Assembly (NCBI GenBank): GCA_024691475.1 | Contig: JAILNP010000026.1 | Location: 1,669 to 65,668 of the forward strand | DNA from: Eggerthellaceae bacterium | GTDB lineage: Bacteria > Actinomycetota > Coriobacteriia > Coriobacteriales > Eggerthellaceae | Reading direction: 5' to 3' | Length of the DNA stretch: 64,000 nt | Shown: positions 1-64,000 of the stretch, piece after piece | Layout: each line of letters starts with the position of its first letter | Position numbering within the stretch: position 1 is the stretch's first letter | Translations under genes and position numbers: made by a program | The notes under the pieces: generated by a model | What the model was told of the DNA's origin: nothing | What the model saw: only the letters and a program-made list of their open reading frames with translations | Databases searched by the model: none

Positions 1-271
1 CGGCATTGGCGATGGTGTCGGTCTGGTCGCCGTTGGTAACGACGAGCGCACCGTCAATCTTGCGGACGGGGTGGTAGATGATCAGGCTGGGGTCGGTGAG
101 CTTCGCCGGGTCGTGCGCTTCGGTGCGGATGCCGTCTTCGGTGACGGTGAAAACTCGGTTGCGCGAGTTCTCGCTGCGTCCCATGATGAAGTAGTAGACG
201 ACGTCGTTGCCGACGACGATGCCGCGCCCTGGATATGGGTTGCTCTTCAGGAGTTCGGTCAAAGATGCCAT
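1..271 (-). CDS. IMP cyclohydrolase-like (PurO-type) protein, 5' part only; runs off the window start
   Basis: Manual translation from ATG at 271: MASLTELLKSNPYPGRGIVVG...YFIMGRSENSRNRVF...DPSLIIYHPVRK...VTNGDQTDTI. NPYPGRG, GRSENSRNR and TNGDQTD resemble the IMP cyclohydrolase-like family. Not in the ORF track. Confidence 0.75.
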   Translation of the reverse strand, partial: MASLTELLKSNPYPGRGIVVGNDVVYYFIMGRSENSRNRVFTVTEDGIRTEAHDPAKLTDPSLIIYHPVRKIDGALVVTNGDQTDTIANA

Positions 272-385
272 AGCTGCCTTCCGTCCGTGTGTGGGCTGAT
301 TGCAGCAAGTATAGCCCGAGGGTGATGCCGCACGCGCCCGTGTGGGCGCGTATGCGGAAAAACGCCACTCTGCGTGCCCGAATGG

Positions 386-1183
386 CTAGCGGGCGACCTT
401 TGCCTTTTCCTTGGCGGTGCGCCAGGTCTCGATGAGACGGCGCAGCGTGCCGATGTCGTAGGCCACGGCTATGCCGAAGAATACCAGCAGGCCCATGCCG
501 ATGCTGGCACCCAAACCGGGCATGAGGAACATGATGAGCGGCCCGAAGAAGATGATGAACGGGATGAGCAGAATGCTCGAGCAGCCGCGCACTTCGCGTC
601 CTATGGCGAACAGTATCGTGGCGATGAGGTAGACGAACATGCCCGTGGCCAGGCCGCCCATGGCGGCGCAGAGTCCCAGGATGCCAGCCTTCACGGCAAG
701 CAGGATGCCCGAGCGCTTCAGGTCTTCCTTTGCCTCGGCGGCTTCCTCGGCGGCCGTCTTCGTGGGACGTTGCGTGAACGTGCTGGTGAAGTCCACGAAG
801 TCGAACGGGTCGCCGGCCTGTCCATTGCGGTTGGCGCCAATGTTGTCCCAGCTGGTCCAAACGTACGTGAATGGCTGCCCTGCGAAGGGGTTCTGGCCTG
901 CGAATGGGTTTTGCTGCGTGCCCTGTGCGCCTCCGTAGGGGTGCTGATAGGTGCCCGCGTAGCCTGCGCGGGGGCCGTATTCCGGGTCCCACTTTCGAGA
1001 CAGAAGCACGTCACGCGCTTCGTTGATGCGCTTGGTGGCGTCTTCGGCCGACTTCTTCTTTTCGGGGTCGGTGAATTTGTCGGGGTGGTTTTCCCTGATC
1101 TTCTGTCGATGGGCCTGCTTGACCTCATCGTCGCTGGCTCCGTCGCGGAGCCCCAGTATGTTCAATGCTTCGGTTTTTTTCAT
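386..1183 (-). CDS. J-domain protein with G/F/Q-rich linker and C-terminal transmembrane segments
   Basis: MKKTEALNILGL...ENHPDKF (HPD motif) ...KRINEARDVL, then a QNPFAG repeat and about four hydrophobic helices. Start moved to ATG 1183. Confidence 0.8.
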   Translation of the reverse strand: MKKTEALNILGLRDGASDDEVKQAHRQKIRENHPDKFTDPEKKKSAEDATKRINEARDVLLSRKWDPEYGPRAGYAGTYQHPYGGAQGTQQNPFAGQNPFAGQPFTYVWTSWDNIGANRNGQAGDPFDFVDFTSTFTQRPTKTAAEEAAEAKEDLKRSGILLAVKAGILGLCAAMGGLATGMFVYLIATILFAIGREVRGCSSILLIPFIIFFGPLIMFLMPGLGASIGMGLLVFFGIAVAYDIGTLRRLIETWRTAKEKAKVAR

Positions 1184-1376
1184 GCTAGACACCATACGGG
1201 CCGATTTGCCTGTTTGCCTCGTGGTTCGTGATGTGTCAACGGGGCGTAACCGTTCCGATAGTATATCGGGTCTGTCAATGGTGATTATTACGAAACGATG
1301 AATGATGTGTGATGTCAAAGCGCGGGTGGGCTATCCTGATGCAATGCTAAAGAGTACGCAAGCTGAATGGACGGTT

Positions 1377-1874
1377 ATGCCAGAGGAAATGAAGCAGGGG
1401 AATCAAAACGAGGGACAATCGGAATCGCGTTCGCAGGACGCAGCTGCTGCGTTTGGCGCGCATGACGCACAGGAACAGCCCGTCGAGCCCCCTTCGGTTT
1501 CTACCGGTGCGCCCGAACCCCCATCCGATTGGCGTGCCGAAAACCAGCCGGCCCCAGGGGCGTTCATCGATGAATTCCGCCTTGGCAACGACGAGCCCGT
1601 AGAGTTGAGCTCCGTCATGAAGGCTGCCTGCTTGGGTCTGGGCATTTTCCTGGGCATTTTCAGCTTCATCATCCTGTTCATGGTGGGTTCGAATCGCTAC
1701 GTTCGCATGCAGGTCGTGCGCTATTGCATCATCGGCATGGTCGTTGGCTTCTTCATCGACCTCATTCTGCTGTACGGCATGGGTTCCGTTACCGATGTTT
1801 CCTCGCTGTACGCTTCGCTCGGCTTGGGCGGCGCGTCTACGGGTGGCTCTTCGTCGGGCGGTAGCGTGTTCTAG
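1377..1874 (+). CDS. hypothetical membrane protein (acidic disordered N-terminus, two TM helices)
   Basis: ORF 1302..1874, ATG at 1377 chosen. Two hydrophobic stretches (LGLGIFLGIFSFIILFMVG; IIGMVVGFFIDLILLYGMG). Confidence 0.65.
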   Translation: MPEEMKQGNQNEGQSESRSQDAAAAFGAHDAQEQPVEPPSVSTGAPEPPSDWRAENQPAPGAFIDEFRLGNDEPVELSSVMKAACLGLGIFLGIFSFIILFMVGSNRYVRMQVVRYCIIGMVVGFFIDLILLYGMGSVTDVSSLYASLGLGGASTGGSSSGGSVF

Positions 1875-2009
1875 TGGAATTCGCCGTTCGCTTACAGGCG
1901 GATGGTAGAATGCCAAACGACAATCATGTGAGATAACGACCGTCTGCTGCAGACGGCGCGCAGCGTGCATCTGCGCCGCGCGAATGCGTAGAGCAAGGAA
2001 GGCGCCACC

Positions 2010-3317
2010 ATGGCAATCCAGAAACCCGAGGGAACCGAAGACCTACTTCCTGTCGACGAGCGCTTTTACCGCCACTTCGTGGATACGGCAGCGCGCGTGT
2101 TCGGCCGCTACGGGTACGAGCCCATCGAGACGCCTCTGTTCGAGCAGACCGAGCTGTTCGTACGCGGCATTGGCGAGTCCACTGACGTGGTGGGCAAGGA
2201 AATGTTCACCGCCATTTCGGGCAACAACCTGAAGACGCTGCTGGATGGTGGGAAGATTCGCTCGAAGAGCCGTCTTTCCCTGCGCCCCGAGGGCACGGCG
2301 GGCGTGGTGCGCGCCATCGCCCAGCACGGCCTTGCCCCGCAGGGCGGTGCCCCGGCGAAGCTCATGTACGCGGGTCCGATGTTTCGCGCCGAGCGTCCTC
2401 AGAAGGGTCGTTTGCGTGAGTTTCACCAGGTAGGCGTTGAGTGCATTGGTGCCGATGCGCCGTCGATCGACGCCGAGGGCATCATTATGCTCATGCGCTT
2501 CTACGAGGAGATTGGCCTTCCGCGCGAAAACATGCGCTTGCTCATCAATTCCATGGGCGACGAGGCATGCCGCCCCGCGTATCGCGAGTCAGTGCGCTCC
2601 TACATCATGGAGCACGCCAGTGATATGTGCGAAGATTGCCAGCGTCGCGCCGACATCAATCCGCTGCGCGCGTTCGACTGCAAGGAAGAGGGCTGCAGCG
2701 CCATCATGGCTAATGCCCCGAAGATCCCCGACGCCCTGTGCGACAGTTGTAAATCGCATTACGAGCAGGTGAAGGCTTACCTGGACGCCGCTGGAATCGA
2801 ATACATCGAAGACCCCACGCTCGTGCGCGGTCTCGACTACTACACCCGTACCGTCTTCGAAATCCAGGTGGATATCGAGGGTATGGGCTCGCAGAGCGCC
2901 ATTGGTGGTGGCGGCCGCTACGACGGCCTCATGAAGGAGGTCAGCGGCAAGGAGGCTCCTGGCTTTGGCTTCGCCATTGGCTACGAGCGCTGCAAGATCG
3001 CGCTGGAGGCCGCAGGCGTGGAAGTGGCCAGCCAGAAGCAGACCGACCTGTTCATTGCGTGCGTCGACGACTCCACGCGTGCCGCTGGGTTTATGCTTGC
3101 GCAGCAGTGCCGCGATGCCGGTCTTGCCGTGGAAATCGACCATCAGAATCGCAGCCTGAAGAGCCAGTTCAAGCTTGCCGACAAGCTGGGTGCCGCCAAG
3201 GTGGCCGTGCTTGGTCCCGACGAGGCAGCCAATCGCCAGGTAAGCTTGCGCGACATGGCTACGCACGAGCAGCAGCCCGTGGCGTTCGACGAACTGGTAT
3301 CCGCGGTTCGCGCGTAG
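2010..3317 (+). CDS. hisS: histidyl-tRNA synthetase
   Basis: LRPEGTAGVVRA, FRAERPQKGRLREFHQ, LVRGLDYYTRTVFE, GGGRYDGL; C-terminal anticodon-binding domain. Confidence 0.98.
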   Translation: MAIQKPEGTEDLLPVDERFYRHFVDTAARVFGRYGYEPIETPLFEQTELFVRGIGESTDVVGKEMFTAISGNNLKTLLDGGKIRSKSRLSLRPEGTAGVVRAIAQHGLAPQGGAPAKLMYAGPMFRAERPQKGRLREFHQVGVECIGADAPSIDAEGIIMLMRFYEEIGLPRENMRLLINSMGDEACRPAYRESVRSYIMEHASDMCEDCQRRADINPLRAFDCKEEGCSAIMANAPKIPDALCDSCKSHYEQVKAYLDAAGIEYIEDPTLVRGLDYYTRTVFEIQVDIEGMGSQSAIGGGGRYDGLMKEVSGKEAPGFGFAIGYERCKIALEAAGVEVASQKQTDLFIACVDDSTRAAGFMLAQQCRDAGLAVEIDHQNRSLKSQFKLADKLGAAKVAVLGPDEAANRQVSLRDMATHEQQPVAFDELVSAVRA

Positions 3318-3466
3318 GAGAATTCTGTCATCCGCATAGGCAATTACGACTATTCCGCGCATTCGCGGTTTGCGTCGTACCTATGCGCTACAATGCTTTA
3401 GTTTGCGAATAGTCCCGCGCGGGTTGGCCGCGCGATTCGGATTGGTAACAAGGAGCATTAGGCAAG

Positions 3467-5245
<1,779 letters not shown>

Positions 5246-5269
5246 TGGTTGCCGCATAATGCACCAAGC

Positions 5270-5299
5270 AAAGCGTCTCCCTTCGGGGAGGCGCTTTTT
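5270..5299 (+). terminator. intrinsic terminator after aspS
   Basis: AAGCGTCTCCC-TTCG-GGGAGGCGCTT followed by a T-run. Confidence 0.85.
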
Positions 5300-5374
5300 C
5301 GTGTAGTTGGGACTTGCGTGCTGCGGATTACGCGCTGTTTGCGGGTGGGGCGTTGCGCAGTGTGCGTGCCGTGC

Positions 5375-6796
5375 CTAGGCAGCGTTCAGGCTATCGATGA
5401 TTTCCTGCTTGCTATGCACGTTCAGGAGCGTGTAGATGCGCTTGAGGTGCGTACGCACGGTGTTTTCGCTGATAAAGAGCTTCTTTGCGATGCTGGGTGC
5501 GTCGTATCCGTGCGCCACGAGGTTCAGCACTTCGATTTGGCGCGTGGTAAGGCCATGTGATGCTCCCAGGCTTTCTGCCTTTTCCTTCAGGATGTCGCGC
5601 TCCTGTTCGGCTGCTTGTTCGGTGATAGTGCGCTCGGATGTATCTGCACCGTCCTTCTGCTTGTGCAGTACGAAGAACATTACGAGTGAGCAGGCGTATA
5701 GCAGTAGGAATGCCAGTACCAGGGGCTGCGCTACCATGCTGGCGAATGCGCTCTGCAGTGACCCGATGAGAATGCTGCCGATGCCTTCGGCCAGGTAGAG
5801 CACGCCTGCCATGAGGCCGTATACGAAGTCGATGGGCAGGTTACGCTGCTGCGCGATGGTGATGCTCTGCATGGGCACGACCATCGAGAACACCACGAAG
5901 AACGCGCTGCTCAGGAAGGAGAGCATGGGGTGCAGGGGGTCGGGCACCACGGCGAAGAGCAGCATGGTGGTTGCGATGATGGGGAAGACCACCGTGTAGG
6001 TGGCGGTGATGGACGGATCCTTCTTCAGGGCGATCCAGCAGACGCCCATGATGGAGGCGCTCACGATGTTCTGCAAGTGAATGAGCAGGGCCTGTTGGGT
6101 GAAGTCGAGCGGCTCGGAAGGCGTGCCGGCATTCGCGATGCCCGAGATGACCGCCGCGATAAGGCCGATCATTGCGATGCAGAGCAGGGGCTTGAAGAGC
6201 GGTTGCGTGCTTTCGCGCGTAGACGCGGCGGCAGCGGGGGCCTTGCCTTCCGTTTCGCTGCTTTCTTTTACGCAGTACAGCAGTACGAGGGTAGCGAACG
6301 CCATGACGAATACGGCGAACAGGATGCCTTCGCTGGGTGTGGCCAGGTAGAGCGAGAAGGGCGCGAATGAGAGCGCCGACCCGAATACAAGCACTTTCTT
6401 GGCCGAGGGCGTTCCCATGCTTGCGAAGACGCGAATCCAGCATAGGAAGAGCAGCGTGGTCCCGGCGCCCAGGCATGCGCCTGAAGCGAGCGCCAGGCCG
6501 AAGGCCGGGGCGAAGACCTGCCCAAGTAGAAGAATGAGGCCCGCCGAGACGGCAAGCGTTGCGGAAAGCAGCACGTTCTTTTCGGCAATGCGCTTGCCGC
6601 GTGCTCCTACGGCTGCGATGACGAAGAAGGTGAGTATGTTGGCAATCGAGAGCGCGATGCGCCAGGTATCGGATGCGTCTGCGCCCAGCAGCGTACGGGG
6701 CAAAAAGGTGAATCCCCAGAGCGAGAACGAATTGAGCGCAAGAAAGCAGGCATAGCCCGCAACGGCCGCCCAGAACCGCGGTTTGCTTTGCAGCAT
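5375..6796 (-). CDS. multi-TM (about 12) LuxR-family transmembrane regulator
   Basis: About 380 aa hydrophobic N-terminus, then LTTRQIEVLNLVAHGYDAPSIAKKLFISENTVRTHLKRIYTLLNVHS (LuxR HTH). Divergent from a Tat flavoprotein. Confidence 0.9.
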   Translation of the reverse strand: MLQSKPRFWAAVAGYACFLALNSFSLWGFTFLPRTLLGADASDTWRIALSIANILTFFVIAAVGARGKRIAEKNVLLSATLAVSAGLILLLGQVFAPAFGLALASGACLGAGTTLLFLCWIRVFASMGTPSAKKVLVFGSALSFAPFSLYLATPSEGILFAVFVMAFATLVLLYCVKESSETEGKAPAAAASTRESTQPLFKPLLCIAMIGLIAAVISGIANAGTPSEPLDFTQQALLIHLQNIVSASIMGVCWIALKKDPSITATYTVVFPIIATTMLLFAVVPDPLHPMLSFLSSAFFVVFSMVVPMQSITIAQQRNLPIDFVYGLMAGVLYLAEGIGSILIGSLQSAFASMVAQPLVLAFLLLYACSLVMFFVLHKQKDGADTSERTITEQAAEQERDILKEKAESLGASHGLTTRQIEVLNLVAHGYDAPSIAKKLFISENTVRTHLKRIYTLLNVHSKQEIIDSLNAA

Positions 6797-7102
6797 ATAG
6801 ATCCCTCCAATAGACGCACGAGGCGCCTTTCTCTCGCATGTCGCGCGCGAGCACGCATGCGTGCGCGTAACCTCCCTCTGGAAACGCGTTCTCCGATTAT
6901 CGCATAAGCAATTCGCTCCGTCTGGCTACTGGGTGACAATTTGCGTTTGCCCAGATGGTGCTTTCACATGGATTGGGTGATTCTGGAAAGCATGGACAAC
7001 GGGTGAAGAAATCGTGGTGAGCGGTGGTCTAGCATCGGGGTCACGTTAGCGAGGCGTAATGGGAGTGCCTCGCACTTGTGTCCTTGAGGAGGGAACAAAG
7101 GT

Positions 7103-8845
7103 ATGGAACAGATTTCAAGAAGGGGATTTCTCACGGGCGCTGCCGCTGCTATGGGCGCGGCTGCCGCCGCTGGTGCCGGCCTTGCGGGCTGCTCTTCGCC
7201 CAACGCGGGTGGCAAGTCTGCAAGCTCCGCTTCCGCTGAGTCGATGACGGCTGATGCCGCCAAGAAGGTAAAGTGGAGCTTCGAGATTGCTCCCGACATG
7301 CCCGCCGACAGCGAGATTTCCCAGACGTACACCGCCGACGTCATCGTGGTTGGCTCGGGTGTGAGCGGCATGTGCTGCGCCGTATCCGCTGCCGAGTCTG
7401 GCTGCGACACCATTGTGGTCACCGCTGGCACCAAGGCCGTTGGCCGTGGCGGTTCGAACCAGGCCATCGGCTCGAAGTACCAGAAGGAAATGGGCATCGA
7501 GGACAGCGTTGAGTCGCGCCGCGAGCAGACGATGATCGAGCAGCTTGCCGCGACCATGTTCTGCGATATGCGCAAGTGGTCTCGCTGGGAGAACAACTCG
7601 GGCGCATTCATGGACTGGATGATCGACAAGATGGCCGCCAAGGGCCTGTCCTGCTCGCTCGAGCCCGCGTACGTCGATCCCGATGGCGTGATGAGCTCTC
7701 CGGCTGGTTCGCATAACTTCTTCAACGCCGAGCAGCCCATCGGCGTGTTCTACGGCGCTCCGCTCATCGCGCAGGCCTATGCCGATACCTTCACCGACGA
7801 TCTGGGTGGCAAGATCTACTTCCAGCACAAGGCGTACTGCCTGGTGCGCGAGAACGACAACAAGGGTCGCGTATCCGCCGTCATCGCCAAGGATTCCAGC
7901 GGCAACTTCGTGAAGTTCGAGGCCAAGAAGGCCGTTGTCCTGGCCACGGGCGACTTCTCGAAGAACGAGGACATGATGGCTCGCTTCTGCCCCTGGCAGT
8001 ACGAGAAGATGAAGGATCAGCTGATGTTCGGCGAGCCCGACTACGACGTCGAGATGAACTACAGCGGCCTCATGGACGGCATTGGCCAGCGCATGGGCCT
8101 GTGGATTGGCGCCGCCTGGCAGCGTACGTTCCCGAACCCCTGCGCCATCAATGGCGCCGGTCTGGGGCCTGCGCTGTGCGTCGTTGACAACTTCCGCGGC
8201 ATCAACCTTGCCTCCGATGGCAAGCGCTTCATGAACGAGAACACCAACTTCGCGTATGCGGCTTACGCAAAGCTCCAGCTTCCCGACCAGACCGCTTATG
8301 GCGTGTGGGATACCGCGTATGCCTACACTCAGGAAGAGTGGGAAGGCCTGGGCTGCACGGTGGGCGAGGCCAACGGCATTCCGAAATCCACGCCCGACCA
8401 GATGATCGCGCAGTGGGATGCCATGGTGCAGTCTGGCAGCTACGTGAAGGCTGACACGCTTGATGAGCTGCTTTCCAAGCTCGACGGCCTGAACACCGCC
8501 GAGGCCAAGAAGAGCATCGAGGCGTACAACAAGTATGCCGAGCAGGGCATGGACGAAGAGTTCCATGTGAACCCGAGCCTGCTCCATCCCATCAAGACGG
8601 GCCCGTTCTATGGTGCCAAGACGGTGGGTGCGACGTTCCTTTCCACTATGGGTGGTCTGCGTACCGATGCGAACATGCAGGTGTGCGAGGAAGACGACAC
8701 CCCCATCGAGGGCCTGTACAACGTCGGTTCGATGATTGGCGACTTCTACGCCAACTCCTACAACTTCGGGTTCCCCGGCCAGAACTTGGGTGCAGCGTGC
8801 GGCTGCTTCCCCTGGCTGCTCGGTCGCGATTTGGCCAAGCTGTAG
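7103..8845 (+). CDS. Tat-exported FAD-dependent oxidoreductase (flavocytochrome c / FAD_binding_2 family), substrate unknown
   Basis: SRRGFL Tat motif with AGC lipobox, VIVVGSGVSG FAD motif, VVLATGDF, STMGGL, GLYNVG. Confidence 0.9.
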   Translation: MEQISRRGFLTGAAAAMGAAAAAGAGLAGCSSPNAGGKSASSASAESMTADAAKKVKWSFEIAPDMPADSEISQTYTADVIVVGSGVSGMCCAVSAAESGCDTIVVTAGTKAVGRGGSNQAIGSKYQKEMGIEDSVESRREQTMIEQLAATMFCDMRKWSRWENNSGAFMDWMIDKMAAKGLSCSLEPAYVDPDGVMSSPAGSHNFFNAEQPIGVFYGAPLIAQAYADTFTDDLGGKIYFQHKAYCLVRENDNKGRVSAVIAKDSSGNFVKFEAKKAVVLATGDFSKNEDMMARFCPWQYEKMKDQLMFGEPDYDVEMNYSGLMDGIGQRMGLWIGAAWQRTFPNPCAINGAGLGPALCVVDNFRGINLASDGKRFMNENTNFAYAAYAKLQLPDQTAYGVWDTAYAYTQEEWEGLGCTVGEANGIPKSTPDQMIAQWDAMVQSGSYVKADTLDELLSKLDGLNTAEAKKSIEAYNKYAEQGMDEEFHVNPSLLHPIKTGPFYGAKTVGATFLSTMGGLRTDANMQVCEEDDTPIEGLYNVGSMIGDFYANSYNFGFPGQNLGAACGCFPWLLGRDLAKL

Positions 8846-8880
8846 GCTGTAGCCTGCGGGTTGGAACCATCCCTCCCAGG

Positions 8881-8912
8881 AACGGGGTCGCGTTTGCACG
8901 CGGCCCCGTTTT
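8881..8912 (+). terminator. intrinsic terminator
   Basis: AACGGGGTCGCG-TTTGCA-CGCGGCCCCGTT-TT. Confidence 0.7.
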
Positions 8913-9035
8913 CGTTGTTGGCATGATGACGTTGTGCCTGGTAGTACAATGGTTGAGCGGGCGGTGCGGCCCGCTTTGGTTTATGCGCTTGCGTGCTTGC
9001 TTTCGCCGCGCGCGGGCCTTTTCGTAGGAGGGGAT

Positions 9036-10214
9036 ATGCTCAAATCTATTCAGGGTAGTAAGCGCCTTGTGGTGGTGGCGTTGCTTGCGGCCGTTGCGTT
9101 CGCGGTAGCGTTTTCGCTGCGTTCGCAGTGCGCGTATGCCGACGAGCCATTGCCCGATGGTTCATCCGATGCCATCGCAATCGATTCGGGTTTGCCGCTC
9201 ATGGGCAACGACTACGTGTGGTTTGGCAAGGAGGCTAGCCTGTACGGCGAATCAATCAAGAACGATTTCGTGGGCGCTGGCAAGACGATGGTCATTACCG
9301 ATTGCCAGATTCAGGGTGGCGTTCGTGCTGCCGGTGGCGTTGTCGACGTTATGGACACCCAGGTCGCCGAGAACGTGACCATTGCCGCGCAAAACGCGAA
9401 CCTCACTCAGACGCGCGCCAACGCCATCGCCGTTGCGTGCAATACGTTCACGTTCGATGGCTCGTGCTCCGAGCTGTATGTTTTTGGCGGTTATGCCTAC
9501 ATCGACGGCACGGTGACGGGTGACGCTACGGTTGTGGCCGACAGGGTGGAAATTGGGCCTAACGCCAATATTCAGGGTACGTTGTATGTTGAGGCGCGCG
9601 TCGATCCGGTGGTGAACCAGGGAGCCCACGTTGGCGCTACCGAGTTCACGCCTTCCCGCAAAGATGCGATGTTCTTGAATGGCCTAACCGCCTTTGCGAC
9701 CGCGGCTTCTGCGTTCGCAGTGTTCATGGCGATTGTGGGGCTTATCGGCACCATTATCGTTTCCCTGCTGGCGGAATGGCTGTTCAGCCGTCATACCGCT
9801 GCGTCGTCGCGCATGCTGCGCGAACGCACGGGTGCCATGGTTGGTACCGGCGTCATTGGCGCGATTGCTGCCCCTGTGGCGATTGTGCTGCTGTGCGTGC
9901 TTATCATTACGCTGCCCGTTGCTGGTGCGCTTGCGTTGGCGCTGTTTGCCATGACGATGGTTGCCGAGGGTTTTGCGGGTGCATCCATCTTCAAGCTCGT
10001 ATTTCCCCATATGGGTCGTTTCAAGGTTGCCTTGCTTGGCGGCCTCATTATGAGCATCGTGGGCCTTATTCCCCTTGTGGGAGGCCTTGTGCACGTGCTG
10101 GCGTTTATGTACCTGTTGGGGTACGTGCTCCAAACGATCTACCTTGCGCGTCGTGGCGGCAAGGGCAAAGACCATGAGACTGGCGCATCAGGTGCGCCCA
10201 GCCCGGTTGCATAG
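9036..10214 (+). CDS. membrane protein with extracytoplasmic beta-helix-like (bactofilin/polymer-forming-like) region and C-terminal TM bundle
   Basis: Signal peptide, repetitive G/V/A/I beta-strand pattern (IDGTVTGDATVVADRVEIGPNANIQGTL), then about five TM helices. Confidence 0.6.
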   Translation: MLKSIQGSKRLVVVALLAAVAFAVAFSLRSQCAYADEPLPDGSSDAIAIDSGLPLMGNDYVWFGKEASLYGESIKNDFVGAGKTMVITDCQIQGGVRAAGGVVDVMDTQVAENVTIAAQNANLTQTRANAIAVACNTFTFDGSCSELYVFGGYAYIDGTVTGDATVVADRVEIGPNANIQGTLYVEARVDPVVNQGAHVGATEFTPSRKDAMFLNGLTAFATAASAFAVFMAIVGLIGTIIVSLLAEWLFSRHTAASSRMLRERTGAMVGTGVIGAIAAPVAIVLLCVLIITLPVAGALALALFAMTMVAEGFAGASIFKLVFPHMGRFKVALLGGLIMSIVGLIPLVGGLVHVLAFMYLLGYVLQTIYLARRGGKGKDHETGASGAPSPVA

Positions 10215-10560
10215 TAAGTGCTTGTTTGCGCCGCGCGTGTCGATGTTGATGCGCGCGGCTGCGTTTTTGCATGTGGCGATGAGGCCGTAGCGCGTCGGGG
10301 CTAGCGCTGCGCGTGGGTGCCTTTTGCCGGGTGAGAAGCGGTAATATTCACGCATCTCGCTGTAATGTGGCGTTCCTATTCAATTAAACTGATATAAACC
10401 GTGAATATTTCAAAACCGTATTGCAAAGTGGGCAAAACAGATGCAATATACGCCTCACGAGAACGGCGGCATTCGCGTTGTGCCCTCCTTTTCGCCCAAT
10501 GCGGCCGAGCCTTTGCTATCTCTCACATTACCCGAGTAAAGGACATTCCGTTCGACTACT

Positions 10561-10591
10561 AAGCGCCGCCTATGCGGCGCTTTTTGTTTTT
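10561..10591 (+). terminator. intrinsic terminator about 350 nt downstream of the nearest plus-strand gene
   Basis: AAGCGCCGC-CTAT-GCGGCGCTT-TTTGTTTTT; T-tract only on the plus strand. Confidence 0.75.
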
Positions 10592-10677
10592 CCAGCCGAG
10601 CTTGCTTGCCGCGCGCCATGCGGGGATGTAGACAGAAATGCGGGTCTGGATATAACCCTGCGCCAGCCCGTGGTGGC

Positions 10678-11634
10678 CTATGCGCTCCAGAAATCGCGTA
10701 CGAGGGAGTGGCGATCGGGTTGGGATGTCTTCTTCAGGATGTTGTGCACGTGCACCTTTACCGTGGAAAGCGCCAAGTTCAGATCGCTTGCGATGTTCTG
10801 GTTGTCCTTGCCCATGACGATGAGGCGGATGACGTCGCGCTCGCGTTTCGAGAGCCCATTCTTCTTGGCGTAGAGCGGCAACACGCGCGCGATCGATTCC
10901 TCCATGGCCTCGTCCTCGCGCTCGGGTGGGGCGTCGTAGCGCAGGCGGAGCGTTTCATTCGCGGCGCGCATCGTCGTGACGGCCAAGGTGAGGAACAGCA
11001 TGTTTTCCATGGGGTTGCGCTCGCTGAAGAACCACATGTCGTTGGGCAGGGTAGAGGGGTCGAAAATCAGCTGGAAGTACACGTTTTCCAACACGATGCC
11101 CACGGTGCACGCAAGCGAGACCCAGTAGGCCACGCGATGGCGCCTTAGGGCGGCTCGAAGCACCTCATCGCCCGTTGCGTACCAGTACGCGATGACGCCC
11201 GCCATCCAGAACAGCAGAACCTCGCGCATGCTGTAGAAGCAGAACTCGCGTGCCTGCACGTTGCCGATCGCGTTGAACGCGATCAAGCTGGCCAGGATGT
11301 ACGCAATGATGGGCGCGGTGACGAGCACGCGGTTTACCTTGCCCAAGTAGCTGCAGATGGCAAGCCAGAGGAACAGGAACATTCCCGCTCCGGTGATGAT
11401 GGTGGCCTGTGGGTTGCCTACGTCCCAGAACGAGGAAGCGTTCAGTATGGCGGTGGGCGTGATGAAGTCGTCTTTGAACACCAACGACACGTCGATGAAG
11501 TAGAAGACGAAGCAAAGCGTTAGGAGAAGGAACGACTTGCGATGCGAGACGAAGTACGCCGAAAGACTCGTGGCGGAAGCCACCATGTAGACAAACATCA
11601 CGCCAAGCGTGTAATAGAACAAAACGGAAAGCAT
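10678..11634 (-). CDS. LuxR-family transmembrane regulator (shorter, about 7 TM)
   Basis: Hydrophobic N-terminus, C-terminal LSKRERDVIRLIVMGKDNQNIASDLNLALSTVKVHVHNILKK. Start ATG 11634 after GAGGGG. Confidence 0.85.
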   Translation of the reverse strand: MLSVLFYYTLGVMFVYMVASATSLSAYFVSHRKSFLLLTLCFVFYFIDVSLVFKDDFITPTAILNASSFWDVGNPQATIITGAGMFLFLWLAICSYLGKVNRVLVTAPIIAYILASLIAFNAIGNVQAREFCFYSMREVLLFWMAGVIAYWYATGDEVLRAALRRHRVAYWVSLACTVGIVLENVYFQLIFDPSTLPNDMWFFSERNPMENMLFLTLAVTTMRAANETLRLRYDAPPEREDEAMEESIARVLPLYAKKNGLSKRERDVIRLIVMGKDNQNIASDLNLALSTVKVHVHNILKKTSQPDRHSLVRDFWSA

Positions 11635-11948
11635 CGCGTTAGGCCCCTCTCTTGCAACCCCTCGTAACGAATGCCGTTTAGCGTGGTTCATTCTATACCC
11701 TAACCGTTTTGGGCGCGCGGTGCCTTTTGCTTGCATCGGTGAGGTGAGCTGCGGTTTATGCGTGATGTAGCCGCATACCGCGAGATTTAGTTACGAAATA
11801 CATCCGCGTAGAGACTTCTCTAGACCTGTGCGCGTTTCCCCCACAATGCCAAGGTGGCCGTATCGACGTTGCGTCGATGGCGAGCGAGTGCCCGCGTGCG
11901 TGCGAGAGCCAGGGCGCAAGCTCGTTGAACCCGAGCGAAGGAGGAGAT

Positions 11949-13541
11949 ATGTCTGAGGTTGCGGCAAGCGCTCCGGTTGGCGTAGACGAGCCAGCCGGGA
12001 AGAAGGGGCGGGGCAAGCGGAAGTTCAGCTTCCCCTCGGCGTTTACCATTCTGTTTGCGGTTACAATCATCGCGGCGCTGTGCACGTATTTCGTGCCGGC
12101 GGGCCAGTACAGCAAGCTGCTGTACGACAGCGATACGGGCATGCTGCAGATGACGGCCCCGTCGGGCGAAGTAGTGGAGCTGGACGCCACGCAGGAAACG
12201 CTTGACGAGCTGGGCGTGAAAATCGACATCGACCAGTTCACGTCGGGCGCCATCACGAAGGCCGTAAGCATTCCGGGCACCTACGAGAGCCTGCCGCAGA
12301 ATCCTTTCCCGTTCACCGACATCCCGTACGCCATGGTCTATGGCGTTATCGATGGCATCGACGTCATGGTCTTCATCCTGTGCCTCGGCGGTCTCATTGG
12401 CGCGGTGAAGGCAACGGGCGCATTCGAAAGCGGCCTTACCGCCCTCACGCGCAAGACGAAGGGCCGCGAGTTCCTGCTGGTATTTGGCGTGTCGTGCTTC
12501 ATGATCTTTGGCGGCACCATGTGCGGCCTGGAAGAGGAGGCCGTTGCGTTCTATCCCATCCTGGCGCCTGTGTTCATCGCGCTTGGGTACGACTCCATCG
12601 TGACCGTGGGCGCCATCTTCATGGCAAGCTCCGTGGGCACGACGTTTTCCACGGTCAACCCGTTCTCGGCGGTCATTGCCTCGAATGCCGCCGGCACCGT
12701 GTTCACCGAGGGTCTGTGGGTGCGCCTGCTGGGCTTGATCGTGGCGTCGGTGGTGTATTTGCTGTACCTGCACTGGTATAGCAAGAATGTGAAGGCGAAT
12801 CCCGAGTTCGGCTATGCCTACGAGGACAGCGCCAAGTTCAACGCCATGTGGAAGCTGGAAGAGGGCGCGGGGGAGAAGCACGTTTTCACCGCGCGCAAGA
12901 AGATCGTATTGTGCATCTTCGTGGCCGCGTTCATCATCATGATCGTGGGCGTCATGAGCCTGGGCTGGTGGTTCCCGCAGATGGCGGCCGAGTTCGTAAC
13001 GCTTGCCATTGCCGTGATGCTCATTGGTGGCTGCGGCAAGCAGGGCATCGGCGAGTCCAAGATGGTAGAGGCCTTCAGCGCGGGCGCGTCCAGCCTGGTG
13101 CCCGTTGCCCTCATCATCGGCCTGGCACGTGGCGTGAACTACGTATTGAACTCGGGCCTTATCAGCGACACCATGCTCTACAGCGCCAGCAATGTCGTTG
13201 CGGGCATGAGCGGCCCCGTGTTCATCATCGCGCTGCTGCTCATCTTCTTCGTGCTGGGCTTCGTGGTTCCCTCGTCGAGCGGCCTGGCCGTGCTGAGCAT
13301 GCCCATCTTTGCGCCCCTGGCTGACACGGTGGGCATTCCCCGCTGGATCATCGTTGCCGCCTATCAGTTCGGCCAGTACGCGATGCTCTACATTGCGCCT
13401 ACCGGCCTGATCATGGCAACGTTGCAGATGCTCGACATGAAGATGTCGCATTGGTTCCGGTTTGTATGGCCCATGATGGTGTTCACGCTCGTGTTCGGTG
13501 CGGTGCTGCTGAGCATTTGCACGATCGTCTTCGCCGTGTAG
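11949..13541 (+). CDS. YfcC/DcuC-family transporter
   Basis: FPSAFTILF, YQF/GQ motif, VPSSSGLAVLSMPIFAPLAD, about 12 TM; RBS GAGGAG before ATG 11949. Confidence 0.85.
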   Translation: MSEVAASAPVGVDEPAGKKGRGKRKFSFPSAFTILFAVTIIAALCTYFVPAGQYSKLLYDSDTGMLQMTAPSGEVVELDATQETLDELGVKIDIDQFTSGAITKAVSIPGTYESLPQNPFPFTDIPYAMVYGVIDGIDVMVFILCLGGLIGAVKATGAFESGLTALTRKTKGREFLLVFGVSCFMIFGGTMCGLEEEAVAFYPILAPVFIALGYDSIVTVGAIFMASSVGTTFSTVNPFSAVIASNAAGTVFTEGLWVRLLGLIVASVVYLLYLHWYSKNVKANPEFGYAYEDSAKFNAMWKLEEGAGEKHVFTARKKIVLCIFVAAFIIMIVGVMSLGWWFPQMAAEFVTLAIAVMLIGGCGKQGIGESKMVEAFSAGASSLVPVALIIGLARGVNYVLNSGLISDTMLYSASNVVAGMSGPVFIIALLLIFFVLGFVVPSSSGLAVLSMPIFAPLADTVGIPRWIIVAAYQFGQYAMLYIAPTGLIMATLQMLDMKMSHWFRFVWPMMVFTLVFGAVLLSICTIVFAV

Positions 13542-13567
13542 CCATCTACCTGCAGTAATCGTCCTTT

Positions 13568-13599
13568 GGCGCCATTCCGCATGGGGTGGCGCCTCTTTT
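13568..13599 (+). terminator. probable intrinsic terminator
   Basis: GGCGCCATTCC-GCAT-GGGGTGGCGCC-TCTTTT. Confidence 0.6.
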
Positions 13600-13786
13600 A
13601 TGCATGGGGGGATTGTTTCGATTGTGTTACATGACGACGCGCTCTACGTGGAGTTATTTAGGTAAAGAAACGCTTTTGCGTGCTGGAGCAGGGGCGCGCG
13701 CAAGGGCATCGGTACAATTGATACTCCGCGGGAGCTATAGACGATTGCGTCCGCGTTAGACGAGAAGCGGTTATGCAAGGAGATGT

Positions 13787-15628
13787 ATGTCAACAGTTAA
13801 GTTCGGCGCGCACGCTCATGCGGATGCGCGTATCGGCGAGTTTGTGCAGAAATTCCCTCGCCGTGTAGAGGCTACGCCGCCGGGCATGTGCCCCGTTGCG
13901 GTCGTCCAATCGTTGTTGCAGACCTCTGCGGTCCAGACGTGCGGAAAGTGCGTCCCTTGTCGCGATGGCCTGCCCCAGCTGGTGAAGATGCTCCAGTCGG
14001 TGCTGGATTGCCAGGCTTCCCCCGAAGATCTGGAGCGCATGCGCGCTCTGGCGGAAGTCGTTGCCGATTCGTCCGATTGCGCCATCGGCTACCAGGCCGC
14101 CCGTTCCGTGCTGGAAGGCATGGAGCTGTTCGCGGATGAGTTTGCCAGCCATGTGAACGAACATCGCTGCCTTTCCGATGTGGAGCAGACGGTTCCCTGC
14201 GAAACGCTGTGCCCTGCGCATGTGAACGTACCTGCATATGTTGCGCTGGCAGGCGAGGGCGATTTCGCTGGCGCCATCGGCATGATCCGCAAGGACAACC
14301 CGTTCCCCACGGCATGCGCCTACGTGTGCGAGCATCCGTGCGAGACGCGTTGCCGCCGCAAGCTCATCGACGCTCCCATCAACATTCGCGGCATCAAGAA
14401 GTACGCGGTCGACAATCTGGCCGCCGACCAGGTGCCCACGCCCAAGCGCAACCCCGATACCGGCCGCAGCGTTGCCGTCATCGGTGGTGGCCCTGCTGGC
14501 ATGACCAGCGCATATTACCTGGCGCTCATGGGTCACAAGGTTACGGTGTTCGAAAGCCACCCCGAGCTGGGCGGCATGATGCGCTATGCCATTCCGCCGT
14601 ATCGCTTCCCCCGCAAGCGCCTGGACGAAGACATCAACGCCATCCTTTCCGTTGGCAACATCGATGTCCGCTACAACACTACCGTCACTGCGGAAAGCAT
14701 GAAGGACATCGCGGAGTCGTTCGACGCCGTGTACGTTGCCATTGGCGCCCAGAAGGGCCGCACGCTTTCCATCCCGGGTGCCGAAGGTGCCCGCGGTATC
14801 ATTCCTGCTATCGACGCGCTCGCTCATGCGGGCCTGCCCACGTTCCCCGATATGCAGGGCAAGAACGTGGTGGTCGTAGGCGGCGGCAACGTGGCCATGG
14901 ACGCCGCGCGCTCCTCGGTGCGCGCCGGTGCCGCCAGCGTCACGGTTGCCTACCGTCGTAGGCTGGAAGACATGACGGCACTCGAGACCGAAATTCACAG
15001 CGCCATCGAAGAGGGTGTGGAGATGCTCATGCTCCAGTCGCCCGCTTCCGTGGAAACCGACGAAGAGGGCAACTGCGTGGCGCTTATCACGCAGCCCCAG
15101 ATGATCAGCGCCGTGAAGCGCGGTCGTCCCGCGCCCGTGGCTGCCAACAAGCCGGAAGTGCGCATTCCTGCCGACCTTATTTTGGTCGCCATCGGCCAGG
15201 ACATCGTGTCGGCTCCGTTCGAGGAGTTCGGTCTGAAGGCTAACCGCGGTTGCTTTGCCGCCAACGCTGAACTGCAGGCGGATGGCTTCCAGAACGTGTT
15301 TGTGGGTGGCGACTGCCAGACGGGCCCCAAGACCGTCATCATGGCCATTGCCGCAGGCAAGGTTGCCGCGCGCAACATCGACGAGTACCTGGGATTCCAT
15401 CATAAGCTCGACTGCGGCGTGGAAGTGCCCGTTGCGGCTCCCAACGACCTTACGGAGTACGGTCGCGTGGACGTCGTGGAGCGCCCCGCGCGCGAGCGCA
15501 AGCATGATTGGAATGCCGTCGAGGTCGAAATGACCAAGGAAGAAGCCGTGCAGGAGTGCGGCCGTTGCCTTCGCTGCGACCACTTCGGTTGCGGCACGCT
15601 GGTGGGAGGACGTGTTGAAATTGATTAA
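13787..15628 (+). CDS. GltD/SfrB-like NAD(P)H-binding Fe-S flavoprotein with N-terminal NuoF-type 4Fe-4S domain; partner of the FDH alpha subunit
   Basis: CGKCVPCRDG...C, CETLCPAHVNVP, CAYVCEHPCETRCRR, VIGGGPAG, VVGGGNVAMD, C-terminal CGRCLRCD. Confidence 0.85.
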   Translation: MSTVKFGAHAHADARIGEFVQKFPRRVEATPPGMCPVAVVQSLLQTSAVQTCGKCVPCRDGLPQLVKMLQSVLDCQASPEDLERMRALAEVVADSSDCAIGYQAARSVLEGMELFADEFASHVNEHRCLSDVEQTVPCETLCPAHVNVPAYVALAGEGDFAGAIGMIRKDNPFPTACAYVCEHPCETRCRRKLIDAPINIRGIKKYAVDNLAADQVPTPKRNPDTGRSVAVIGGGPAGMTSAYYLALMGHKVTVFESHPELGGMMRYAIPPYRFPRKRLDEDINAILSVGNIDVRYNTTVTAESMKDIAESFDAVYVAIGAQKGRTLSIPGAEGARGIIPAIDALAHAGLPTFPDMQGKNVVVVGGGNVAMDAARSSVRAGAASVTVAYRRRLEDMTALETEIHSAIEEGVEMLMLQSPASVETDEEGNCVALITQPQMISAVKRGRPAPVAANKPEVRIPADLILVAIGQDIVSAPFEEFGLKANRGCFAANAELQADGFQNVFVGGDCQTGPKTVIMAIAAGKVAARNIDEYLGFHHKLDCGVEVPVAAPNDLTEYGRVDVVERPARERKHDWNAVEVEMTKEEAVQECGRCLRCDHFGCGTLVGGRVEID

Positions 15629-18323
15629 TCTGGTTATCGATGGCCAGCAGGTTTCCTGCTCGTCCCATGACACCATTCTCTCTGCCGCTCACAAGGCCGG
15701 CATTCGCATTCCCAAGCTTTGCTTCCTGAGGGGCACGAACAATATCGCCTCGTGCCGCGTGTGCGTGGTGGAAGTGGAGGGCGCCAGCCGCCTGGTCACT
15801 GCCTGCAATACGCCTGCCCAGGAAGGCATGGTCATTACCACGAACTCTCCGCGCGTTTTGGCTGCGCGCCGTACCGCCCTGTCGCTGATCCTCGCCAATG
15901 GCGGCAAGAACGCGCTCGAGGCGCTCGACGGCCAGGCCACCGAGTTCGCCCGCGTATGCCGCGATTGCGGCGTGGACTCCTCTGAGTTTCAGGTTACCCC
16001 GCAGGCCGAAGAGCCCGTGGTAGAGGGCAACCCCTTCCTGGCCTACAACCCTAACCTGTGCATCCAGTGCCAGCGTTGCGTGGGTGCCTGCAACAAGCGC
16101 GCCGGCAACCATACGCTCGTGGCGGGCAAGCAGGGCATTCGCTCTACCATCGTGGCGCCGTTCGGCCCCGACTGGAAGGCAACCGATTGCGAATCGTGCG
16201 GCAACTGTGCCCAGGCGTGCCCCACGGGTGCCCTCATCAGCCTGAACAAGCGCGCTTATAGCGCCGACGAAGTCAGCTACGTGCGCACGACGTGCCCCCA
16301 TTGCGCCACTGGCTGCCAGTACGACCTGGTGGTCAAGGATGGCCGCATCGTGGACACGCGCGCCGCGAAGGGCCCTTCCAACAACGGTCTCCTGTGCGTG
16401 AAGGGCCGCTTCGGCAGCTTCGATTTCGCACAGTCCGAAGACCGCCTTACCACGCCGCTCATCAAGGATCGCGCTACGGGCGAGTTCCGCGAGGCTTCCT
16501 GGGACGAGGCGCTCGACCTGGTTGCTTCCAAGTTCACCGCGCTGCGCGATGAATTCGGTGGGGAAGCGCTTGCCGCGTTTGCCTGTGCTCGTTCCGCCAA
16601 CGAGGACATCTACATGCTCCAGAAGATGGCGCGCACGGCATTTCGCACCAACAACGTGGACAACTGCGCTCGCGTGTGCCATGCCCCCAGCGTTGCCGGT
16701 CTTGCCCGCACGCTTGGCTCTGGCGCCATGACGAACACCATCCGCGACATCACGAACGACGTCGATGTCATCATGCTCGTGGGCTCCAACCCCGAAGAGG
16801 CGCATCCCGTCATCGGCATGCAGATTCGCCAGGCCGTGGAAGCGGGTGCCCAGCTTATCGTGGTCGACCCGCGTGACATTGGCCTTACGTCGAAGGCCGA
16901 CATTCACCTGAAACTTCGCCCCGGCACGAACGTGGCGTTCTCGAACGGCATGGCGCACATCATGATCGAGGAAGGCCTCATCGACGAGGAGTTCATCGCT
17001 CAGCGCACCGAGAAGTTCGAAGAGTTCCGCGAAATGGTTGCCTCGTACACGCCCGAGCGCGTTGCCGAGATCTGCGGCATCGACGCCCGCGACCTTATCC
17101 AGGCTGCTCGCCTGTATGCCTCTGCCGAAAAGGCCCCCATCATCTACTGCCTGGGCGTTACCGAACACTCCACGGGCACCGAAGGCGTTATGTCCATGTC
17201 GAACATGGCCATGCTCTGCGGCAAGCTGGGCAAGCCTGGTTGCGGCGTGAACCCCATTCGCGGCCAGAACAACGTTCAGGGCGCTTGCGACATGGGTGCG
17301 CTGCCTACCGATTTCCCGGGCTACCAGAAGCTCGCCAACGAAGAGGTCGTCAAGAAGTTCGAAGACGCCTGGGGCGTGGAACTGCCGCGTTGGCAGGGCC
17401 TGTGCGCTACCGAGGTGTTCCCGGCGGCCATCGAAGGCAAGATCAAGGGCCTGTTCATCTTCGGCGAGGACCCGGTTCGCACCGACCCTGATACGCATCA
17501 TGTCATCCGCGCGCTTGAAAGCCTGGACTTCCTGGTCATGAGCGAGCTGTTCCTTACGGAAACGGCCAAGTACGCCGACGTCATCCTGCCTGGTCGCGCC
17601 TACGTGGAAAAGGAAGGTACGTTCTCGAACACCGAGCGTCGCGTGCAGCGCATCCGCAAGGCCGTGGAAGGCCCCCAGGGTTCGCGTCTGGACATCGACA
17701 TCTTCACCGACATCATGAATCGCATGGGCTATGCGCAGCCGAAGGTTACGTCCGCCCAGGTAATGGACGAGATCGCCAGCCTTACGCCTTCGTTTGCGGG
17801 CATTAGCCACGCGCGCCTGGATAGCAAGGAAGTTGCCGGCCGCGGCCTGCAGTGGCCGTGCCTGGGCCCCGACCATCCGGGTACGCCCATCATGCACGTG
17901 GGCACGTTCTCTCGCGGTCTGGGCATGTTCTCCGTTGCGGAGTACCGTCCTTCCACGGAACAGCCTGACGAGAGTTTCCCGCTCATCATGATGACGGGCC
18001 GCGTGCTTAGCCAGTACAACGCCTGCGCCATGACGAGCCGCACCGAGGGCCTGAATGAGATGTGCGGTTCTTCGTTCATCGAGGTGAACACCAAGGATGC
18101 CGCCGAACGCGGCATTGCCGATGGCGACAAGGTTCGCGTGTTCTCGCGCCGTGGTGAAATCATTTCCACCGCGCGCGTTTCGGGCAAGACGAATGAGGGC
18201 CAGACGTGGATGCCGTTCCACTTCCAGGACGGCAACAGTAACTGGCTCACAATTGCCGCGCTTGATAACATCTGCGCAGCTCCCGAATACAAGGTCTGCG
18301 CCATTCAGGTGGAAAAGGCATAG
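15621..18323 (+). CDS. fdhF: cytoplasmic formate dehydrogenase alpha subunit (Mo/W-bisPGD, Cys-type), FdhF/SfrA-like
   Basis: N-terminal 2Fe-2S (CFL...SCRVCVVE...TAC), two 4Fe-4S (CIQCQRC, CESCGNC), CPHCATGC...LCVKG, active site DNCARVCHAPS (TGC at 16677), RGQNNVQG. No Tat signal. Start TTG 15615 or 15621. Confidence 0.88.
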   Translation: MINLVIDGQQVSCSSHDTILSAAHKAGIRIPKLCFLRGTNNIASCRVCVVEVEGASRLVTACNTPAQEGMVITTNSPRVLAARRTALSLILANGGKNALEALDGQATEFARVCRDCGVDSSEFQVTPQAEEPVVEGNPFLAYNPNLCIQCQRCVGACNKRAGNHTLVAGKQGIRSTIVAPFGPDWKATDCESCGNCAQACPTGALISLNKRAYSADEVSYVRTTCPHCATGCQYDLVVKDGRIVDTRAAKGPSNNGLLCVKGRFGSFDFAQSEDRLTTPLIKDRATGEFREASWDEALDLVASKFTALRDEFGGEALAAFACARSANEDIYMLQKMARTAFRTNNVDNCARVCHAPSVAGLARTLGSGAMTNTIRDITNDVDVIMLVGSNPEEAHPVIGMQIRQAVEAGAQLIVVDPRDIGLTSKADIHLKLRPGTNVAFSNGMAHIMIEEGLIDEEFIAQRTEKFEEFREMVASYTPERVAEICGIDARDLIQAARLYASAEKAPIIYCLGVTEHSTGTEGVMSMSNMAMLCGKLGKPGCGVNPIRGQNNVQGACDMGALPTDFPGYQKLANEEVVKKFEDAWGVELPRWQGLCATEVFPAAIEGKIKGLFIFGEDPVRTDPDTHHVIRALESLDFLVMSELFLTETAKYADVILPGRAYVEKEGTFSNTERRVQRIRKAVEGPQGSRLDIDIFTDIMNRMGYAQPKVTSAQVMDEIASLTPSFAGISHARLDSKEVAGRGLQWPCLGPDHPGTPIMHVGTFSRGLGMFSVAEYRPSTEQPDESFPLIMMTGRVLSQYNACAMTSRTEGLNEMCGSSFIEVNTKDAAERGIADGDKVRVFSRRGEIISTARVSGKTNEGQTWMPFHFQDGNSNWLTIAALDNICAAPEYKVCAIQVEKA

Positions 18324-18347
18324 CGCCTGCTTCCATAGTCGTAACGC

Positions 18348-18384
18348 AAACGGGTGCGAGCAATCTGCTCGCACCCGTTTTTTT
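18348..18384. terminator. terminator between convergent fdhF and selB
   Basis: AAACGGGTGCGAGCA-ATC-TGCTCGCACCCGTTT-TTTT. Confidence 0.85.
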
Positions 18385-18413
18385 CTTGCAGCGGAATTGT
18401 TTGTAAGGGCGGC

Positions 18414-20336
18414 TTATCCCAGCGTGCGCATGTTTCCTTCGCGCTTGGTGACGCCGCGCGCGTCGAGTAGCTCCAGCAGGGGAACGGCGTACTTGCGCGT
18501 GGTGCCCAGCGCGTCCTTCAGGTCGGCTACGCTGGCTTCGCCATGTTCTTGCAAATACGCTTGCACGGCCTGTGCACACTTCTGAATGGCCGTCTCGCTG
18601 AAGAACAGGTCGGCGTCGAGCTTCGTCACCATGCCGTCGCGCTTCAGCTGGTTCAGGGCCTTGTCGCCCATGCGCGGGTCTACTCCCGCCTGCGTGAACA
18701 GGTCGGTGCGCAGCGGGGGCGTGGCGAATTCCGCATCGAGCACGGTCAGCAGCGCGGCTGCGGCATCATCGATGGCGGCAGCTGCGGCGCCTTGGGCGCT
18801 GGGGTGGCCAATGTGGCCGCCGGAATGCGTGGCCTTGCCTGCGGCCTCCGCCTCGCGTACGAGCGCGGAAAAGCAGCTGGCAGAGCAGCGTGGCGCACTC
18901 TGGCGACGCAGGTCTTCGGACGCAATGCCAATGGCCTGCGGGTTCTTCGCGTGGAATGCCAGCAGCGCGCGTTCGATGGCGCTCACGTGCTTCTGCACGA
19001 CGCGGCGTGTGGTGTACAGCGTGTCGCCTTCCGCTTGCAGCGTCACGAGCTTGCGGGCTGCAGCGGCGGTTTCCAGGCATTCGGAAACAACGTCCACGGG
19101 CAGGCCCAGCCCGCGTGCCAGCGAAGCGGCACTTGCGGGGAATTCCTCGCGTTCCACCGCGGCCTGAACAGCCGTGGCTACGTCGCCGTCGCGCAGCGCG
19201 TCGAGCATGGTGCGATCGACGTCGGTAAGGTTCGTGCGCCTACGCGGATGCGCCAGCAGGATGCGGCCACCGCCGGCTACCTGTACGGGCGAGTACGTGC
19301 GCACGATGAATCGGTCGCTGCTGGCAACGGGCAGGGGCTCTTCCAGGCGAATTTGCGCGTACGTGCTCTCTCCCGAGGCCAGCGTCTTCTTGCCGTCGCA
19401 GAACAACACACGCCCCAGCACTTCGCGGGTGCCATGAGCCACGTGCATGCGCGCGCCCGTTTCCAGGGGCTTGCCGGTCTTGGCGGTGTCCAGATAGGTG
19501 AAGAACGCGTCGAAGCGGTCGCTCGTGGCCAGCGTGCCGGGTTCGGCCAGGAAATCGCCGGGGGCAATCTGGCTGGTGGAAAGATCGGGCAGGTTCAACG
19601 CCACGCGGTTGCCGGCGCACGCCACATCTACGGGTTGGTCGTGCATTTGAACCGAGCGGATGCGGCTCGTCTTGCCGCTGGGAAGCACTTCCACGGTACC
19701 GCCCACGCGCGCCTCGCCGCTCCACAGCGTGCCCGTGATCACGGTGCCTGCGCCCTTGATGGTGAACACGCGGTCTACCGGCAGGCGCAGCGCGCGGTGT
19801 TGCCGTGCGGGCTCCACGCCCGAGCATGCGCGCTGGATAGCGGCGCGCACCTCTTCCACGCCCGTGCCCTCAACGGAGCTCACGGGGATGATTTCTGCCT
19901 GAGCGTAGGGCGTATTCTGCAGGAACGAGCGAATCTCGTCGCTCATGAAGGCAATCCAGTCGCTGTCGACCAGGTCGGCCTTGCTCAGGGCCACTACGCA
20001 GGCGGGAACGCCCAGTGTTTCCAGAACGGCAACGTGTTCGATGGTCTGCGGCATGATGCCATCGTCGGCAGCGATGACCAGCAGCGCCACGTCGATGCCG
20101 GTGGCGCCCGCGATCATCTGGCGTACGAATCGCTCGTGACCCGGCACGTCTACCACGCCCATGGTGCGGCCGTCGGGCAATTCCAGCTGGGCGAACCCAA
20201 GCTCGATGGTGATGCCGCGCTTCTTTTCCTCGCGCAGGCGGTCGGGGTCGGTGCCCGTAAGCGCCAACGTGAGCGACGATTTACCGTGGTCGATGTGACC
20301 GGCGGTGCCCAATACCAGATGGGGTGCATTTGCCAT
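18414..20336 (-). CDS. selB: selenocysteine-specific elongation factor
   Basis: [38 protein letters not shown]; C-terminal w[17 protein letters not shown]. Confidence 0.97.
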
Positions 20337-20339
20337 GGC

Positions 20340-21779
20340 TTATTCTCCTAGGCGATCGAAGTAGGCTGCAACGCCTTGGGCGATGGCCTCGATTTCCTCG
20401 TTGTCAAGCAGCGTGCGCGCGTCGAATAGAAGGCGCTCGTGGGAAAGGCGCGCCACGATGGGGACGGGGCAGCGCTTCACCAGGTATTCGTCGGCGCTCT
20501 GTGCGTCGCCCTGCAGGAAGCGCACCTCCACGCAGAACGTGGGGATGTCGTACATAGGCAGCGCGCCACCGCCGGCGCGTGACGTTTCGGTCACGATGTC
20601 TACTGCGATATTGCCGGGATGCACCGTCGCCAGCAGCGCGCTCTTCAGCTGCTCGGCGCGTTCCGCAACGGATTCGGCGCTTTCGGTAAGCATGCGCAGC
20701 GTGGGGATGCGCGTCTTGGCGTCGTCGCCCAGGTACAGGCGCAGCGTGGCCTCCAGTGCGGCAATGGTCATCTTGTCCAGGCGCAGCGCGCGGGCGAGGG
20801 GATTCTTCTTCAGGCGGTCGATGAGTTCCTTGCGGCCGCAGATGATGCCTGCCTGCGGGCCGCCCAGCAGCTTGTCGCCGCTGAACGATACCAGGTCGGC
20901 GCCAGCCTTCAGCGACTGGGCCACGGTGCTCTCGGCGCGCTTGCCGAAGCTTTCCTCCAGGTGCTCGAATGCGCCCGAGCCCTGGTCCTCGTACACCATG
21001 ATGGGCTCGCCTTCGCGCTTCGCGTTTTCCGTATCGGCCAGGGCGCGCAGCTGCTGGATGCTCACCGTTTCGGTGAAGCCCTGAATGAGGAAGTTGCTGG
21101 GGTGCACCTTCAGTAGCATGGCGGTGTCGGGCGTGATGACGCTCTCGTAGTCCTCGATGTGCGTCTTGTTCGTGCAGCCCACGTCGATCATGCGCGCGTT
21201 CGACATCTCCATGATGCTGGGGATGCGGAACGAGCCGCCGATCTCCACGAGCTCGCCGCGCGAGACGATGGCCTCGTGCCCGCGGGCAAATTCGGCGAGC
21301 ACCATGAGCACGGCTGCGGCATTGTTGTTTACGGCGATGGCGGCTTCCGCGCCCGTGAGCGCGCAGACCAGGCTTTCGTAGTGGTCGTGCCTGCTGCCGC
21401 GGGCCATCTTGTTGATGCTGTATTCCAGGGTGGAGTAGCCCGTGATGGCGTCGTTTACGGCGGCCACGGCTTCGGGTGCCATGACGCTGCGGCCCAGGTT
21501 CGTGTGGATGACCACGCCCGAGGCATTGATGACGCGGCGCAGCGAAGGGCGCTGCAGGGCAAGTGCGGCGCGAGCGGATGCGTCGGCCACGGCCTGCAGG
21601 GTCACGACGGGGGTTTCCCCGTTCAGGATGCGCTGGCGCAGCCCGTCGATGCTCGAGCGCACGGCGTCGGCGGCAATGGAATGCGGAACCAATTCCAGCA
21701 TGGCCTTCATGTAGTCATGTTTCAGCACTTCCTCTACCTGGGGAAGTGCGCGTAGGAGTTCGCGGGATGCGTTTTCCAT
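20340..21779 (-). CDS. selA: L-seryl-tRNA(Sec) selenium transferase
   Basis: VINASGVVIHTNLGRS, VNNNAAAV, SRGELVEIGGSFRIP, FSGDKLLGGPQAGII, RALRLDK. AGGAG RBS before ATG 21779. Confidence 0.97.
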   Translation of the reverse strand: MENASRELLRALPQVEEVLKHDYMKAMLELVPHSIAADAVRSSIDGLRQRILNGETPVVTLQAVADASARAALALQRPSLRRVINASGVVIHTNLGRSVMAPEAVAAVNDAITGYSTLEYSINKMARGSRHDHYESLVCALTGAEAAIAVNNNAAAVLMVLAEFARGHEAIVSRGELVEIGGSFRIPSIMEMSNARMIDVGCTNKTHIEDYESVITPDTAMLLKVHPSNFLIQGFTETVSIQQLRALADTENAKREGEPIMVYEDQGSGAFEHLEESFGKRAESTVAQSLKAGADLVSFSGDKLLGGPQAGIICGRKELIDRLKKNPLARALRLDKMTIAALEATLRLYLGDDAKTRIPTLRMLTESAESVAERAEQLKSALLATVHPGNIAVDIVTETSRAGGGALPMYDIPTFCVEVRFLQGDAQSADEYLVKRCPVPIVARLSHERLLFDARTLLDNEEIEAIAQGVAAYFDRLGE

Positions 21780-22017
21780 GAACGGCTCCTTCTGCAATCG
21801 CTTGGGCTGCTTTGCCGAGCGTTAGTACTAGCTGCAAATATAAGCATCGTAACGCATTGATGCAGGTGCGTGTTTGATTTTTGCGAAACGGTACGAACCC
21901 TGCCCATTGCGCGCTATGGATGTATAATCACCGCAGCAATGCGATGCCCGACGTTCGGGAATTCTGCAAATCGCATGCCATGTTTTGCCTGCGCGCCATT
22001 TCTGCTGGCGTCGCAAA

Positions 22018-22044
22018 AGCCGTCCGACGAGAACGGCTGTTTTT
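22018..22044 (+). terminator. terminator-like hairpin inside the 5' leader of the reductase operon
   Basis: AGCCGT-N9-ACGGCT-GTTTTT, downstream of TATAAT (21923-21928) and upstream of ATG 22110. Confidence 0.4.
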
Positions 22045-22109
22045 CCATACCCCCATTTTGCGTTAGGCGCTGCTAACGCAGGTGCGTTGCGCGCCGGAAG
22101 GAGAAGCAC

Positions 22110-31149: not shown

Positions 31150-31863
31150 ATGTCCGATTACAAGTACAATCGCGTCCTGCTGAAGCTTTCCGGCGAGGCC
31201 CTGATGGGCGATACGGGTTATGGTATTGATCCGAAGGTCGTCGAAGAGCTAGCCGAGCAGATCAAGCAGATTGTCGACGATGGCATCGAAGTGGCCGTTA
31301 CCGTCGGCGGCGGAAACATCTTCCGCGGTCTGGCTGGTTCCGCCGAGGGCATGGACCGCTCTCAGGCCGACTACATCGGCATGCTTGCCACCTGCATGAA
31401 CGCGCTTGCCCTGCAAGACGGCTTCGAGCGCGCGGGCATTCAGTGCCGCGTCATGAGCGCCATCGAGATGCGCCAGGTTGCCGAACCGTACATCCGTCGT
31501 CGCGCCATTCGCCATTTGGAAAAGGGCCGCGTCGTCATCTTCGCCGCTGGCACGGGCAACCCGTACTTCACCACCGATACCACGGCCGCCCTGCGCGCGC
31601 TGGAAATCGGTGCCGAATGCCTTATGAAGGCCACGAAGGTTGACGGCATCTACGACGCCGACCCGAAGACGAACCCCGATGCGAAGCGCTTCGACCACAT
31701 TTCCTACCTCGACGTCATTTCGAAGGAACTGCACGTTATGGACACCACGGCCACCTCGCTGTGCATGGACAACGCCATGCCCATGCTGGTGTTCGACCTT
31801 ACGGTTCCCGGCAACATCGCTCGCGTTCTGAAAGGCGAAAACGTCGGCACGACGGTAAGCTAA
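31150..31863 (+). CDS. pyrH: UMP kinase
   Basis: [30 protein letters not shown]. Confidence 0.97.
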
Positions 31864-31944
31864 CGTGTAAAATACTAGCTAGTGATTATCGGTACAGGCG
31901 GGCAAGGCGGGGGCCTTGTCACCGCTGTTCTTGAAGGGATACTC

Positions 31945-32502
31945 ATGGTAGAAGACATCATGCAAAGCGCCGAGGAGCGCATGAACAAGGCAATCGACTC
32001 CCTGGAAAATGCGTTCGGCAACGTCCGCACGGGCCGTGCCAACGCTATGGTGCTCGATCGCGTTCGCGTGAACTATTACGGCGTTCCCACGCCCGTCAAT
32101 CAGATGGCTGCCATCAAGACGCCCGACGCCCACATGCTCGTCATCGAACCATGGGACAAGGGCACCCTGGGTGGCATCGAAAAGGCCATCGCCGAAAGCA
32201 ACATCGGCATTACCCCCAACAACGACGGTTCCTGCATTCGCCTTGCATTCCCCCAGCTCACGGAAGAGCGTCGTCTCGAGCTCGTGAAGGACTGCAAGAC
32301 GTACGCCGAGGAAGCGCGCGTTGCCATCCGCAACGCCCGTCGCGATGCCAATGCTGCCGTGGAAGCCGAAGTGAAGAACGAGGGTCTTCCTGAGGACGAG
32401 CAGCGTCGTGCCGAAGCCGCCATCCAGAAGCTCACCGACTCCTACGTTGCGAAGGTCGAAGAGCACTTCAAGAAGAAGGAAGCCGAGGTCATGGCTATCT
32501 AG
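31945..32502 (+). CDS. frr: ribosome recycling factor
   Basis: VRTGRAN, PNNDG, LTEERR, EEARVAIRNARRD. Confidence 0.97.
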   Translation: MVEDIMQSAEERMNKAIDSLENAFGNVRTGRANAMVLDRVRVNYYGVPTPVNQMAAIKTPDAHMLVIEPWDKGTLGGIEKAIAESNIGITPNNDGSCIRLAFPQLTEERRLELVKDCKTYAEEARVAIRNARRDANAAVEAEVKNEGLPEDEQRRAEAAIQKLTDSYVAKVEEHFKKKEAEVMAI

Positions 32503-32508
32503 CCATGC

Positions 32509-33297
32509 GTGGAGCATTCCTTGAATAAAGATTTTAGCGAAATATTCCCCGATATTCCCGCCGATATCGATGCTTCCGGCTTCGATGAGGCGCGCGTGCC
32601 CCGGCATGTTGCCGTCATTATGGACGGCAACGGCCGTTGGGCGAAAAAGCGTATGCTCAACAGGCTCAATGGCCACAAGGCTGGTATCGAGGCCGTGCGC
32701 GAGACCATTCGCTGCGCGTCCGATATCGGGGTTCGCTACCTTACCATCTACTCGTTTTCCACGGAAAATTGGAAGCGCCCCCAAGACGAAGTCGTGGGGC
32801 TCATGAACCTGTTCGCGAAGACGATGCTCGCCGAAGTCGATGGGCTCGACGAGGAAAACGTGCGCGTCATGACCATTGGCGACACATCGGCTTTGCCCGA
32901 GGACACGCAGCACGCCTTCGCCGAGGCGTGGGAGCAAACGAAGGACAACACGGGCATGACGCTCGTGGTTGCCGTGAACTATGGCTCGCGCGCTGAAATC
33001 ACCAGCGCGGTTCAGGCGGTCGTGAACGAGGCTCTGGCCCAGCAGGAAGCTGGCCTGGAAGTTGCCGCCGTTACCCCCGAGGCCATTGCATCCCACTTGC
33101 ATACCGCTTCCATTCCCGATCCCGACCTGGTCATTCGCACGAGTGGCGAAATGCGCCTTTCGAATTTCCTGCTCTGGCAGATTGCCTATTCCGAGTTCTA
33201 TAGCACGCCTGTGCTCTGGCCCGATTTCAATCGCTACGACTTCCTTCGCGCGATTTTGAACTTCCAGGGTCGTGCCCGCAGGTACGGGGGAGTGTAG
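32509..33297 (+). CDS. uppS: undecaprenyl diphosphate synthase
   Basis: HVAVIMDGNGRWA, FSTENWKRP, PDLVIRTSGEMRLSNFLLWQ. Confidence 0.96.
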   Translation: MEHSLNKDFSEIFPDIPADIDASGFDEARVPRHVAVIMDGNGRWAKKRMLNRLNGHKAGIEAVRETIRCASDIGVRYLTIYSFSTENWKRPQDEVVGLMNLFAKTMLAEVDGLDEENVRVMTIGDTSALPEDTQHAFAEAWEQTKDNTGMTLVVAVNYGSRAEITSAVQAVVNEALAQQEAGLEVAAVTPEAIASHLHTASIPDPDLVIRTSGEMRLSNFLLWQIAYSEFYSTPVLWPDFNRYDFLRAILNFQGRARRYGGV

Positions 33298-33298
33298 C

Positions 33299-34246
33299 GT
33301 GTCGAGTAACTCGTTCGAGGCCGAAGAGCAGACGCGTGGACAGCGTGCGCGGCGTGCAGTGAGCAATGCTCCGCACAAGGCCAAGCAGGTTGCCTACGAG
33401 AAGACGCCCGATCGCTTCAAGAACGCTACCAGCCTGCAGGTGCGCTTCCGCACGGGCGTGGTGTACGTGCTCGTTTCCATCCTCGCCGTGTTGGCAACCG
33501 ACATCACCACGGTGGTGTACCTGTCGCTTGTGTCGGGCATTTGCGCGGGCGAGTTCTATTACATGATGCGCGCCGACGCGAAGCTTCCCAACGAGACCAT
33601 TGGCGTGGTGGGTGCCGTGGCGTACCCCGTTGCCATGTGGCTCTGGGGTCTCACTGGCATTGCCCTGGTTGCCGTGTTGCACATGATGGCCTTGTTCATC
33701 TGGTATGTGTACTGGATGCGCGCCCGTGTGGGCGACGTTGCCATCAGCTTCTTCGGCGCAGGCTATACGGGCATGCTGCTTTCCAGCCTCATTCTTCTGC
33801 GCCATTCCGTCCCCGAACCCTGGGGCGGCGTCATTTTGCTCGTGGTGTTCTGCAGCATCTGGTTCAACGATGCCGCTGCATACCTGTTTGGCAGCAAGTT
33901 TGGCAAGCACAAGCTCGCGCCACGTACCAGCCCCAAGAAGAGCTGGGAAGGCCTCATCGCCGGCCTGGTGGTATCGGGCGGCGTATGGTGCGTCATGTCA
34001 TTCATTCCGGGCGTCACTATGCCCATTCCCATGGCCATTTTGTTTGGCGTGCTGTGCGGTGGTGCCGGCGTGGTGGGCGACCTTGCCGAAAGCCGTATCA
34101 AGCGCAATGTGGGCGTGAAAGATTCTGGAACTATCATGCCTGGTCACGGTGGCCTGCTCGACCGATGCGATTCGTTGTTCTTCGCTTCGGTGGCAGCGTA
34201 TATCTTGCTTCTTATTGGAGGTTGCATTCCCTATGTCGCAGTGTAA
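33299..34246 (+). CDS. cdsA: phosphatidate cytidylyltransferase
   Basis: SPKKSWEG, GDLAESRIKRNVGVKDSG, PGHGGLLDRCDS. Start GTG 33299 is approximate. Confidence 0.93.
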   Translation: MSSNSFEAEEQTRGQRARRAVSNAPHKAKQVAYEKTPDRFKNATSLQVRFRTGVVYVLVSILAVLATDITTVVYLSLVSGICAGEFYYMMRADAKLPNETIGVVGAVAYPVAMWLWGLTGIALVAVLHMMALFIWYVYWMRARVGDVAISFFGAGYTGMLLSSLILLRHSVPEPWGGVILLVVFCSIWFNDAAAYLFGSKFGKHKLAPRTSPKKSWEGLIAGLVVSGGVWCVMSFIPGVTMPIPMAILFGVLCGGAGVVGDLAESRIKRNVGVKDSGTIMPGHGGLLDRCDSLFFASVAAYILLLIGGCIPYVAV

Positions 34247-35432
34247 GCGTATTGCCGTTCTTGGTTCTACCGGCTCCATTGGCGTTCAAACGCTCGATGT
34301 GGCAAGGCAGCACGCTAGCGAACTGCAGGTCGTCGCTCTTGCGTGCGGCAGGCGCGTCGATACCATGATCGAACAGGCGCGCGCATGCGGCGCCACGTAT
34401 GTGGCATGCGGTCTGGAAGAAGCTCCCGAAGTTACCGCCGACCTTACTGGTCTTGATTACGCGGTGGGCATGGACGCGGTTGTTTCCCTGGTTCGCTTGC
34501 CCGAAGTCGATATTGTGGTGAATGCCCTGGTGGGCGCAGCTGGCTTGCGTGCGAGCTATGAAACGCTGCGTGCGGGCAAGGTGCTTGCGTTGGCGAACAA
34601 GGAATCCCTGGTGGTTGGCGGCGACCTGATCATGCCGCTTGCCGCGCAGGTCGACGCCCAGCGTCGCGCAAACGGCGTTGCCCCTGCTGTGGGCCCTGCG
34701 GGCGCTCTTATGCCCATCGATAGCGAGCACGGGGCCATCTATCAGTGTCTGTTGGGCGAAGAGCACAAGGAAGTCAGCTGCCTGTGGGTGACGGCGTCTG
34801 GTGGCCCGTTCCGCGGCCGTACGCGCAGCGAGCTTTCCGACATTACGCCTGCGCAGGCCCTGGCGCATCCTACGTGGAACATGGGTCCGAAGATCACCAT
34901 CGACAGCAGCACGCTCATGAACAAGGGCCTCGAGGTCATCGAGGCGCATCATCTCTTCAACATGCCCTACGACCGGATCAAGGTGGTCGTGCAGCCCCAG
35001 AGCGCCATTCATTCCATGGTGGAATTCACCGATGGCAGCGTGAAGGCCCATCTGGGCACCACCGATATGCGCATTCCCATTCAGTTTGCGCTCAGCTATC
35101 CCAAGCGCTGGGAGGCTCCCGTAGAGCCACTCGATTTCACGAAGCTGGGAAGCCTGGAATTCTATCCTGCCGATACCGATACGTTTCGCTGCCTGCAGCT
35201 TGCTCGCATGGCGGGTACGGCAGGCGGTACGCTTCCGTGTGCCATGAATGCCGCCAACGAAGTTGCCGTAGCGTCGTTTTTGGCGGGGGAGTGCAGCTAC
35301 CTGGGCATTGCCGAAACGGTCGAGCGCGTTATGGATGCGCATGTGAATGCCGCCGTGGAAAGTCTGGAGCAGCTAGCGGCCGTCGACGCGGCGTCGCGCG
35401 AAGCGGCTCGCGGGTTTATCGCCGCGCAGTAG
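34233..35432 (+). CDS. dxr: 1-deoxy-D-xylulose 5-phosphate reductoisomerase
   Basis: LGSTGSIG, LANKESLV, PIDSEH, TASGGPF, HPTWNMGPKITIDSSTLMNKGLE, NAANEVAV. Confidence 0.97.
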   Translation: MSQCKRIAVLGSTGSIGVQTLDVARQHASELQVVALACGRRVDTMIEQARACGATYVACGLEEAPEVTADLTGLDYAVGMDAVVSLVRLPEVDIVVNALVGAAGLRASYETLRAGKVLALANKESLVVGGDLIMPLAAQVDAQRRANGVAPAVGPAGALMPIDSEHGAIYQCLLGEEHKEVSCLWVTASGGPFRGRTRSELSDITPAQALAHPTWNMGPKITIDSSTLMNKGLEVIEAHHLFNMPYDRIKVVVQPQSAIHSMVEFTDGSVKAHLGTTDMRIPIQFALSYPKRWEAPVEPLDFTKLGSLEFYPADTDTFRCLQLARMAGTAGGTLPCAMNAANEVAVASFLAGECSYLGIAETVERVMDAHVNAAVESLEQLAAVDAASREAARGFIAAQ

Positions 35433-35512
35433 TTCTTGCCAGCTGCCGTTAGTCCTGCTGTTTGGGCTGCTAGATCCTCGCCGCGGATGTATCGGTACGG
35501 AAATTGCCACTT

Positions 35513-35642
35513 ACGTTTTTCCGGAAAAACGTCCGCACCCCCATTTGGCATGATTTGCAGGCTGAATATCGCCTGAGTCTTTTGCGAACTGGGAAAACGT
35601 TCATGCGCTTGGATTGGCTTCGTCGTTTTTCCGGAAAAACGA
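35513..35642. repeat. two perfect 20-bp palindromes sharing the core CGTTTTTCCGGAAAAACG, 110 bp apart
   Basis: ACGTTTTTCCGGAAAAACGT (35513-35532), TCGTTTTTCCGGAAAAACGA (35623-35642), half-site GGGAAAACGT (35591-35600). Confidence 0.9.
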
Positions 35643-35787
35643 GACGACGGTTTTTTCGTTGCCGTATCGCTTCTTTGCATCTATTTCATTTCCTTGATAT
35701 TTGTCTATCTTTGCGTTTTCGTATTCGTCTGCGCGCGGGAACGGGTATCGTGACTGAGTGAGGTCGGGTTTGTTATGGGGGAGTTTC

Positions 35788-37110
35788 ATGTCTCGTTCGT
35801 GGTTTCGGGGTAAGAGATTTGGCGTTCAAGGTCGCCTGATTCTCCATCTTGCTCTCGTTATAGTCGTCCTTTCCGCGGCTGGCATGGCGGTGGCCTTCCA
35901 GCAAAGCCGAAACCAGGCCTACGATTCTGCTACGGAAAAGGCTACTGCGCTTGCCGACCAGATGGAGGCCGTTTGGAATTACGTGGAGACGCATCAAGAT
36001 GCCATTTCTGCCGATGCATCTCAAGGGTCTTCCTCCAGTGGCTATATATGCATCATCTCGGTCAAATCGGTTGCTGCGAATTTCAGCGATGTCTCTACGA
36101 GCTCGATTCGTTATACGTCGCTGCGTCCTCGCAACGTTCTTGACGAGCCCGATTCGTTCGAGCGCGAAGCTATGGAGCAGTTTGCAGCTAACCCCCTACT
36201 TGCATCGTATGGGGCCATTGATTCGTCTACGGGTGAAGAGCTGTATCGATATATGAGACCCGTTCGTATCGAACAGTCGTGTCTGGGATGCCATGGTGAA
36301 CCGGAAGGCGAGCGTGATGCGCTTGGCTATGCGAAAGAAGGCTATGCAATAGGTGATTTGGCGGGTGCCTTGAGCATTAGTGAAGCCATGGATGTGTACT
36401 ACGGAGAGTCGGAGGGGCAGTTTGCCGGTTGGCTTATCATCTCGTTTGCTTGCCTGATCGTGGCAGTTGTGGCCATGTTTGCGATAGTGAAAAAAGTCGT
36501 GCTGAAGCCCGTATCTGCCATGTCGAAGGCGACGAAACGGTTTTCCGAAGGCGAGACGTCGTATCGCGTCGAAGTGCCGCGGCGCAACGATGAGGTGGCT
36601 TCCCTCGCTCGCGATTTCAATGGAATGGCGGACGAAATCGAAGATCTCTATTCCGGTTTGGAAAAGCGCGTTGAGGAGCGCACGGTTGAATTGGAGCGCA
36701 TAAACGCATCTCTTTCCGACGCTCTTGCTGCCGAACGGGAAGATAAAACGCGAGCCTTGGAACGACTTAAAGCGGAACGAGAGGAAATGTCTCGTCGGGT
36801 GTTCGAGCCGTTCAGCGTTGGCGATTTTGTTTTCGATCGAGCCAAGTACGCGGTGAGCAAGCGTGGGCAGGCAGTTCCCCTAACGCCCAAGGAATTCAGT
36901 ATCGTATTTGCGCTCGCCTCACGTGCAGGCGAGGTCGTTTCTCAGCAGGAATTGGTGCGAGAAGCGTGGGGCGAGGAGTATAGCGTCGAAATGGTGGGCC
37001 TTGCAGTGTACGTGCGACGCATACGCAAGAAGATCGAAGATGACCCTGCTCATCCAACGGTGATACTTACTATCTGGGGCGAGGGCTACACGTTCGCTGT
37101 ACATGATTAA
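35788..37110 (+). CDS. heme-c (DUF3365-like) sensor - TM - HAMP - OmpR-type wHTH fusion; no kinase or receiver domain
   Basis: TM1; RYTSLRPRN...PDSFE...YRYMRPVRIEQSCLGCHG...GDLAGALSI; TM2; HAMP (DEVASLARDFNGMA); coiled coil; LTPKEFSIVFALA...VYVRRIRKKIEDDPAHPTVILTIWGEGY. Confidence 0.85.
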   Translation: MSRSWFRGKRFGVQGRLILHLALVIVVLSAAGMAVAFQQSRNQAYDSATEKATALADQMEAVWNYVETHQDAISADASQGSSSSGYICIISVKSVAANFSDVSTSSIRYTSLRPRNVLDEPDSFEREAMEQFAANPLLASYGAIDSSTGEELYRYMRPVRIEQSCLGCHGEPEGERDALGYAKEGYAIGDLAGALSISEAMDVYYGESEGQFAGWLIISFACLIVAVVAMFAIVKKVVLKPVSAMSKATKRFSEGETSYRVEVPRRNDEVASLARDFNGMADEIEDLYSGLEKRVEERTVELERINASLSDALAAEREDKTRALERLKAEREEMSRRVFEPFSVGDFVFDRAKYAVSKRGQAVPLTPKEFSIVFALASRAGEVVSQQELVREAWGEEYSVEMVGLAVYVRRIRKKIEDDPAHPTVILTIWGEGYTFAVHD

Positions 37111-37253
37111 CAAGTGTCAAGCTTTCTCAATCTCCTGTTTATGGCTTCGTTTCGAAGTGGGGGATAGGGTTGTTTCGGTTGGCTCCAGGGTGGACGATGT
37201 GCGGGGTTCGCTATCCATCGGAGTCGAGGATGCCTTAGGAGAAGGGAGATAGA

Positions 37254-38576
37254 ATGCACATGAGCAAAAAGAGCACCGTTGTCGCTACCGTGGCTCTTAT
37301 CGCCACTTTGGCGGTGGCTCTGGTTGTTGCTGGATGCGGCAATGGTCCGCGTTCGCGTTCGACGAGTGTTGGGGCGGATACCACAAGCGAAATGAAGACG
37401 ATGGCGGAGTATGCTGAGGAATTTCCGCATGAATATCAGTCGAGCCAGCAGACGCGTGTCAATGCAAAGGGCTTCACTATTGGTCATACTGTTTCGAACT
37501 TGCGGGATATCTGCGAGCGGCCCGTTATGCGCGATGTGAACGGGGACATCGAATGGAATGCCGATGGAACCATGAGTGTGTTCACGAGCGAATATGATGA
37601 GGAAACGGGCCAGTATATCGTGCCCGAACTTTCTGATGAGCAGCTTGCGACGCTCAATCTGAAGTCCGGATGCATTTCCTGCAAGAGTTCCAAGTTTAAT
37701 GAAATCTATGCTCAGCAGGGTGCCGCTGCATACGGAAATGTGTACAACGGGGAAGCGCGTAGCATAGTCAATGACGAGTACTGGGATTGCGCTATGTGTC
37801 ACAATGGCACGCCTTCAGCCGCTACGGTATCGCCTCAGCTTGTGTATTTTCAGGCGCTGGGCGAGGGGCTTGCCGACAAGCTCGACCCTAAGATGGCGGT
37901 ATGCGCGCAATGCCATAACAGCTACGATTACCGAAGCAGCATCAAGACTGAAGAAGATTTGGAAACGTTCAAGCCGTATCGCTACGGCAATGACGTTGAT
38001 GCCGTCTTCAAGAGCGCCTATGAGGATGGCGTTAACTTCGCCGACAACGATCTTGGCCTTCCGGAGAGCTATGTAGTGCATGCCAATATCGAAGGGTACA
38101 TGGGCACGACGCATTACCAGATGGGCGTAACGTGCGTAGACTGCCATATGCCCAAGACGACGGATGCGGAAACGGGCAAGTCGTATCGTAGCCATTTCAG
38201 CGCAAACAGTCCGCTTGAGAGCGAGGACTCTCTTAATTACTGCCTGACGTGCCACAAGAGCCAGGGCATCGAGAGCACGGAGGCTATGGTCGATTTTGTG
38301 CGTGCCAAGGAAAGCGCCTTCGCGTCTGATTTGGAGACGCTTAAGGCGGATATCGATAGCTATGGAACCGACCTCTCGAATGCCATCGCCTCGGGGTCTA
38401 TGAGCGAGGATGCGATTTCCCAGGCCAAGGAGGATTACGCGCGCGCAACGTGGTATTACCAGGTAATGATAACTGGTCCGTACGAAAGTGCTGGCAGCCA
38501 GATTGCCATGGTTGATTCCAGTGGGCTGCTTGCAAAGGCTCATGCATCCATCGACGAGGGCAGGGGCCTGATCTAG
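37254..38576 (+). CDS. NrfA-like pentaheme cytochrome c552 lipoprotein (divergent)
   Basis: Lipobox VAGC; heme motifs CISCK, CAMCH, CAQCH, CVDCH, CLTCH in NrfA order. Confidence 0.82.
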   Translation: MHMSKKSTVVATVALIATLAVALVVAGCGNGPRSRSTSVGADTTSEMKTMAEYAEEFPHEYQSSQQTRVNAKGFTIGHTVSNLRDICERPVMRDVNGDIEWNADGTMSVFTSEYDEETGQYIVPELSDEQLATLNLKSGCISCKSSKFNEIYAQQGAAAYGNVYNGEARSIVNDEYWDCAMCHNGTPSAATVSPQLVYFQALGEGLADKLDPKMAVCAQCHNSYDYRSSIKTEEDLETFKPYRYGNDVDAVFKSAYEDGVNFADNDLGLPESYVVHANIEGYMGTTHYQMGVTCVDCHMPKTTDAETGKSYRSHFSANSPLESEDSLNYCLTCHKSQGIESTEAMVDFVRAKESAFASDLETLKADIDSYGTDLSNAIASGSMSEDAISQAKEDYARATWYYQVMITGPYESAGSQIAMVDSSGLLAKAHASIDEGRGLI

Positions 38577-38637
38577 AACGTTGACGGCTTTCCCGCAAAG
38601 CCGTAGAGGCTCTGCCTTTATCGCATGCCCCAAACGA

Positions 38638-38671
38638 AAGGACCTCCGATGCAATCGCATCGGAGGTCCTT
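38638..38671. terminator. hairpin between convergent cytochrome and lactate permease genes
   Basis: AAGGACCTCCGATGC-AATC-GCATCGGAGGTCCTT, perfect 15-bp stem. Confidence 0.8.
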
Positions 38672-38694
38672 CTGCGTGAGTGATTATCGTTGCG

Positions 38695-40374
38695 CTACGG
38701 CAGGATGAAGCTCAGAATGCCGGACTGCAGGAACACCAGGCAGCAGAGCACTACCAGGAAGCCCACGCTCCAGGGCAGAACGCTCTTCATGATGTCGGCT
38801 TCGCGCTCGTCGGTGGCAACGGCGGCGATGGCCAGCGACTGCGGGCTGATCATCTTGCCCACGACGCCACCCATGGTGTTGGCAGCCAGGAACAGGTCGG
38901 GCGTAACGTTCGCCAGGGCCGGGTTCGCCTGGGCTGCAGAGTACTGCAGGCTCGAGAACAGGGCGTTTGCGCTCGTATCGCTGCCCGTAACGGCGGTGCC
39001 AACCCAGCCGAGCAGGGGAGAGATGAATGCGAATGCGGGGCCAGCGCCTGCCAGGAACTCGCCGATGCTGATGGTCTGGCCGCTGAAGTTCATCACGTAG
39101 GCCAGCGACAGAACCAGCACGATGGTAAGGGCGGAGAAGCGCATGCGATAGCACGTCTTGCCCAGTTCCTGCACGGCTGCGCCCATTGACATCTGGTAGC
39201 GGCCCTTTTCGTTGAAGATCGTGTAGATAAGAGCCGAAATCATGCCAGCAACGAGCAGCATGGTGCCGGGCGTGGAGAGCAGGTTGAGGGTGAACGTGGT
39301 GCCCGGGTCTTTGCCGGCAGCGGAAAGGATGGTGCCGCCCGAAATGACGGGCCAGGCGATCTTGATGTCGGTGGCAGAGAGCAGCGAGGGAATGCCCAGC
39401 TTGCAGATGCCGAATACCAGAACGACAACGATGTAGGGAACGAGTGCCATGAAGATGCGGGTGCCGTTCAGCTCGCTTGCGGCTTCTGCCGTTACGGGCG
39501 GCAGACCGAAGTCCTTGCGCACTGCTTCGACGCCACGGGGCTTCCAGAAGCGCATGAACGCCACGAGCGCTGCCATGGACACGAGTGCGGCTACGACGTC
39601 GGTGAGCTCGTAGGCGAAGTGATTGGAGCACCACCACTGCGTGAGGGCGAAGGAGCCACCCACGACCATGGAGGGAACCCAGCATTCGCGAGCGCCGCGC
39701 TTGCCATCGAGGATGATGACGAGCAGCAGCGGTACGAACAGTGCGAACAGGGGAGCCTGATAGCCCACGATGGCGGCAACGTGCTGGGCGGTAGCGCTTG
39801 CAACGGAAGCATCGCCGCCGGCGACCATGTTGCCAGCCGTGGTGATGGGCGTTGCCACGGCGCCGTACGCAACGGGAGCCGTGTTGGCCAGCATGACGGC
39901 CAGGGCGGCACGCTTGGGCTTTACGCCCAGGGCCAGAATCATGGTTGCCGTAATGGCGATGGGAGCGCCGAAGCCAGCCAGGGCTTCCAGCAGGCCACCA
40001 AAGCTGAAGGCAATGAGCATGGCCTGGATGCGGATGTCGCCGCCGCCAACCTTGTCGAAGAACCTGCGCAGGTCCTCGCTGCGGCCCGAGCGGACCGTAA
40101 CCTCGTAGAACCAAACGGCAAGAAGAATGATGTATACGATGGGGAATGCGCCGAACGCAGCACCTTGCGTTGCGGAGATGAGAGCGTATCCAACGGGCAT
40201 CTGGAATGCCACGACGGCTACGATGAGCGCGGCGACCAACGCCACGGCGGCCGAGATGTGCGCCTTTGCCTTCACGCCAATGAGCATGACGAAAAACGTG
40301 AGCAGGGGCACGCAGGCCACGAGGGCGGAAAGCCCCAGATTGCCTGCAACCGGATCGGTTAACGCTTGAAACAT
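38695..40374 (-). CDS. lctP: L-lactate permease
   Basis: FGGLLEALAGFGAP, ANTAPVAYGAVATP, VTGSDTSANALF, GKMISPQSLAIA. Confidence 0.92.
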   Translation of the reverse strand: MFQALTDPVAGNLGLSALVACVPLLTFFVMLIGVKAKAHISAAVALVAALIVAVVAFQMPVGYALISATQGAAFGAFPIVYIILLAVWFYEVTVRSGRSEDLRRFFDKVGGGDIRIQAMLIAFSFGGLLEALAGFGAPIAITATMILALGVKPKRAALAVMLANTAPVAYGAVATPITTAGNMVAGGDASVASATAQHVAAIVGYQAPLFALFVPLLLVIILDGKRGARECWVPSMVVGGSFALTQWWCSNHFAYELTDVVAALVSMAALVAFMRFWKPRGVEAVRKDFGLPPVTAEAASELNGTRIFMALVPYIVVVLVFGICKLGIPSLLSATDIKIAWPVISGGTILSAAGKDPGTTFTLNLLSTPGTMLLVAGMISALIYTIFNEKGRYQMSMGAAVQELGKTCYRMRFSALTIVLVLSLAYVMNFSGQTISIGEFLAGAGPAFAFISPLLGWVGTAVTGSDTSANALFSSLQYSAAQANPALANVTPDLFLAANTMGGVVGKMISPQSLAIAAVATDEREADIMKSVLPWSVGFLVVLCCLVFLQSGILSFILP

Positions 40375-40897
40375 AAACTAACTTTCTCGAAAACTGCACT
40401 GCCACGCGCAGCAGAGGGGGCGTTGCGCGTGGGGGTAATACTATCGTTAGCCCTTTTTTGCAACCCACTCTTTGCGGCCAGCGGTGGAAATCGTCCGATG
40501 TGCGTTACCACACATTTCCAGTTCTGTGTAAAGAATCTGGAGAGTGGAGGAATTATGTCGCTATTCGGAGAGTAAGGAAGTCGCATTACCTGCATAGGAA
40601 ATGGGCGCCTGTAGGCTTATGAAAAGCATGGATTACGCCCTCCGCGACCTATTCAATTTGTCCGCAAACAAAGCCCTATCAGAAGTGAAAATAATATCTA
40701 TCTGGGTAATCAATAGTAGCACCCTTCGTGCTACCCCCGTTCGGGGGCGCGCGTGCGAAAAATAATACCGTTGATGCGATTCCCCTTCCCGTAACCATGC
40801 CGTATAAATCCCTTCGACACTTTTGGGCGCACTGTGCCGTGGTGCGCTTTGGGTGGAAAGAGAAGGTAAGACGAGAAGAAGCAAAGGAAGGGAAAGC

Positions 40898-43800
40898 ATG
40901 GATCTAACGAGACGTAGCTTTTTCAAGGCCTCTGCGCTGGCGCTAGCCGGCTCCATGGCCTATGAGCTCTCGTCAGCTTCCGAAGCATTTGCCATGGATG
41001 CCGACGATAGCTGGAAACTCGTGAACACCGAGGAATACACCAACATCTGCTGCTATTGCTCTGGCGGCTGCGGTGTCATCTGCTCGGTTCGCGACGGCGA
41101 GCTCATCAACATCGAGGGTGACCCCGATCACGTCATCAACGAAGGTGGCCTGTGCCCGAAGGGTGCGACCATGTTCCAGCTCATCAAGGTCGTTGATGAC
41201 AAGACCGGCGAGATCATCCCGAACCCCAATCGCGTGTACAACCCCATGGTGCGCCGTCCGTATTCCACGGAGTGGGAAGAGATTACCTGGGAGCAGGCAA
41301 TCGACGAGATCTGCCGCCACGTGAAGGATACGCGTGACCAGCACTTCATCGAGAAGGATGAAGACGGCAAGACGGTCAACCGTCTGGAGGCCATCGGCCA
41401 CCTGGGCGGCTCTCAGCAGAATTCCGAGGAAGAATACCTCATCCTGAAGTTCATGCGTTCGCTTGGCCTGGTGGCGGTTGATAACCAGGCTCGAGTTTGA
41501 CACAGCTCTACGGTTGCCGGTCTGGCACCTTCATTCGGCCGTGGCTCCATGACGAGCCACTGGGAAGACTTTGCTAACGCTGATGTCATCCTCACCTGCG
41601 GTTCCAATAACGCAGAGAACCATCCCGTTTCCATGAAATGGGTCAATCGCGCCCTCGATGCTGGCGCGAAGTGGATCGTTGTCGACCCGCGCTACACGCG
41701 TTCGGCAGCCCTTTCCGACTTGTACTGCCCCATCCGCTCCGGTACGGACATCGCCTTCTATGGCGGCATGATCAACTACATCCTGGAGCATGACAAGTGG
41801 CAGCATGAGTACTGCCTCAACTACACCAACATCTCTTACCTGATCAATCCCGATTTCAGCTTCGACCCCACCACGGGTGAGTTCACGGGCTGGGACGAGT
41901 CCTCGAAATCCTATGTCACCACCACGTGGGGCTATCAGACGGATTCCGAGACCGAATGGGACACCTCCGAGACCGGCACCTACAGCTGGGTTTCGAAGGA
42001 CGGCGTGCCCCACTTCGACACTCCCACGCTGAAGACCCCCAAGAAGGACCCCACGCTGCAGGATCCCAACTGCGTGTACCAGGTGATGAAGGAGCATTAC
42101 TCCCGCTACACCATCGACACCGTTGCCAGCATCTGCGGCATGGATGCCGAAACGCTCGAGCAGGTCTACGAGCTGTACACCAGCACGGGCGAAGCTGGCA
42201 AGGCCGGCACCATCCTGTACGCCATTGGCCAGACGCAGCATCACTACGGCGCCAACAACGCCCGCGCGATGTGCATTGTCCAGCTGCTGCTGGGCAATAT
42301 CGGCGTTCCTGGCGGTGGCCTGAACGCCCTGCGTGGCGAGCCGAACGTACAGGGCTGCACGGACATGTGCATCATGCCTGGTGACCTGCCTGGCTACTTG
42401 CATTGGCCCGACGCGGACAGCACACCCACGCTAGCCGACTGGTGCGCTCACGAGACCTACTCCGATGGTTACTACACCAATAAGCCCAAGTTCATGGTGA
42501 GCTTCCTGAAGAGCTGGTTCGGCGAGAACGCCACGTTCGACAACGATTACGGCTATGGCTGGCTGCCCAAGGTTCACAAGCCCGGCAACTGGACGAGCAT
42601 CCGTACCTTCGAGCACATGGCCGAAGGCACGATGAAGGGCTACTTCGCCCTGGGTCAGAACCCGGCTCACTCCGGTGGCAACACCAAGTCCATCCGCCAG
42701 AGCCTGGCGAACCTGGACTGGCTGGTGAACGCTGACATCGTCATGACGGAAACCGGCAGCTTCTGGGATGCGCCCGACATGGACGCCACCAAGATCGGCA
42801 CGGAATGCTACTTCCTGCCCGTTGCCTCCATCGTGGAGAAGCCTGGCACCATTCTGAACTCCGGCCGCCTGCTGCAGTGGCGTCAGAAGGCCATCGAGCC
42901 GCAGGGAGATACCAAGACCGACCTTGAGATCATGAACCTGCTGCACAAGAAGATGGTCGAGCTCTACAACAAGGAAGGTGGCGTCTGCCCCGAACCCATC
43001 ACCAAGGTGAAGTGGGATTACGACACCGACGGCGAGGCTGACTTCCGCAAGGTCGCTTGGGAGCTCAACGGCTATAACGTGGCCACCACCGACTTCGACA
43101 AGAACCAGCCCGACCTGCTGCCTGGCTTCGCGAAGCTGGCTGCCGACGGCTCCACGGCATGCGGCATCTGGATCTACAGCGGCTTCTACAACAACAACGA
43201 TGCTCCGCTCGACCCGGCTCAGCAGCCCGTTGCACGTCGTGGCCAGGACGACCCCGGCGACATCTACCTGCATCCGAAGTGGGCATTCAGCTGGCCTGCA
43301 AACCGCCGTATCATCTACAACCGCGCGTCTGCCGACATGAATGGCCAGCCGTGGAATCCCGAGAAGGTTGCCGTGAAGTGGGATAGCGCAAGCAACTCCT
43401 GGATCACGAACGACGTGCCCGACTTCGGCGCCACCAAGACCGATGCCAGCGGTGCAACGGTTCAGGTCGAGCCGAACAACAAGGCATTCATCATGCGCTG
43501 GGAACAGAACGCGTGTCTGTTCAGCAGCGGCATGAAGGACATGCCCCTGCCCGAGTTCTACGAGCCCTATGAGAGCCCCACGGACAACATCCTGAACGGC
43601 CGCAATGAGTCCCCGATGATTCAGTTCGCGGAAGACCCGAGCGTCAAGCGCGGCGACCGCAGCGAGTATCCCATCGTTGCCACTACGTACTCCATCACGG
43701 AGCACTGGCAGACCGGTGGCCAGACGCATTGCTGCCCTGCGCTGAACGAAGCTCAGCCGAAGCAGTTCTGCGAGATCAGCGAAGAGCTGGCAGCTGAAAA

Positions 43801-44059
43801 GGGCATCAAGAATGGCGACATGGTCCGCATCTGGAACAACCGTGGCGACATCAAGATGTACGCGATGGTTACCCGTCGTCTGGTTCCGCTGCAGGTTAAC
43901 GGCGAGACCGTGCACGAGATCGGCATGATCCACCACTGGGGCTGGGCCAACACCTTCACGGGCAGCGATCTGACCAACGATCTGACGCCTAACGTCGGTG
44001 ACCCGAACAGCTTCATTCCGGAATACAAGGCGTTCCTTGTGAACATCGAGAAGGCATAA
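40898..44059 (+). CDS. fdnG: respiratory formate dehydrogenase alpha subunit, selenoprotein (Sec at codon 201, TGA 41498-41500)
   Basis: Tat TRRSFF, CCYCSGGC...LCPKG, DNQARV-U-HSSTVAGLAPSFGRGSMT. Joins ORF-track pieces 40823..41500 and 41549..44059 in one frame; ALRGEPNVQG. Confidence 0.95.
41512..41529 (+). promoter_or_regulatory. SECIS hairpin of fdnG
   Basis: GG-U-UGCC-GGUCU-GGCA-CC, 11 nt after UGA, with a bulged U; closely resembles the E. coli fdhF SECIS (GGUUGCAGGUCUGCACC). Confidence 0.88.
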
Positions 44060-44073
44060 GGAGGGAAACGATA

Positions 44074-44964
44074 ATGAGCGATAAGGCTATTCTGTTTGAC
44101 TCGTCCAAGTGCACTGGCTGCAAAGGCTGCCAGGTAGCTTGCAAGACGTGGAACAATCTCCCTTCCAGCCTGGAATACAACGCCGGCGAGTTCACCGGTT
44201 CGCTGCAGAACCCCATCGACCTGAACGGCACCACGCGCCGCATCGTCACCTACAACGAGGCGGACAATGGCAAGAAGTATGGCGTTAACTGGGCATTTGG
44301 TCAGCGTGCTTGCATGCACTGCGACAACCCCAGCTGCGTTTCCGTATGCCCCAGCGGCTGCCTTTCGGTGGACGAGTCCACCGGCTTCGTCACCGTTGAC
44401 GAAGACAAGTGCATCGGCTGCCAGTACTGCCGCAGCGCTTGCCCGTTCGACGTACCGCGCCACACGGGCGTGAACGTCGTGGGTGGCGGCATCGTGGTGA
44501 ACAAGTGCACCGGCTGCGTGGACCGCATCAAGCAGGGCCGTCAGCCCGCTTGCGTGACCACCTGCCAGCCTGGCGCGCTGCAGTTCGGCGACCGCGATGA
44601 GATGCTCAAGATCGCGCACGAGCGCGTCGAGGTGCTCAAGGCGAAGGGCTTCACGGATGCCCGCGTGTACGGCGAGACCGAAGTGGGTGGCACGCACCAG
44701 ATCATGGTGCTGAAGTACCCCATCTCGCAGTACGAGCTGCCTGAGAACCCCGAGCGCAACGGCCTGGTCGACGCTCTTGGCTTCATGAAGCCGCTTACGG
44801 GCGTGGGCGCTGCCGCTCTCGTTGCCGGCCTGGGCCTGTCGTTCCTCACGGGCGTTGGCTACAAGCGTCACGAGATGCGCTATGACGAGAAGGCTCACGA
44901 CGTCATCGACGTTGAGACCGGCGAGGTTATCAAGCACATCGACAAGGAAGCTGGTGAGCGATAA
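44074..44964 (+). CDS. fdnH: formate dehydrogenase iron-sulfur subunit
   Basis: CTGCKGCQVAC, CMHCDNPSCVSVCP, CIGCQYCRSACP, KCTGC...CVTTC; C-terminal TM anchor. Confidence 0.93.
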   Translation: MSDKAILFDSSKCTGCKGCQVACKTWNNLPSSLEYNAGEFTGSLQNPIDLNGTTRRIVTYNEADNGKKYGVNWAFGQRACMHCDNPSCVSVCPSGCLSVDESTGFVTVDEDKCIGCQYCRSACPFDVPRHTGVNVVGGGIVVNKCTGCVDRIKQGRQPACVTTCQPGALQFGDRDEMLKIAHERVEVLKAKGFTDARVYGETEVGGTHQIMVLKYPISQYELPENPERNGLVDALGFMKPLTGVGAAALVAGLGLSFLTGVGYKRHEMRYDEKAHDVIDVETGEVIKHIDKEAGER

Positions 44965-45656
44965 TGGCAACCAAACGTTATATCAAGCGCCATTCGCTGC
45001 AGACGCGCGTCACCCATGGCATCGTCGTGTTCAGCTGCATCTGGCTCATGATCAGCGGCCTGTTCGTGTTCGTTCCCGCGCTTGCCGCGTGGAACCCCGG
45101 TCTGGCCCAGGGCATGCGCATCAGCCACCGCGTGGTGGGCTGCATCTTCATCCTGGCTCCCATCGTGAGCGCCATCGCCGCTCCCGGCGGGTTCAAGGAG
45201 TTCCTGGCCAAGTACTTCACCAAGTGGACCAAGGAAGACTTCGAGTTCGTCTTGAAGTTTGTGCCCTACATGCTTGGGCCGAAACGTGTTCACATGCCTG
45301 ACCAGGACGAAGTGAAGAGCGGCCAGCGTATTGCCGACGGTATGCTCATCCTGGGTGGCATCCTCATGGCCATCTCCGGTGTGGTGCTGTGGCTGGGCAC
45401 GAGCGTGTTCAACGCCGATGCGGGTACGCTGCAGGTCATGCGTTTCATCCACGACCTGTTCTTCCTGCTGCTCGTGATTTTCGTCGTCGCCCACATCTAT
45501 CTGGGTGCTGGCGTATTCCAGCCCTATCGCGGTACCATTAAGCTGATGTTCGGCAAGGGCGAAGTCGCCGAGTCCGATGCTCTGTACCACTGGGGCTTCT
45601 GGGCCCGCAAGGAAATCGAAGACGGCAAGAACGTCGTCGTTCGGGAAGAGAAGTAG
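44964..45656 (+). CDS. fdnI: formate dehydrogenase cytochrome b subunit
   Basis: Four TM helices with His ligands (VTHG, ISHR, FIHD, VAHIY); GQR motif; overlaps the fdnH stop. Confidence 0.88.
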   Translation: MATKRYIKRHSLQTRVTHGIVVFSCIWLMISGLFVFVPALAAWNPGLAQGMRISHRVVGCIFILAPIVSAIAAPGGFKEFLAKYFTKWTKEDFEFVLKFVPYMLGPKRVHMPDQDEVKSGQRIADGMLILGGILMAISGVVLWLGTSVFNADAGTLQVMRFIHDLFFLLLVIFVVAHIYLGAGVFQPYRGTIKLMFGKGEVAESDALYHWGFWARKEIEDGKNVVVREEK

Positions 45657-45659
45657 TTT

Positions 45660-46568
45660 ATGGATCTGAAGCTTGTTCACGAAGCCGTTGAAGCATATGC
45701 CAACGATGCCGAGGCGGCAGACCGGGCACGGCTTGAGTTCTTCGAAGGGCTCTTCGCGATTCAGCAGGAGCAGGCGGACCTCGTAGCTGCGGAATGTGGC
45801 TACGAGGCGCCCGCCGCCGAAGACGCCGGCGCCTGGTACTGGGATGGCGAGGCCGCTCTGGCCCATGCCCCCATCTCCATCGACGCCGCGTCGTTCGCGG
45901 GTTTTGCCGCGAAGGTCGCCGCCTACATGGCCGAGCACGCAGGGTTTGCCGATCAGGCAGCCACGGCGCTCGCCGCGTACGACTGGGAAGCGTTCTGCCA
46001 GAAGGCCGACCTTTCCCTGGCGGGGCATGACCCCATGGCGTTCCTGGAGGACTTCCTGGTGCGCATCGACGAGTTCGGCGTTCCTGCCGAACTGCCCGCC
46101 AATGTGGCGGCGCTTGTCGTGCGTGCTGTGCTGCGTCCCTACCTGCAGGTTGCCCAGGAAGCCGTTATGGTTGTTCTGGGCGACGAGGTGAACCGTCGAG
46201 CGGGCGATGCCCCCGTGGCATGCCCCGTGTGCGGAACGCCTGCCGGTGCCTCCATCGTTCATGATGGTGGTGCGCAGGGCGCCAGCGGCCGCGAGCAATT
46301 TTGCTCGTCGTGCGGTTGCCAGTGGCCCTACGAGCGCATTCGTTGCGGCGTGTGCGGTCAGAAGAACCAGGGTCACCTGCATTACTTCCACATCGAGGGC
46401 GATTCGGCCCATCGTCTGCAGAAGTGCGACGATTGCGGCCAGTACGAGCGCGTGGTGTTCCAAAGCGACATCAAGACCGCTCCCTGCATGGATGTGGAAG
46501 ACGTGGTCATGGCGCGTCTCGATCATGTGGCGCTCGACCCGCGCTTTCGCGTAGAGAAAGAGGCATAG
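45660..46568 (+). CDS. fdhE: FDH maturation protein FdhE
   Basis: CPVCG, CSSCGCQW, RIRCGVCG, CDDCGQY. Confidence 0.88.
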   Translation: MDLKLVHEAVEAYANDAEAADRARLEFFEGLFAIQQEQADLVAAECGYEAPAAEDAGAWYWDGEAALAHAPISIDAASFAGFAAKVAAYMAEHAGFADQAATALAAYDWEAFCQKADLSLAGHDPMAFLEDFLVRIDEFGVPAELPANVAALVVRAVLRPYLQVAQEAVMVVLGDEVNRRAGDAPVACPVCGTPAGASIVHDGGAQGASGREQFCSSCGCQWPYERIRCGVCGQKNQGHLHYFHIEGDSAHRLQKCDDCGQYERVVFQSDIKTAPCMDVEDVVMARLDHVALDPRFRVEKEA

Positions 46569-46571
46569 CGT

Positions 46572-47786
46572 ATGCGCATTCTGCATATCACCGCTCAAAA
46601 GCCCGATAGCACGGGCAGTGGCGTGTATCTTGCAGAACTCGTTCGCGGGTTCGCTCGCATGGGGGCGGAGCAGGCCGTTGTGGCCGGCATCGCTCCCGGC
46701 GAGCGCCCCTCTTTTCCGCAGGGCGTGCTCTTCCGCCCCGTGGTGTTCCAAACCGAAGAGCTTCCGTTCCCCGTGGTGGGTATGAGCGACGTGATGCCGT
46801 ACGAGGCCACGCGCTACCGCGACCTCACGCCGCTTATGGTCACCCAGTTCAAGGACGCCTTCAACCGGGCGTTCGATGACGTGCTGGAAACCTTCCAGCC
46901 CGATTTGGTCATTTGTCACCACCTGTATTTGGTGTGTGCCGTCATGGCGCATCGCGATTGGTCGTGCCCCATCGCGGCCGTGTGCCACAGCACCGACATT
47001 CGCCAAATGCGCCAGATTCCGCTCGAGCGCGACTACATCCGCGCGGGCGTGGCGCGCCTCGATCACGTGCTTGCCCTGCACGACGCCCAGGCTAACGACA
47101 TCGTCGAGGTTTATGGCATTCCGCGCGAGCGCATCACCGTGGTGGGAACGGGCTACAATGCCCAGGTGTTTTCGCCGGGTGGCGCCGAGCGTCGCTCCGA
47201 TGGCACGCTCCGCATCGCCTACGTGGGCAAGATCTGGCGGAAGAAGGGCGTGTCGCAACTGTTGAATGCCCTCAATTGCCTCGATAGGAATTGGCTTTCG
47301 GAATCCAACGAGTACGACCACGTGGAGGTTCACCTGGTTGGCGGGTATAGCGACAAGGCGGAATACGACCATATCGTTGCGCAGTCGCATTCTTGTGCGG
47401 CCCAGGTCATCTTCGAGGGGAAGGTGCCGCAGGATCATTTGGTCTCGCTGTATCGTTCCTCCGACGTGTTCGTGCTTCCCTCGTTCTATGAAGGCCTGCC
47501 CCTGGTGGTCATCGAGGCGCTCGCGTGTGGCTGCACGGTTGTGGTAACCGATCTTCCGGGCATTCGTCCGTGGCTTCAGGGTTCGCTGCCCGGTGCGCCC
47601 GTGTTGTACGTGAAGCCTCCGCGCATGGTGGATGTCGATACGCCCTACGAGGGCGATCTTCCCGAATTCGAGTACGATCTGGCGGCCGCTCTGGCCCAGG
47701 CAGCGGCAATGCCGCATGCCGCATTCGACACCACGGCCGTGTCATGGGATGGGCTGTGCGCTCGCATACGTGACGTGTTCGCGTAA
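46572..47786 (+). CDS. GT4-family (GT-B) glycosyltransferase
   Basis: MRILHITAQKPDSTGSG, YVGKIWRKKG, VFVLPSFYEGLPLVVIEALACG (EX7E). Confidence 0.88.
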   Translation: MRILHITAQKPDSTGSGVYLAELVRGFARMGAEQAVVAGIAPGERPSFPQGVLFRPVVFQTEELPFPVVGMSDVMPYEATRYRDLTPLMVTQFKDAFNRAFDDVLETFQPDLVICHHLYLVCAVMAHRDWSCPIAAVCHSTDIRQMRQIPLERDYIRAGVARLDHVLALHDAQANDIVEVYGIPRERITVVGTGYNAQVFSPGGAERRSDGTLRIAYVGKIWRKKGVSQLLNALNCLDRNWLSESNEYDHVEVHLVGGYSDKAEYDHIVAQSHSCAAQVIFEGKVPQDHLVSLYRSSDVFVLPSFYEGLPLVVIEALACGCTVVVTDLPGIRPWLQGSLPGAPVLYVKPPRMVDVDTPYEGDLPEFEYDLAAALAQAAAMPHAAFDTTAVSWDGLCARIRDVFA

Positions 47787-47872
47787 ATCGACTTTCCCCT
47801 GGTCCGCTCTGCTGCAATGCGCTATTATGTGCGCAGTTTCTGCTCAGCAGTGCCTTTACTTTAGGAGCGGCC

Positions 47873-48694
47873 ATGCAGGCCATAGATGCGTCTCACGATA
47901 TTAACCAGCAGGAAGACCGTGCGTGCACGAACGTGTTCGCCGATGGTTCCCGCACCTCCACATCTACGCTTCTTCAAACCGAAAACGCCGTACGCGTCTT
48001 CGTGAATGGCGAACTTACCATGCGCCTCATGTGTTCGGCTGACCATCTGATCGAACTGGTCTTGGGTCGCATGCGCACGGAGGACATGATTTCCTCGGTA
48101 GACGAAGTAGACCAGATCATGGTGTGCGAGCATGCAACGCGCGTGCTTGTGTACCTGAAGGACCGCGAGGCCAACGTCAATCATGAGCATGTGGACACCG
48201 TTGCCACGTGCTGCACGTTCAATAGCAATCTGAACAGTATGTTCGTGAAGGACGAAGAGCTTGTGCCCCTCAATCCCATCCCTTGGACGGTCGAGCAGGT
48301 GTTTGCGCTATCGCGCAAGTTCGAAGAAGATACGCCCGCGCATCGCGCCACGTATGGCGCTCATAGCTGCTATTTGGCTCAGGGCGAAGAGGTTCTCTAT
48401 TGCTGCGAAGACCTGGGTCGTCATAACGCATTCGACAAGGTGGTTGGCTGCGCCATGCGCGACGGGGTGGACCTTACGAAGTGCGTGGTGTTCACCAGCG
48501 GCCGTGTGCCCACTGACATGGTGGCAAAGGCCATTCGTGCGCATATTCCCATGCTCATTTCAAAAGCCGTTCCCACCGACCTTACGGTTGAAATGGCGTG
48601 CGCGTACGACCTTACGCTCATCTGTAGCGCCCATTCCGATTCGTTCCGCGTGTTCAACGATCCGCTGGGCATTGCCTCTGCCGATCGTTCGTAG
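47873..48694 (+). CDS. fdhD: FDH accessory sulfurtransferase FdhD
   Basis: VATCC, TYGAHSC, EDLGRHNAFDKVVG, TSGRVPTDMVAK. Confidence 0.92.
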   Translation: MQAIDASHDINQQEDRACTNVFADGSRTSTSTLLQTENAVRVFVNGELTMRLMCSADHLIELVLGRMRTEDMISSVDEVDQIMVCEHATRVLVYLKDREANVNHEHVDTVATCCTFNSNLNSMFVKDEELVPLNPIPWTVEQVFALSRKFEEDTPAHRATYGAHSCYLAQGEEVLYCCEDLGRHNAFDKVVGCAMRDGVDLTKCVVFTSGRVPTDMVAKAIRAHIPMLISKAVPTDLTVEMACAYDLTLICSAHSDSFRVFNDPLGIASADRS

Positions 48695-48794
48695 CGCGGC
48701 GTTTCGTAAACAGGGTACGGAGGCCTGTTCGCGTTGCTAGCATTGGGTTTTGGTCTTGCTTGCGTGAACAAACTTCCGTCCCCTGTTCACGCGC

Positions 48795-50297
48795 CTAGTG
48801 CGTTTCCTCGAGCATGTCCATGAGCTCCTGCTTCGAGCTCACGCCGAGCTTGCGGTAGATGTGCGTGGTGTGCGTCTTTACCGTGCCCGTGGTTACGAAC
48901 AGGGCGTCGGCAATGTAGGGCAAGCTGCGTCCGCGCGCTAGATAGCGGTATACCTCTGCTTCGCGCTTCGTAAGGCCGTGCTCCTCGCAGATGCGCGTCA
49001 TGCGTTCTTCCAGGATGTCCTTTTCGCTGGTTTCCTCGTGTGGCGGTTCGACTGGTGTGGCAGACGTGCTTTCGGGGGTCGCATGAGTGGTCGATGCCAG
49101 GCTTTCCGTTTGGGCGATAAGCATGAAGAACAGCAGGAGCATGCTTGCCCCGCAGATGACGGAGAGCGTGGGGATGTCGCCGGGCAGCATTGCGGGCAGC
49201 TGCTTTCCCATGAGGTGTCCGCAGAGCACGACGCCTGAAATGAGGGCCTGGCCTACGGCGAATGCCAGCAGGGGAGAAAGCCCCTCTTCCTGGATGCTCT
49301 GGGTGATGACGACGTATACGATTACCTGCAGGAAGAACGCTGCGCCATTCGTGAACATGCCGCCTACGCCAAAGGCGCTTTCCCCGAACACCAGTATTCC
49401 CACAAGGCCTACCGCGGTGAACGACAGCGTAAGGCGGTAGAGGCTGGGCACGGATAGGGTGTCGTCGGAATAGGCAAGCGGCACAAGTGACATGGTGGCG
49501 ATGAGCGCGCAGATGATGGTGGCCATGCTGAAGAGCGTGGTGGCAAGCTCGTACGATGTTCCCATGAGGAACGAGCTCACCAGGTTGCCTACGAATGAGG
49601 CAGCTATCAGGATGGCGATCTGGCGCCAGGGCAGAAGGCGGGTCTCCCATGCGCCTGCACTTACTTCGCCCGGCATTTTCCCTGCCTGCGTCGTGGTGGG
49701 GAAGACGTCGAACGTTTGGGCGTGACGGGCACCCGCATCGATCCTCCAGAGCAGCCAGGACCCTATGGGCAGCAGCACGATGATGATGTCGTCGATGGGC
49801 GAGGGGATAAGGGGCACGACCAGGTATTCCAAGTATGCGAGCAGGAATGATATAACCACCAGCGGCCGCGTGCGCTTCGTTCCCAGGCTGAATCGGGCGC
49901 CCCATGCGCAGCTGAGCAGGGTAACGCTTATGCCGTCGATGGCGCCGCAAGCGATCATGAGCCCCTGCAGGTTGGCGTTGAGCGCAAATGATACGCCCAC
50001 GGAGGAGGTGCAGGTGGCAAGGGCCGCTGCCAACAGCACGCCCCGGTGCACGCGAATCGTTCGCAGGCGCGAGATGACGAGGAGCGTTATGGCGAAGAGG
50101 ACGACTACGCCTTGCGATGCGAAGAACCCATTCTCGAGGCCCACGTTCGTGGACGAATCGAATTGCGAGGGAAACATGGCGGGGCTGAGGTAGCAGAGAA
50201 AGCCCCACGCCCATAGGAAAGAGGACCCTACGCCTACGCGTAGCGTCTCTAGCGCGCCTTCCCATTGGGTTGACGCATGCGTCCCTTTCGATTGCAT
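48795..50297 (-). CDS. multi-TM LuxR-family transmembrane regulator
   Basis: About 12 TM, then LTKREAEVYRYLARGRSLPYIADALFVTTGTVKTHTTHIYRKLGV. GGAGG RBS before ATG 50297. Confidence 0.9.
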   Translation of the reverse strand: MQSKGTHASTQWEGALETLRVGVGSSFLWAWGFLCYLSPAMFPSQFDSSTNVGLENGFFASQGVVVLFAITLLVISRLRTIRVHRGVLLAAALATCTSSVGVSFALNANLQGLMIACGAIDGISVTLLSCAWGARFSLGTKRTRPLVVISFLLAYLEYLVVPLIPSPIDDIIIVLLPIGSWLLWRIDAGARHAQTFDVFPTTTQAGKMPGEVSAGAWETRLLPWRQIAILIAASFVGNLVSSFLMGTSYELATTLFSMATIICALIATMSLVPLAYSDDTLSVPSLYRLTLSFTAVGLVGILVFGESAFGVGGMFTNGAAFFLQVIVYVVITQSIQEEGLSPLLAFAVGQALISGVVLCGHLMGKQLPAMLPGDIPTLSVICGASMLLLFFMLIAQTESLASTTHATPESTSATPVEPPHEETSEKDILEERMTRICEEHGLTKREAEVYRYLARGRSLPYIADALFVTTGTVKTHTTHIYRKLGVSSKQELMDMLEETH

Positions 50298-50518
50298 GTA
50301 CTTGAATCCTCCCGCAATGCGATGGCGTTGCCGTGCGACCGTCGCTTTGTCCTTCGCCCATAGTAACGCATCGGCTTCGTCGAGGTTGTCCGAACGCGCT
50401 GAATTCACCTGCGAGTTTATGGTTTTCTACCCTTTCGGTAGATGCATCAGGCCCTCCTCGAGGGGCATGATGCGGGCAGTGGGCACGGGGAGGTGCCCAA
50501 AGGACAAGGAGGGAAAGA

Positions 50519-52195
50519 ATGAACCAAGAGAACAGCAACGAGCAGACGGGCGTGAGCCGTCGCGGATTCCTCACGGGCGCTCTGGCAGCGGCTGGCGTAG
50601 CCGCTATGGGCATTACGGGATGCTCCAGCCCGAAGGGTGCCAGCGAGAAAGTCGCCGAGACGACGACCAACGCTGTGTCGGGGGCCATGCAGACCACCGA
50701 CCCCAGCAAGGCCGTTTGGCCCGTCGTGGAGGAGATCGAGGTAGGTGCTGCGGGCGAAGGCCAGATCGCCTTCGTTTCCGAGACCATCACCGATTTCGTT
50801 GCCGAGCATGACGTTGACGTCGTGGTGTGCGGCCTGGGCCCTGCGGGCGATGCCGCTGCGCTGGCTTGCGCAGAAGCTGGCCTGAACACGGTCGCCGTGG
50901 AAAAGCAGTCCACGGGCAATTACAACTCCGCAACCATCGGCGGCCTGAACACCAAGGTGCATCAGCATTGGGGCATGACGTACGACACCGATGCCTTCCT
51001 GGCCGACGCCATGATCGACTGCGCGTTCCAGGGCGACATGACGCTGTATAAGCATTGGATTGAGAAGTGCAGCGAGGCGGTGGACTGGTACATCGGGCAT
51101 TTCGACAACCAGAATCTCGATGACTACAAGCTCACGTTCGCCGCGGGCGATTTCCCCGATTTCCGCGAGCAGTACGATAAGACCTCGCTGTCTCGTTCGT
51201 GGAACACGTCCATCAACCTGCCGTATCCTGCTGGTGAGCTTGCGGGCATCCTGGCCGGCATCCTGGAGAAGGCGGGCGTCAAGATCCGCTACAACACTCC
51301 TGCGTGCCAGCTCGTCCAGGATTCTTCGGGCAAGGTCACGGGCGTTATCGTGAAGAGCAGCGATGGCTACGAGAAGTACAACTGCGCTAAGGGCGTGGTG
51401 CTCGCAACGGGCGGTTACGAGTTCAACAAGCAGATGCTCAAGGAGCGCTGCCGTCCGCGTAGCGTGCCTGGCTCCTGGCTCACCGGTGCGTTTGGCAACA
51501 CGGGCGACGGCCATCAGATGGGCCTGGCCGTGGGTGCGGCGGAAGATGAGTTCCCTCAGGCCATCATGCTCGACCCCGAGCAGCTCATGCCCTACATGCG
51601 CGTGAACAAGCTGGGCAAGCGCTTCACGCCCGAGTACGAGCCCTATGGCCATTTGGCCCTGGCCATCCAGGCGCAGCCCGAGGCATACGACTACTACATC
51701 GTGGATAGCGCCCTGGCTACGAAGATTGACAAGATTTGGACGCCCAGCTCTTCTTGCTACGGTCCCAAGGAAGTGTGGGTTGCCGCTGCAACGAGCCCCA
51801 ACGCCGTGCAGGCCGATACCATCGAGGAGCTGGCGAAGAAGCTCGACGTGCCGGCGGATGCCCTCGTTGCCACGGTGAAGCGTTGGAACGAGATGGCCGC
51901 TGCGGGCAAGGACGAGGACTTCAACTTCCCGGGCGACATGATGATGACGCTCGACACGCCTCCGTACTACGCCACCAAGGAATTCGCCGACGGCCTGTGC
52001 ACGGCGGGTGGCCTGCTGGTGGATACCGAGTGCCGCGTGCTCGACCATGACCGCAACCCCATCGAGGGCCTGTTCGCTGCGGGCCTCACGTCGGGTGGCA
52101 TGTTCTACAACACCTATCCGCATAACCTGAACTGCCTGTCGCATACGCGCAACTGCCTGATGGGCTATACCATCGGTCAGGTGCTCGGCGCCTAG
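50519..52195 (+). CDS. Tat-exported FAD-dependent oxidoreductase, substrate unknown
   Basis: SRRGFL Tat motif, TGC lipobox, VVVCGLGPAG, VVLATGGY, CTAGGLL, GLFAAG. Confidence 0.9.
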   Translation: MNQENSNEQTGVSRRGFLTGALAAAGVAAMGITGCSSPKGASEKVAETTTNAVSGAMQTTDPSKAVWPVVEEIEVGAAGEGQIAFVSETITDFVAEHDVDVVVCGLGPAGDAAALACAEAGLNTVAVEKQSTGNYNSATIGGLNTKVHQHWGMTYDTDAFLADAMIDCAFQGDMTLYKHWIEKCSEAVDWYIGHFDNQNLDDYKLTFAAGDFPDFREQYDKTSLSRSWNTSINLPYPAGELAGILAGILEKAGVKIRYNTPACQLVQDSSGKVTGVIVKSSDGYEKYNCAKGVVLATGGYEFNKQMLKERCRPRSVPGSWLTGAFGNTGDGHQMGLAVGAAEDEFPQAIMLDPEQLMPYMRVNKLGKRFTPEYEPYGHLALAIQAQPEAYDYYIVDSALATKIDKIWTPSSSCYGPKEVWVAAATSPNAVQADTIEELAKKLDVPADALVATVKRWNEMAAAGKDEDFNFPGDMMMTLDTPPYYATKEFADGLCTAGGLLVDTECRVLDHDRNPIEGLFAAGLTSGGMFYNTYPHNLNCLSHTRNCLMGYTIGQVLGA

Positions 52196-52244
52196 CGATT
52201 CGCCTTCCATATGCAGCCCGCCCCCCTCCCAGGGCTGCATGCCG

Positions 52245-52273
52245 GGCCCGCTGCCTCCTGCGGCGGGCCTTTT
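52245..52273 (+). terminator. intrinsic terminator
   Basis: GGCCCGCTGC-CTCCT-GCGGCGGGCC-TTTT. Confidence 0.7.
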
Positions 52274-52467
52274 GCGTGCGTGAGGGCGTGGGCGTGAGCG
52301 GGGGACGGAGGTTTGTTCATGCAATGAGTAGGGGCTTTGCGTGAGCGAAACCGTGAACTAACCTCCGCCCCCGTTCACTCGTCCCTTGTTCGTGCTCTGC
52401 GCGTGCCGTATCATCGTGCCAACGCCATTCGGGGGCAGGGGAGCGTATGGGTTCACGGGAAAGCAAG

Positions 52468-53196
52468 ATGCGTCGTCCGAGCGTTCGTCGTGCTGCGCCA
52501 GGGGTCGATTCTGGTCGCTCTCTGGCCTTGGGCCTTGCGGTGATTGCGGTCTTGCTGGTGCTTGCCGTTGCCGGCATTGTCGTTACGTGCACTCAGCAGC
52601 CCAACGACCAGCCTGCGGACGGGGTCGTCACCGATGTTCGCGATGAAAGCGAGCCGCTTGAAGGCGATGATGACGACGATGCTGCCGACGAGGACATCGT
52701 CTCCCAGTACCTCTTCGCGCAAGGCCTCGACGCCGCGCATGTTACGGCCATCATGGGCAATATTCGCCAGGAAAGCGGTTTCGAGCCCAATGCATGCGAT
52801 GGGAAATACTATGGTCTGTTCATGCTCAGTGGCGATCGCTTTGAATCCCTGTACGCGTATGCGCAGGCCAAGGGTACAGCATGGAGTGACACGCGTACGC
52901 AGATCGAATTTGCCTACGGCGAGTTGTCGGGTAGCGGGGAGGCGGCCGATTACGCTGCCGCCTTGGATATGTACCTTGCGGGATACGACACGGCGCTTAA
53001 TGCCTTCAACGCATACGAGGGCGTAGATTCTGCAACCGAATACTTTGCCCTTGCCTACGAACGCTGCGTAGGGGGTAGCGATTATAGCGCCATCGCCAGC
53101 GAGCTGACCGGCGGAAAGTATACGTCGCTTCAGCAGCTTTCCAAGCGCCAGTCGTTCGCGGCGAGCTATTACGAGGGCTTTACTCAGAGCGAATAA
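52468..53196 (+). CDS. membrane-anchored phage-tail-lysozyme-like peptidoglycan hydrolase
   Basis: N-terminal TM, acidic linker, AAHVTAIMGNIRQESGFEP...YGLFM...QIEFAYGEL...FALAYER...R (phage tail lysozyme pattern). Confidence 0.72.
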   Translation: MRRPSVRRAAPGVDSGRSLALGLAVIAVLLVLAVAGIVVTCTQQPNDQPADGVVTDVRDESEPLEGDDDDDAADEDIVSQYLFAQGLDAAHVTAIMGNIRQESGFEPNACDGKYYGLFMLSGDRFESLYAYAQAKGTAWSDTRTQIEFAYGELSGSGEAADYAAALDMYLAGYDTALNAFNAYEGVDSATEYFALAYERCVGGSDYSAIASELTGGKYTSLQQLSKRQSFAASYYEGFTQSE

Positions 53197-53295
53197 CGCC
53201 CCAGCGTGGGGCGGGCGTACGTTGGGGCGCATAAAGTAAGGCGCCCAGCCGAGGAACGCCGGGCGCCTAGGGGGTTTATTCGGTTGTGCGCGCTG

Positions 53296-53427
53296 CTAGA
53301 GCAAGTGCTGCATCATGGCTGCCTGCACGTTTACGCTGCGCATGCGTGCGAAGGGGCGCATGGGACCCGTGCTCTGTATACGCGGAATGGGGCCCGTCTG
53401 GGCCATATCTGACTGCTTCGCATTCAT
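53296..53427 (-). CDS. possible 43-aa small protein
   Basis: GAGGGTGG upstream; MNAKQSDMAQTGPIPRIQSTGPMRPF... with a repeated TGP; downstream hairpin. Coding status uncertain. Confidence 0.3.
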   Translation of the reverse strand: MNAKQSDMAQTGPIPRIQSTGPMRPFARMRSVNVQAAMMQHLL

Positions 53428-53562
53428 GCTGCGATACCCACCCTCGCTTGAGAGATATGGGCACAACGGCTCTTGTTTTAGATTTCCCTTACCCGCAAAC
53501 ACTCGTTTGGACGATAGGAACATGGGAGCCCCTCTCCACGCTGCCAACCCCAACTACCGTAC

Positions 53563-53886
53563 CTACGCCAGCTTGGATTGCTGCTGTTCCTGTTCCATGG
53601 CATTGAGCTGATCGATGTAGTCGATTACTTGGGTTCCCAGCGGGGTTACGACGTAGCCGCTTCGCGCGCGGTACTTCTGAATGCACCCAACCGCAACCAA
53701 TGCCTGCATGAGCGGGTTCAGCTTTCCTTTGCTGACGTGGAAGAGCTCGGCGATCTCTTCCTGGCTCTCGCGGACTCGCTCACCATCCACCGTACCTACC
53801 TGTAGTTTGCTCAAGAGCTGAAGCAGGCGATAGGTGTCTGACGTGAGCAAGCCCACGAGGGTGTGTGTTGCGTTTAAGTGCTGCAT
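53563..53886 (-). CDS. small winged-helix DNA-binding protein
   Basis: YRLLQLL...SQEEIAELFHVSKGKLNPLMQALVAVGCI...GYVVTPLG; AT-rich upstream region. Start could be 53928. Confidence 0.65.
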   Translation of the reverse strand: MQHLNATHTLVGLLTSDTYRLLQLLSKLQVGTVDGERVRESQEEIAELFHVSKGKLNPLMQALVAVGCIQKYRARSGYVVTPLGTQVIDYIDQLNAMEQEQQQSKLA

Positions 53887-54194
53887 TTGATTCAGATTAT
53901 AGTCATTGGTACAAAAAAGTAAACTCATAAAGTACAGAAAAATAGACCAAAGCGAATAGAAGACGTTGCCGACCCGAGAAAAATAAGGCGGTATATAGGT
54001 CATGTGTTGTGCGTTGGCTAGGTTTGTTGCAACAGGAACGTAACGGCGCGCTGGCTGGCTAGGGTGGGGGACTGCATCAGCTGGATTACGGTATCGTGGG
54101 CTTTTACGACTGCTTGGGCGCGTGGGCATGCGGGCTTCTATAATGGCAAGGCATAGCGATTCGCCCCATATGAGGGCTTGAAAGGATTTCGTGC

Positions 54195-55271
54195 ATGGAT
54201 GTCTTGCTGATGATTCTGTATTGCGCGATTGTGCTTGGCATTCTCGTCGTGATACATGAGGGCGGCCATTTTCTGGCTGCGCGCGCATTTGGAGTGCGCG
54301 TCACCGAGTTCATGGTCGGTCTGCCCGGTCCGCGTGTGGGCTTCATGTTCAAGGGCACGCGCTTTGGCGTGACGGCTGTGCCCCTGGGTGGTTACGCCCG
54401 CGTTTGCGGCATGGAAGCGGGCGAAGAAAGCCCGCATTTGGCGGGCACGTTGGCCTTCGTACGCGAGCGCGGCGTCGTGAACATGGAAGATGTTGCCCAA
54501 GAGCTGGGCATTTCCGACGACGAGGCGTATCACGCGCTCGACGAGCTTTCGGAATGGGGAACCATCGCGGGCCCACGTAGGAGCGACAAGTACAACACGT
54601 ATCGCACGTTGTCGTCGAAAGCGGCGTGCGATGGCGGCTCGTACAAGGAAGGCGATCCGCGTCCGCCGCTTAGTGACGTGGAGGCGTTCCTGAGCGAGGA
54701 GCGCAGCAAGCAGTACCGCTCCCTGCCGTTTTGGAAGCGCTGCGTCATTCTGTTGGCGGGCCCGGGTGTGAACTTGCTGTTTGCCCTGCTCGTATTCGTG
54801 ATCGTCTATTCGTTCGTGGGTGTTGACGCCACGAATTCCGCGGGCGAGACCGTGCATATCCAGGTAGATCCACTGCGTGCCATCATGGCGGGGCTTAGCT
54901 ACATCGGCATGGTCATCATGGCCGTTGGGCAGCTATTCAATCCCGTAACGGCCGCTCAGACGGTTTCCGATTCCACGAGCGTCGTGGGCATCGCGGTGCT
55001 CTCGAAGAGTGCAGCCGAAGCTGGCCTCATTTCGTTCTCCATGTTCACGGCTATGATTTCCGTGTCGCTGGGGATTATGAACATGCTGCCCATCCCGCCT
55101 TTGGATGGCGGCCGCTTCGTGGTGGAAATCTACCAGCGCATTCGACGTCGCAACGTGGGGCAAACTGCCATAAATCGGTTGAGCATGGTGGGCATGGCCC
55201 TGTTCATGCTGCTGTTCGTGGTCATGCTCAATCAGGACATTCAACGGTTCATTTTCGGGAATTGGGGGTAA
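54195..55271 (+). CDS. rseP: site-2 intramembrane metalloprotease RseP (M50), PDZ-less, with cytoplasmic insertion
   Basis: IHEGGH, PLGGYARVCGM, LLAGPGVN, NMLPIPPLDGG. TATAAT at 54139. Confidence 0.92.
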   Translation: MDVLLMILYCAIVLGILVVIHEGGHFLAARAFGVRVTEFMVGLPGPRVGFMFKGTRFGVTAVPLGGYARVCGMEAGEESPHLAGTLAFVRERGVVNMEDVAQELGISDDEAYHALDELSEWGTIAGPRRSDKYNTYRTLSSKAACDGGSYKEGDPRPPLSDVEAFLSEERSKQYRSLPFWKRCVILLAGPGVNLLFALLVFVIVYSFVGVDATNSAGETVHIQVDPLRAIMAGLSYIGMVIMAVGQLFNPVTAAQTVSDSTSVVGIAVLSKSAAEAGLISFSMFTAMISVSLGIMNMLPIPPLDGGRFVVEIYQRIRRRNVGQTAINRLSMVGMALFMLLFVVMLNQDIQRFIFGNWG

Positions 55272-55274
55272 TCG

Positions 55275-56339
55275 GTGAAACCTTGTCAGCAAACGCGTCA
55301 GGTTATGGTTGGGTCGGTGCCCGTGGGCGGGGGCGCTCCGTGTGCCGTGCAGTCCATGGCGTGCATGCCCGCCGACGACGTGCAGGCTAATCTTAGCCAG
55401 ATTCGGCGTCTGGCCGATGCGGGCTGCGAAATCGTGCGTGTTGCCATTCCGCGACGCAATTGTCTCGACGCGTTCCAACGTATCTGCGAGGAGTCCCCGT
55501 TGCCCGTGGTGGCCGACGTTCATTTCGATGCGCAGATTGCCATCGAAGCAGCCCGTAGGGGAGCGGCGAAGCTGCGCATCAATCCCGGTAACATCGGGGG
55601 CCTGGCCAAGACTGACGCCGTCATCGATGCCGCAGGCGAAGCGGGCATTCCCATTCGCGTGGGAGTGAATGCCGGCTCGCTTGACGATGCCCTTGCCGAG
55701 CGCGATGACCTTACGCTGCCCGAAAAGCTCGTGGAGAGCGCCGCGGGCTACGTGGAGTACTTCGAGGGTAGGGGCTTTACCGACTTGGTGGTTTCGGCGA
55801 AGGCCAGCGACGTGCCCACCACGGTGGCTGCGTATCGCCTGCTTTCCCGTCGCTTGCCCCAGGTGCCGCTGCATATTGGCGTTACCGAAGCGGGCACGCT
55901 CTTCCAGGGCTTGGTGAAATCCGCTTCTGGCCTGGGCATCCTTCTGGAAGAGGGCATTGGCGACACCATGCGCATTTCGCTTACCGACGACCCGGTGCAG
56001 GAAATTCATGCCTGCTGGTCGTTGCTCTCGGCGCTGGGCCTGCGTCGTCGCAGCCCCGAATTGGTGAGCTGCCCCACCTGCGGCCGCTGCCAGGTGGACC
56101 TCATCGGCTTGGCCAAGGAAGTCGACGAACGCCTGCGCACTGTGGCAAACCCCATCAAGGTGGCCGTCATGGGCTGCGTGGTGAATGGCCCCGGCGAGGC
56201 GGCCGATGCCGATATTGGCGTAGCATGCGGGGCAGGGCAGGGCGTCATCTTCAAGGGCGGAAGCACCTTGCGCAAGGTTCCCGAAGACCAGATCGTCGAA
56301 GCGCTCATGGCCGAAATCGCCAAGCTTCCGCAGAAGTAG
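55275..56339 (+). CDS. ispG: HMBPP synthase
   Basis: VQSM, ADVHFD, RINPGNIG, IRVGVNAGSL, GIGDTMRISLT, SCPTCGRC, MGCVVNGPGEA. Confidence 0.97.
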   Translation: MKPCQQTRQVMVGSVPVGGGAPCAVQSMACMPADDVQANLSQIRRLADAGCEIVRVAIPRRNCLDAFQRICEESPLPVVADVHFDAQIAIEAARRGAAKLRINPGNIGGLAKTDAVIDAAGEAGIPIRVGVNAGSLDDALAERDDLTLPEKLVESAAGYVEYFEGRGFTDLVVSAKASDVPTTVAAYRLLSRRLPQVPLHIGVTEAGTLFQGLVKSASGLGILLEEGIGDTMRISLTDDPVQEIHACWSLLSALGLRRRSPELVSCPTCGRCQVDLIGLAKEVDERLRTVANPIKVAVMGCVVNGPGEAADADIGVACGAGQGVIFKGGSTLRKVPEDQIVEALMAEIAKLPQK

Positions 56340-56438
56340 ACGCTTGTCGGGCTCTCACGTTCGCTCATTCGTTGAAAATGCTAGGCGCGCCGTGTGTTTG
56401 CGCTAATATAGGCGCGTTGTAGACAGATAGGATTCCAG

Positions 56439-58226
56439 ATGACTCAGATTATGCGCATGAGCGCGCTGTATGCGCCCACGCTTAAAGAAGTTCCCAACGA
56501 TGCCGACATCGTCAGCCACCAGCTGCTGCTTCGTGCTGGCATGATGCGCAAGAGCGCAACGGGCCTCTATAGCTTCCTGCCGCTGGGCTGGCGCGTCATC
56601 AAGAAGATCGAGAACATCGTGCGCCAGGAAATGGACGCCATCGATGCTCAGGAAATCATGATGCCCGAACTGCAGCCTTCCGAGCTGTGGCATGAGAGCG
56701 GCCGCTGGGACGACTACGGCCCCGAACTCATGCGCATGGAAGACCGCCACGGCCATGGCCTGTGCCTGGGCCCCACGCACGAGGAGCTCATTACCGACCT
56801 GGTGCGCAACGAGTTGAAGTCCTATAAGCAGCTTCCCCTTACGCTGTACCAGATCCAGTCGAAGTTCCGCGACGAGATTCGCCCGCGCTTCGGCCTCATG
56901 CGTAGCCGCGAGTTCATCATGAAGGATGCGTACAGCTTCCATGCAAGCCAGGAATCGCTGCAGCAGACGTACGACGACATGAGCGATGCCTACGCCCGCA
57001 TCTGCGAGCGCCTGGGCCTGGACTTCCGTCCTGTGCAGGCCGACTCGGGCCAGATTGGCGGTAGCGTTACGTGCGAATACCATGCTCTGGCCGACGCTGG
57101 CGAAGCCGAGCTTGCCAGCTGCACGTGCGGCTGGGCTGCGAATAGCGAAGTGGCCGCGTGCCTGCCGCATCCCACGGAATACGCGGAAACCGAACTGAAG
57201 AAGATCGAAACGCCGGGCGTGCATACCATTGCCGAGCTCGCCGCGTTCTTGAACTGCCCCGAAAGCTCTACCGTGAAGGCAATGGTGGGCAAGGACGCCG
57301 AGGGCAACCCCATTGCCCTGTTCGTGCCGGGCGACCACGAGCTGAACGAGCTCAAGGCCGAGCGTACCATCGATGGCTTTGCGCTTATGTCCGACGAGGA
57401 GCTCGAGGCAGCTGGTCTGCCCAAGGGTTCCATCGGCTGCGTGGGTCTGCCCCAGGGCGTGCGCATCGTTGCCGATAGCAGCCTGCAGGGCATTGCCCAT
57501 TGGGTGGTTGGCGCCAACGAAGACGGCTTCCACTATGTGGGTGCCGAGCAGGGTCGCGATTTCACCGTGGACGTATGGGCCGACCTGTGTACGGTGCGCG
57601 AGGGCGATACCTGCCCCGAGTGCGGCAAGCCGGTGAGCATGTGCCGCGGCATCGAAGTGGGCCAGGTGTTCCAGCTGGGCACGAAGTACAGCCAGAACAT
57701 GGGTGCCACCTACCTCGACGAAAACGGCAAGGAACAGCCGTTCATCATGGGCTGCTATGGCGTGGGTGTGTCTCGCTGCATGGCCGCCATCGTGGAGCAG
57801 CATAGCGACGAATACGGCATTGCCTGGCCTGCAAGCGTTGCTCCTGCGCACGTATGCGTGCTGCCTTTGGTGGTAGGCGACGACGTGGTTCAGCCGGTGG
57901 CCGAGCGAGTGGCGCGCGAGCTGGCCGAGCTGGGCGTGGAAGTGGTTCTGGACGACCGCAAGGAACGCCCTGGCGTGAAGTTCGCCGAAGCCGACCTCAT
58001 GGGCTGGCCGCTGCAGATCGTGGTGGGCAAGCGTGGCGTTGCCAACCAGGAGCTGGAGCTGAAGGTTCGCTCCACGGGCGAGAAGTCCACCATCTCCTTC
58101 GACGAGTACGCCGAGGCCCTGGCATTCGCCAAGCGCGCCAGCAAGCCCATTGCGTCCTTCCTCGAGCAGGCTGCCAACGTAAGGATGGAAGCGGCCGTTA
58201 CCACGGTTCGCTCCCAGATGAAATAG
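56439..58226 (+). CDS. proS: prolyl-tRNA synthetase (with INS editing domain)
   Basis: LGPTHEE, YQIQSKFRDEIRPRFGLMRSREF, GIEVGQVFQLGTKYS, MGCYGVGVSR. Confidence 0.98.
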   Translation: MTQIMRMSALYAPTLKEVPNDADIVSHQLLLRAGMMRKSATGLYSFLPLGWRVIKKIENIVRQEMDAIDAQEIMMPELQPSELWHESGRWDDYGPELMRMEDRHGHGLCLGPTHEELITDLVRNELKSYKQLPLTLYQIQSKFRDEIRPRFGLMRSREFIMKDAYSFHASQESLQQTYDDMSDAYARICERLGLDFRPVQADSGQIGGSVTCEYHALADAGEAELASCTCGWAANSEVAACLPHPTEYAETELKKIETPGVHTIAELAAFLNCPESSTVKAMVGKDAEGNPIALFVPGDHELNELKAERTIDGFALMSDEELEAAGLPKGSIGCVGLPQGVRIVADSSLQGIAHWVVGANEDGFHYVGAEQGRDFTVDVWADLCTVREGDTCPECGKPVSMCRGIEVGQVFQLGTKYSQNMGATYLDENGKEQPFIMGCYGVGVSRCMAAIVEQHSDEYGIAWPASVAPAHVCVLPLVVGDDVVQPVAERVARELAELGVEVVLDDRKERPGVKFAEADLMGWPLQIVVGKRGVANQELELKVRSTGEKSTISFDEYAEALAFAKRASKPIASFLEQAANVRMEAAVTTVRSQMK

Positions 58227-59561
58227 ATGACGTTTTCCAGCTTGGGCGCTGCCTACGGCGCATATAAGGATTCCCAGGAACACCCCGCCCCCGAGCTTTT
58301 GGCTCCGGCGGGCGGGTGGGAGCAGCTTGCCTACGCTATTCGCTTCGGTGCCGATGCCGTGTACCTGGCTACCGACAAGTTCGGGCTGCGCAAGCGTGCA
58401 ACCAACTTCAGCTTGGAGGATTTACCGCAGGTCGTGGGGTATGCTCACGACCATGGCGTGCGTGTACACGTTACGGTGAACGCCCAGATGCATCGAGCCG
58501 ATTTCGACGATCTGCCCCGCTATTTGCAGGCCATTGACGAAGCGGGCGCTGATGCGGTGCTGGTAAGCGATTTGGGCGCGCTGCGCATGGCGCGCCAGTA
58601 CGCTCCTCACGTGCAGATTCACGTGAGCACTCAGGCAAGCGTCTCGAATGCCCAGTCGGCTCTGGTGTGGCACGAGCTGGGCGCGTCGCGCATCGTGTGC
58701 GCTCGCGAGATGAGCCTAGCCGACATCGCCGCCATGCGCGAGGAGCTTCCGCGTGAGCTTGAGCTGGAAGTGTTCGTGCATGGTGCCATGTGCATGGCCA
58801 TTTCCGGCCGCTGCCTCATTAGCGATTACCTTACCGGTCGCAGCGCCACCGATGGCAATTGCACGCAGCCCTGCCGCTGGAAGTATTCCCTGGTGGAGGA
58901 AAAGCGCCCGGGTGAGTTCTTCCCCGTGGAGGAAGACGAGCGCGGCAGCTACATGCTGAACGCCAAGGACATGAACATGCTTGCCCATCTGGACGAGCTG
59001 CGTCGCATCGGGGTCGATTCGGTGAAGATCGAGGGTCGCAACAAGCGCGCCTTCTATGTTGCCACGGTGGTCAACGCGTATCGTCAGGTGCTCGATGGCG
59101 CCGACCCAGCCGCATTCGCGGGCGAGCTGGAAACCGTATCGCACCGCCCCTATGGCACGGGCTTCTACTTTGGCCCCGCGCATCAGACGCCCGAGAGCGA
59201 TGCATACATCCGCCCGTACGATTGGGCGTTCGACGTGCTTGAATGCGAGTCCAAGGGCGATGTGTGGCGTGTGGTGGGTCTGTGCCGCAACCGCTTCTGG
59301 GAGGGTAGCGAGCTCGAGGTGCTTGCCCCGCACGAGCCGGTGCGCACGTGCCTGGCACTGAACGTGTGCCATATGCCCTACGAAGAGGTTACTATCGACG
59401 AGCGCGAACGGCCGCAGTGGCAGCCGACTTCTCCGCAGCCGCTCGAGATGCCCGTGAACTGCGCGAATCGCACCATGGAGCTTTACGCGTTCGATATTCC
59501 GTTCCCCGTGGAGCGTCATACCATCTTCCGCATTCAGCGCGCTAGTCGTACCACTAAATAG
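58227..59561 (+). CDS. U32-family Fe-S protein (TrhP/YegQ-like tRNA hydroxylase)
   Basis: ELLAPAG, GADAVY, HVSTQAS, FVHGAMCMAISGRC...CTQPCRW, SVKIEGR. Confidence 0.85.
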   Translation: MTFSSLGAAYGAYKDSQEHPAPELLAPAGGWEQLAYAIRFGADAVYLATDKFGLRKRATNFSLEDLPQVVGYAHDHGVRVHVTVNAQMHRADFDDLPRYLQAIDEAGADAVLVSDLGALRMARQYAPHVQIHVSTQASVSNAQSALVWHELGASRIVCAREMSLADIAAMREELPRELELEVFVHGAMCMAISGRCLISDYLTGRSATDGNCTQPCRWKYSLVEEKRPGEFFPVEEDERGSYMLNAKDMNMLAHLDELRRIGVDSVKIEGRNKRAFYVATVVNAYRQVLDGADPAAFAGELETVSHRPYGTGFYFGPAHQTPESDAYIRPYDWAFDVLECESKGDVWRVVGLCRNRFWEGSELEVLAPHEPVRTCLALNVCHMPYEEVTIDERERPQWQPTSPQPLEMPVNCANRTMELYAFDIPFPVERHTIFRIQRASRTTK

Positions 59562-59674
59562 CTCCGTCGTAATTACGCGCCCCATTTGCTGACCGCCTTG
59601 GCGCATGTCGCGAATGAATGCGCTCAAGTGCGGTATCATTTCCCTATATTCGTCCAGGGAGAAAGGGATGCTGC

Positions 59675-59992
59675 ATGGGAAAGCGTGCCGAAGAAGCATT
59701 GGATATTGCCACGATTGACGACCTGAAGACGTATCTTCGTGTGAGTCACGCGGCGTATATGCAGGTAGGGGTGTATACGTACTACCTTACCGATGTCAAT
59801 TCGCACGCATGGCGCGTGCAAGACACCAACGAGTTGAACGAGAAGGCGCATTACGTCGATTGCTCCGACTTGGTTCCCACGATCGACGAGTTCCTGCACG
59901 TCCCCTTTACGGAAGAAGGCGAGAGCATCGAGGACCTGTTTTCCGATGCCACGTTCTTCGCGAGCGAAGGCTCTGTCAAGGATTTCGACTAG
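59675..59992 (+). CDS. small acidic hypothetical protein
   Basis: 105-aa ORF with GAAAGGGA RBS and biased third-position codon use; no recognised motif. Confidence 0.65.
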   Translation: MGKRAEEALDIATIDDLKTYLRVSHAAYMQVGVYTYYLTDVNSHAWRVQDTNELNEKAHYVDCSDLVPTIDEFLHVPFTEEGESIEDLFSDATFFASEGSVKDFD

Positions 59993-60004
59993 ATGCCAAT
60001 TGCC

Positions 60005-60040
60005 AAGCCGGGGAGTGCTGCGCCCCGGCTTTTCTATTTT
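60005..60040. terminator. terminator between convergent genes
   Basis: AAGCCGGGG...CCCCGGCTT-TTCTATTTT. Confidence 0.7.
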
Positions 60041-61494
60041 CTGCTCGCGCGCTGTTCCGAAACGTCTTCCACTAGGTCGATGAGCGATTGCTTTCCGTCG
60101 ACGCCCAGCTTCCGGTAGATGTTGCGCACGTGCGTCTTTACGGTGCTCTGAGACAGCGTGAGCTTGTCTTGGATGTAGGGAACCGAACGACCGTAGGCCA
60201 GATACAGCATGACCTCGCTCTCGCGGGCGGAAAGCGAATGCTCTTCGGCGAGCGAACTGCAGGCGTCTTCCAGGCTATCGTGATGATCGGGTTCCTGCAC
60301 GTCGATGAGCTGCAGGGCTTCGATGGATGTGAACACGAACGACTGGGCGAATGCCAAAAGCAGGGCGCAGAAGGCGAACAGGATGATGGTTGCCGCTTGA
60401 ATGCCCTGTTCGGAGACTTGCACCGTATAGCCTGCGGCAAGGTAGCCTGCGAGCGCGGCGAGCCATTCCGTGGCGCATGCACGCGCAAGCACGTCGAGGG
60501 GCGATCTGCCCGAACGCGATACCAAATCGGCGTTCAGGTACCACAGGAACAAGTCGAGCAGCACGAACCCCAGCGTAGCGAATGCGCAGGCGAACGCGTA
60601 GTATTCCCTGGGTACGATGAGGGCGAGGACAGTGCCCGCCATGAGGGCGAAGGTTCCCGCTTGGCTGAACCGCTTGAGCATGTGCGTGGGCGTAACGCGC
60701 GCGGCAATCGTGAAGGCCAGAATGGAGGCCGCGAGCGCGCCGAGCATCATGCACGAGGCTCCTCCCGTTGCCTGGCCCGCGAAATCCCATGCATAGAGCG
60801 CTCCGAGCGCGGCGCCCCAGGCAAAGCTTACGCAAATCATGAAGATGAGCAGGCGCGTGGGGGCCTTTCCGCTGGTGGGGTCGACGCGGCGGAACGACGG
60901 TGGCCGTTGCTTCGCGTTTCTGGTGCCTGCCAGGATGATGGTTCCCATAAGGGGCAGGGCGCAGACGATGGTGCATGCCGCGAGCGGGTGCATTGCGCTG
61001 AACAGGAAGTACAGTATGCCGGCCATGAGTGCCCCGGCGGTAAGGTGAATCATGACGCGTTCCGACCGAATGCGTGACCAGACGATGTTGCCGGCAATCA
61101 TGATGAAGGCGTTCGACATGCCCGCCAGGCAGGCTGCGATGGCGATGATGGGGATGCTGGAATAGGCAATGGCCGCAACGAGCAATATTGTCGCAAGCGA
61201 TTCCATGCCGCCGGCGACGATGATGGCGTTCCGATTGCGCGCAATGGTTGCGAAGCGGGTGGAGCGAATAAAGAACATGCACGTATACGCGATGGCGAGG
61301 CCTGCCATGAAGAGGGGGCGCGACCATGCCGAAATGGTGGGCGAGGGCGACTCGCTGTAGATTACGGTGCCGAAAACGACGCAGAAGAGCCATGTGTAAT
61401 GCGTGCCGAAGCCCAAAACCTCCCAGGCTCGATTAGCGAAGGTACGGCTCTTTTCGCCTCCGCTATCGCACGCAAGCAATGCGCTTTCTTTCAT
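60034..61494 (-). CDS. multi-TM LuxR-family transmembrane regulator
   Basis: About 12 TM, then LSARESEVMLYLAYGRSVPYIQDKLTLSQSTVKTHVRNIYRKLGV. GGAGG RBS. Confidence 0.9.
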   Translation of the reverse strand: MKESALLACDSGGEKSRTFANRAWEVLGFGTHYTWLFCVVFGTVIYSESPSPTISAWSRPLFMAGLAIAYTCMFFIRSTRFATIARNRNAIIVAGGMESLATILLVAAIAYSSIPIIAIAACLAGMSNAFIMIAGNIVWSRIRSERVMIHLTAGALMAGILYFLFSAMHPLAACTIVCALPLMGTIILAGTRNAKQRPPSFRRVDPTSGKAPTRLLIFMICVSFAWGAALGALYAWDFAGQATGGASCMMLGALAASILAFTIAARVTPTHMLKRFSQAGTFALMAGTVLALIVPREYYAFACAFATLGFVLLDLFLWYLNADLVSRSGRSPLDVLARACATEWLAALAGYLAAGYTVQVSEQGIQAATIILFAFCALLLAFAQSFVFTSIEALQLIDVQEPDHHDSLEDACSSLAEEHSLSARESEVMLYLAYGRSVPYIQDKLTLSQSTVKTHVRNIYRKLGVDGKQSLIDLVEDVSEQRASRK

Positions 61495-61684
61495 TGTTCC
61501 TCCCACCCGAATTGTACGCGAATTGGTGAAAAGGGGCATGTCGCAAAGGTCGACCTTTTAGGGTGAAATACCCAATTTTCGGTTATTCGTACTGTCTGGT
61601 CGTGGAATGCGGTGCGCGGGGGAGGCCATGATAGGGGCGTCCGCCGGAAGGGGGCGGACAAGGGAAATTCAAGGAGGGATTTAC

Positions 61685-63316
61685 ATGGCATTGGAAATGA
61701 ATCGACGCGCCTTCCTATCGGGTGCTGCGCTTACGGGTGCGGCGGCCATGATGGGGATTGCGGGCTGCAGCCCCAAGGAGCAGGCGAGCACGACTGCTTC
61801 CTCTAGTGCGGATTCCGCGTCGGGTGAGAAGACGTATCTCGAGCAGAAGAATTACGACATTTCCGAAACGAAGGACTACGACGTTGTGGTCGTGGGCGCT
61901 GGCGGCGCTGGGATGTCGGCGGCCACGCGCGCAGCCGAACTGGGCTTGAACGTTGCCATCTTGGAGCAGCATTCCGCCACGGGTGGCACCACGATGTTCA
62001 CCGAGGGCCTGTTCGCCATCAACAGCCATATTCAGAAGGAAGCGGGCAAGAATCCGCCCGATCTGGGATATGACTTGTTTACACAGGCTATGGACTACCA
62101 TCATTGGTACGCCAACGGCACGTTGTTCCGCGCGTACATCGACGAGTCGGCTAACGACATCGACTGGATGGAAAGCGTGGGCATTAAGTTCAAGGGCGTC
62201 GGCACCATGTGCAACAACGAGTACAACACCTGGCATCAGTACGACTACCAGGAGGGCGAGCTTTCGGGCAAGCCCTATGTGGAGCAGTGGACGGCTGCCG
62301 TGAAGAACGCCGGCGCCGATCTGGTGCTGAATTCCGAAGCGGTGAACATCGTCGTGAAGGACGGCGCCGCATCGGGCATCATCGCCAAGGAAAGCGGCAA
62401 GTACGTGCAGTACAACGCCTCCAAGGGCGTCGTGCTGGCAACGGGCGGCTATTCCGATAGCCCCGAATTGCTCGAGGAATTCGGCAAGAACCCCAAGCGC
62501 ATCCAGCCCATGGGCGCGGGCGACCGCAACGGCTTCGGCATCAATGCGGCTCGTCAGGCGGGCGGCACCCTTGCTCCCTCTCCGGGCTGCCTGGTGTTCT
62601 ACGGTGGCTGCATCCCCGGTATCGATTACGGCACCCATCTGTACTGCGCTTCCGCGTTTCAGCCGTATTTCTGGATCAACCAGGATTGCGATCGCTTCGT
62701 GAACGAGTACTACGCTGAGCGCAACTTCAGCTTCTCGGGCAATGCCCAGAGCATGCAGGATCGCGTGATCTCCATTGTGACGCAGGCGCAGATGGACAAT
62801 ATGTACCAGAATGGCGGCACGTTTGGCTGCGGTGAGTACATCCATGCGGGCGAGCCTCTTACCGACCTGTGGAATGAATACGATGCTCAGGTCAAGGCGG
62901 GCAACGATGCCATTCACAAGTGCGAGACGCTCGATGACCTGGCTAAGGATCTTGGCCTTGATGCCGACAAGCTGAAGGCCTCCATCGAGAAGTACAACGG
63001 GTTCTGCGCCAAGGGCGTCGACGAGGACTTCGCGAAGGCTGCCGAGTACCTGTTCCCGCTTGAGTCGGGCCCGTATTACGCCTTCGAGCTGAACGTGGGC
63101 ATCTTCTCGACGGTGGGCGGCATGAAGATTAATTCTCATGCCCAGGTCCTCAACGAGGATTCCGAGCCCATTCCGCACCTGTATGCTGCGGGTTGCGACG
63201 CGGGTGGCATCTACGGCGACGCCTACGATGTTTCCATCTGCGAGGGCTCGTGCCAGGGCTTCGCGGTGTTCACGGGCAAGATGGCTGCCGAGCATATTGC
63301 GGGTAAGAGCGCGTAG
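61685..63316 (+). CDS. Tat-exported FAD-dependent oxidoreductase, substrate unknown
   Basis: NRRAFL Tat motif, AGC lipobox, VVVVGAGGAG, VVLATGGY, STVGGMKIN, LYAAGCDAGG. Confidence 0.9.
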   Translation: MALEMNRRAFLSGAALTGAAAMMGIAGCSPKEQASTTASSSADSASGEKTYLEQKNYDISETKDYDVVVVGAGGAGMSAATRAAELGLNVAILEQHSATGGTTMFTEGLFAINSHIQKEAGKNPPDLGYDLFTQAMDYHHWYANGTLFRAYIDESANDIDWMESVGIKFKGVGTMCNNEYNTWHQYDYQEGELSGKPYVEQWTAAVKNAGADLVLNSEAVNIVVKDGAASGIIAKESGKYVQYNASKGVVLATGGYSDSPELLEEFGKNPKRIQPMGAGDRNGFGINAARQAGGTLAPSPGCLVFYGGCIPGIDYGTHLYCASAFQPYFWINQDCDRFVNEYYAERNFSFSGNAQSMQDRVISIVTQAQMDNMYQNGGTFGCGEYIHAGEPLTDLWNEYDAQVKAGNDAIHKCETLDDLAKDLGLDADKLKASIEKYNGFCAKGVDEDFAKAAEYLFPLESGPYYAFELNVGIFSTVGGMKINSHAQVLNEDSEPIPHLYAAGCDAGGIYGDAYDVSICEGSCQGFAVFTGKMAAEHIAGKSA

Positions 63317-63379
63317 TAGCCAGGTAGGGCGAATGCCACTTCGGTAGTGTCCCTCCCACGCTGCCGTATGCGCATGAAA

Positions 63380-63413
63380 GATGGGCCGGACGGTTTCGAC
63401 CGCCCGGCCCATC
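63380..63413. terminator. hairpin between convergent genes
   Basis: GATGGGCCGG-ACGGT-TTCG-ACCG-CCCGGCCCATC. Confidence 0.65.
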
Positions 63414-63437
63414 GCCTTTTCCAGGTGGGGAAGAATG

Positions 63438-63833
63438 CTATTCCGCAGATGCGGGCTGCATGTTCTTCTTGAATTCGTCCCAGGTGGCAACCTTGGTTTT
63501 CTTGATGTCCTTCAGCGCGGCGTCCCAGCGCTTGGCGTTTTCCGCGGCGGGGAGCGTTGCCTTGAACGCGTGAGTCATGAGCGGCTTTTCGGGTTTGCGC
63601 AGGCCTGGGATGACTACGAGCAGGGGAATCATGGGATATTCCTTGCGGCTGCAGTATGCGCAAAGGACGAAGAGGTCTTCGTTGTTGGCGCGTTTCCAGC
63701 TTGCATCGCCAAGGAGCTTCGCGAGCTCGTTTTCCTCGATGACCATGTCGTGCGCGGCTTCGCCCTTGTGCTCGCGTGCCCAATCGATGAGTGTGTTTGC
63801 AATCAGTTTCTGGCGGTCTGTCAGTGTTTCCAT
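63438..63833 (-). CDS. hypothetical protein, 131 aa
   Basis: AAAGGGG RBS; NELAKLL...LFVLCAYC...YPMIPLLVV. Confidence 0.7.
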   Translation of the reverse strand: METLTDRQKLIANTLIDWAREHKGEAAHDMVIEENELAKLLGDASWKRANNEDLFVLCAYCSRKEYPMIPLLVVIPGLRKPEKPLMTHAFKATLPAAENAKRWDAALKDIKKTKVATWDEFKKNMQPASAE

Positions 63834-63950
63834 GAAAGCCCCTTTCGATTGATGCTCTCATCATAGCGCAACCATTGCTCAACGACGTATAGGTTATAGC
63901 AGGCATAGTGCTATAGTTGCCCTCGAAATTCGATTTAACAAGGAGGCATA

Positions 63951-64000
63951 ATGCTTCAACCTAACGATGAGTTGCACGGTTTTCGCGTTGAACGCGTTGA
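63951..64000 (+). CDS. 5' end of a gene, possibly an insulinase/M16 peptidase
   Basis: AAGGAGG RBS then MLQPNDELHGFRVERV; only 16 codons visible. Confidence 0.4.
   Translation, partial: MLQPNDELHGFRVERV

Follow-up and report, generated by a model that had tools for sequence, protein, structure and literature searches.

Membrane-tethered transcription factors of the ToxR/CadC/TcpP type carry an OmpR-type winged helix, act without phosphorylation and sense through an extracytoplasmic domain (PMC5936718). We compared them with the 440-residue product of a gene at 35788..37110 (plus strand, as are the other genes, domains and motifs below) in a 64,000-nucleotide stretch of Eggerthellaceae DNA, hereafter the window, and found a likeness to this family, but also a reversed domain order: ToxR, CadC and TcpP have an N-terminal DNA-binding domain, one transmembrane (TM) segment and a C-terminal sensor without HAMP, S-helix or heme, whereas the window protein has two TM segments and a HAMP domain and ends in its DNA-binding domain. 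The 10-12-TM LuxR-type activators DadR, HcdR and CadR, from the same class (Coriobacteriia), share with it the N-terminal membrane sensor, the C-terminal DNA-binding domain and an adjacent gene, in their case a reductase gene under their control, but they use a LuxR-type HTH (PF00196) and a polytopic sensor devoid of Cache, heme, HAMP and S-helix, in place of two TM segments and an OmpR-type winged helix-turn-helix (wHTH). Their function is proven genetically: in Eggerthella, regulators of this layout switch on the reductase genes beside their own (PMC9734109). The CHH NO receptor of Pseudomonas azotoformans has in common with the window protein two TM segments, a periplasmic c-heme Cache domain, a cytoplasmic HAMP and no kinase in the same chain (bioRxiv 10.64898/2026.02.01.703092; 10.64898/2026.05.25.727664), but it lacks an output domain and an axial Cys and works with a docked Ser/Thr kinase, whereas the window protein has its own wHTH, a candidate axial Cys (Cys88) and no kinase gene nearby. 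ArnR and ArnR1 of Sulfolobus are one-component membrane regulators said to pair an HTH with a putative HAMP (PMC6396743); unlike the window protein they are archaeal, with an N-terminal HTH, C-terminal TM helices, cytoplasmic sensing and no heme. Finally, sCache_heme-HAMP histidine kinases of Eggerthellaceae, such as that of locus L072, share the sensor, TM2, HAMP, S-helix and an NrfA-like neighbour, but possess a DHp domain with H-box, an ATPase domain and a separate receiver, all three absent from the window protein, and lie in the order NrfA-like - kinase - regulator rather than regulator - NrfA-like. A first, sequence-only reading had proposed a new one-component class; this is too strong a term, given the C-terminal-DNA-binding transmembrane regulators proven in Coriobacteriia (PMC9734109) and the S-helix-to-HTH links already observed at low frequency in 2006 (PMC1592074).

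That reading had also described a TM segment, a DUF3365-like domain with CLGCH, a second TM segment, HAMP, a coiled coil and an OmpR-type wHTH in one frame, with no H-box, HATPase or receiver, and Pfam, hydropathy and the open reading frame list agree on this order. The frame is uninterrupted from an ATG at 35788 that follows GGGGGAG-N4 and coincides with the ortholog starts (a GTG at 35758 is likewise in the open frame, though unnecessary as a start). Hydropathy places TM1, or a signal anchor, at residues 17-37 (35836..35898), preceded by R3, R7, K9, R10 and R16, and TM2 at residues 213-235 (36424..36492), the cytoplasmic sides of both being positively charged. Between them lies a Tll0287-like/sCache_heme domain (residues 42-198, 35911..36381; PF11845, E 2.8e-32, 112.6 bits against a cut-off of 24.1), and directly after the second helix a HAMP domain (residues 237-286, 36496..36645; PF00672, 4.7e-12, 46.5 bits against 25) in which P241 (the Pro in AS1) and E269 (the Glu before AS2) are invariant in the alignment. 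In the AF2 model, TM2 continues into AS1 of HAMP as one helix (202-253). The next segment, residues 287-337 (36646..36798), aligns with the kinases HK_L072, P0018 and P0019 and corresponds to an S-helix, defined as a coiled-coil helix of 40-50 residues with an ERT signature between sensor and output (PMC1592074): it holds ERT at 297-299, inside LEKRVEERTVEL, and AF2 draws a single continuous helix from 269 to 337, followed by a low-confidence linker. A short linker (VFEP) and an OmpR/PhoB-type wHTH complete the protein (36799..37107, the wHTH at residues 342-440), with Trans_reg_C (PF00486) matching 360-436 (5.8e-23, 81.2 bits). The best PDB matches of the wHTH are VicR/WalR DNA-binding domains (E 1e-18), and the CadC DNA-binding domain 5ju7 matches weakly (E 6.8e-5). 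HisKA, HATPase_c and Response_reg had zero Pfam matches in the 440-residue product even at E <= 1; NCBIfam concurs, matching OmpR-family regulators solely in their C-terminal parts and kinases solely in their HAMP regions; the regulator models begin to align at about model position 106, their receiver portion being unmatched. AF2 confidence is high across the sensor domain (pLDDT 80-94) and poor for the wHTH (pLDDT < 55), a consequence of the shallow alignment.

The sensor matches PDB 5b82 by profile (E 8.3e-16). Its CLGCH attachment motif for heme c (C165, C168, H169; 36280..36294) is invariant in alignments A1 and A2, and Cys88 (36049..36051), the predicted distal (axial) ligand, falls in the profile alignment to 5b82 into the column of the axial Cys of Tll0287, Cys68, and is nearly invariant among the Eggerthellaceae kinase relatives. 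The genome also contains cytochrome c biogenesis genes (PF01578, 2 matches). The domain is predicted to be loaded with heme, and a His/Cys-ligated heme suggests that redox state or NO is the signal. Related sCache_heme-HAMP receptors signal across the membrane upon NO binding (bioRxiv 10.64898/2026.02.01.703092; 10.64898/2026.05.25.727664); the NO sensor described in 2026 has a Cys-less heme site, whereas the window protein retains the axial Cys.

The fusion is not a singleton, nor is it free of purifying selection. A Denitrobacterium detoxificans MAG encodes a syntenic ortholog of identical architecture (P0001, 96% identity), the complete genome of Slackia heliotrinireducens a full-length one, also identical in architecture, at 58% identity and between different flanks (P0002), and a third, metagenomic lineage (L068/L069) encodes the fusion with one in-frame TAG, seen in 3 contigs in the position of the Trp that opens TM2; at least there, the protein is therefore either not required or undergoing decay. 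The complete Slackia genome and at least seven independent P0001 contigs, all with the same architecture, rule out an assembly or frameshift artefact. Between the window and the D. detoxificans MAG copy, dN/dS is 0.07 overall and low in each segment, with dN = 0 and dS 0.18 in the wHTH, compared with 0.04 for dxr and 0.11 for the NrfA-like gene as controls, and the length of the S-helix is identical across the fusions of three lineages. An exhaustive HMMER search over 1.84 billion representatives returned P0002 as the only full-length match, plus fragments, and a search with residues 230-440 for other HAMP + Trans_reg_C proteins, whatever their sensor, returned nothing apart from the orthologs.

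Homologous loci hold intact kinase/regulator pairs, and both halves of the fusion are closest to a single one of these, L072 of the Coriobacteriaceae MAG SIG39, where an NrfA-like gene precedes an sCache_heme-HAMP histidine kinase and an OmpR-type regulator. Residues 10-336 of the window protein are 40% identical to this kinase, and its wHTH is 61% identical to that of the regulator. In the sensor tree, the four fusions form one clade (100/98), sister to {P0018, P0019, HK_L072} (99/99). The S-helix is homologous to the kinase helix as far as the H-box, and the joint, where the window sequence departs from the kinases, lies just before the H-box SH(D/E)LRTPL. The fusion is thus descended from a cognate kinase/regulator pair beside an NrfA-like gene. 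A second, HAMP-less fusion (P0023) adjoins the same gene partner but nests within a HAMP-less kinase clade (100/99) and is joined after a degenerate H-box (SHELRTPL -> VQELRSRPL); it is independent in origin, and its tree position and different joint rule out a single origin for all kinase-less forms. Genome G054 holds a decayed deletion fusion, consisting of half a sensor without CxxCH, a beta4-alpha5 part of a receiver and a wHTH. The in-frame fusion of a kinase with its regulator, which the sequence-only reading had held up as an alternative, is accordingly upheld as an origin by the tree, the L072 identities and the joint, and contradicted as a non-functional singleton by strong purifying selection and the orthologs.

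In each of the four fusion lineages, the regulator is directly followed by the presumed target, an NrfA-like pentaheme lipoprotein gene (37254..38576; PF02335, 111 bits; CxxCK plus four CxxCH, lipobox LVVAGC); the linkage of a conserved membrane protein lacking kinase and receiver to a downstream cytochrome gene, as originally proposed, holds in each of them. The two genes form a 3.0-kb accessory cassette (35620..38613) with a GC content of 53.3% versus 60% in its flanks, which in the complete genome of a congener (G384) is absent, with 47 unrelated bases in its place. The window neighbours are dxr, the NrfA-like gene and a lactate permease; in none of the four lineages was a kinase gene found within the cassette or next to it, and the cassette contains no NrfH-type donor gene. 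An identification of the NrfA-like gene with the Denitrobacterium nitroalkane reductase is unsupported, since the complete genome from the same genus lacks the cassette. Between the two genes we found a conserved non-coding block of ~42 nt, TTAACAAGTGTCAAGCTTTCTCAATCTCCTGTTTATGGCTTC (37107..37148), which begins inside the regulator stop codon and contains a TCAA-N6-TCAA direct repeat at 37117-37130. It is the sole alignable intergenic stretch among the window, the D. detoxificans MAG, Slackia and L068, is kept in three lineages although synonymous sites are saturated, and carries a combined motif that occurs nowhere else in the genome; it is the putative operator/promoter of the cytochrome gene.

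Taken together, these data indicate that the gene product is probably a functional one-component transcription regulator, integrated in the membrane and with a signal path from heme to DNA, which most likely controls the cytochrome gene beside it without phosphorylation. In the mechanism that we propose, the c-type heme of the extracytoplasmic single-Cache domain, ligated proximally by His169 of CxxCH and distally by Cys88 as in Tll0287, would detect something outside the cell, the signal being either heme redox state or a small heme ligand (NO, for instance, or a different species derived from N-oxides). A change of conformation would then pass through TM2 to a dimeric HAMP and on to the S-helix coiled coil of ~50 residues, as in the parent histidine kinases, but the helix would end, past a linker of 4-8 residues, in an OmpR/PhoB-type winged helix instead of a DHp/ATPase module. 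The coiled coil would substitute for a phosphorylated receiver dimer by setting the distance and orientation of the DNA-binding domains, both of which, in the permissive state, would bind the TCAA-N6-TCAA direct repeats that start at the regulator's own stop codon and activate the NrfA-like gene; autoregulation is also conceivable. In this scheme heme loading, the ligand, the phosphorylation-free coupling, activation rather than repression and the identity of the operator are inferred. OmpR-type domains bind direct repeats head-to-tail and a parallel coiled coil is symmetric, so that the short linker would have to permit a mismatch between symmetric coil and asymmetric DNA, which counts against the model, as do the TAG in L068/L069, the missing cassette in the congener, the poor AF2 model of the wHTH and the chance frequency of the ACAA-N3-TCAA core (see below). 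The chances appear evenly balanced that the full picture holds, in which the coiled coil gates two winged helices, converts an extracellular heme signal into transcription of a neighbouring cytochrome gene without phosphotransfer, and has evolved at least twice, through different joints, beside the same enzyme family.

Other explanations share part of this evidence. Signal-triggered proteolysis near TM2 might free a soluble HAMP-S-helix-wHTH dimer as the actual DNA binder, the membrane form being inactive, and the L068 variant could indeed yield such a fragment from a GTG start after its TAG, so that the fragment would be tolerated; yet we saw neither a cleavage motif nor a partner protease in the cassette, conservation of HAMP and the ERT S-helix is as strict as in the kinases, where conformational signals pass through them, and ToxR/CadC (PMC5936718) and the 12-TM LuxR regulators (PMC9734109) work without release, so that we consider this unlikely. 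The same holds for control by an unlinked Ser/Thr or other kinase that docks on HAMP and regulates DNA binding by phosphorylation, for which the Pseudomonas Cache_heme-HAMP receptors provide a precedent: CHH binds an operon-encoded Ser/Thr kinase via HAMP, and NO enhances threonine phosphorylation of HAMP (10.64898/2026.05.25.727664). However, the window protein carries an output domain, which those receptors lack, and no kinase gene lies in or beside the cassette in four lineages.

Still less probable is an inert or vanishing remnant of an in-frame deletion between kinase and regulator genes. The origin from such a pair is real, G054 shows that decayed deletion fusions occur, one ortholog lineage carries a nonsense codon and the congener G384 lacks the cassette; a remnant, however, should not display constraint in all segments (dN/dS 0.07), full-length conservation at 58% identity despite saturated synonymous sites, the same helix length in three lineages, a maintained linkage to target gene and non-coding footprint, and an independent counterpart, P0023, beside the same gene partner. 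Least probable of all, in our estimate, is a constitutive tethered activator whose heme domain serves redox or electron transfer to the NrfA-like enzyme while the wHTH gives basal cis-acting expression. Like the Tll0287 and P. putida proteins, which stand alone, are of the 'redox type' and show weak NO binding, the window protein retains the axial Cys, and the cassette is without an NrfH-type donor gene, but the same Cys is nearly invariant in many bona fide Eggerthellaceae sCache_heme histidine kinases, which are sensors, and a passive tether would not need a strictly conserved HAMP and ERT S-helix.

A phosphorylation-free regulator of this kind would constitute a natural experiment on HAMP/S-helix decoding, as one sensor-HAMP-helix unit has a kinase as its output in the sister proteins and a DNA-binding domain here; fusions and kinases can be compared residue by residue, and the fusions agree in helix length and register. 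Two independent joints and one decayed attempt point to a repeatable route from two-component to one-component transmembrane regulation, and the outputs of the heme-Cache sensors, a group defined only recently, would extend to direct DNA binding, in Actinomycetota, where the domain is reported to be rare. A single-chain sensor-regulator, operator and target within 3 kb could also be an attractive biosensor chassis, and the cassette could hint at what is reduced by the divergent NrfA-like enzymes that Coriobacteriia of the rumen and gut possess.

Upstream of the regulator, the 13-mer CCTTGATATTTGT (35692..35704) is identical in the Slackia upstream region (alignment A4), and its reverse complement, ACAAATATCAAGG, is similar to the first half of the downstream block; we propose it as an autoregulatory site hypothetically only, because the genome-wide frequency of the motif is at chance level. 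The ACAA-N3-TCAA core occurs 21 times in the genome versus ~25 expected, so that no regulon can be claimed. A sigma-70 scan of the intergenic regions gave no convincing match on the plus strand. We did not find the motif ahead of the NrfA-like genes of L072, L071 and L073, which are loci of the two-component type; L053 has a comparable element, TTAACAA...GCAAT-N7-GCAAT.

The reading frame at 35788-37110 (+) is open throughout and encodes a 440-residue product in which Pfam detects a Tll0287-like domain (PF11845, formerly DUF3365; residues 42-198, E 2.8e-32), a HAMP domain (residues 237-286, E 4.7e-12) and a Trans_reg_C winged helix of the OmpR type (residues 360-436, E 5.8e-23), while HisKA, HATPase_c and Response_reg gave no Pfam match in this protein even at E <= 1. 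In NCBIfam, alignments to OmpR-family regulator models begin no earlier than about model position 106, and those to kinase models are confined to TM2-HAMP. Hydropathy places two membrane helices at residues ~17-37 (TM1) and ~213-235 (TM2), and because Arg/Lys clusters lie N-terminal to TM1 and C-terminal to TM2, the heme domain, with its CLGCH motif at residues 165-169, is predicted to face outward. The ERT signature of signalling helices (S-helices; PMC1592074) is found at residues 297-299. In an AlphaFold2 model (mean pLDDT 72.7) the sensor is confidently Cache-like, TM2 continues into HAMP AS1 as helix 202-253, and residues 269-337 form a single unbroken helix, followed by a low-confidence linker (334-344) and the beta-strands of the winged helix, which is modelled poorly because the alignment is shallow there. 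Together, Pfam, hydropathy and AlphaFold2 bear out the order proposed in the sequence-only reading (TM, CxxCH sensor, TM, HAMP, coiled coil, OmpR winged helix) at the coordinates given there, and the absence of H-box, HATPase and receiver claimed there also holds.

Among 5.8 billion proteins, a word-indexed search found two full-length relatives sharing all three Pfam domains: P0001, labelled Denitrobacterium detoxificans (96% identity, present on several contigs), and P0002 from Slackia heliotrinireducens (439 aa, 58% identity). Beyond these two, an exhaustive HMMER search of 1.84 billion cluster representatives yielded nothing but fragments of a third lineage, the sensor fragment P0021 (53% identity) and the HAMP-helix-winged helix fragment P0017 (57% identity), which on three contigs make up one reading frame split by a single in-frame TAG (984-986 at locus L068, also in L069) where the orthologs have TGG for the Trp that opens TM2. 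This variant is a recent pseudogene or else a form that no longer perceives the signal; a GTG shortly 3' of the TAG in L068 could start a soluble HAMP-S-helix-winged helix protein. Gene order around P0001 matches that of the window (dxr upstream, an NrfA-like gene and lactate permease downstream), and Nei-Gojobori estimates between the two copies gave a dN/dS of 0.07 for the whole regulator gene (dN 0.021, dS 0.30), with 0.08 in the sensor segment, 0.04 in TM2-HAMP, 0.08 in the coiled coil and 0 in the winged helix (dN 0, dS 0.18), next to 0.11 for the NrfA-like gene and 0.04 for dxr. Towards Slackia, synonymous sites are saturated, yet the protein is 58% identical end to end. Because full-length relatives exist, dN/dS is low and this identity is kept at saturated dS, the regulator is not the singleton without purifying selection that the sequence-only reading had allowed for.

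PF11845 occurs in 84 of the 401 Coriobacteriia species genomes sampled, in up to 8 copies per genome and nearly always in frames of 550-650 aa that are histidine kinases; within this sample the full-length fusion was found in the window's genome only. Loci of ancestral layout, retrieved via the NrfA-like protein, carry intact pairs in the order NrfA-like gene, kinase, OmpR-type regulator. In L072 (Coriobacteriaceae MAG SIG39) the NrfA-like protein is 46% identical and the 587-aa kinase is built as sCache_heme-HAMP-DHp-ATPase, whereas the kinases of L071 (Adlercreutzia wanghongyangiae), L073 (Eggerthellaceae) and L055 (genome G046) are HAMP-less. The two L072 proteins are the closest matches of both halves of the window protein: the kinase is 40% identical over residues 10-336, and the winged helix is 61% identical to that of the L072 regulator versus 36-50% to those of other regulators. 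In a maximum-likelihood tree of sensor domains, the four fusion sequences form one clade (support 100/98) that is sister to P0018, P0019 and the L072 kinase (99/99). The joint can be read in the alignment of kinase (...LEQLKDETEYKDRLFASLSHDLRTPL), fusion (...LERLKAEREEMSRRVFEPFSVGDFVFD) and regulator (...HIQSFLRRERQASRMREEKQNVGTLKLDRFEFD): the fusion retains the entire S-helix, ending one residue before the H-box, and lacks the receiver, with an inter-domain linker shorter than the regulator's. Helix length is equal in all three fusion lineages, including four residues absent from the kinases. With an intact L072-type pair and a readable joint, the alternative of an in-frame deletion uniting kinase and regulator is right as history; these comparisons indicate that the fusion descends from a kinase-regulator pair, yet its product has been retained. 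At L054 (G124:C1, 7767-10167 (-)), the genes for another sCache_heme-HAMP kinase and its OmpR-type regulator, whose winged helix shares 50% identity with that of the window protein, adjoin those for a molybdopterin oxidoreductase with a Tat signal and for a multiheme protein; in Eggerthellaceae, kinases of this family seem to serve respiratory reductases of several types.

Kinase/regulator deletions recur, given three such cases, two of which left retained products (the window-type fusion and P0023). P0023 (384 aa, on 10 contigs), whose gene immediately precedes an NrfA-like gene, joins sCache_heme and TM2 to a winged helix without HAMP. Its sensor nests in the HAMP-less kinase clade that includes those of L073, L055 and L071 (100/99), its winged helix is closest to the regulators of the same kinases, and its joint (KSDFLAVMSHELRTPL -> KSRIITAAVQELRSRPL) lies past a degenerate H-box with Gln in place of the phospho-accepting His; tree and joint mark P0023 as an independent fusion. 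The third case, found in genome G054 (L053, G054:C1 6889-7821) downstream of its NrfA-like gene, is an ORF of 310 aa in which TM1 and a half-sensor lacking CxxCH are joined to receiver beta4-alpha5 and a winged helix, evidently a dead, decayed deletion fusion.

The gene that follows the fusion in 4 of 4 fusion lineages encodes a divergent NrfA-like pentaheme protein, in the window a lipoprotein (37254-38576 (+); signal LVVAGC) with one CxxCK and four CxxCH motifs. Since the same genome encodes on another contig a canonical NrfA (C102 453-1988 (-), 511 aa, PF02335 207 bits, CITCK) with an NrfH-like tetraheme gene downstream (C102 1-422 (-)), the cassette protein is a second, divergent paralogue. 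Contigs C112 and C114 carry additional NapC/NrfH-type genes. The spacer between regulator and cytochrome genes has a single block alignable among the window, the D. detoxificans MAG, Slackia and the third lineage (window TTAACAAGTGTCAAGCTTTCTCAATCTCCTGTTTATGGCTTC, Slackia TTAACAAACTTCAATATATTTCAATACGCTGTTTATAGCTTC, L068 TTAACAGAAATCAAGGAATATCCAGCTGCTGTTTATAGCATT), which begins inside the regulator's stop codon and contains TCAA-N6-TCAA direct repeats of 10-bp period, an arrangement used by OmpR-type domains, and after them a TAT(A/G)GC element. The G054 NrfA-like gene is preceded by a comparable TTAACAA...GCAAT-N7-GCAAT, and a 13-mer at 35692-35704, ahead of the regulator gene and identical in Slackia, resembles in reverse complement the first half-site of the block. 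Because the short core motif occurs only at chance frequency across the window's genome, we take the footprint as evidence for a shared cis element and infer that the window protein may bind it.

Regulator gene, its upstream region and cytochrome gene occupy 35620-38613, at 53.3% G+C versus 60% on each side. In a complete same-genus genome, 47 unrelated bases replace this cassette while both flanks align at 94.6-96.5%, and in Slackia the pair is flanked by unrelated genes; by these comparisons the two-gene cassette behaves like a self-contained accessory element. The 18-bp palindrome CGTTTTTCCGGAAAAACG has two perfect copies in the 2.15-Mb genome, both upstream of the regulator gene and 110 bp apart, one (35514-35531) in DNA common to the cassette-less congener and one (35624-35641) at the cassette's left edge; these could be paired operators of another regulator or the scar of a recombination event. 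An L-lactate permease gene (38695-40374 (-), PF02652 E 2.9e-112) faces the cassette in convergent orientation, and lactate is one reported electron donor of Denitrobacterium.

The sensor profile aligns with the Tll0287 structure 5b82 (E 8.3e-16), so that Cys88 lines up with Cys68, which provides the axial thiolate to the heme of Tll0287; this Cys is nearly invariant among Eggerthellaceae kinases. Deshpande et al., who rename the family sCache_heme, report it as rare in Actinomycetota and list HAMP, MCP, kinase, GGDEF/EAL and cyclase outputs, with DNA-binding output unmentioned; in their account NO is bound tightly by a HAMP-linked member that lacks the Cys, whereas stand-alone members with Cys ligation act as redox proteins (bioRxiv 10.64898/2026.02.01.703092). 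The window protein combines the signalling architecture with a predicted Cys-ligated heme, and redox-dependent ligand switching and NO displacing the thiolate are both plausible. Respiration in the hosts uses nitrate, which is taken to ammonia, as well as nitro compounds (PMC4777734), and this makes an N-oxide-related signal attractive but unproven.

The best-supported reading of the window protein is a phosphorylation-free transmembrane switch, in which a dimeric HAMP/S-helix that has kept kinase-type sequence constraints would take over from the phosphorylated receiver dimer and position two winged helices on the tandem repeats adjoining the regulator's own gene. Precedent from the same bacterial class is provided by DadR, HcdR and CadR of Eggerthella lenta, genetically proven membrane-embedded activators of adjacent reductase genes with a C-terminal DNA-binding domain (PMC9734109). 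Given purifying selection in every segment, an inert remnant is very improbable; a constitutive tether whose heme is redox-only is slightly more so. Proteolysis freeing the soluble half of the regulator is unlikely, though less so than either of these, and we give the same low weight to an unlinked kinase that docks on HAMP and is required, as in the Cache_heme-HAMP (CHH) receptors of Pseudomonas.

All modules of the protein are already known: membrane one-component regulators include ToxR/CadC (PMC5936718), ArnR (PMC6396743) and 12-TM LuxR regulators, and a 2006 study already recorded S-helix-to-HTH links, at low frequency (PMC1592074). A c-heme Cache sensor wired via HAMP and S-helix straight to an OmpR-type winged helix appears undescribed in the searched literature, as do its clean origin in a cognate two-component pair, the independent recurrence of such a fusion and its packaging with a target gene; all four features are very rare in sequence space, as covered by protein searches including 1.84 billion representatives. 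Other receiver-less OmpR-type regulators were seen as well (P0166-P0169 and P0006 from Eggerthellaceae, 354-383 aa, and P0171), with a SAM-methyltransferase domain fused to Trans_reg_C in one group (winged helix 53-59% identical to the window's) and Trans_reg_C combined with DUF4118 in another protein.

What the first reader, a model, noticed from the sequence alone, without database searches (positions are those of the whole stretch)
54430..54715. RseP site-2 protease lacks PDZ and carries a winged-HTH-like insertion in its cytoplasmic loop
Seen: between PLGGYARVCGM and KRCVILLAGPGVN is an insert of about 95 aa containing LAFVRERGVVNMEDVAQELGISDDEAYHALDELSEWGTI, a classic helix-turn-helix-wing pattern. 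The usual extracytoplasmic PDZ region is reduced to about 15 aa. Established: RseP uses PDZ domains as a size filter and this loop for substrate capture. Inference: a protease gated from the cytoplasm, possibly binding nucleic acid or HTH-type substrates such as the many membrane LuxR proteins.
Basis: partly seen in the sequence, partly recalled or inferred. Interest (0 to 1): 0.65.

Follow-up and report, generated by a model that had tools for sequence, protein, structure and literature searches.

The report
PDZ-less RseP protease with winged-helix insert
This gut actinobacterium's membrane-embedded RseP-type protease has lost its outer PDZ filter domain and carries a conserved, strongly acidic winged-helix domain on its cytoplasmic face. 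The organism has no alternative sigma factors, so the enzyme must do something other than the textbook sigma-factor activation.

Summary
Window 54195-55271 (+) encodes a 358-aa M50 site-2 protease with an intact HEGGH and NxxPxxxLDG. It sits in the rseP-ispG-proS arrangement.

Residues 80-138 model confidently as a winged helix, and every top Foldseek hit is a winged helix. Only a 15-aa hairpin lies where the PDZ domain should be.

The two features are separable:
- The insert occurs in the RseP orthologue of every Coriobacteriia genome sampled with the profile, usually together with a PDZ. It was found in none of 370 other Actinomycetota.
- The PDZ is missing only in Eggerthellaceae, and the tree fits a single loss.

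So the insert is not a replacement for the PDZ gate.

The domain is acidic in all 66 orthologues examined. Its "recognition" helix carries a net charge of -1 to -8 (one sequence not scored), so canonical DNA binding is unlikely.

This genus has a single sigma-70-family factor. No zf-HC2 anti-sigma factor was detected in any Coriobacteriales genome sampled. Classical anti-sigma substrates are therefore absent.

Bacillus RasP has an unrelated insert of about 95 aa at the same site.

My best reading is inferred, not shown. The domain is a protein or peptide docking platform under the active site of a sigma-independent housekeeping or processing protease. I class this as a new variant of a known kind, of moderate interest.

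The parts
54195..55271 (+). RseP/Rip1-orthologous M50 site-2 protease gene, 358 aa, PDZ-less and carrying the insert
   Evidence: ORF. Pfam PF02163 at 171 bits. TIGR00054 RseP equivalog scores 143.3, just under its cut-off of 147.55. A GAAAGGA ribosome-binding site lies 11 nt upstream of the ATG.
54255..54269 (+). HEGGH zinc-binding motif in TM1 (residues 21-25)
   Evidence: H21, E22, G24 and H25 are invariant in 56 homologues and across the class.
54300..54404 (+). Predicted four-stranded membrane-reentrant beta sheet (residues 36-70), ending in the PLGGY edge strand
   Evidence: AF2 strands E36-42, E48-52, E55-60 and E67-70. It aligns to solved RseP structures. The role of the edge strand is from PMC9401612.
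54432..54608 (+). Acidic winged-helix domain (residues 80-138), inserted in cytoplasmic loop C1
   Evidence: AF2 topology. Foldseek hits to FtsK-gamma (TMt 0.82), Z-alpha (rmsd 1.9-2.4), MarR, ROK and ESCRT-II. Sub-threshold Pfam hits to wHTH families. Charge analysis.
54609..54674 (+). Variable linker of the insert (residues 139-160)
   Evidence: This is the insertion hot spot at query position 147. Total insert length ranges from 91 to 174 aa among homologues.
54675..54740 (+). Conserved pre-TM2 cytoplasmic helix (residues 161-182, ...E..QYRSLPFWKR)
   Evidence: AF2 gives H162-171. Y174 and R182 are invariant class-wide. An equivalent ...WKR/WQR segment is present in insert-less Actinomycetota and in RasP.
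54741..54824 (+). TM2 (residues 183-210, AGPGVN motif)
   Evidence: Hydropathy, AF2 helix 179-208, and alignment to solved RseP.
54825..54869 (+). 15-aa extracytoplasmic beta hairpin at the site of the deleted PDZ (residues 211-225)
   Evidence: AF2 gives E210-213 and E219-222. In alignment A3, PDZ-bearing relatives show a clean gap of about 78 aa exactly here. Their PDZ scores above the Pfam cut-off.
54870..55022 (+). Post-PDZ (PCT-like) helices (residues 226-276)
   Evidence: AF2 helices 226-246, 250-260 and 263-276. The region aligns to RseP residues about 317-380.
55023..55112 (+). TM3 with NMLPIPPLDGG (residues 277-306), providing the third zinc ligand, D304
   Evidence: N296, P299, P301-G306 are invariant.
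55161..55256 (+). TM4 (residues 323-354)
   Evidence: Hydropathy and AF2 helix 323-354.
55275..56339 (+). ispG (GcpE), starting 3 nt after the rseP stop. It is the syntenic marker of the rseP locus and is probably co-transcribed.
   Evidence: Pfam GcpE at 2.1e-137. Coordinates.
56439..58226 (+). proS-like gene, the usual downstream neighbour
   Evidence: ORF and sequence. The prolyl-tRNA synthetase identity was read from the sequence and not run against Pfam.

Best explanation
The gene is the organism's RseP/Rip1 orthologue, a catalytically intact M50 intramembrane metalloprotease. Two independent lineage-specific changes have reshaped it.

1. An ancestor of the class Coriobacteriia acquired an insert of about 90-130 aa in cytoplasmic loop C1. 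It lies between the substrate-binding edge strand and the conserved pre-TM2 helix. Its core is a winged-helix fold that has kept a strongly acidic surface.

2. Later, in the ancestor of Eggerthellaceae, the single extracytoplasmic PDZ domain was excised cleanly, leaving a short hairpin.

Inferred mechanism. The winged helix is not a DNA-binding module. It is a protein or peptide docking platform hanging directly under the active-site compartment. It elaborates the acidic cytoplasmic region that in E. coli RseP and SpoIVFB contributes to substrate binding. It most likely captures the positively charged cytoplasmic juxtamembrane ends of type II substrates, such as signal-peptide remnants, small membrane proteins or membrane-anchored regulators.

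This genus has one sigma factor and no detectable anti-sigma factor. The enzyme therefore works here as a sigma-independent housekeeping or processing protease. Without a site-1-dependent signalling substrate to protect, the PDZ size filter was dispensable.

What is shown: the fold, the position, the charge, the distribution, the PDZ loss and the lack of sigma/anti-sigma pairs. What is inferred: what the domain binds, and which substrates the enzyme cuts.
For: Identity and an intact active site.

Winged-helix fold. Sub-threshold hits to TrmB, PafC, MarR_2 (2.2e-6), IclR and FtsK_gamma.

The insert is under selection. Within Eggerthellaceae it has many invariant positions: G93, M97, A111, A114, L115, L118, W121, G122, P127, D131, N134. 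L118 and W121 are invariant class-wide.

Distribution of the insert:
- All 32 Coriobacteriia genomes in the profile search matched at E<=4e-11.
- None of 370 other Actinomycetota had it in an M50 protein. The weak hits there fell in frames of other sizes; the four strongest I read are IclR-type regulators.
- Their RseP has a C1 tail of 23-30 aa.
- An exhaustive phmmer search of 1.84 billion representative proteins found 34 hits. About 30 have M50 motifs or insert flanks at the same position, and the few others were not examined.

PDZ:
- It scores above the Pfam cut-off in five non-Eggerthellaceae relatives.
- The TM2-to-LDG distance is 120-121 aa in 45 Eggerthellaceae-type sequences and 195-200 aa in 21 others.
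- The PDZ-bearing sequences form one side of a 100/100 branch.

Charge: net 0 to -12 for the domain and -1 to -8 for helix 3.

No sigma/anti-sigma substrates:
- There is one Sigma70_r2 hit in the own genome and in two same-genus genomes, one of them closed.
- zf-HC2 was found in 0 of the Eggerthellaceae and other Coriobacteriales genomes sampled.

The region after the edge strand is acidic and implicated in substrate binding and water recruitment (PMC9401612).
Against: - No binding partner or substrate was identified.
- I could not inspect model coordinates, so the packing of the domain against the active-site face rests only on high pLDDT and pTM 0.81.
- Larger Eggerthellaceae genomes have 5-13 sigma factors yet share the PDZ-less enzyme. 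Loss of sigma signalling therefore cannot be the general cause of PDZ loss.
- zf-HC2 is a short profile, and other anti-sigma families were not screened.
- The acidic surface varies in exact residues across the class. That fits electrostatic capture, but it also fits a merely structural role.
Confidence: 0.55

Rival explanations
1. The winged helix is a docking site for a soluble cytoplasmic partner, such as an activator, an inhibitor or an ATPase/adaptor. That partner would switch the protease on or off from the cytoplasm, as B. subtilis RasP depends on the EcsAB ABC transporter.
For: Bacillus RasP has an unrelated insert of about 95 aa at exactly the same site, residues 73-168. The best Foldseek match of the full model is a RasP-EcsA integrative model, 9a6w. 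Acidic winged helices such as those of ESCRT-II and DDRGK1/PCI are classic protein-protein modules. The wing (GPxKxDxYNTYR) is highly conserved in Eggerthellaceae.
Against: EcsB is absent from all 21 relatives searched. The two inserts share no detectable sequence or fold, and 9a6w is not among the top 50 hits of the insert-only model. No conserved neighbouring gene points to a partner. The gene upstream of rseP in this window is not part of the usual block.
Confidence: 0.2
2. The insert is a structurally tolerated passenger, a captured transcription-factor fragment. Its only role now is to fold and to keep the C1 region stable, with no ligand of its own.
For: C1 is an insertion hot spot. RasP, one other actinobacterial RseP (L144) and several unchecked first-reader notes from other genomes carry different inserts there. 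The linker varies from about 15 to 85 aa. The profile gives weak hits to IclR-type regulators.
Against: The domain has been retained in every Coriobacteriia genome sampled. Within Eggerthellaceae its conservation is comparable to that of the catalytic core. Its acidic character is maintained across the whole class despite 25-45% identity.
Confidence: 0.13
3. The domain recognises HTH-type membrane regulators, the 10-12-TM LuxR family, and the protease processes or turns them over. The cytoplasmic domain would take over the gating role of the lost PDZ.
For: There are 46 GerE-type HTH genes in this 2.15-Mb genome. Two flank the locus in the window, with 9-11 hydrophobic segments and a C-terminal HTH. 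Large expansions of TM-LuxRs are reported mainly in Eggerthellaceae genera, the same clade that lost the PDZ (PMC9734109). An acidic winged helix could in principle mimic DNA for a DNA-binding domain.
Against: The insert predates the PDZ loss and coexists with a PDZ in most of the class. The HTH follows the last TM helix, the opposite orientation to the type II substrates of group I S2Ps (own knowledge). DadR lacking its TM domain is expressed but inactive, and that paper mentions no processing. The co-distribution rests on a single evolutionary event.
Confidence: 0.07
4. The winged helix binds nucleic acid, either DNA at the membrane or an RNA. It would tether the protease or couple it to transcription or translation.
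For: The fold is the commonest prokaryotic DNA-binding fold. The nearest structural neighbours include DNA-bound MarR, ROK, Z-alpha and FtsK-gamma domains.
Against: Helix 3 has a net charge of -4 to -8 in Eggerthellaceae and never above -1 anywhere. The whole domain is net acidic in nearly all orthologues. No Pfam HTH family reaches its gathering score.
Confidence: 0.05

Closest known systems
E. coli RseP and its solved orthologues (PDB 7W6X, 7W6Y/7W6Z, 9J82/9J83): group I site-2 proteases
   Same: It has the same four-TM M50 core: HExxH in TM1, a membrane-reentrant beta sheet with a PLGGY edge strand, an AGPxxN TM2, post-PDZ helices, and NxxPxxxLDG in TM3. The region after the edge strand is acidic and cytoplasmic.
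   Different: It has no PDZ domain, where E. coli has two. In place of the 5-12-residue connection it has about 100 residues containing a winged helix. No sigma-E/RseA-type pathway is available in this genus.
Bacillus subtilis-group RasP (YluC), represented by P0156
   Same: It is an RseP orthologue with a large cytoplasmic insert at exactly the same C1 position, about 95 aa at residues 73-168. From my own knowledge, it is known for sigma-independent jobs as well, namely FtsL and signal peptides.
   Different: The RasP insert shows no sequence or fold similarity to the winged helix. RasP keeps one PDZ. Its partner system EcsAB is absent from Coriobacteriia.
RseP orthologues of Atopobiaceae, Coriobacteriaceae and environmental Coriobacteriia (for example Olsenella, Collinsella; loci L096-L121)
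   Same: They carry a homologous winged-helix insert at the same site, with L118, W121 and the acidic character conserved, and the same core.
   Different: They retain a single PDZ domain that scores above the Pfam cut-off. The protein in the window lacks it.
Mycobacterium-type Rip1 and other Actinomycetota RseP
   Same: They belong to the same phylum and the same orthologous gene.
   Different: They have a short C1 tail of 23-30 aa and a PDZ. No winged-helix insert was found in any of 370 genomes.
Group III S2Ps (SpoIVFB, M. jannaschii S2P)
   Same: They are PDZ-less M50 proteases that carry a cytoplasmic accessory domain, a CBS domain. This is a precedent for control or substrate contact from the cytoplasmic side.
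   Different: Their core topology differs (six TM helices). Their accessory domain is C-terminal and has a CBS fold. They are only distantly similar in sequence (E 0.002-0.3).

Membership tests
Peptidase M50 / site-2 protease | HExxH zinc motif in the first core TM helix | tested here: met
   HEGGH at residues 21-25 is invariant in the homologues.
Peptidase M50 / site-2 protease | NxxPxxxLDG motif supplying the third zinc ligand | tested here: met
   NMLPIPPLDGG at residues 296-306 is invariant.
Peptidase M50 / site-2 protease | Profile match above the curated cut-off | tested here: met
   PF02163 scores 171.4 bits against a cut-off of 27.2.
Peptidase M50 / site-2 protease | Proteolytic activity within the membrane | not testable with these tools
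   This needs a cleavage assay.
Group I S2P (RseP/RasP/Rip1 type) | One or more extracytoplasmic PDZ domains between TM2 and TM3 | tested here: not met
   No PDZ family matches at E<=1. The TM2-to-LDG distance is about 120-122 aa against 195-202 aa in PDZ-bearing relatives. Alignment A3 shows a clean gap of about 78 aa.
Group I S2P (RseP/RasP/Rip1 type) | Four-TM core with a membrane-reentrant beta sheet and post-PDZ helices, most similar to RseP structures | tested here: met
   Best PDB sequence matches are RseP orthologues at 2.6e-26 to 1.5e-19. Foldseek top six hits are RasP/RseP. AF2 topology.
Group I S2P (RseP/RasP/Rip1 type) | NCBIfam RseP equivalog score | tested here: not met
   TIGR00054 scores 143.3 bits, narrowly below its cut-off of 147.55, and matches in three pieces.
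Group I S2P (RseP/RasP/Rip1 type) | Orthology by descent: nearest relatives are PDZ-bearing RseP, and the locus is conserved | tested here: met
   It is followed by ispG and proS. It forms one family with the PDZ-bearing Coriobacteriia RseP. The only other M50 in the genome is a 243-aa minimal type.
Winged helix-turn-helix DNA-binding domains | a1-b1-a2-a3-b2-b3 fold | tested here: met
   DSSP on two AF2 models. Foldseek probability 1.00 to FtsK-gamma, Z-alpha, MarR, ROK and SmtB.
Winged helix-turn-helix DNA-binding domains | Membership of a curated HTH family, with a score above the gathering threshold | tested here: not met
   Only sub-threshold hits were found: TrmB, PafC, MarR_2, IclR, FtsK_gamma and DDRGK.
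Winged helix-turn-helix DNA-binding domains | Basic recognition helix and/or wing able to contact DNA | tested here: not met
   Helix 3 has a net charge of -1 to -8 in the 65 of 66 orthologues where it was scored. The domain is net 0 to -12.
Winged helix-turn-helix DNA-binding domains | Demonstrated nucleic-acid binding | not testable with these tools
   This needs EMSA or anisotropy with the purified domain.
RasP-type, EcsAB-dependent S2P | Large cytoplasmic insert at the C1 site | tested here: met
   BLASTP places both inserts between GG(Y/F)xRxxG and W(K/Q)R.
RasP-type, EcsAB-dependent S2P | Homology of the insert, and presence of EcsAB | tested here: not met
   The inserts show no similarity. 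PF05975 EcsB was found in 0 of 21 relatives, while the Bacillus and Lactococcus controls were positive.

The most novel reading that the evidence does not exclude
Coriobacteriia may have moved substrate selection by their RseP to the cytoplasmic side. The acidic winged helix would act as a receptor for the cytoplasmic parts of specific membrane proteins. In Eggerthellaceae it would have become the sole selector once the PDZ filter was deleted. It would then couple the protease to turnover or processing of that family's hugely expanded polytopic membrane regulators (the 10-12-TM LuxRs), or to another clade-specific substrate class. That would be a form of regulated intramembrane proteolysis that needs no site-1 cleavage and no sigma factor.
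Probability: 0.1. Interest if true: 0.8.

Novelty: new variant of a known kind. Interest (0 to 1): 0.5.

Why it matters
RseP-type proteases are the textbook case of two-step regulated intramembrane proteolysis. In that scheme the PDZ domains enforce prior site-1 cleavage and the product is a freed sigma factor.

Here a whole family of important gut bacteria (Eggerthella, Adlercreutzia, Slackia, Gordonibacter relatives) keeps the orthologue without any PDZ. At least one genus keeps it with no alternative sigma factor at all. That makes it a natural system for asking what a group I S2P does apart from sigma control, and how substrates are admitted without the filter.

The conserved acidic winged helix sits precisely at the cytoplasmic region that structural work has flagged as contributing to substrate binding but has not explained.

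Genetic tools now exist for E. lenta (PMC9734109), so deletion and charge-reversal experiments are feasible. No paper found in the searchable library describes this architecture.

Tried and rejected
- **EcsAB analogy.** I tested whether the winged helix could be an EcsA dock as in RasP. EcsB is absent from 21 relatives, so I rejected it as a direct analogy.
- **Homology with the RasP insert.** BLASTP and the insert-only Foldseek search show none.
- **Occurrence outside the class.** The profile search of 370 other Actinomycetota returned only weak hits, none in an M50-sized frame. The four strongest that I read are IclR regulators. The exhaustive single-sequence search gave 34 hits, about 30 of them with M50 motifs or insert flanks at the same position. 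Other phyla were covered only by that single-sequence search.
- **Anti-sigma substrates.** zf-HC2 is absent from the Coriobacteriales sampled, and there is one sigma factor in the genus.
- **Rooting the PDZ-loss tree with RasP.** The branch is too long (5.55) and was misplaced. Only the unrooted 100/100 split is used.
- **Literature.** Searches for a described winged-helix S2P or an Eggerthella RseP found nothing. I found no paper behind PDB 9a6w in the library.
- **Model coordinates.** They are not exposed to the Python box, so I could not measure contacts between the domain and the core.
- **LuxR topology.** My first script chose wrong frames for many loci. I rely only on the full-length cases there and on the two window genes.
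Full report
**What is there**

The ORF at window 54195-55271 (+) encodes a 358-aa protein. It matches Pfam Peptidase_M50 over its whole length, at 2.4e-50 and 171 bits against a cut-off of 27.2. It scores just under the NCBIfam RseP equivalog cut-off, 143.3 against 147.55, and matches that model in three pieces.

Its best solved relatives are the RseP orthologues of Kangiella, Aquifex and E. coli, at 2.6e-26 to 1.5e-19. HEGGH (residues 21-25) and NMLPIPPLDGG (296-306) are present and invariant among homologues.

The gene has a plausible ribosome-binding site. It is followed 3 nt later by ispG (GcpE, 2.1e-137) and then by a proS-like gene. That is the downstream half of the usual rseP neighbourhood.

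The genome is 2.15 Mb and 95.6% complete. It holds only one other M50 gene, a 243-aa minimal type without accessory domains.

- **Membrane segments.** Hydropathy and AlphaFold2 (56-sequence alignment, mean pLDDT 85.6, pTM 0.81) give TM1 at 1-31, a four-stranded beta sheet at 36-70, TM2 at 179-208, a short hairpin at 210-222, helices at 226-276, TM3 at 278-295 and TM4 at 323-354.
- **Size of the insert.** 107 residues lie between PLGGYARVCGM and KRCVILLAGPGVN. Solved RseP proteins have 5-12 residues between the corresponding aligned blocks.
- **Fold.** Residues 82-138 fold as helix, strand, helix, helix and a beta hairpin, with pLDDT 92-97. An independent insert-only model (26 diverse sequences, pLDDT 89.8) gives the same topology.
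- **Structural neighbours.** The 50 best Foldseek PDB matches of the insert-only model are nearly all winged-helix proteins or domains at probability 0.97-1.00. They include the ROK and MarR DNA-binding domains, Z-alpha (rmsd 1.9-2.4 A over about 62 columns), FtsK-gamma (TM 0.82 on the target), eS25, SmtB and ESCRT-II.
- **Sequence.** Members give only sub-threshold hits, but to many winged-helix families: TrmB, PafC, MarR_2 at 2.2e-6, IclR, FtsK_gamma and DDRGK.
- **PDZ.** No PDZ family matches at E<=1.

**The two features have separate histories**

A single-sequence search with the insert across 301 genomes of the class hit M50-sized frames of two size classes. Frames of 355-405 aa occur in the window's own family. 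Frames of about 420-520 aa occur in the other families.

I extracted the proteins. In the own family the distance from TM2 to LDG is 122-123 aa. In all other families it is 198-202 aa. Five of those other proteins carry a PDZ above the Pfam cut-off, as well as the insert.

Named genomes give the same split:

| Group | n | TM2-to-LDG distance | PDZ | Insert length |
|---|---|---|---|---|
| Eggerthellaceae-type (Hugonella, Eggerthella, Adlercreutzia, Slackia, Senegalimassilia, Ellagibacter, Enteroscipio, Berryella, Parvibacter, Aveggerthella) | 45 | 120-121 aa | absent | 102-153 aa |
| Olsenella, Paratractidigestivibacter, Collinsella and environmental Coriobacteriia | 21 | 195-200 aa | present | 91-128 aa |

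The class-wide alignment shows a clean gap of about 78 aa exactly where the PDZ lies. In a maximum-likelihood tree the 21 PDZ-bearing sequences form one side of a 100/100 branch, which fits a single loss. The RasP outgroup sits on too long a branch to root the tree.

A profile of the winged-helix part matched all 32 Coriobacteriia genomes in a phylum-wide sample at E<=4e-11. In 370 other Actinomycetota it gave only weak hits, none in an M50-sized frame. The four strongest that I read are IclR-type regulators. The RseP of those genomes has a C1 tail of 23-30 aa and a PDZ.

An exhaustive phmmer search of 1.84 billion representative proteins with the insert found 34 hits. About 30 have M50 motifs or insert flanks at the same position, and the few others were not examined.

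The insert is therefore an old, class-specific acquisition. The PDZ loss is a later, family-specific event. The insert cannot have arisen as a substitute for the PDZ gate.

**What the domain is likely to do**

Within Eggerthellaceae the domain is about as conserved as the catalytic core. G93, M97, A111, A114, L115, L118, W121, G122, P127, D131 and N134 are invariant in 56 sequences. L118 and W121 are invariant across the class. A neutral passenger is therefore unlikely.

The domain is acidic everywhere. Its net charge is 0 to -12, mostly -6 to -11. Helix 3, which contacts DNA in canonical winged helices, reads (S/T)DDEAYxALEELxEW. Its net charge is -4 to -8 in Eggerthellaceae and -1 to -6 elsewhere. 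This argues strongly against canonical nucleic-acid binding.

The position is informative. The domain follows directly after the edge strand that binds substrate by strand addition. Imaizumi et al. 2022 note three things about the cytoplasmic region after this strand. It is acidic in many S2Ps. It forms a small globular domain in E. coli RseP. It probably helps bind substrate or recruit water, and mutating those acidic residues impairs SpoIVFB (PMC9401612).

The winged helix plus a variable linker is inserted into that region. The conserved pre-TM2 helix (E..QYRSLPFWKR) is retained after it.

I therefore read the domain as an enlarged acidic landing platform under the active-site compartment. 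Electrostatic capture of the basic cytoplasmic ends of type II substrates is my inference, and I did not test it.

**Cellular context**

The window's genome has a single Sigma70_r2 match, in a 426-aa frame that I take to be the primary sigma factor. Two same-genus genomes, one of them a closed chromosome, also have exactly one. So do several other small Eggerthellaceae genomes. Larger ones have 5-13.

The zf-HC2 anti-sigma domain was found only in non-Coriobacteriales families of the class. It was found in no Eggerthellaceae, Atopobiaceae or Coriobacteriaceae genome sampled.

In this genus the enzyme therefore cannot be a sigma-factor activator. From my own knowledge, sigma-independent roles are established for E. 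coli RseP and B. subtilis RasP: clearance of signal peptides and small membrane proteins, and cleavage of FtsL. Such substrates have no ectodomain to trim. That gives a rationale for why the PDZ size filter could be lost, but it is only a rationale. PDZ-less enzymes also occur in relatives with several sigma factors.

**Comparison with RasP**

The best Foldseek match of the full model was an integrative RasP-EcsA model, 9a6w.

It proved 98% identical to the database cluster representative P0156. RasP has an insert of about 95 aa at exactly the same C1 site, residues 73-168. It shows no similarity to the winged helix.

EcsB is absent from 21 Coriobacteriia relatives, while the Bacillus and Lactococcus controls were positive.

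So C1 is a recurrent site for lineage-specific cytoplasmic modules, and the Coriobacteriia module is a different one. One other actinobacterial RseP (L144) carries yet another insert there. Unchecked first-reader notes from other genomes describe acidic, low-complexity, PDZ-like and HTH-like inserts at this site.

**The LuxR idea**

The genome holds 46 GerE-type HTH genes. The two in the window (48795-50408 and 60034-61539, both on the minus strand) have 9-11 hydrophobic segments followed by a C-terminal HTH. This is the 10-12-TM LuxR family described in E. lenta by Dong et al. 2022 (PMC9734109).

Their expansion coincides with the PDZ-less clade, but that rests on one evolutionary event.

Three points argue against them as substrates:
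- The HTH lies C-terminal to the last TM helix, opposite to type II substrates.
- DadR without its TM domain is expressed yet inactive.
- The paper does not mention processing.

I keep this only as the low-probability novel case.

**Verdict**

This is a new variant of a known kind: a group I-derived RseP orthologue that fails the defining PDZ criterion and carries a class-specific acidic winged helix in C1.

The fold, site, charge, distribution, single PDZ loss and absence of sigma/anti-sigma partners are shown by tool results. The ligand of the domain and the enzyme's substrates are inferred.

I found no description of this architecture in the searchable literature.

Noticed in passing
whole genome (G000) and same-genus genomes G670 and G671: There is only one sigma-70-family region-2 match per genome, in a 426-aa frame that I take to be the primary sigma factor. 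This includes a closed 2.4-Mb chromosome. The genus appears to run on a single sigma factor, and several other small Eggerthellaceae show the same.
   Followed up: partly
window 48795-50408 (-) and 60034-61539 (-): Two polytopic membrane LuxR-type regulators, with 9-11 hydrophobic segments and a C-terminal GerE HTH, flank the locus. The 2.15-Mb genome has 46 GerE hits. They belong to the 10-12-TM LuxR family described for E. lenta.
   Followed up: partly
window 53563-53886 (-): A small ORF of about 107 aa lies in a lower-GC stretch (0.55 against about 0.61) just upstream of rseP and divergent from it. It gives only sub-threshold winged-helix hits (Crp-like, PadR, IclR; E 0.004-0.06). The longer 241-aa reading of this frame overlaps the rseP start and is probably not real.
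   Followed up: partly
window 52447-53196 (+): A 249-aa protein with an N-terminal membrane or signal segment and a phage-tail-lysozyme/SLT-type domain (PF18013 at 1.8e-19) sits where uppS-cdsA-dxr would usually precede rseP.
   Followed up: no
L144 (G376:C3:7898-8590): A non-Coriobacteriia actinobacterial RseP carries a different, apparently helical insert at the same C1 site (...PLVAALPVVHDAEDARRWWTALDEELAHRGVPADLAVRIRD...). This is another independent use of the hot spot.
   Followed up: no
L054, L082, L086, L088, L090, L092 (genome contigs records): Contigs labelled Bacteroidaceae, Christensenellaceae, Alloprevotella, Hallerella, Succinivibrio and Oscillospiraceae ('cleanbin' assemblies) carry Eggerthellaceae-type rseP genes at 53-62% identity to the window. 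Those that could be placed in the tree nest inside Eggerthellaceae clades. The bins look contaminated or mislabelled.
   Followed up: partly
P0081 (412 aa homologue): It contains an internal repeat of about 42 aa covering the ...YIGMVIQAVVGLFNPATAAQTVSDSTSIVGIAVMSK... segment before TM3. This is either a tandem duplication or an assembly artefact.
   Followed up: no
Coriobacteriia genomes outside Coriobacteriales (families f6, f9, f11-f13, f15, f17-f19): zf-HC2 anti-sigma factors occur only in these mostly environmental families. None was found in the gut-associated order. This suggests wholesale loss of ZAS-type signalling at the base of Coriobacteriales.
   Followed up: no
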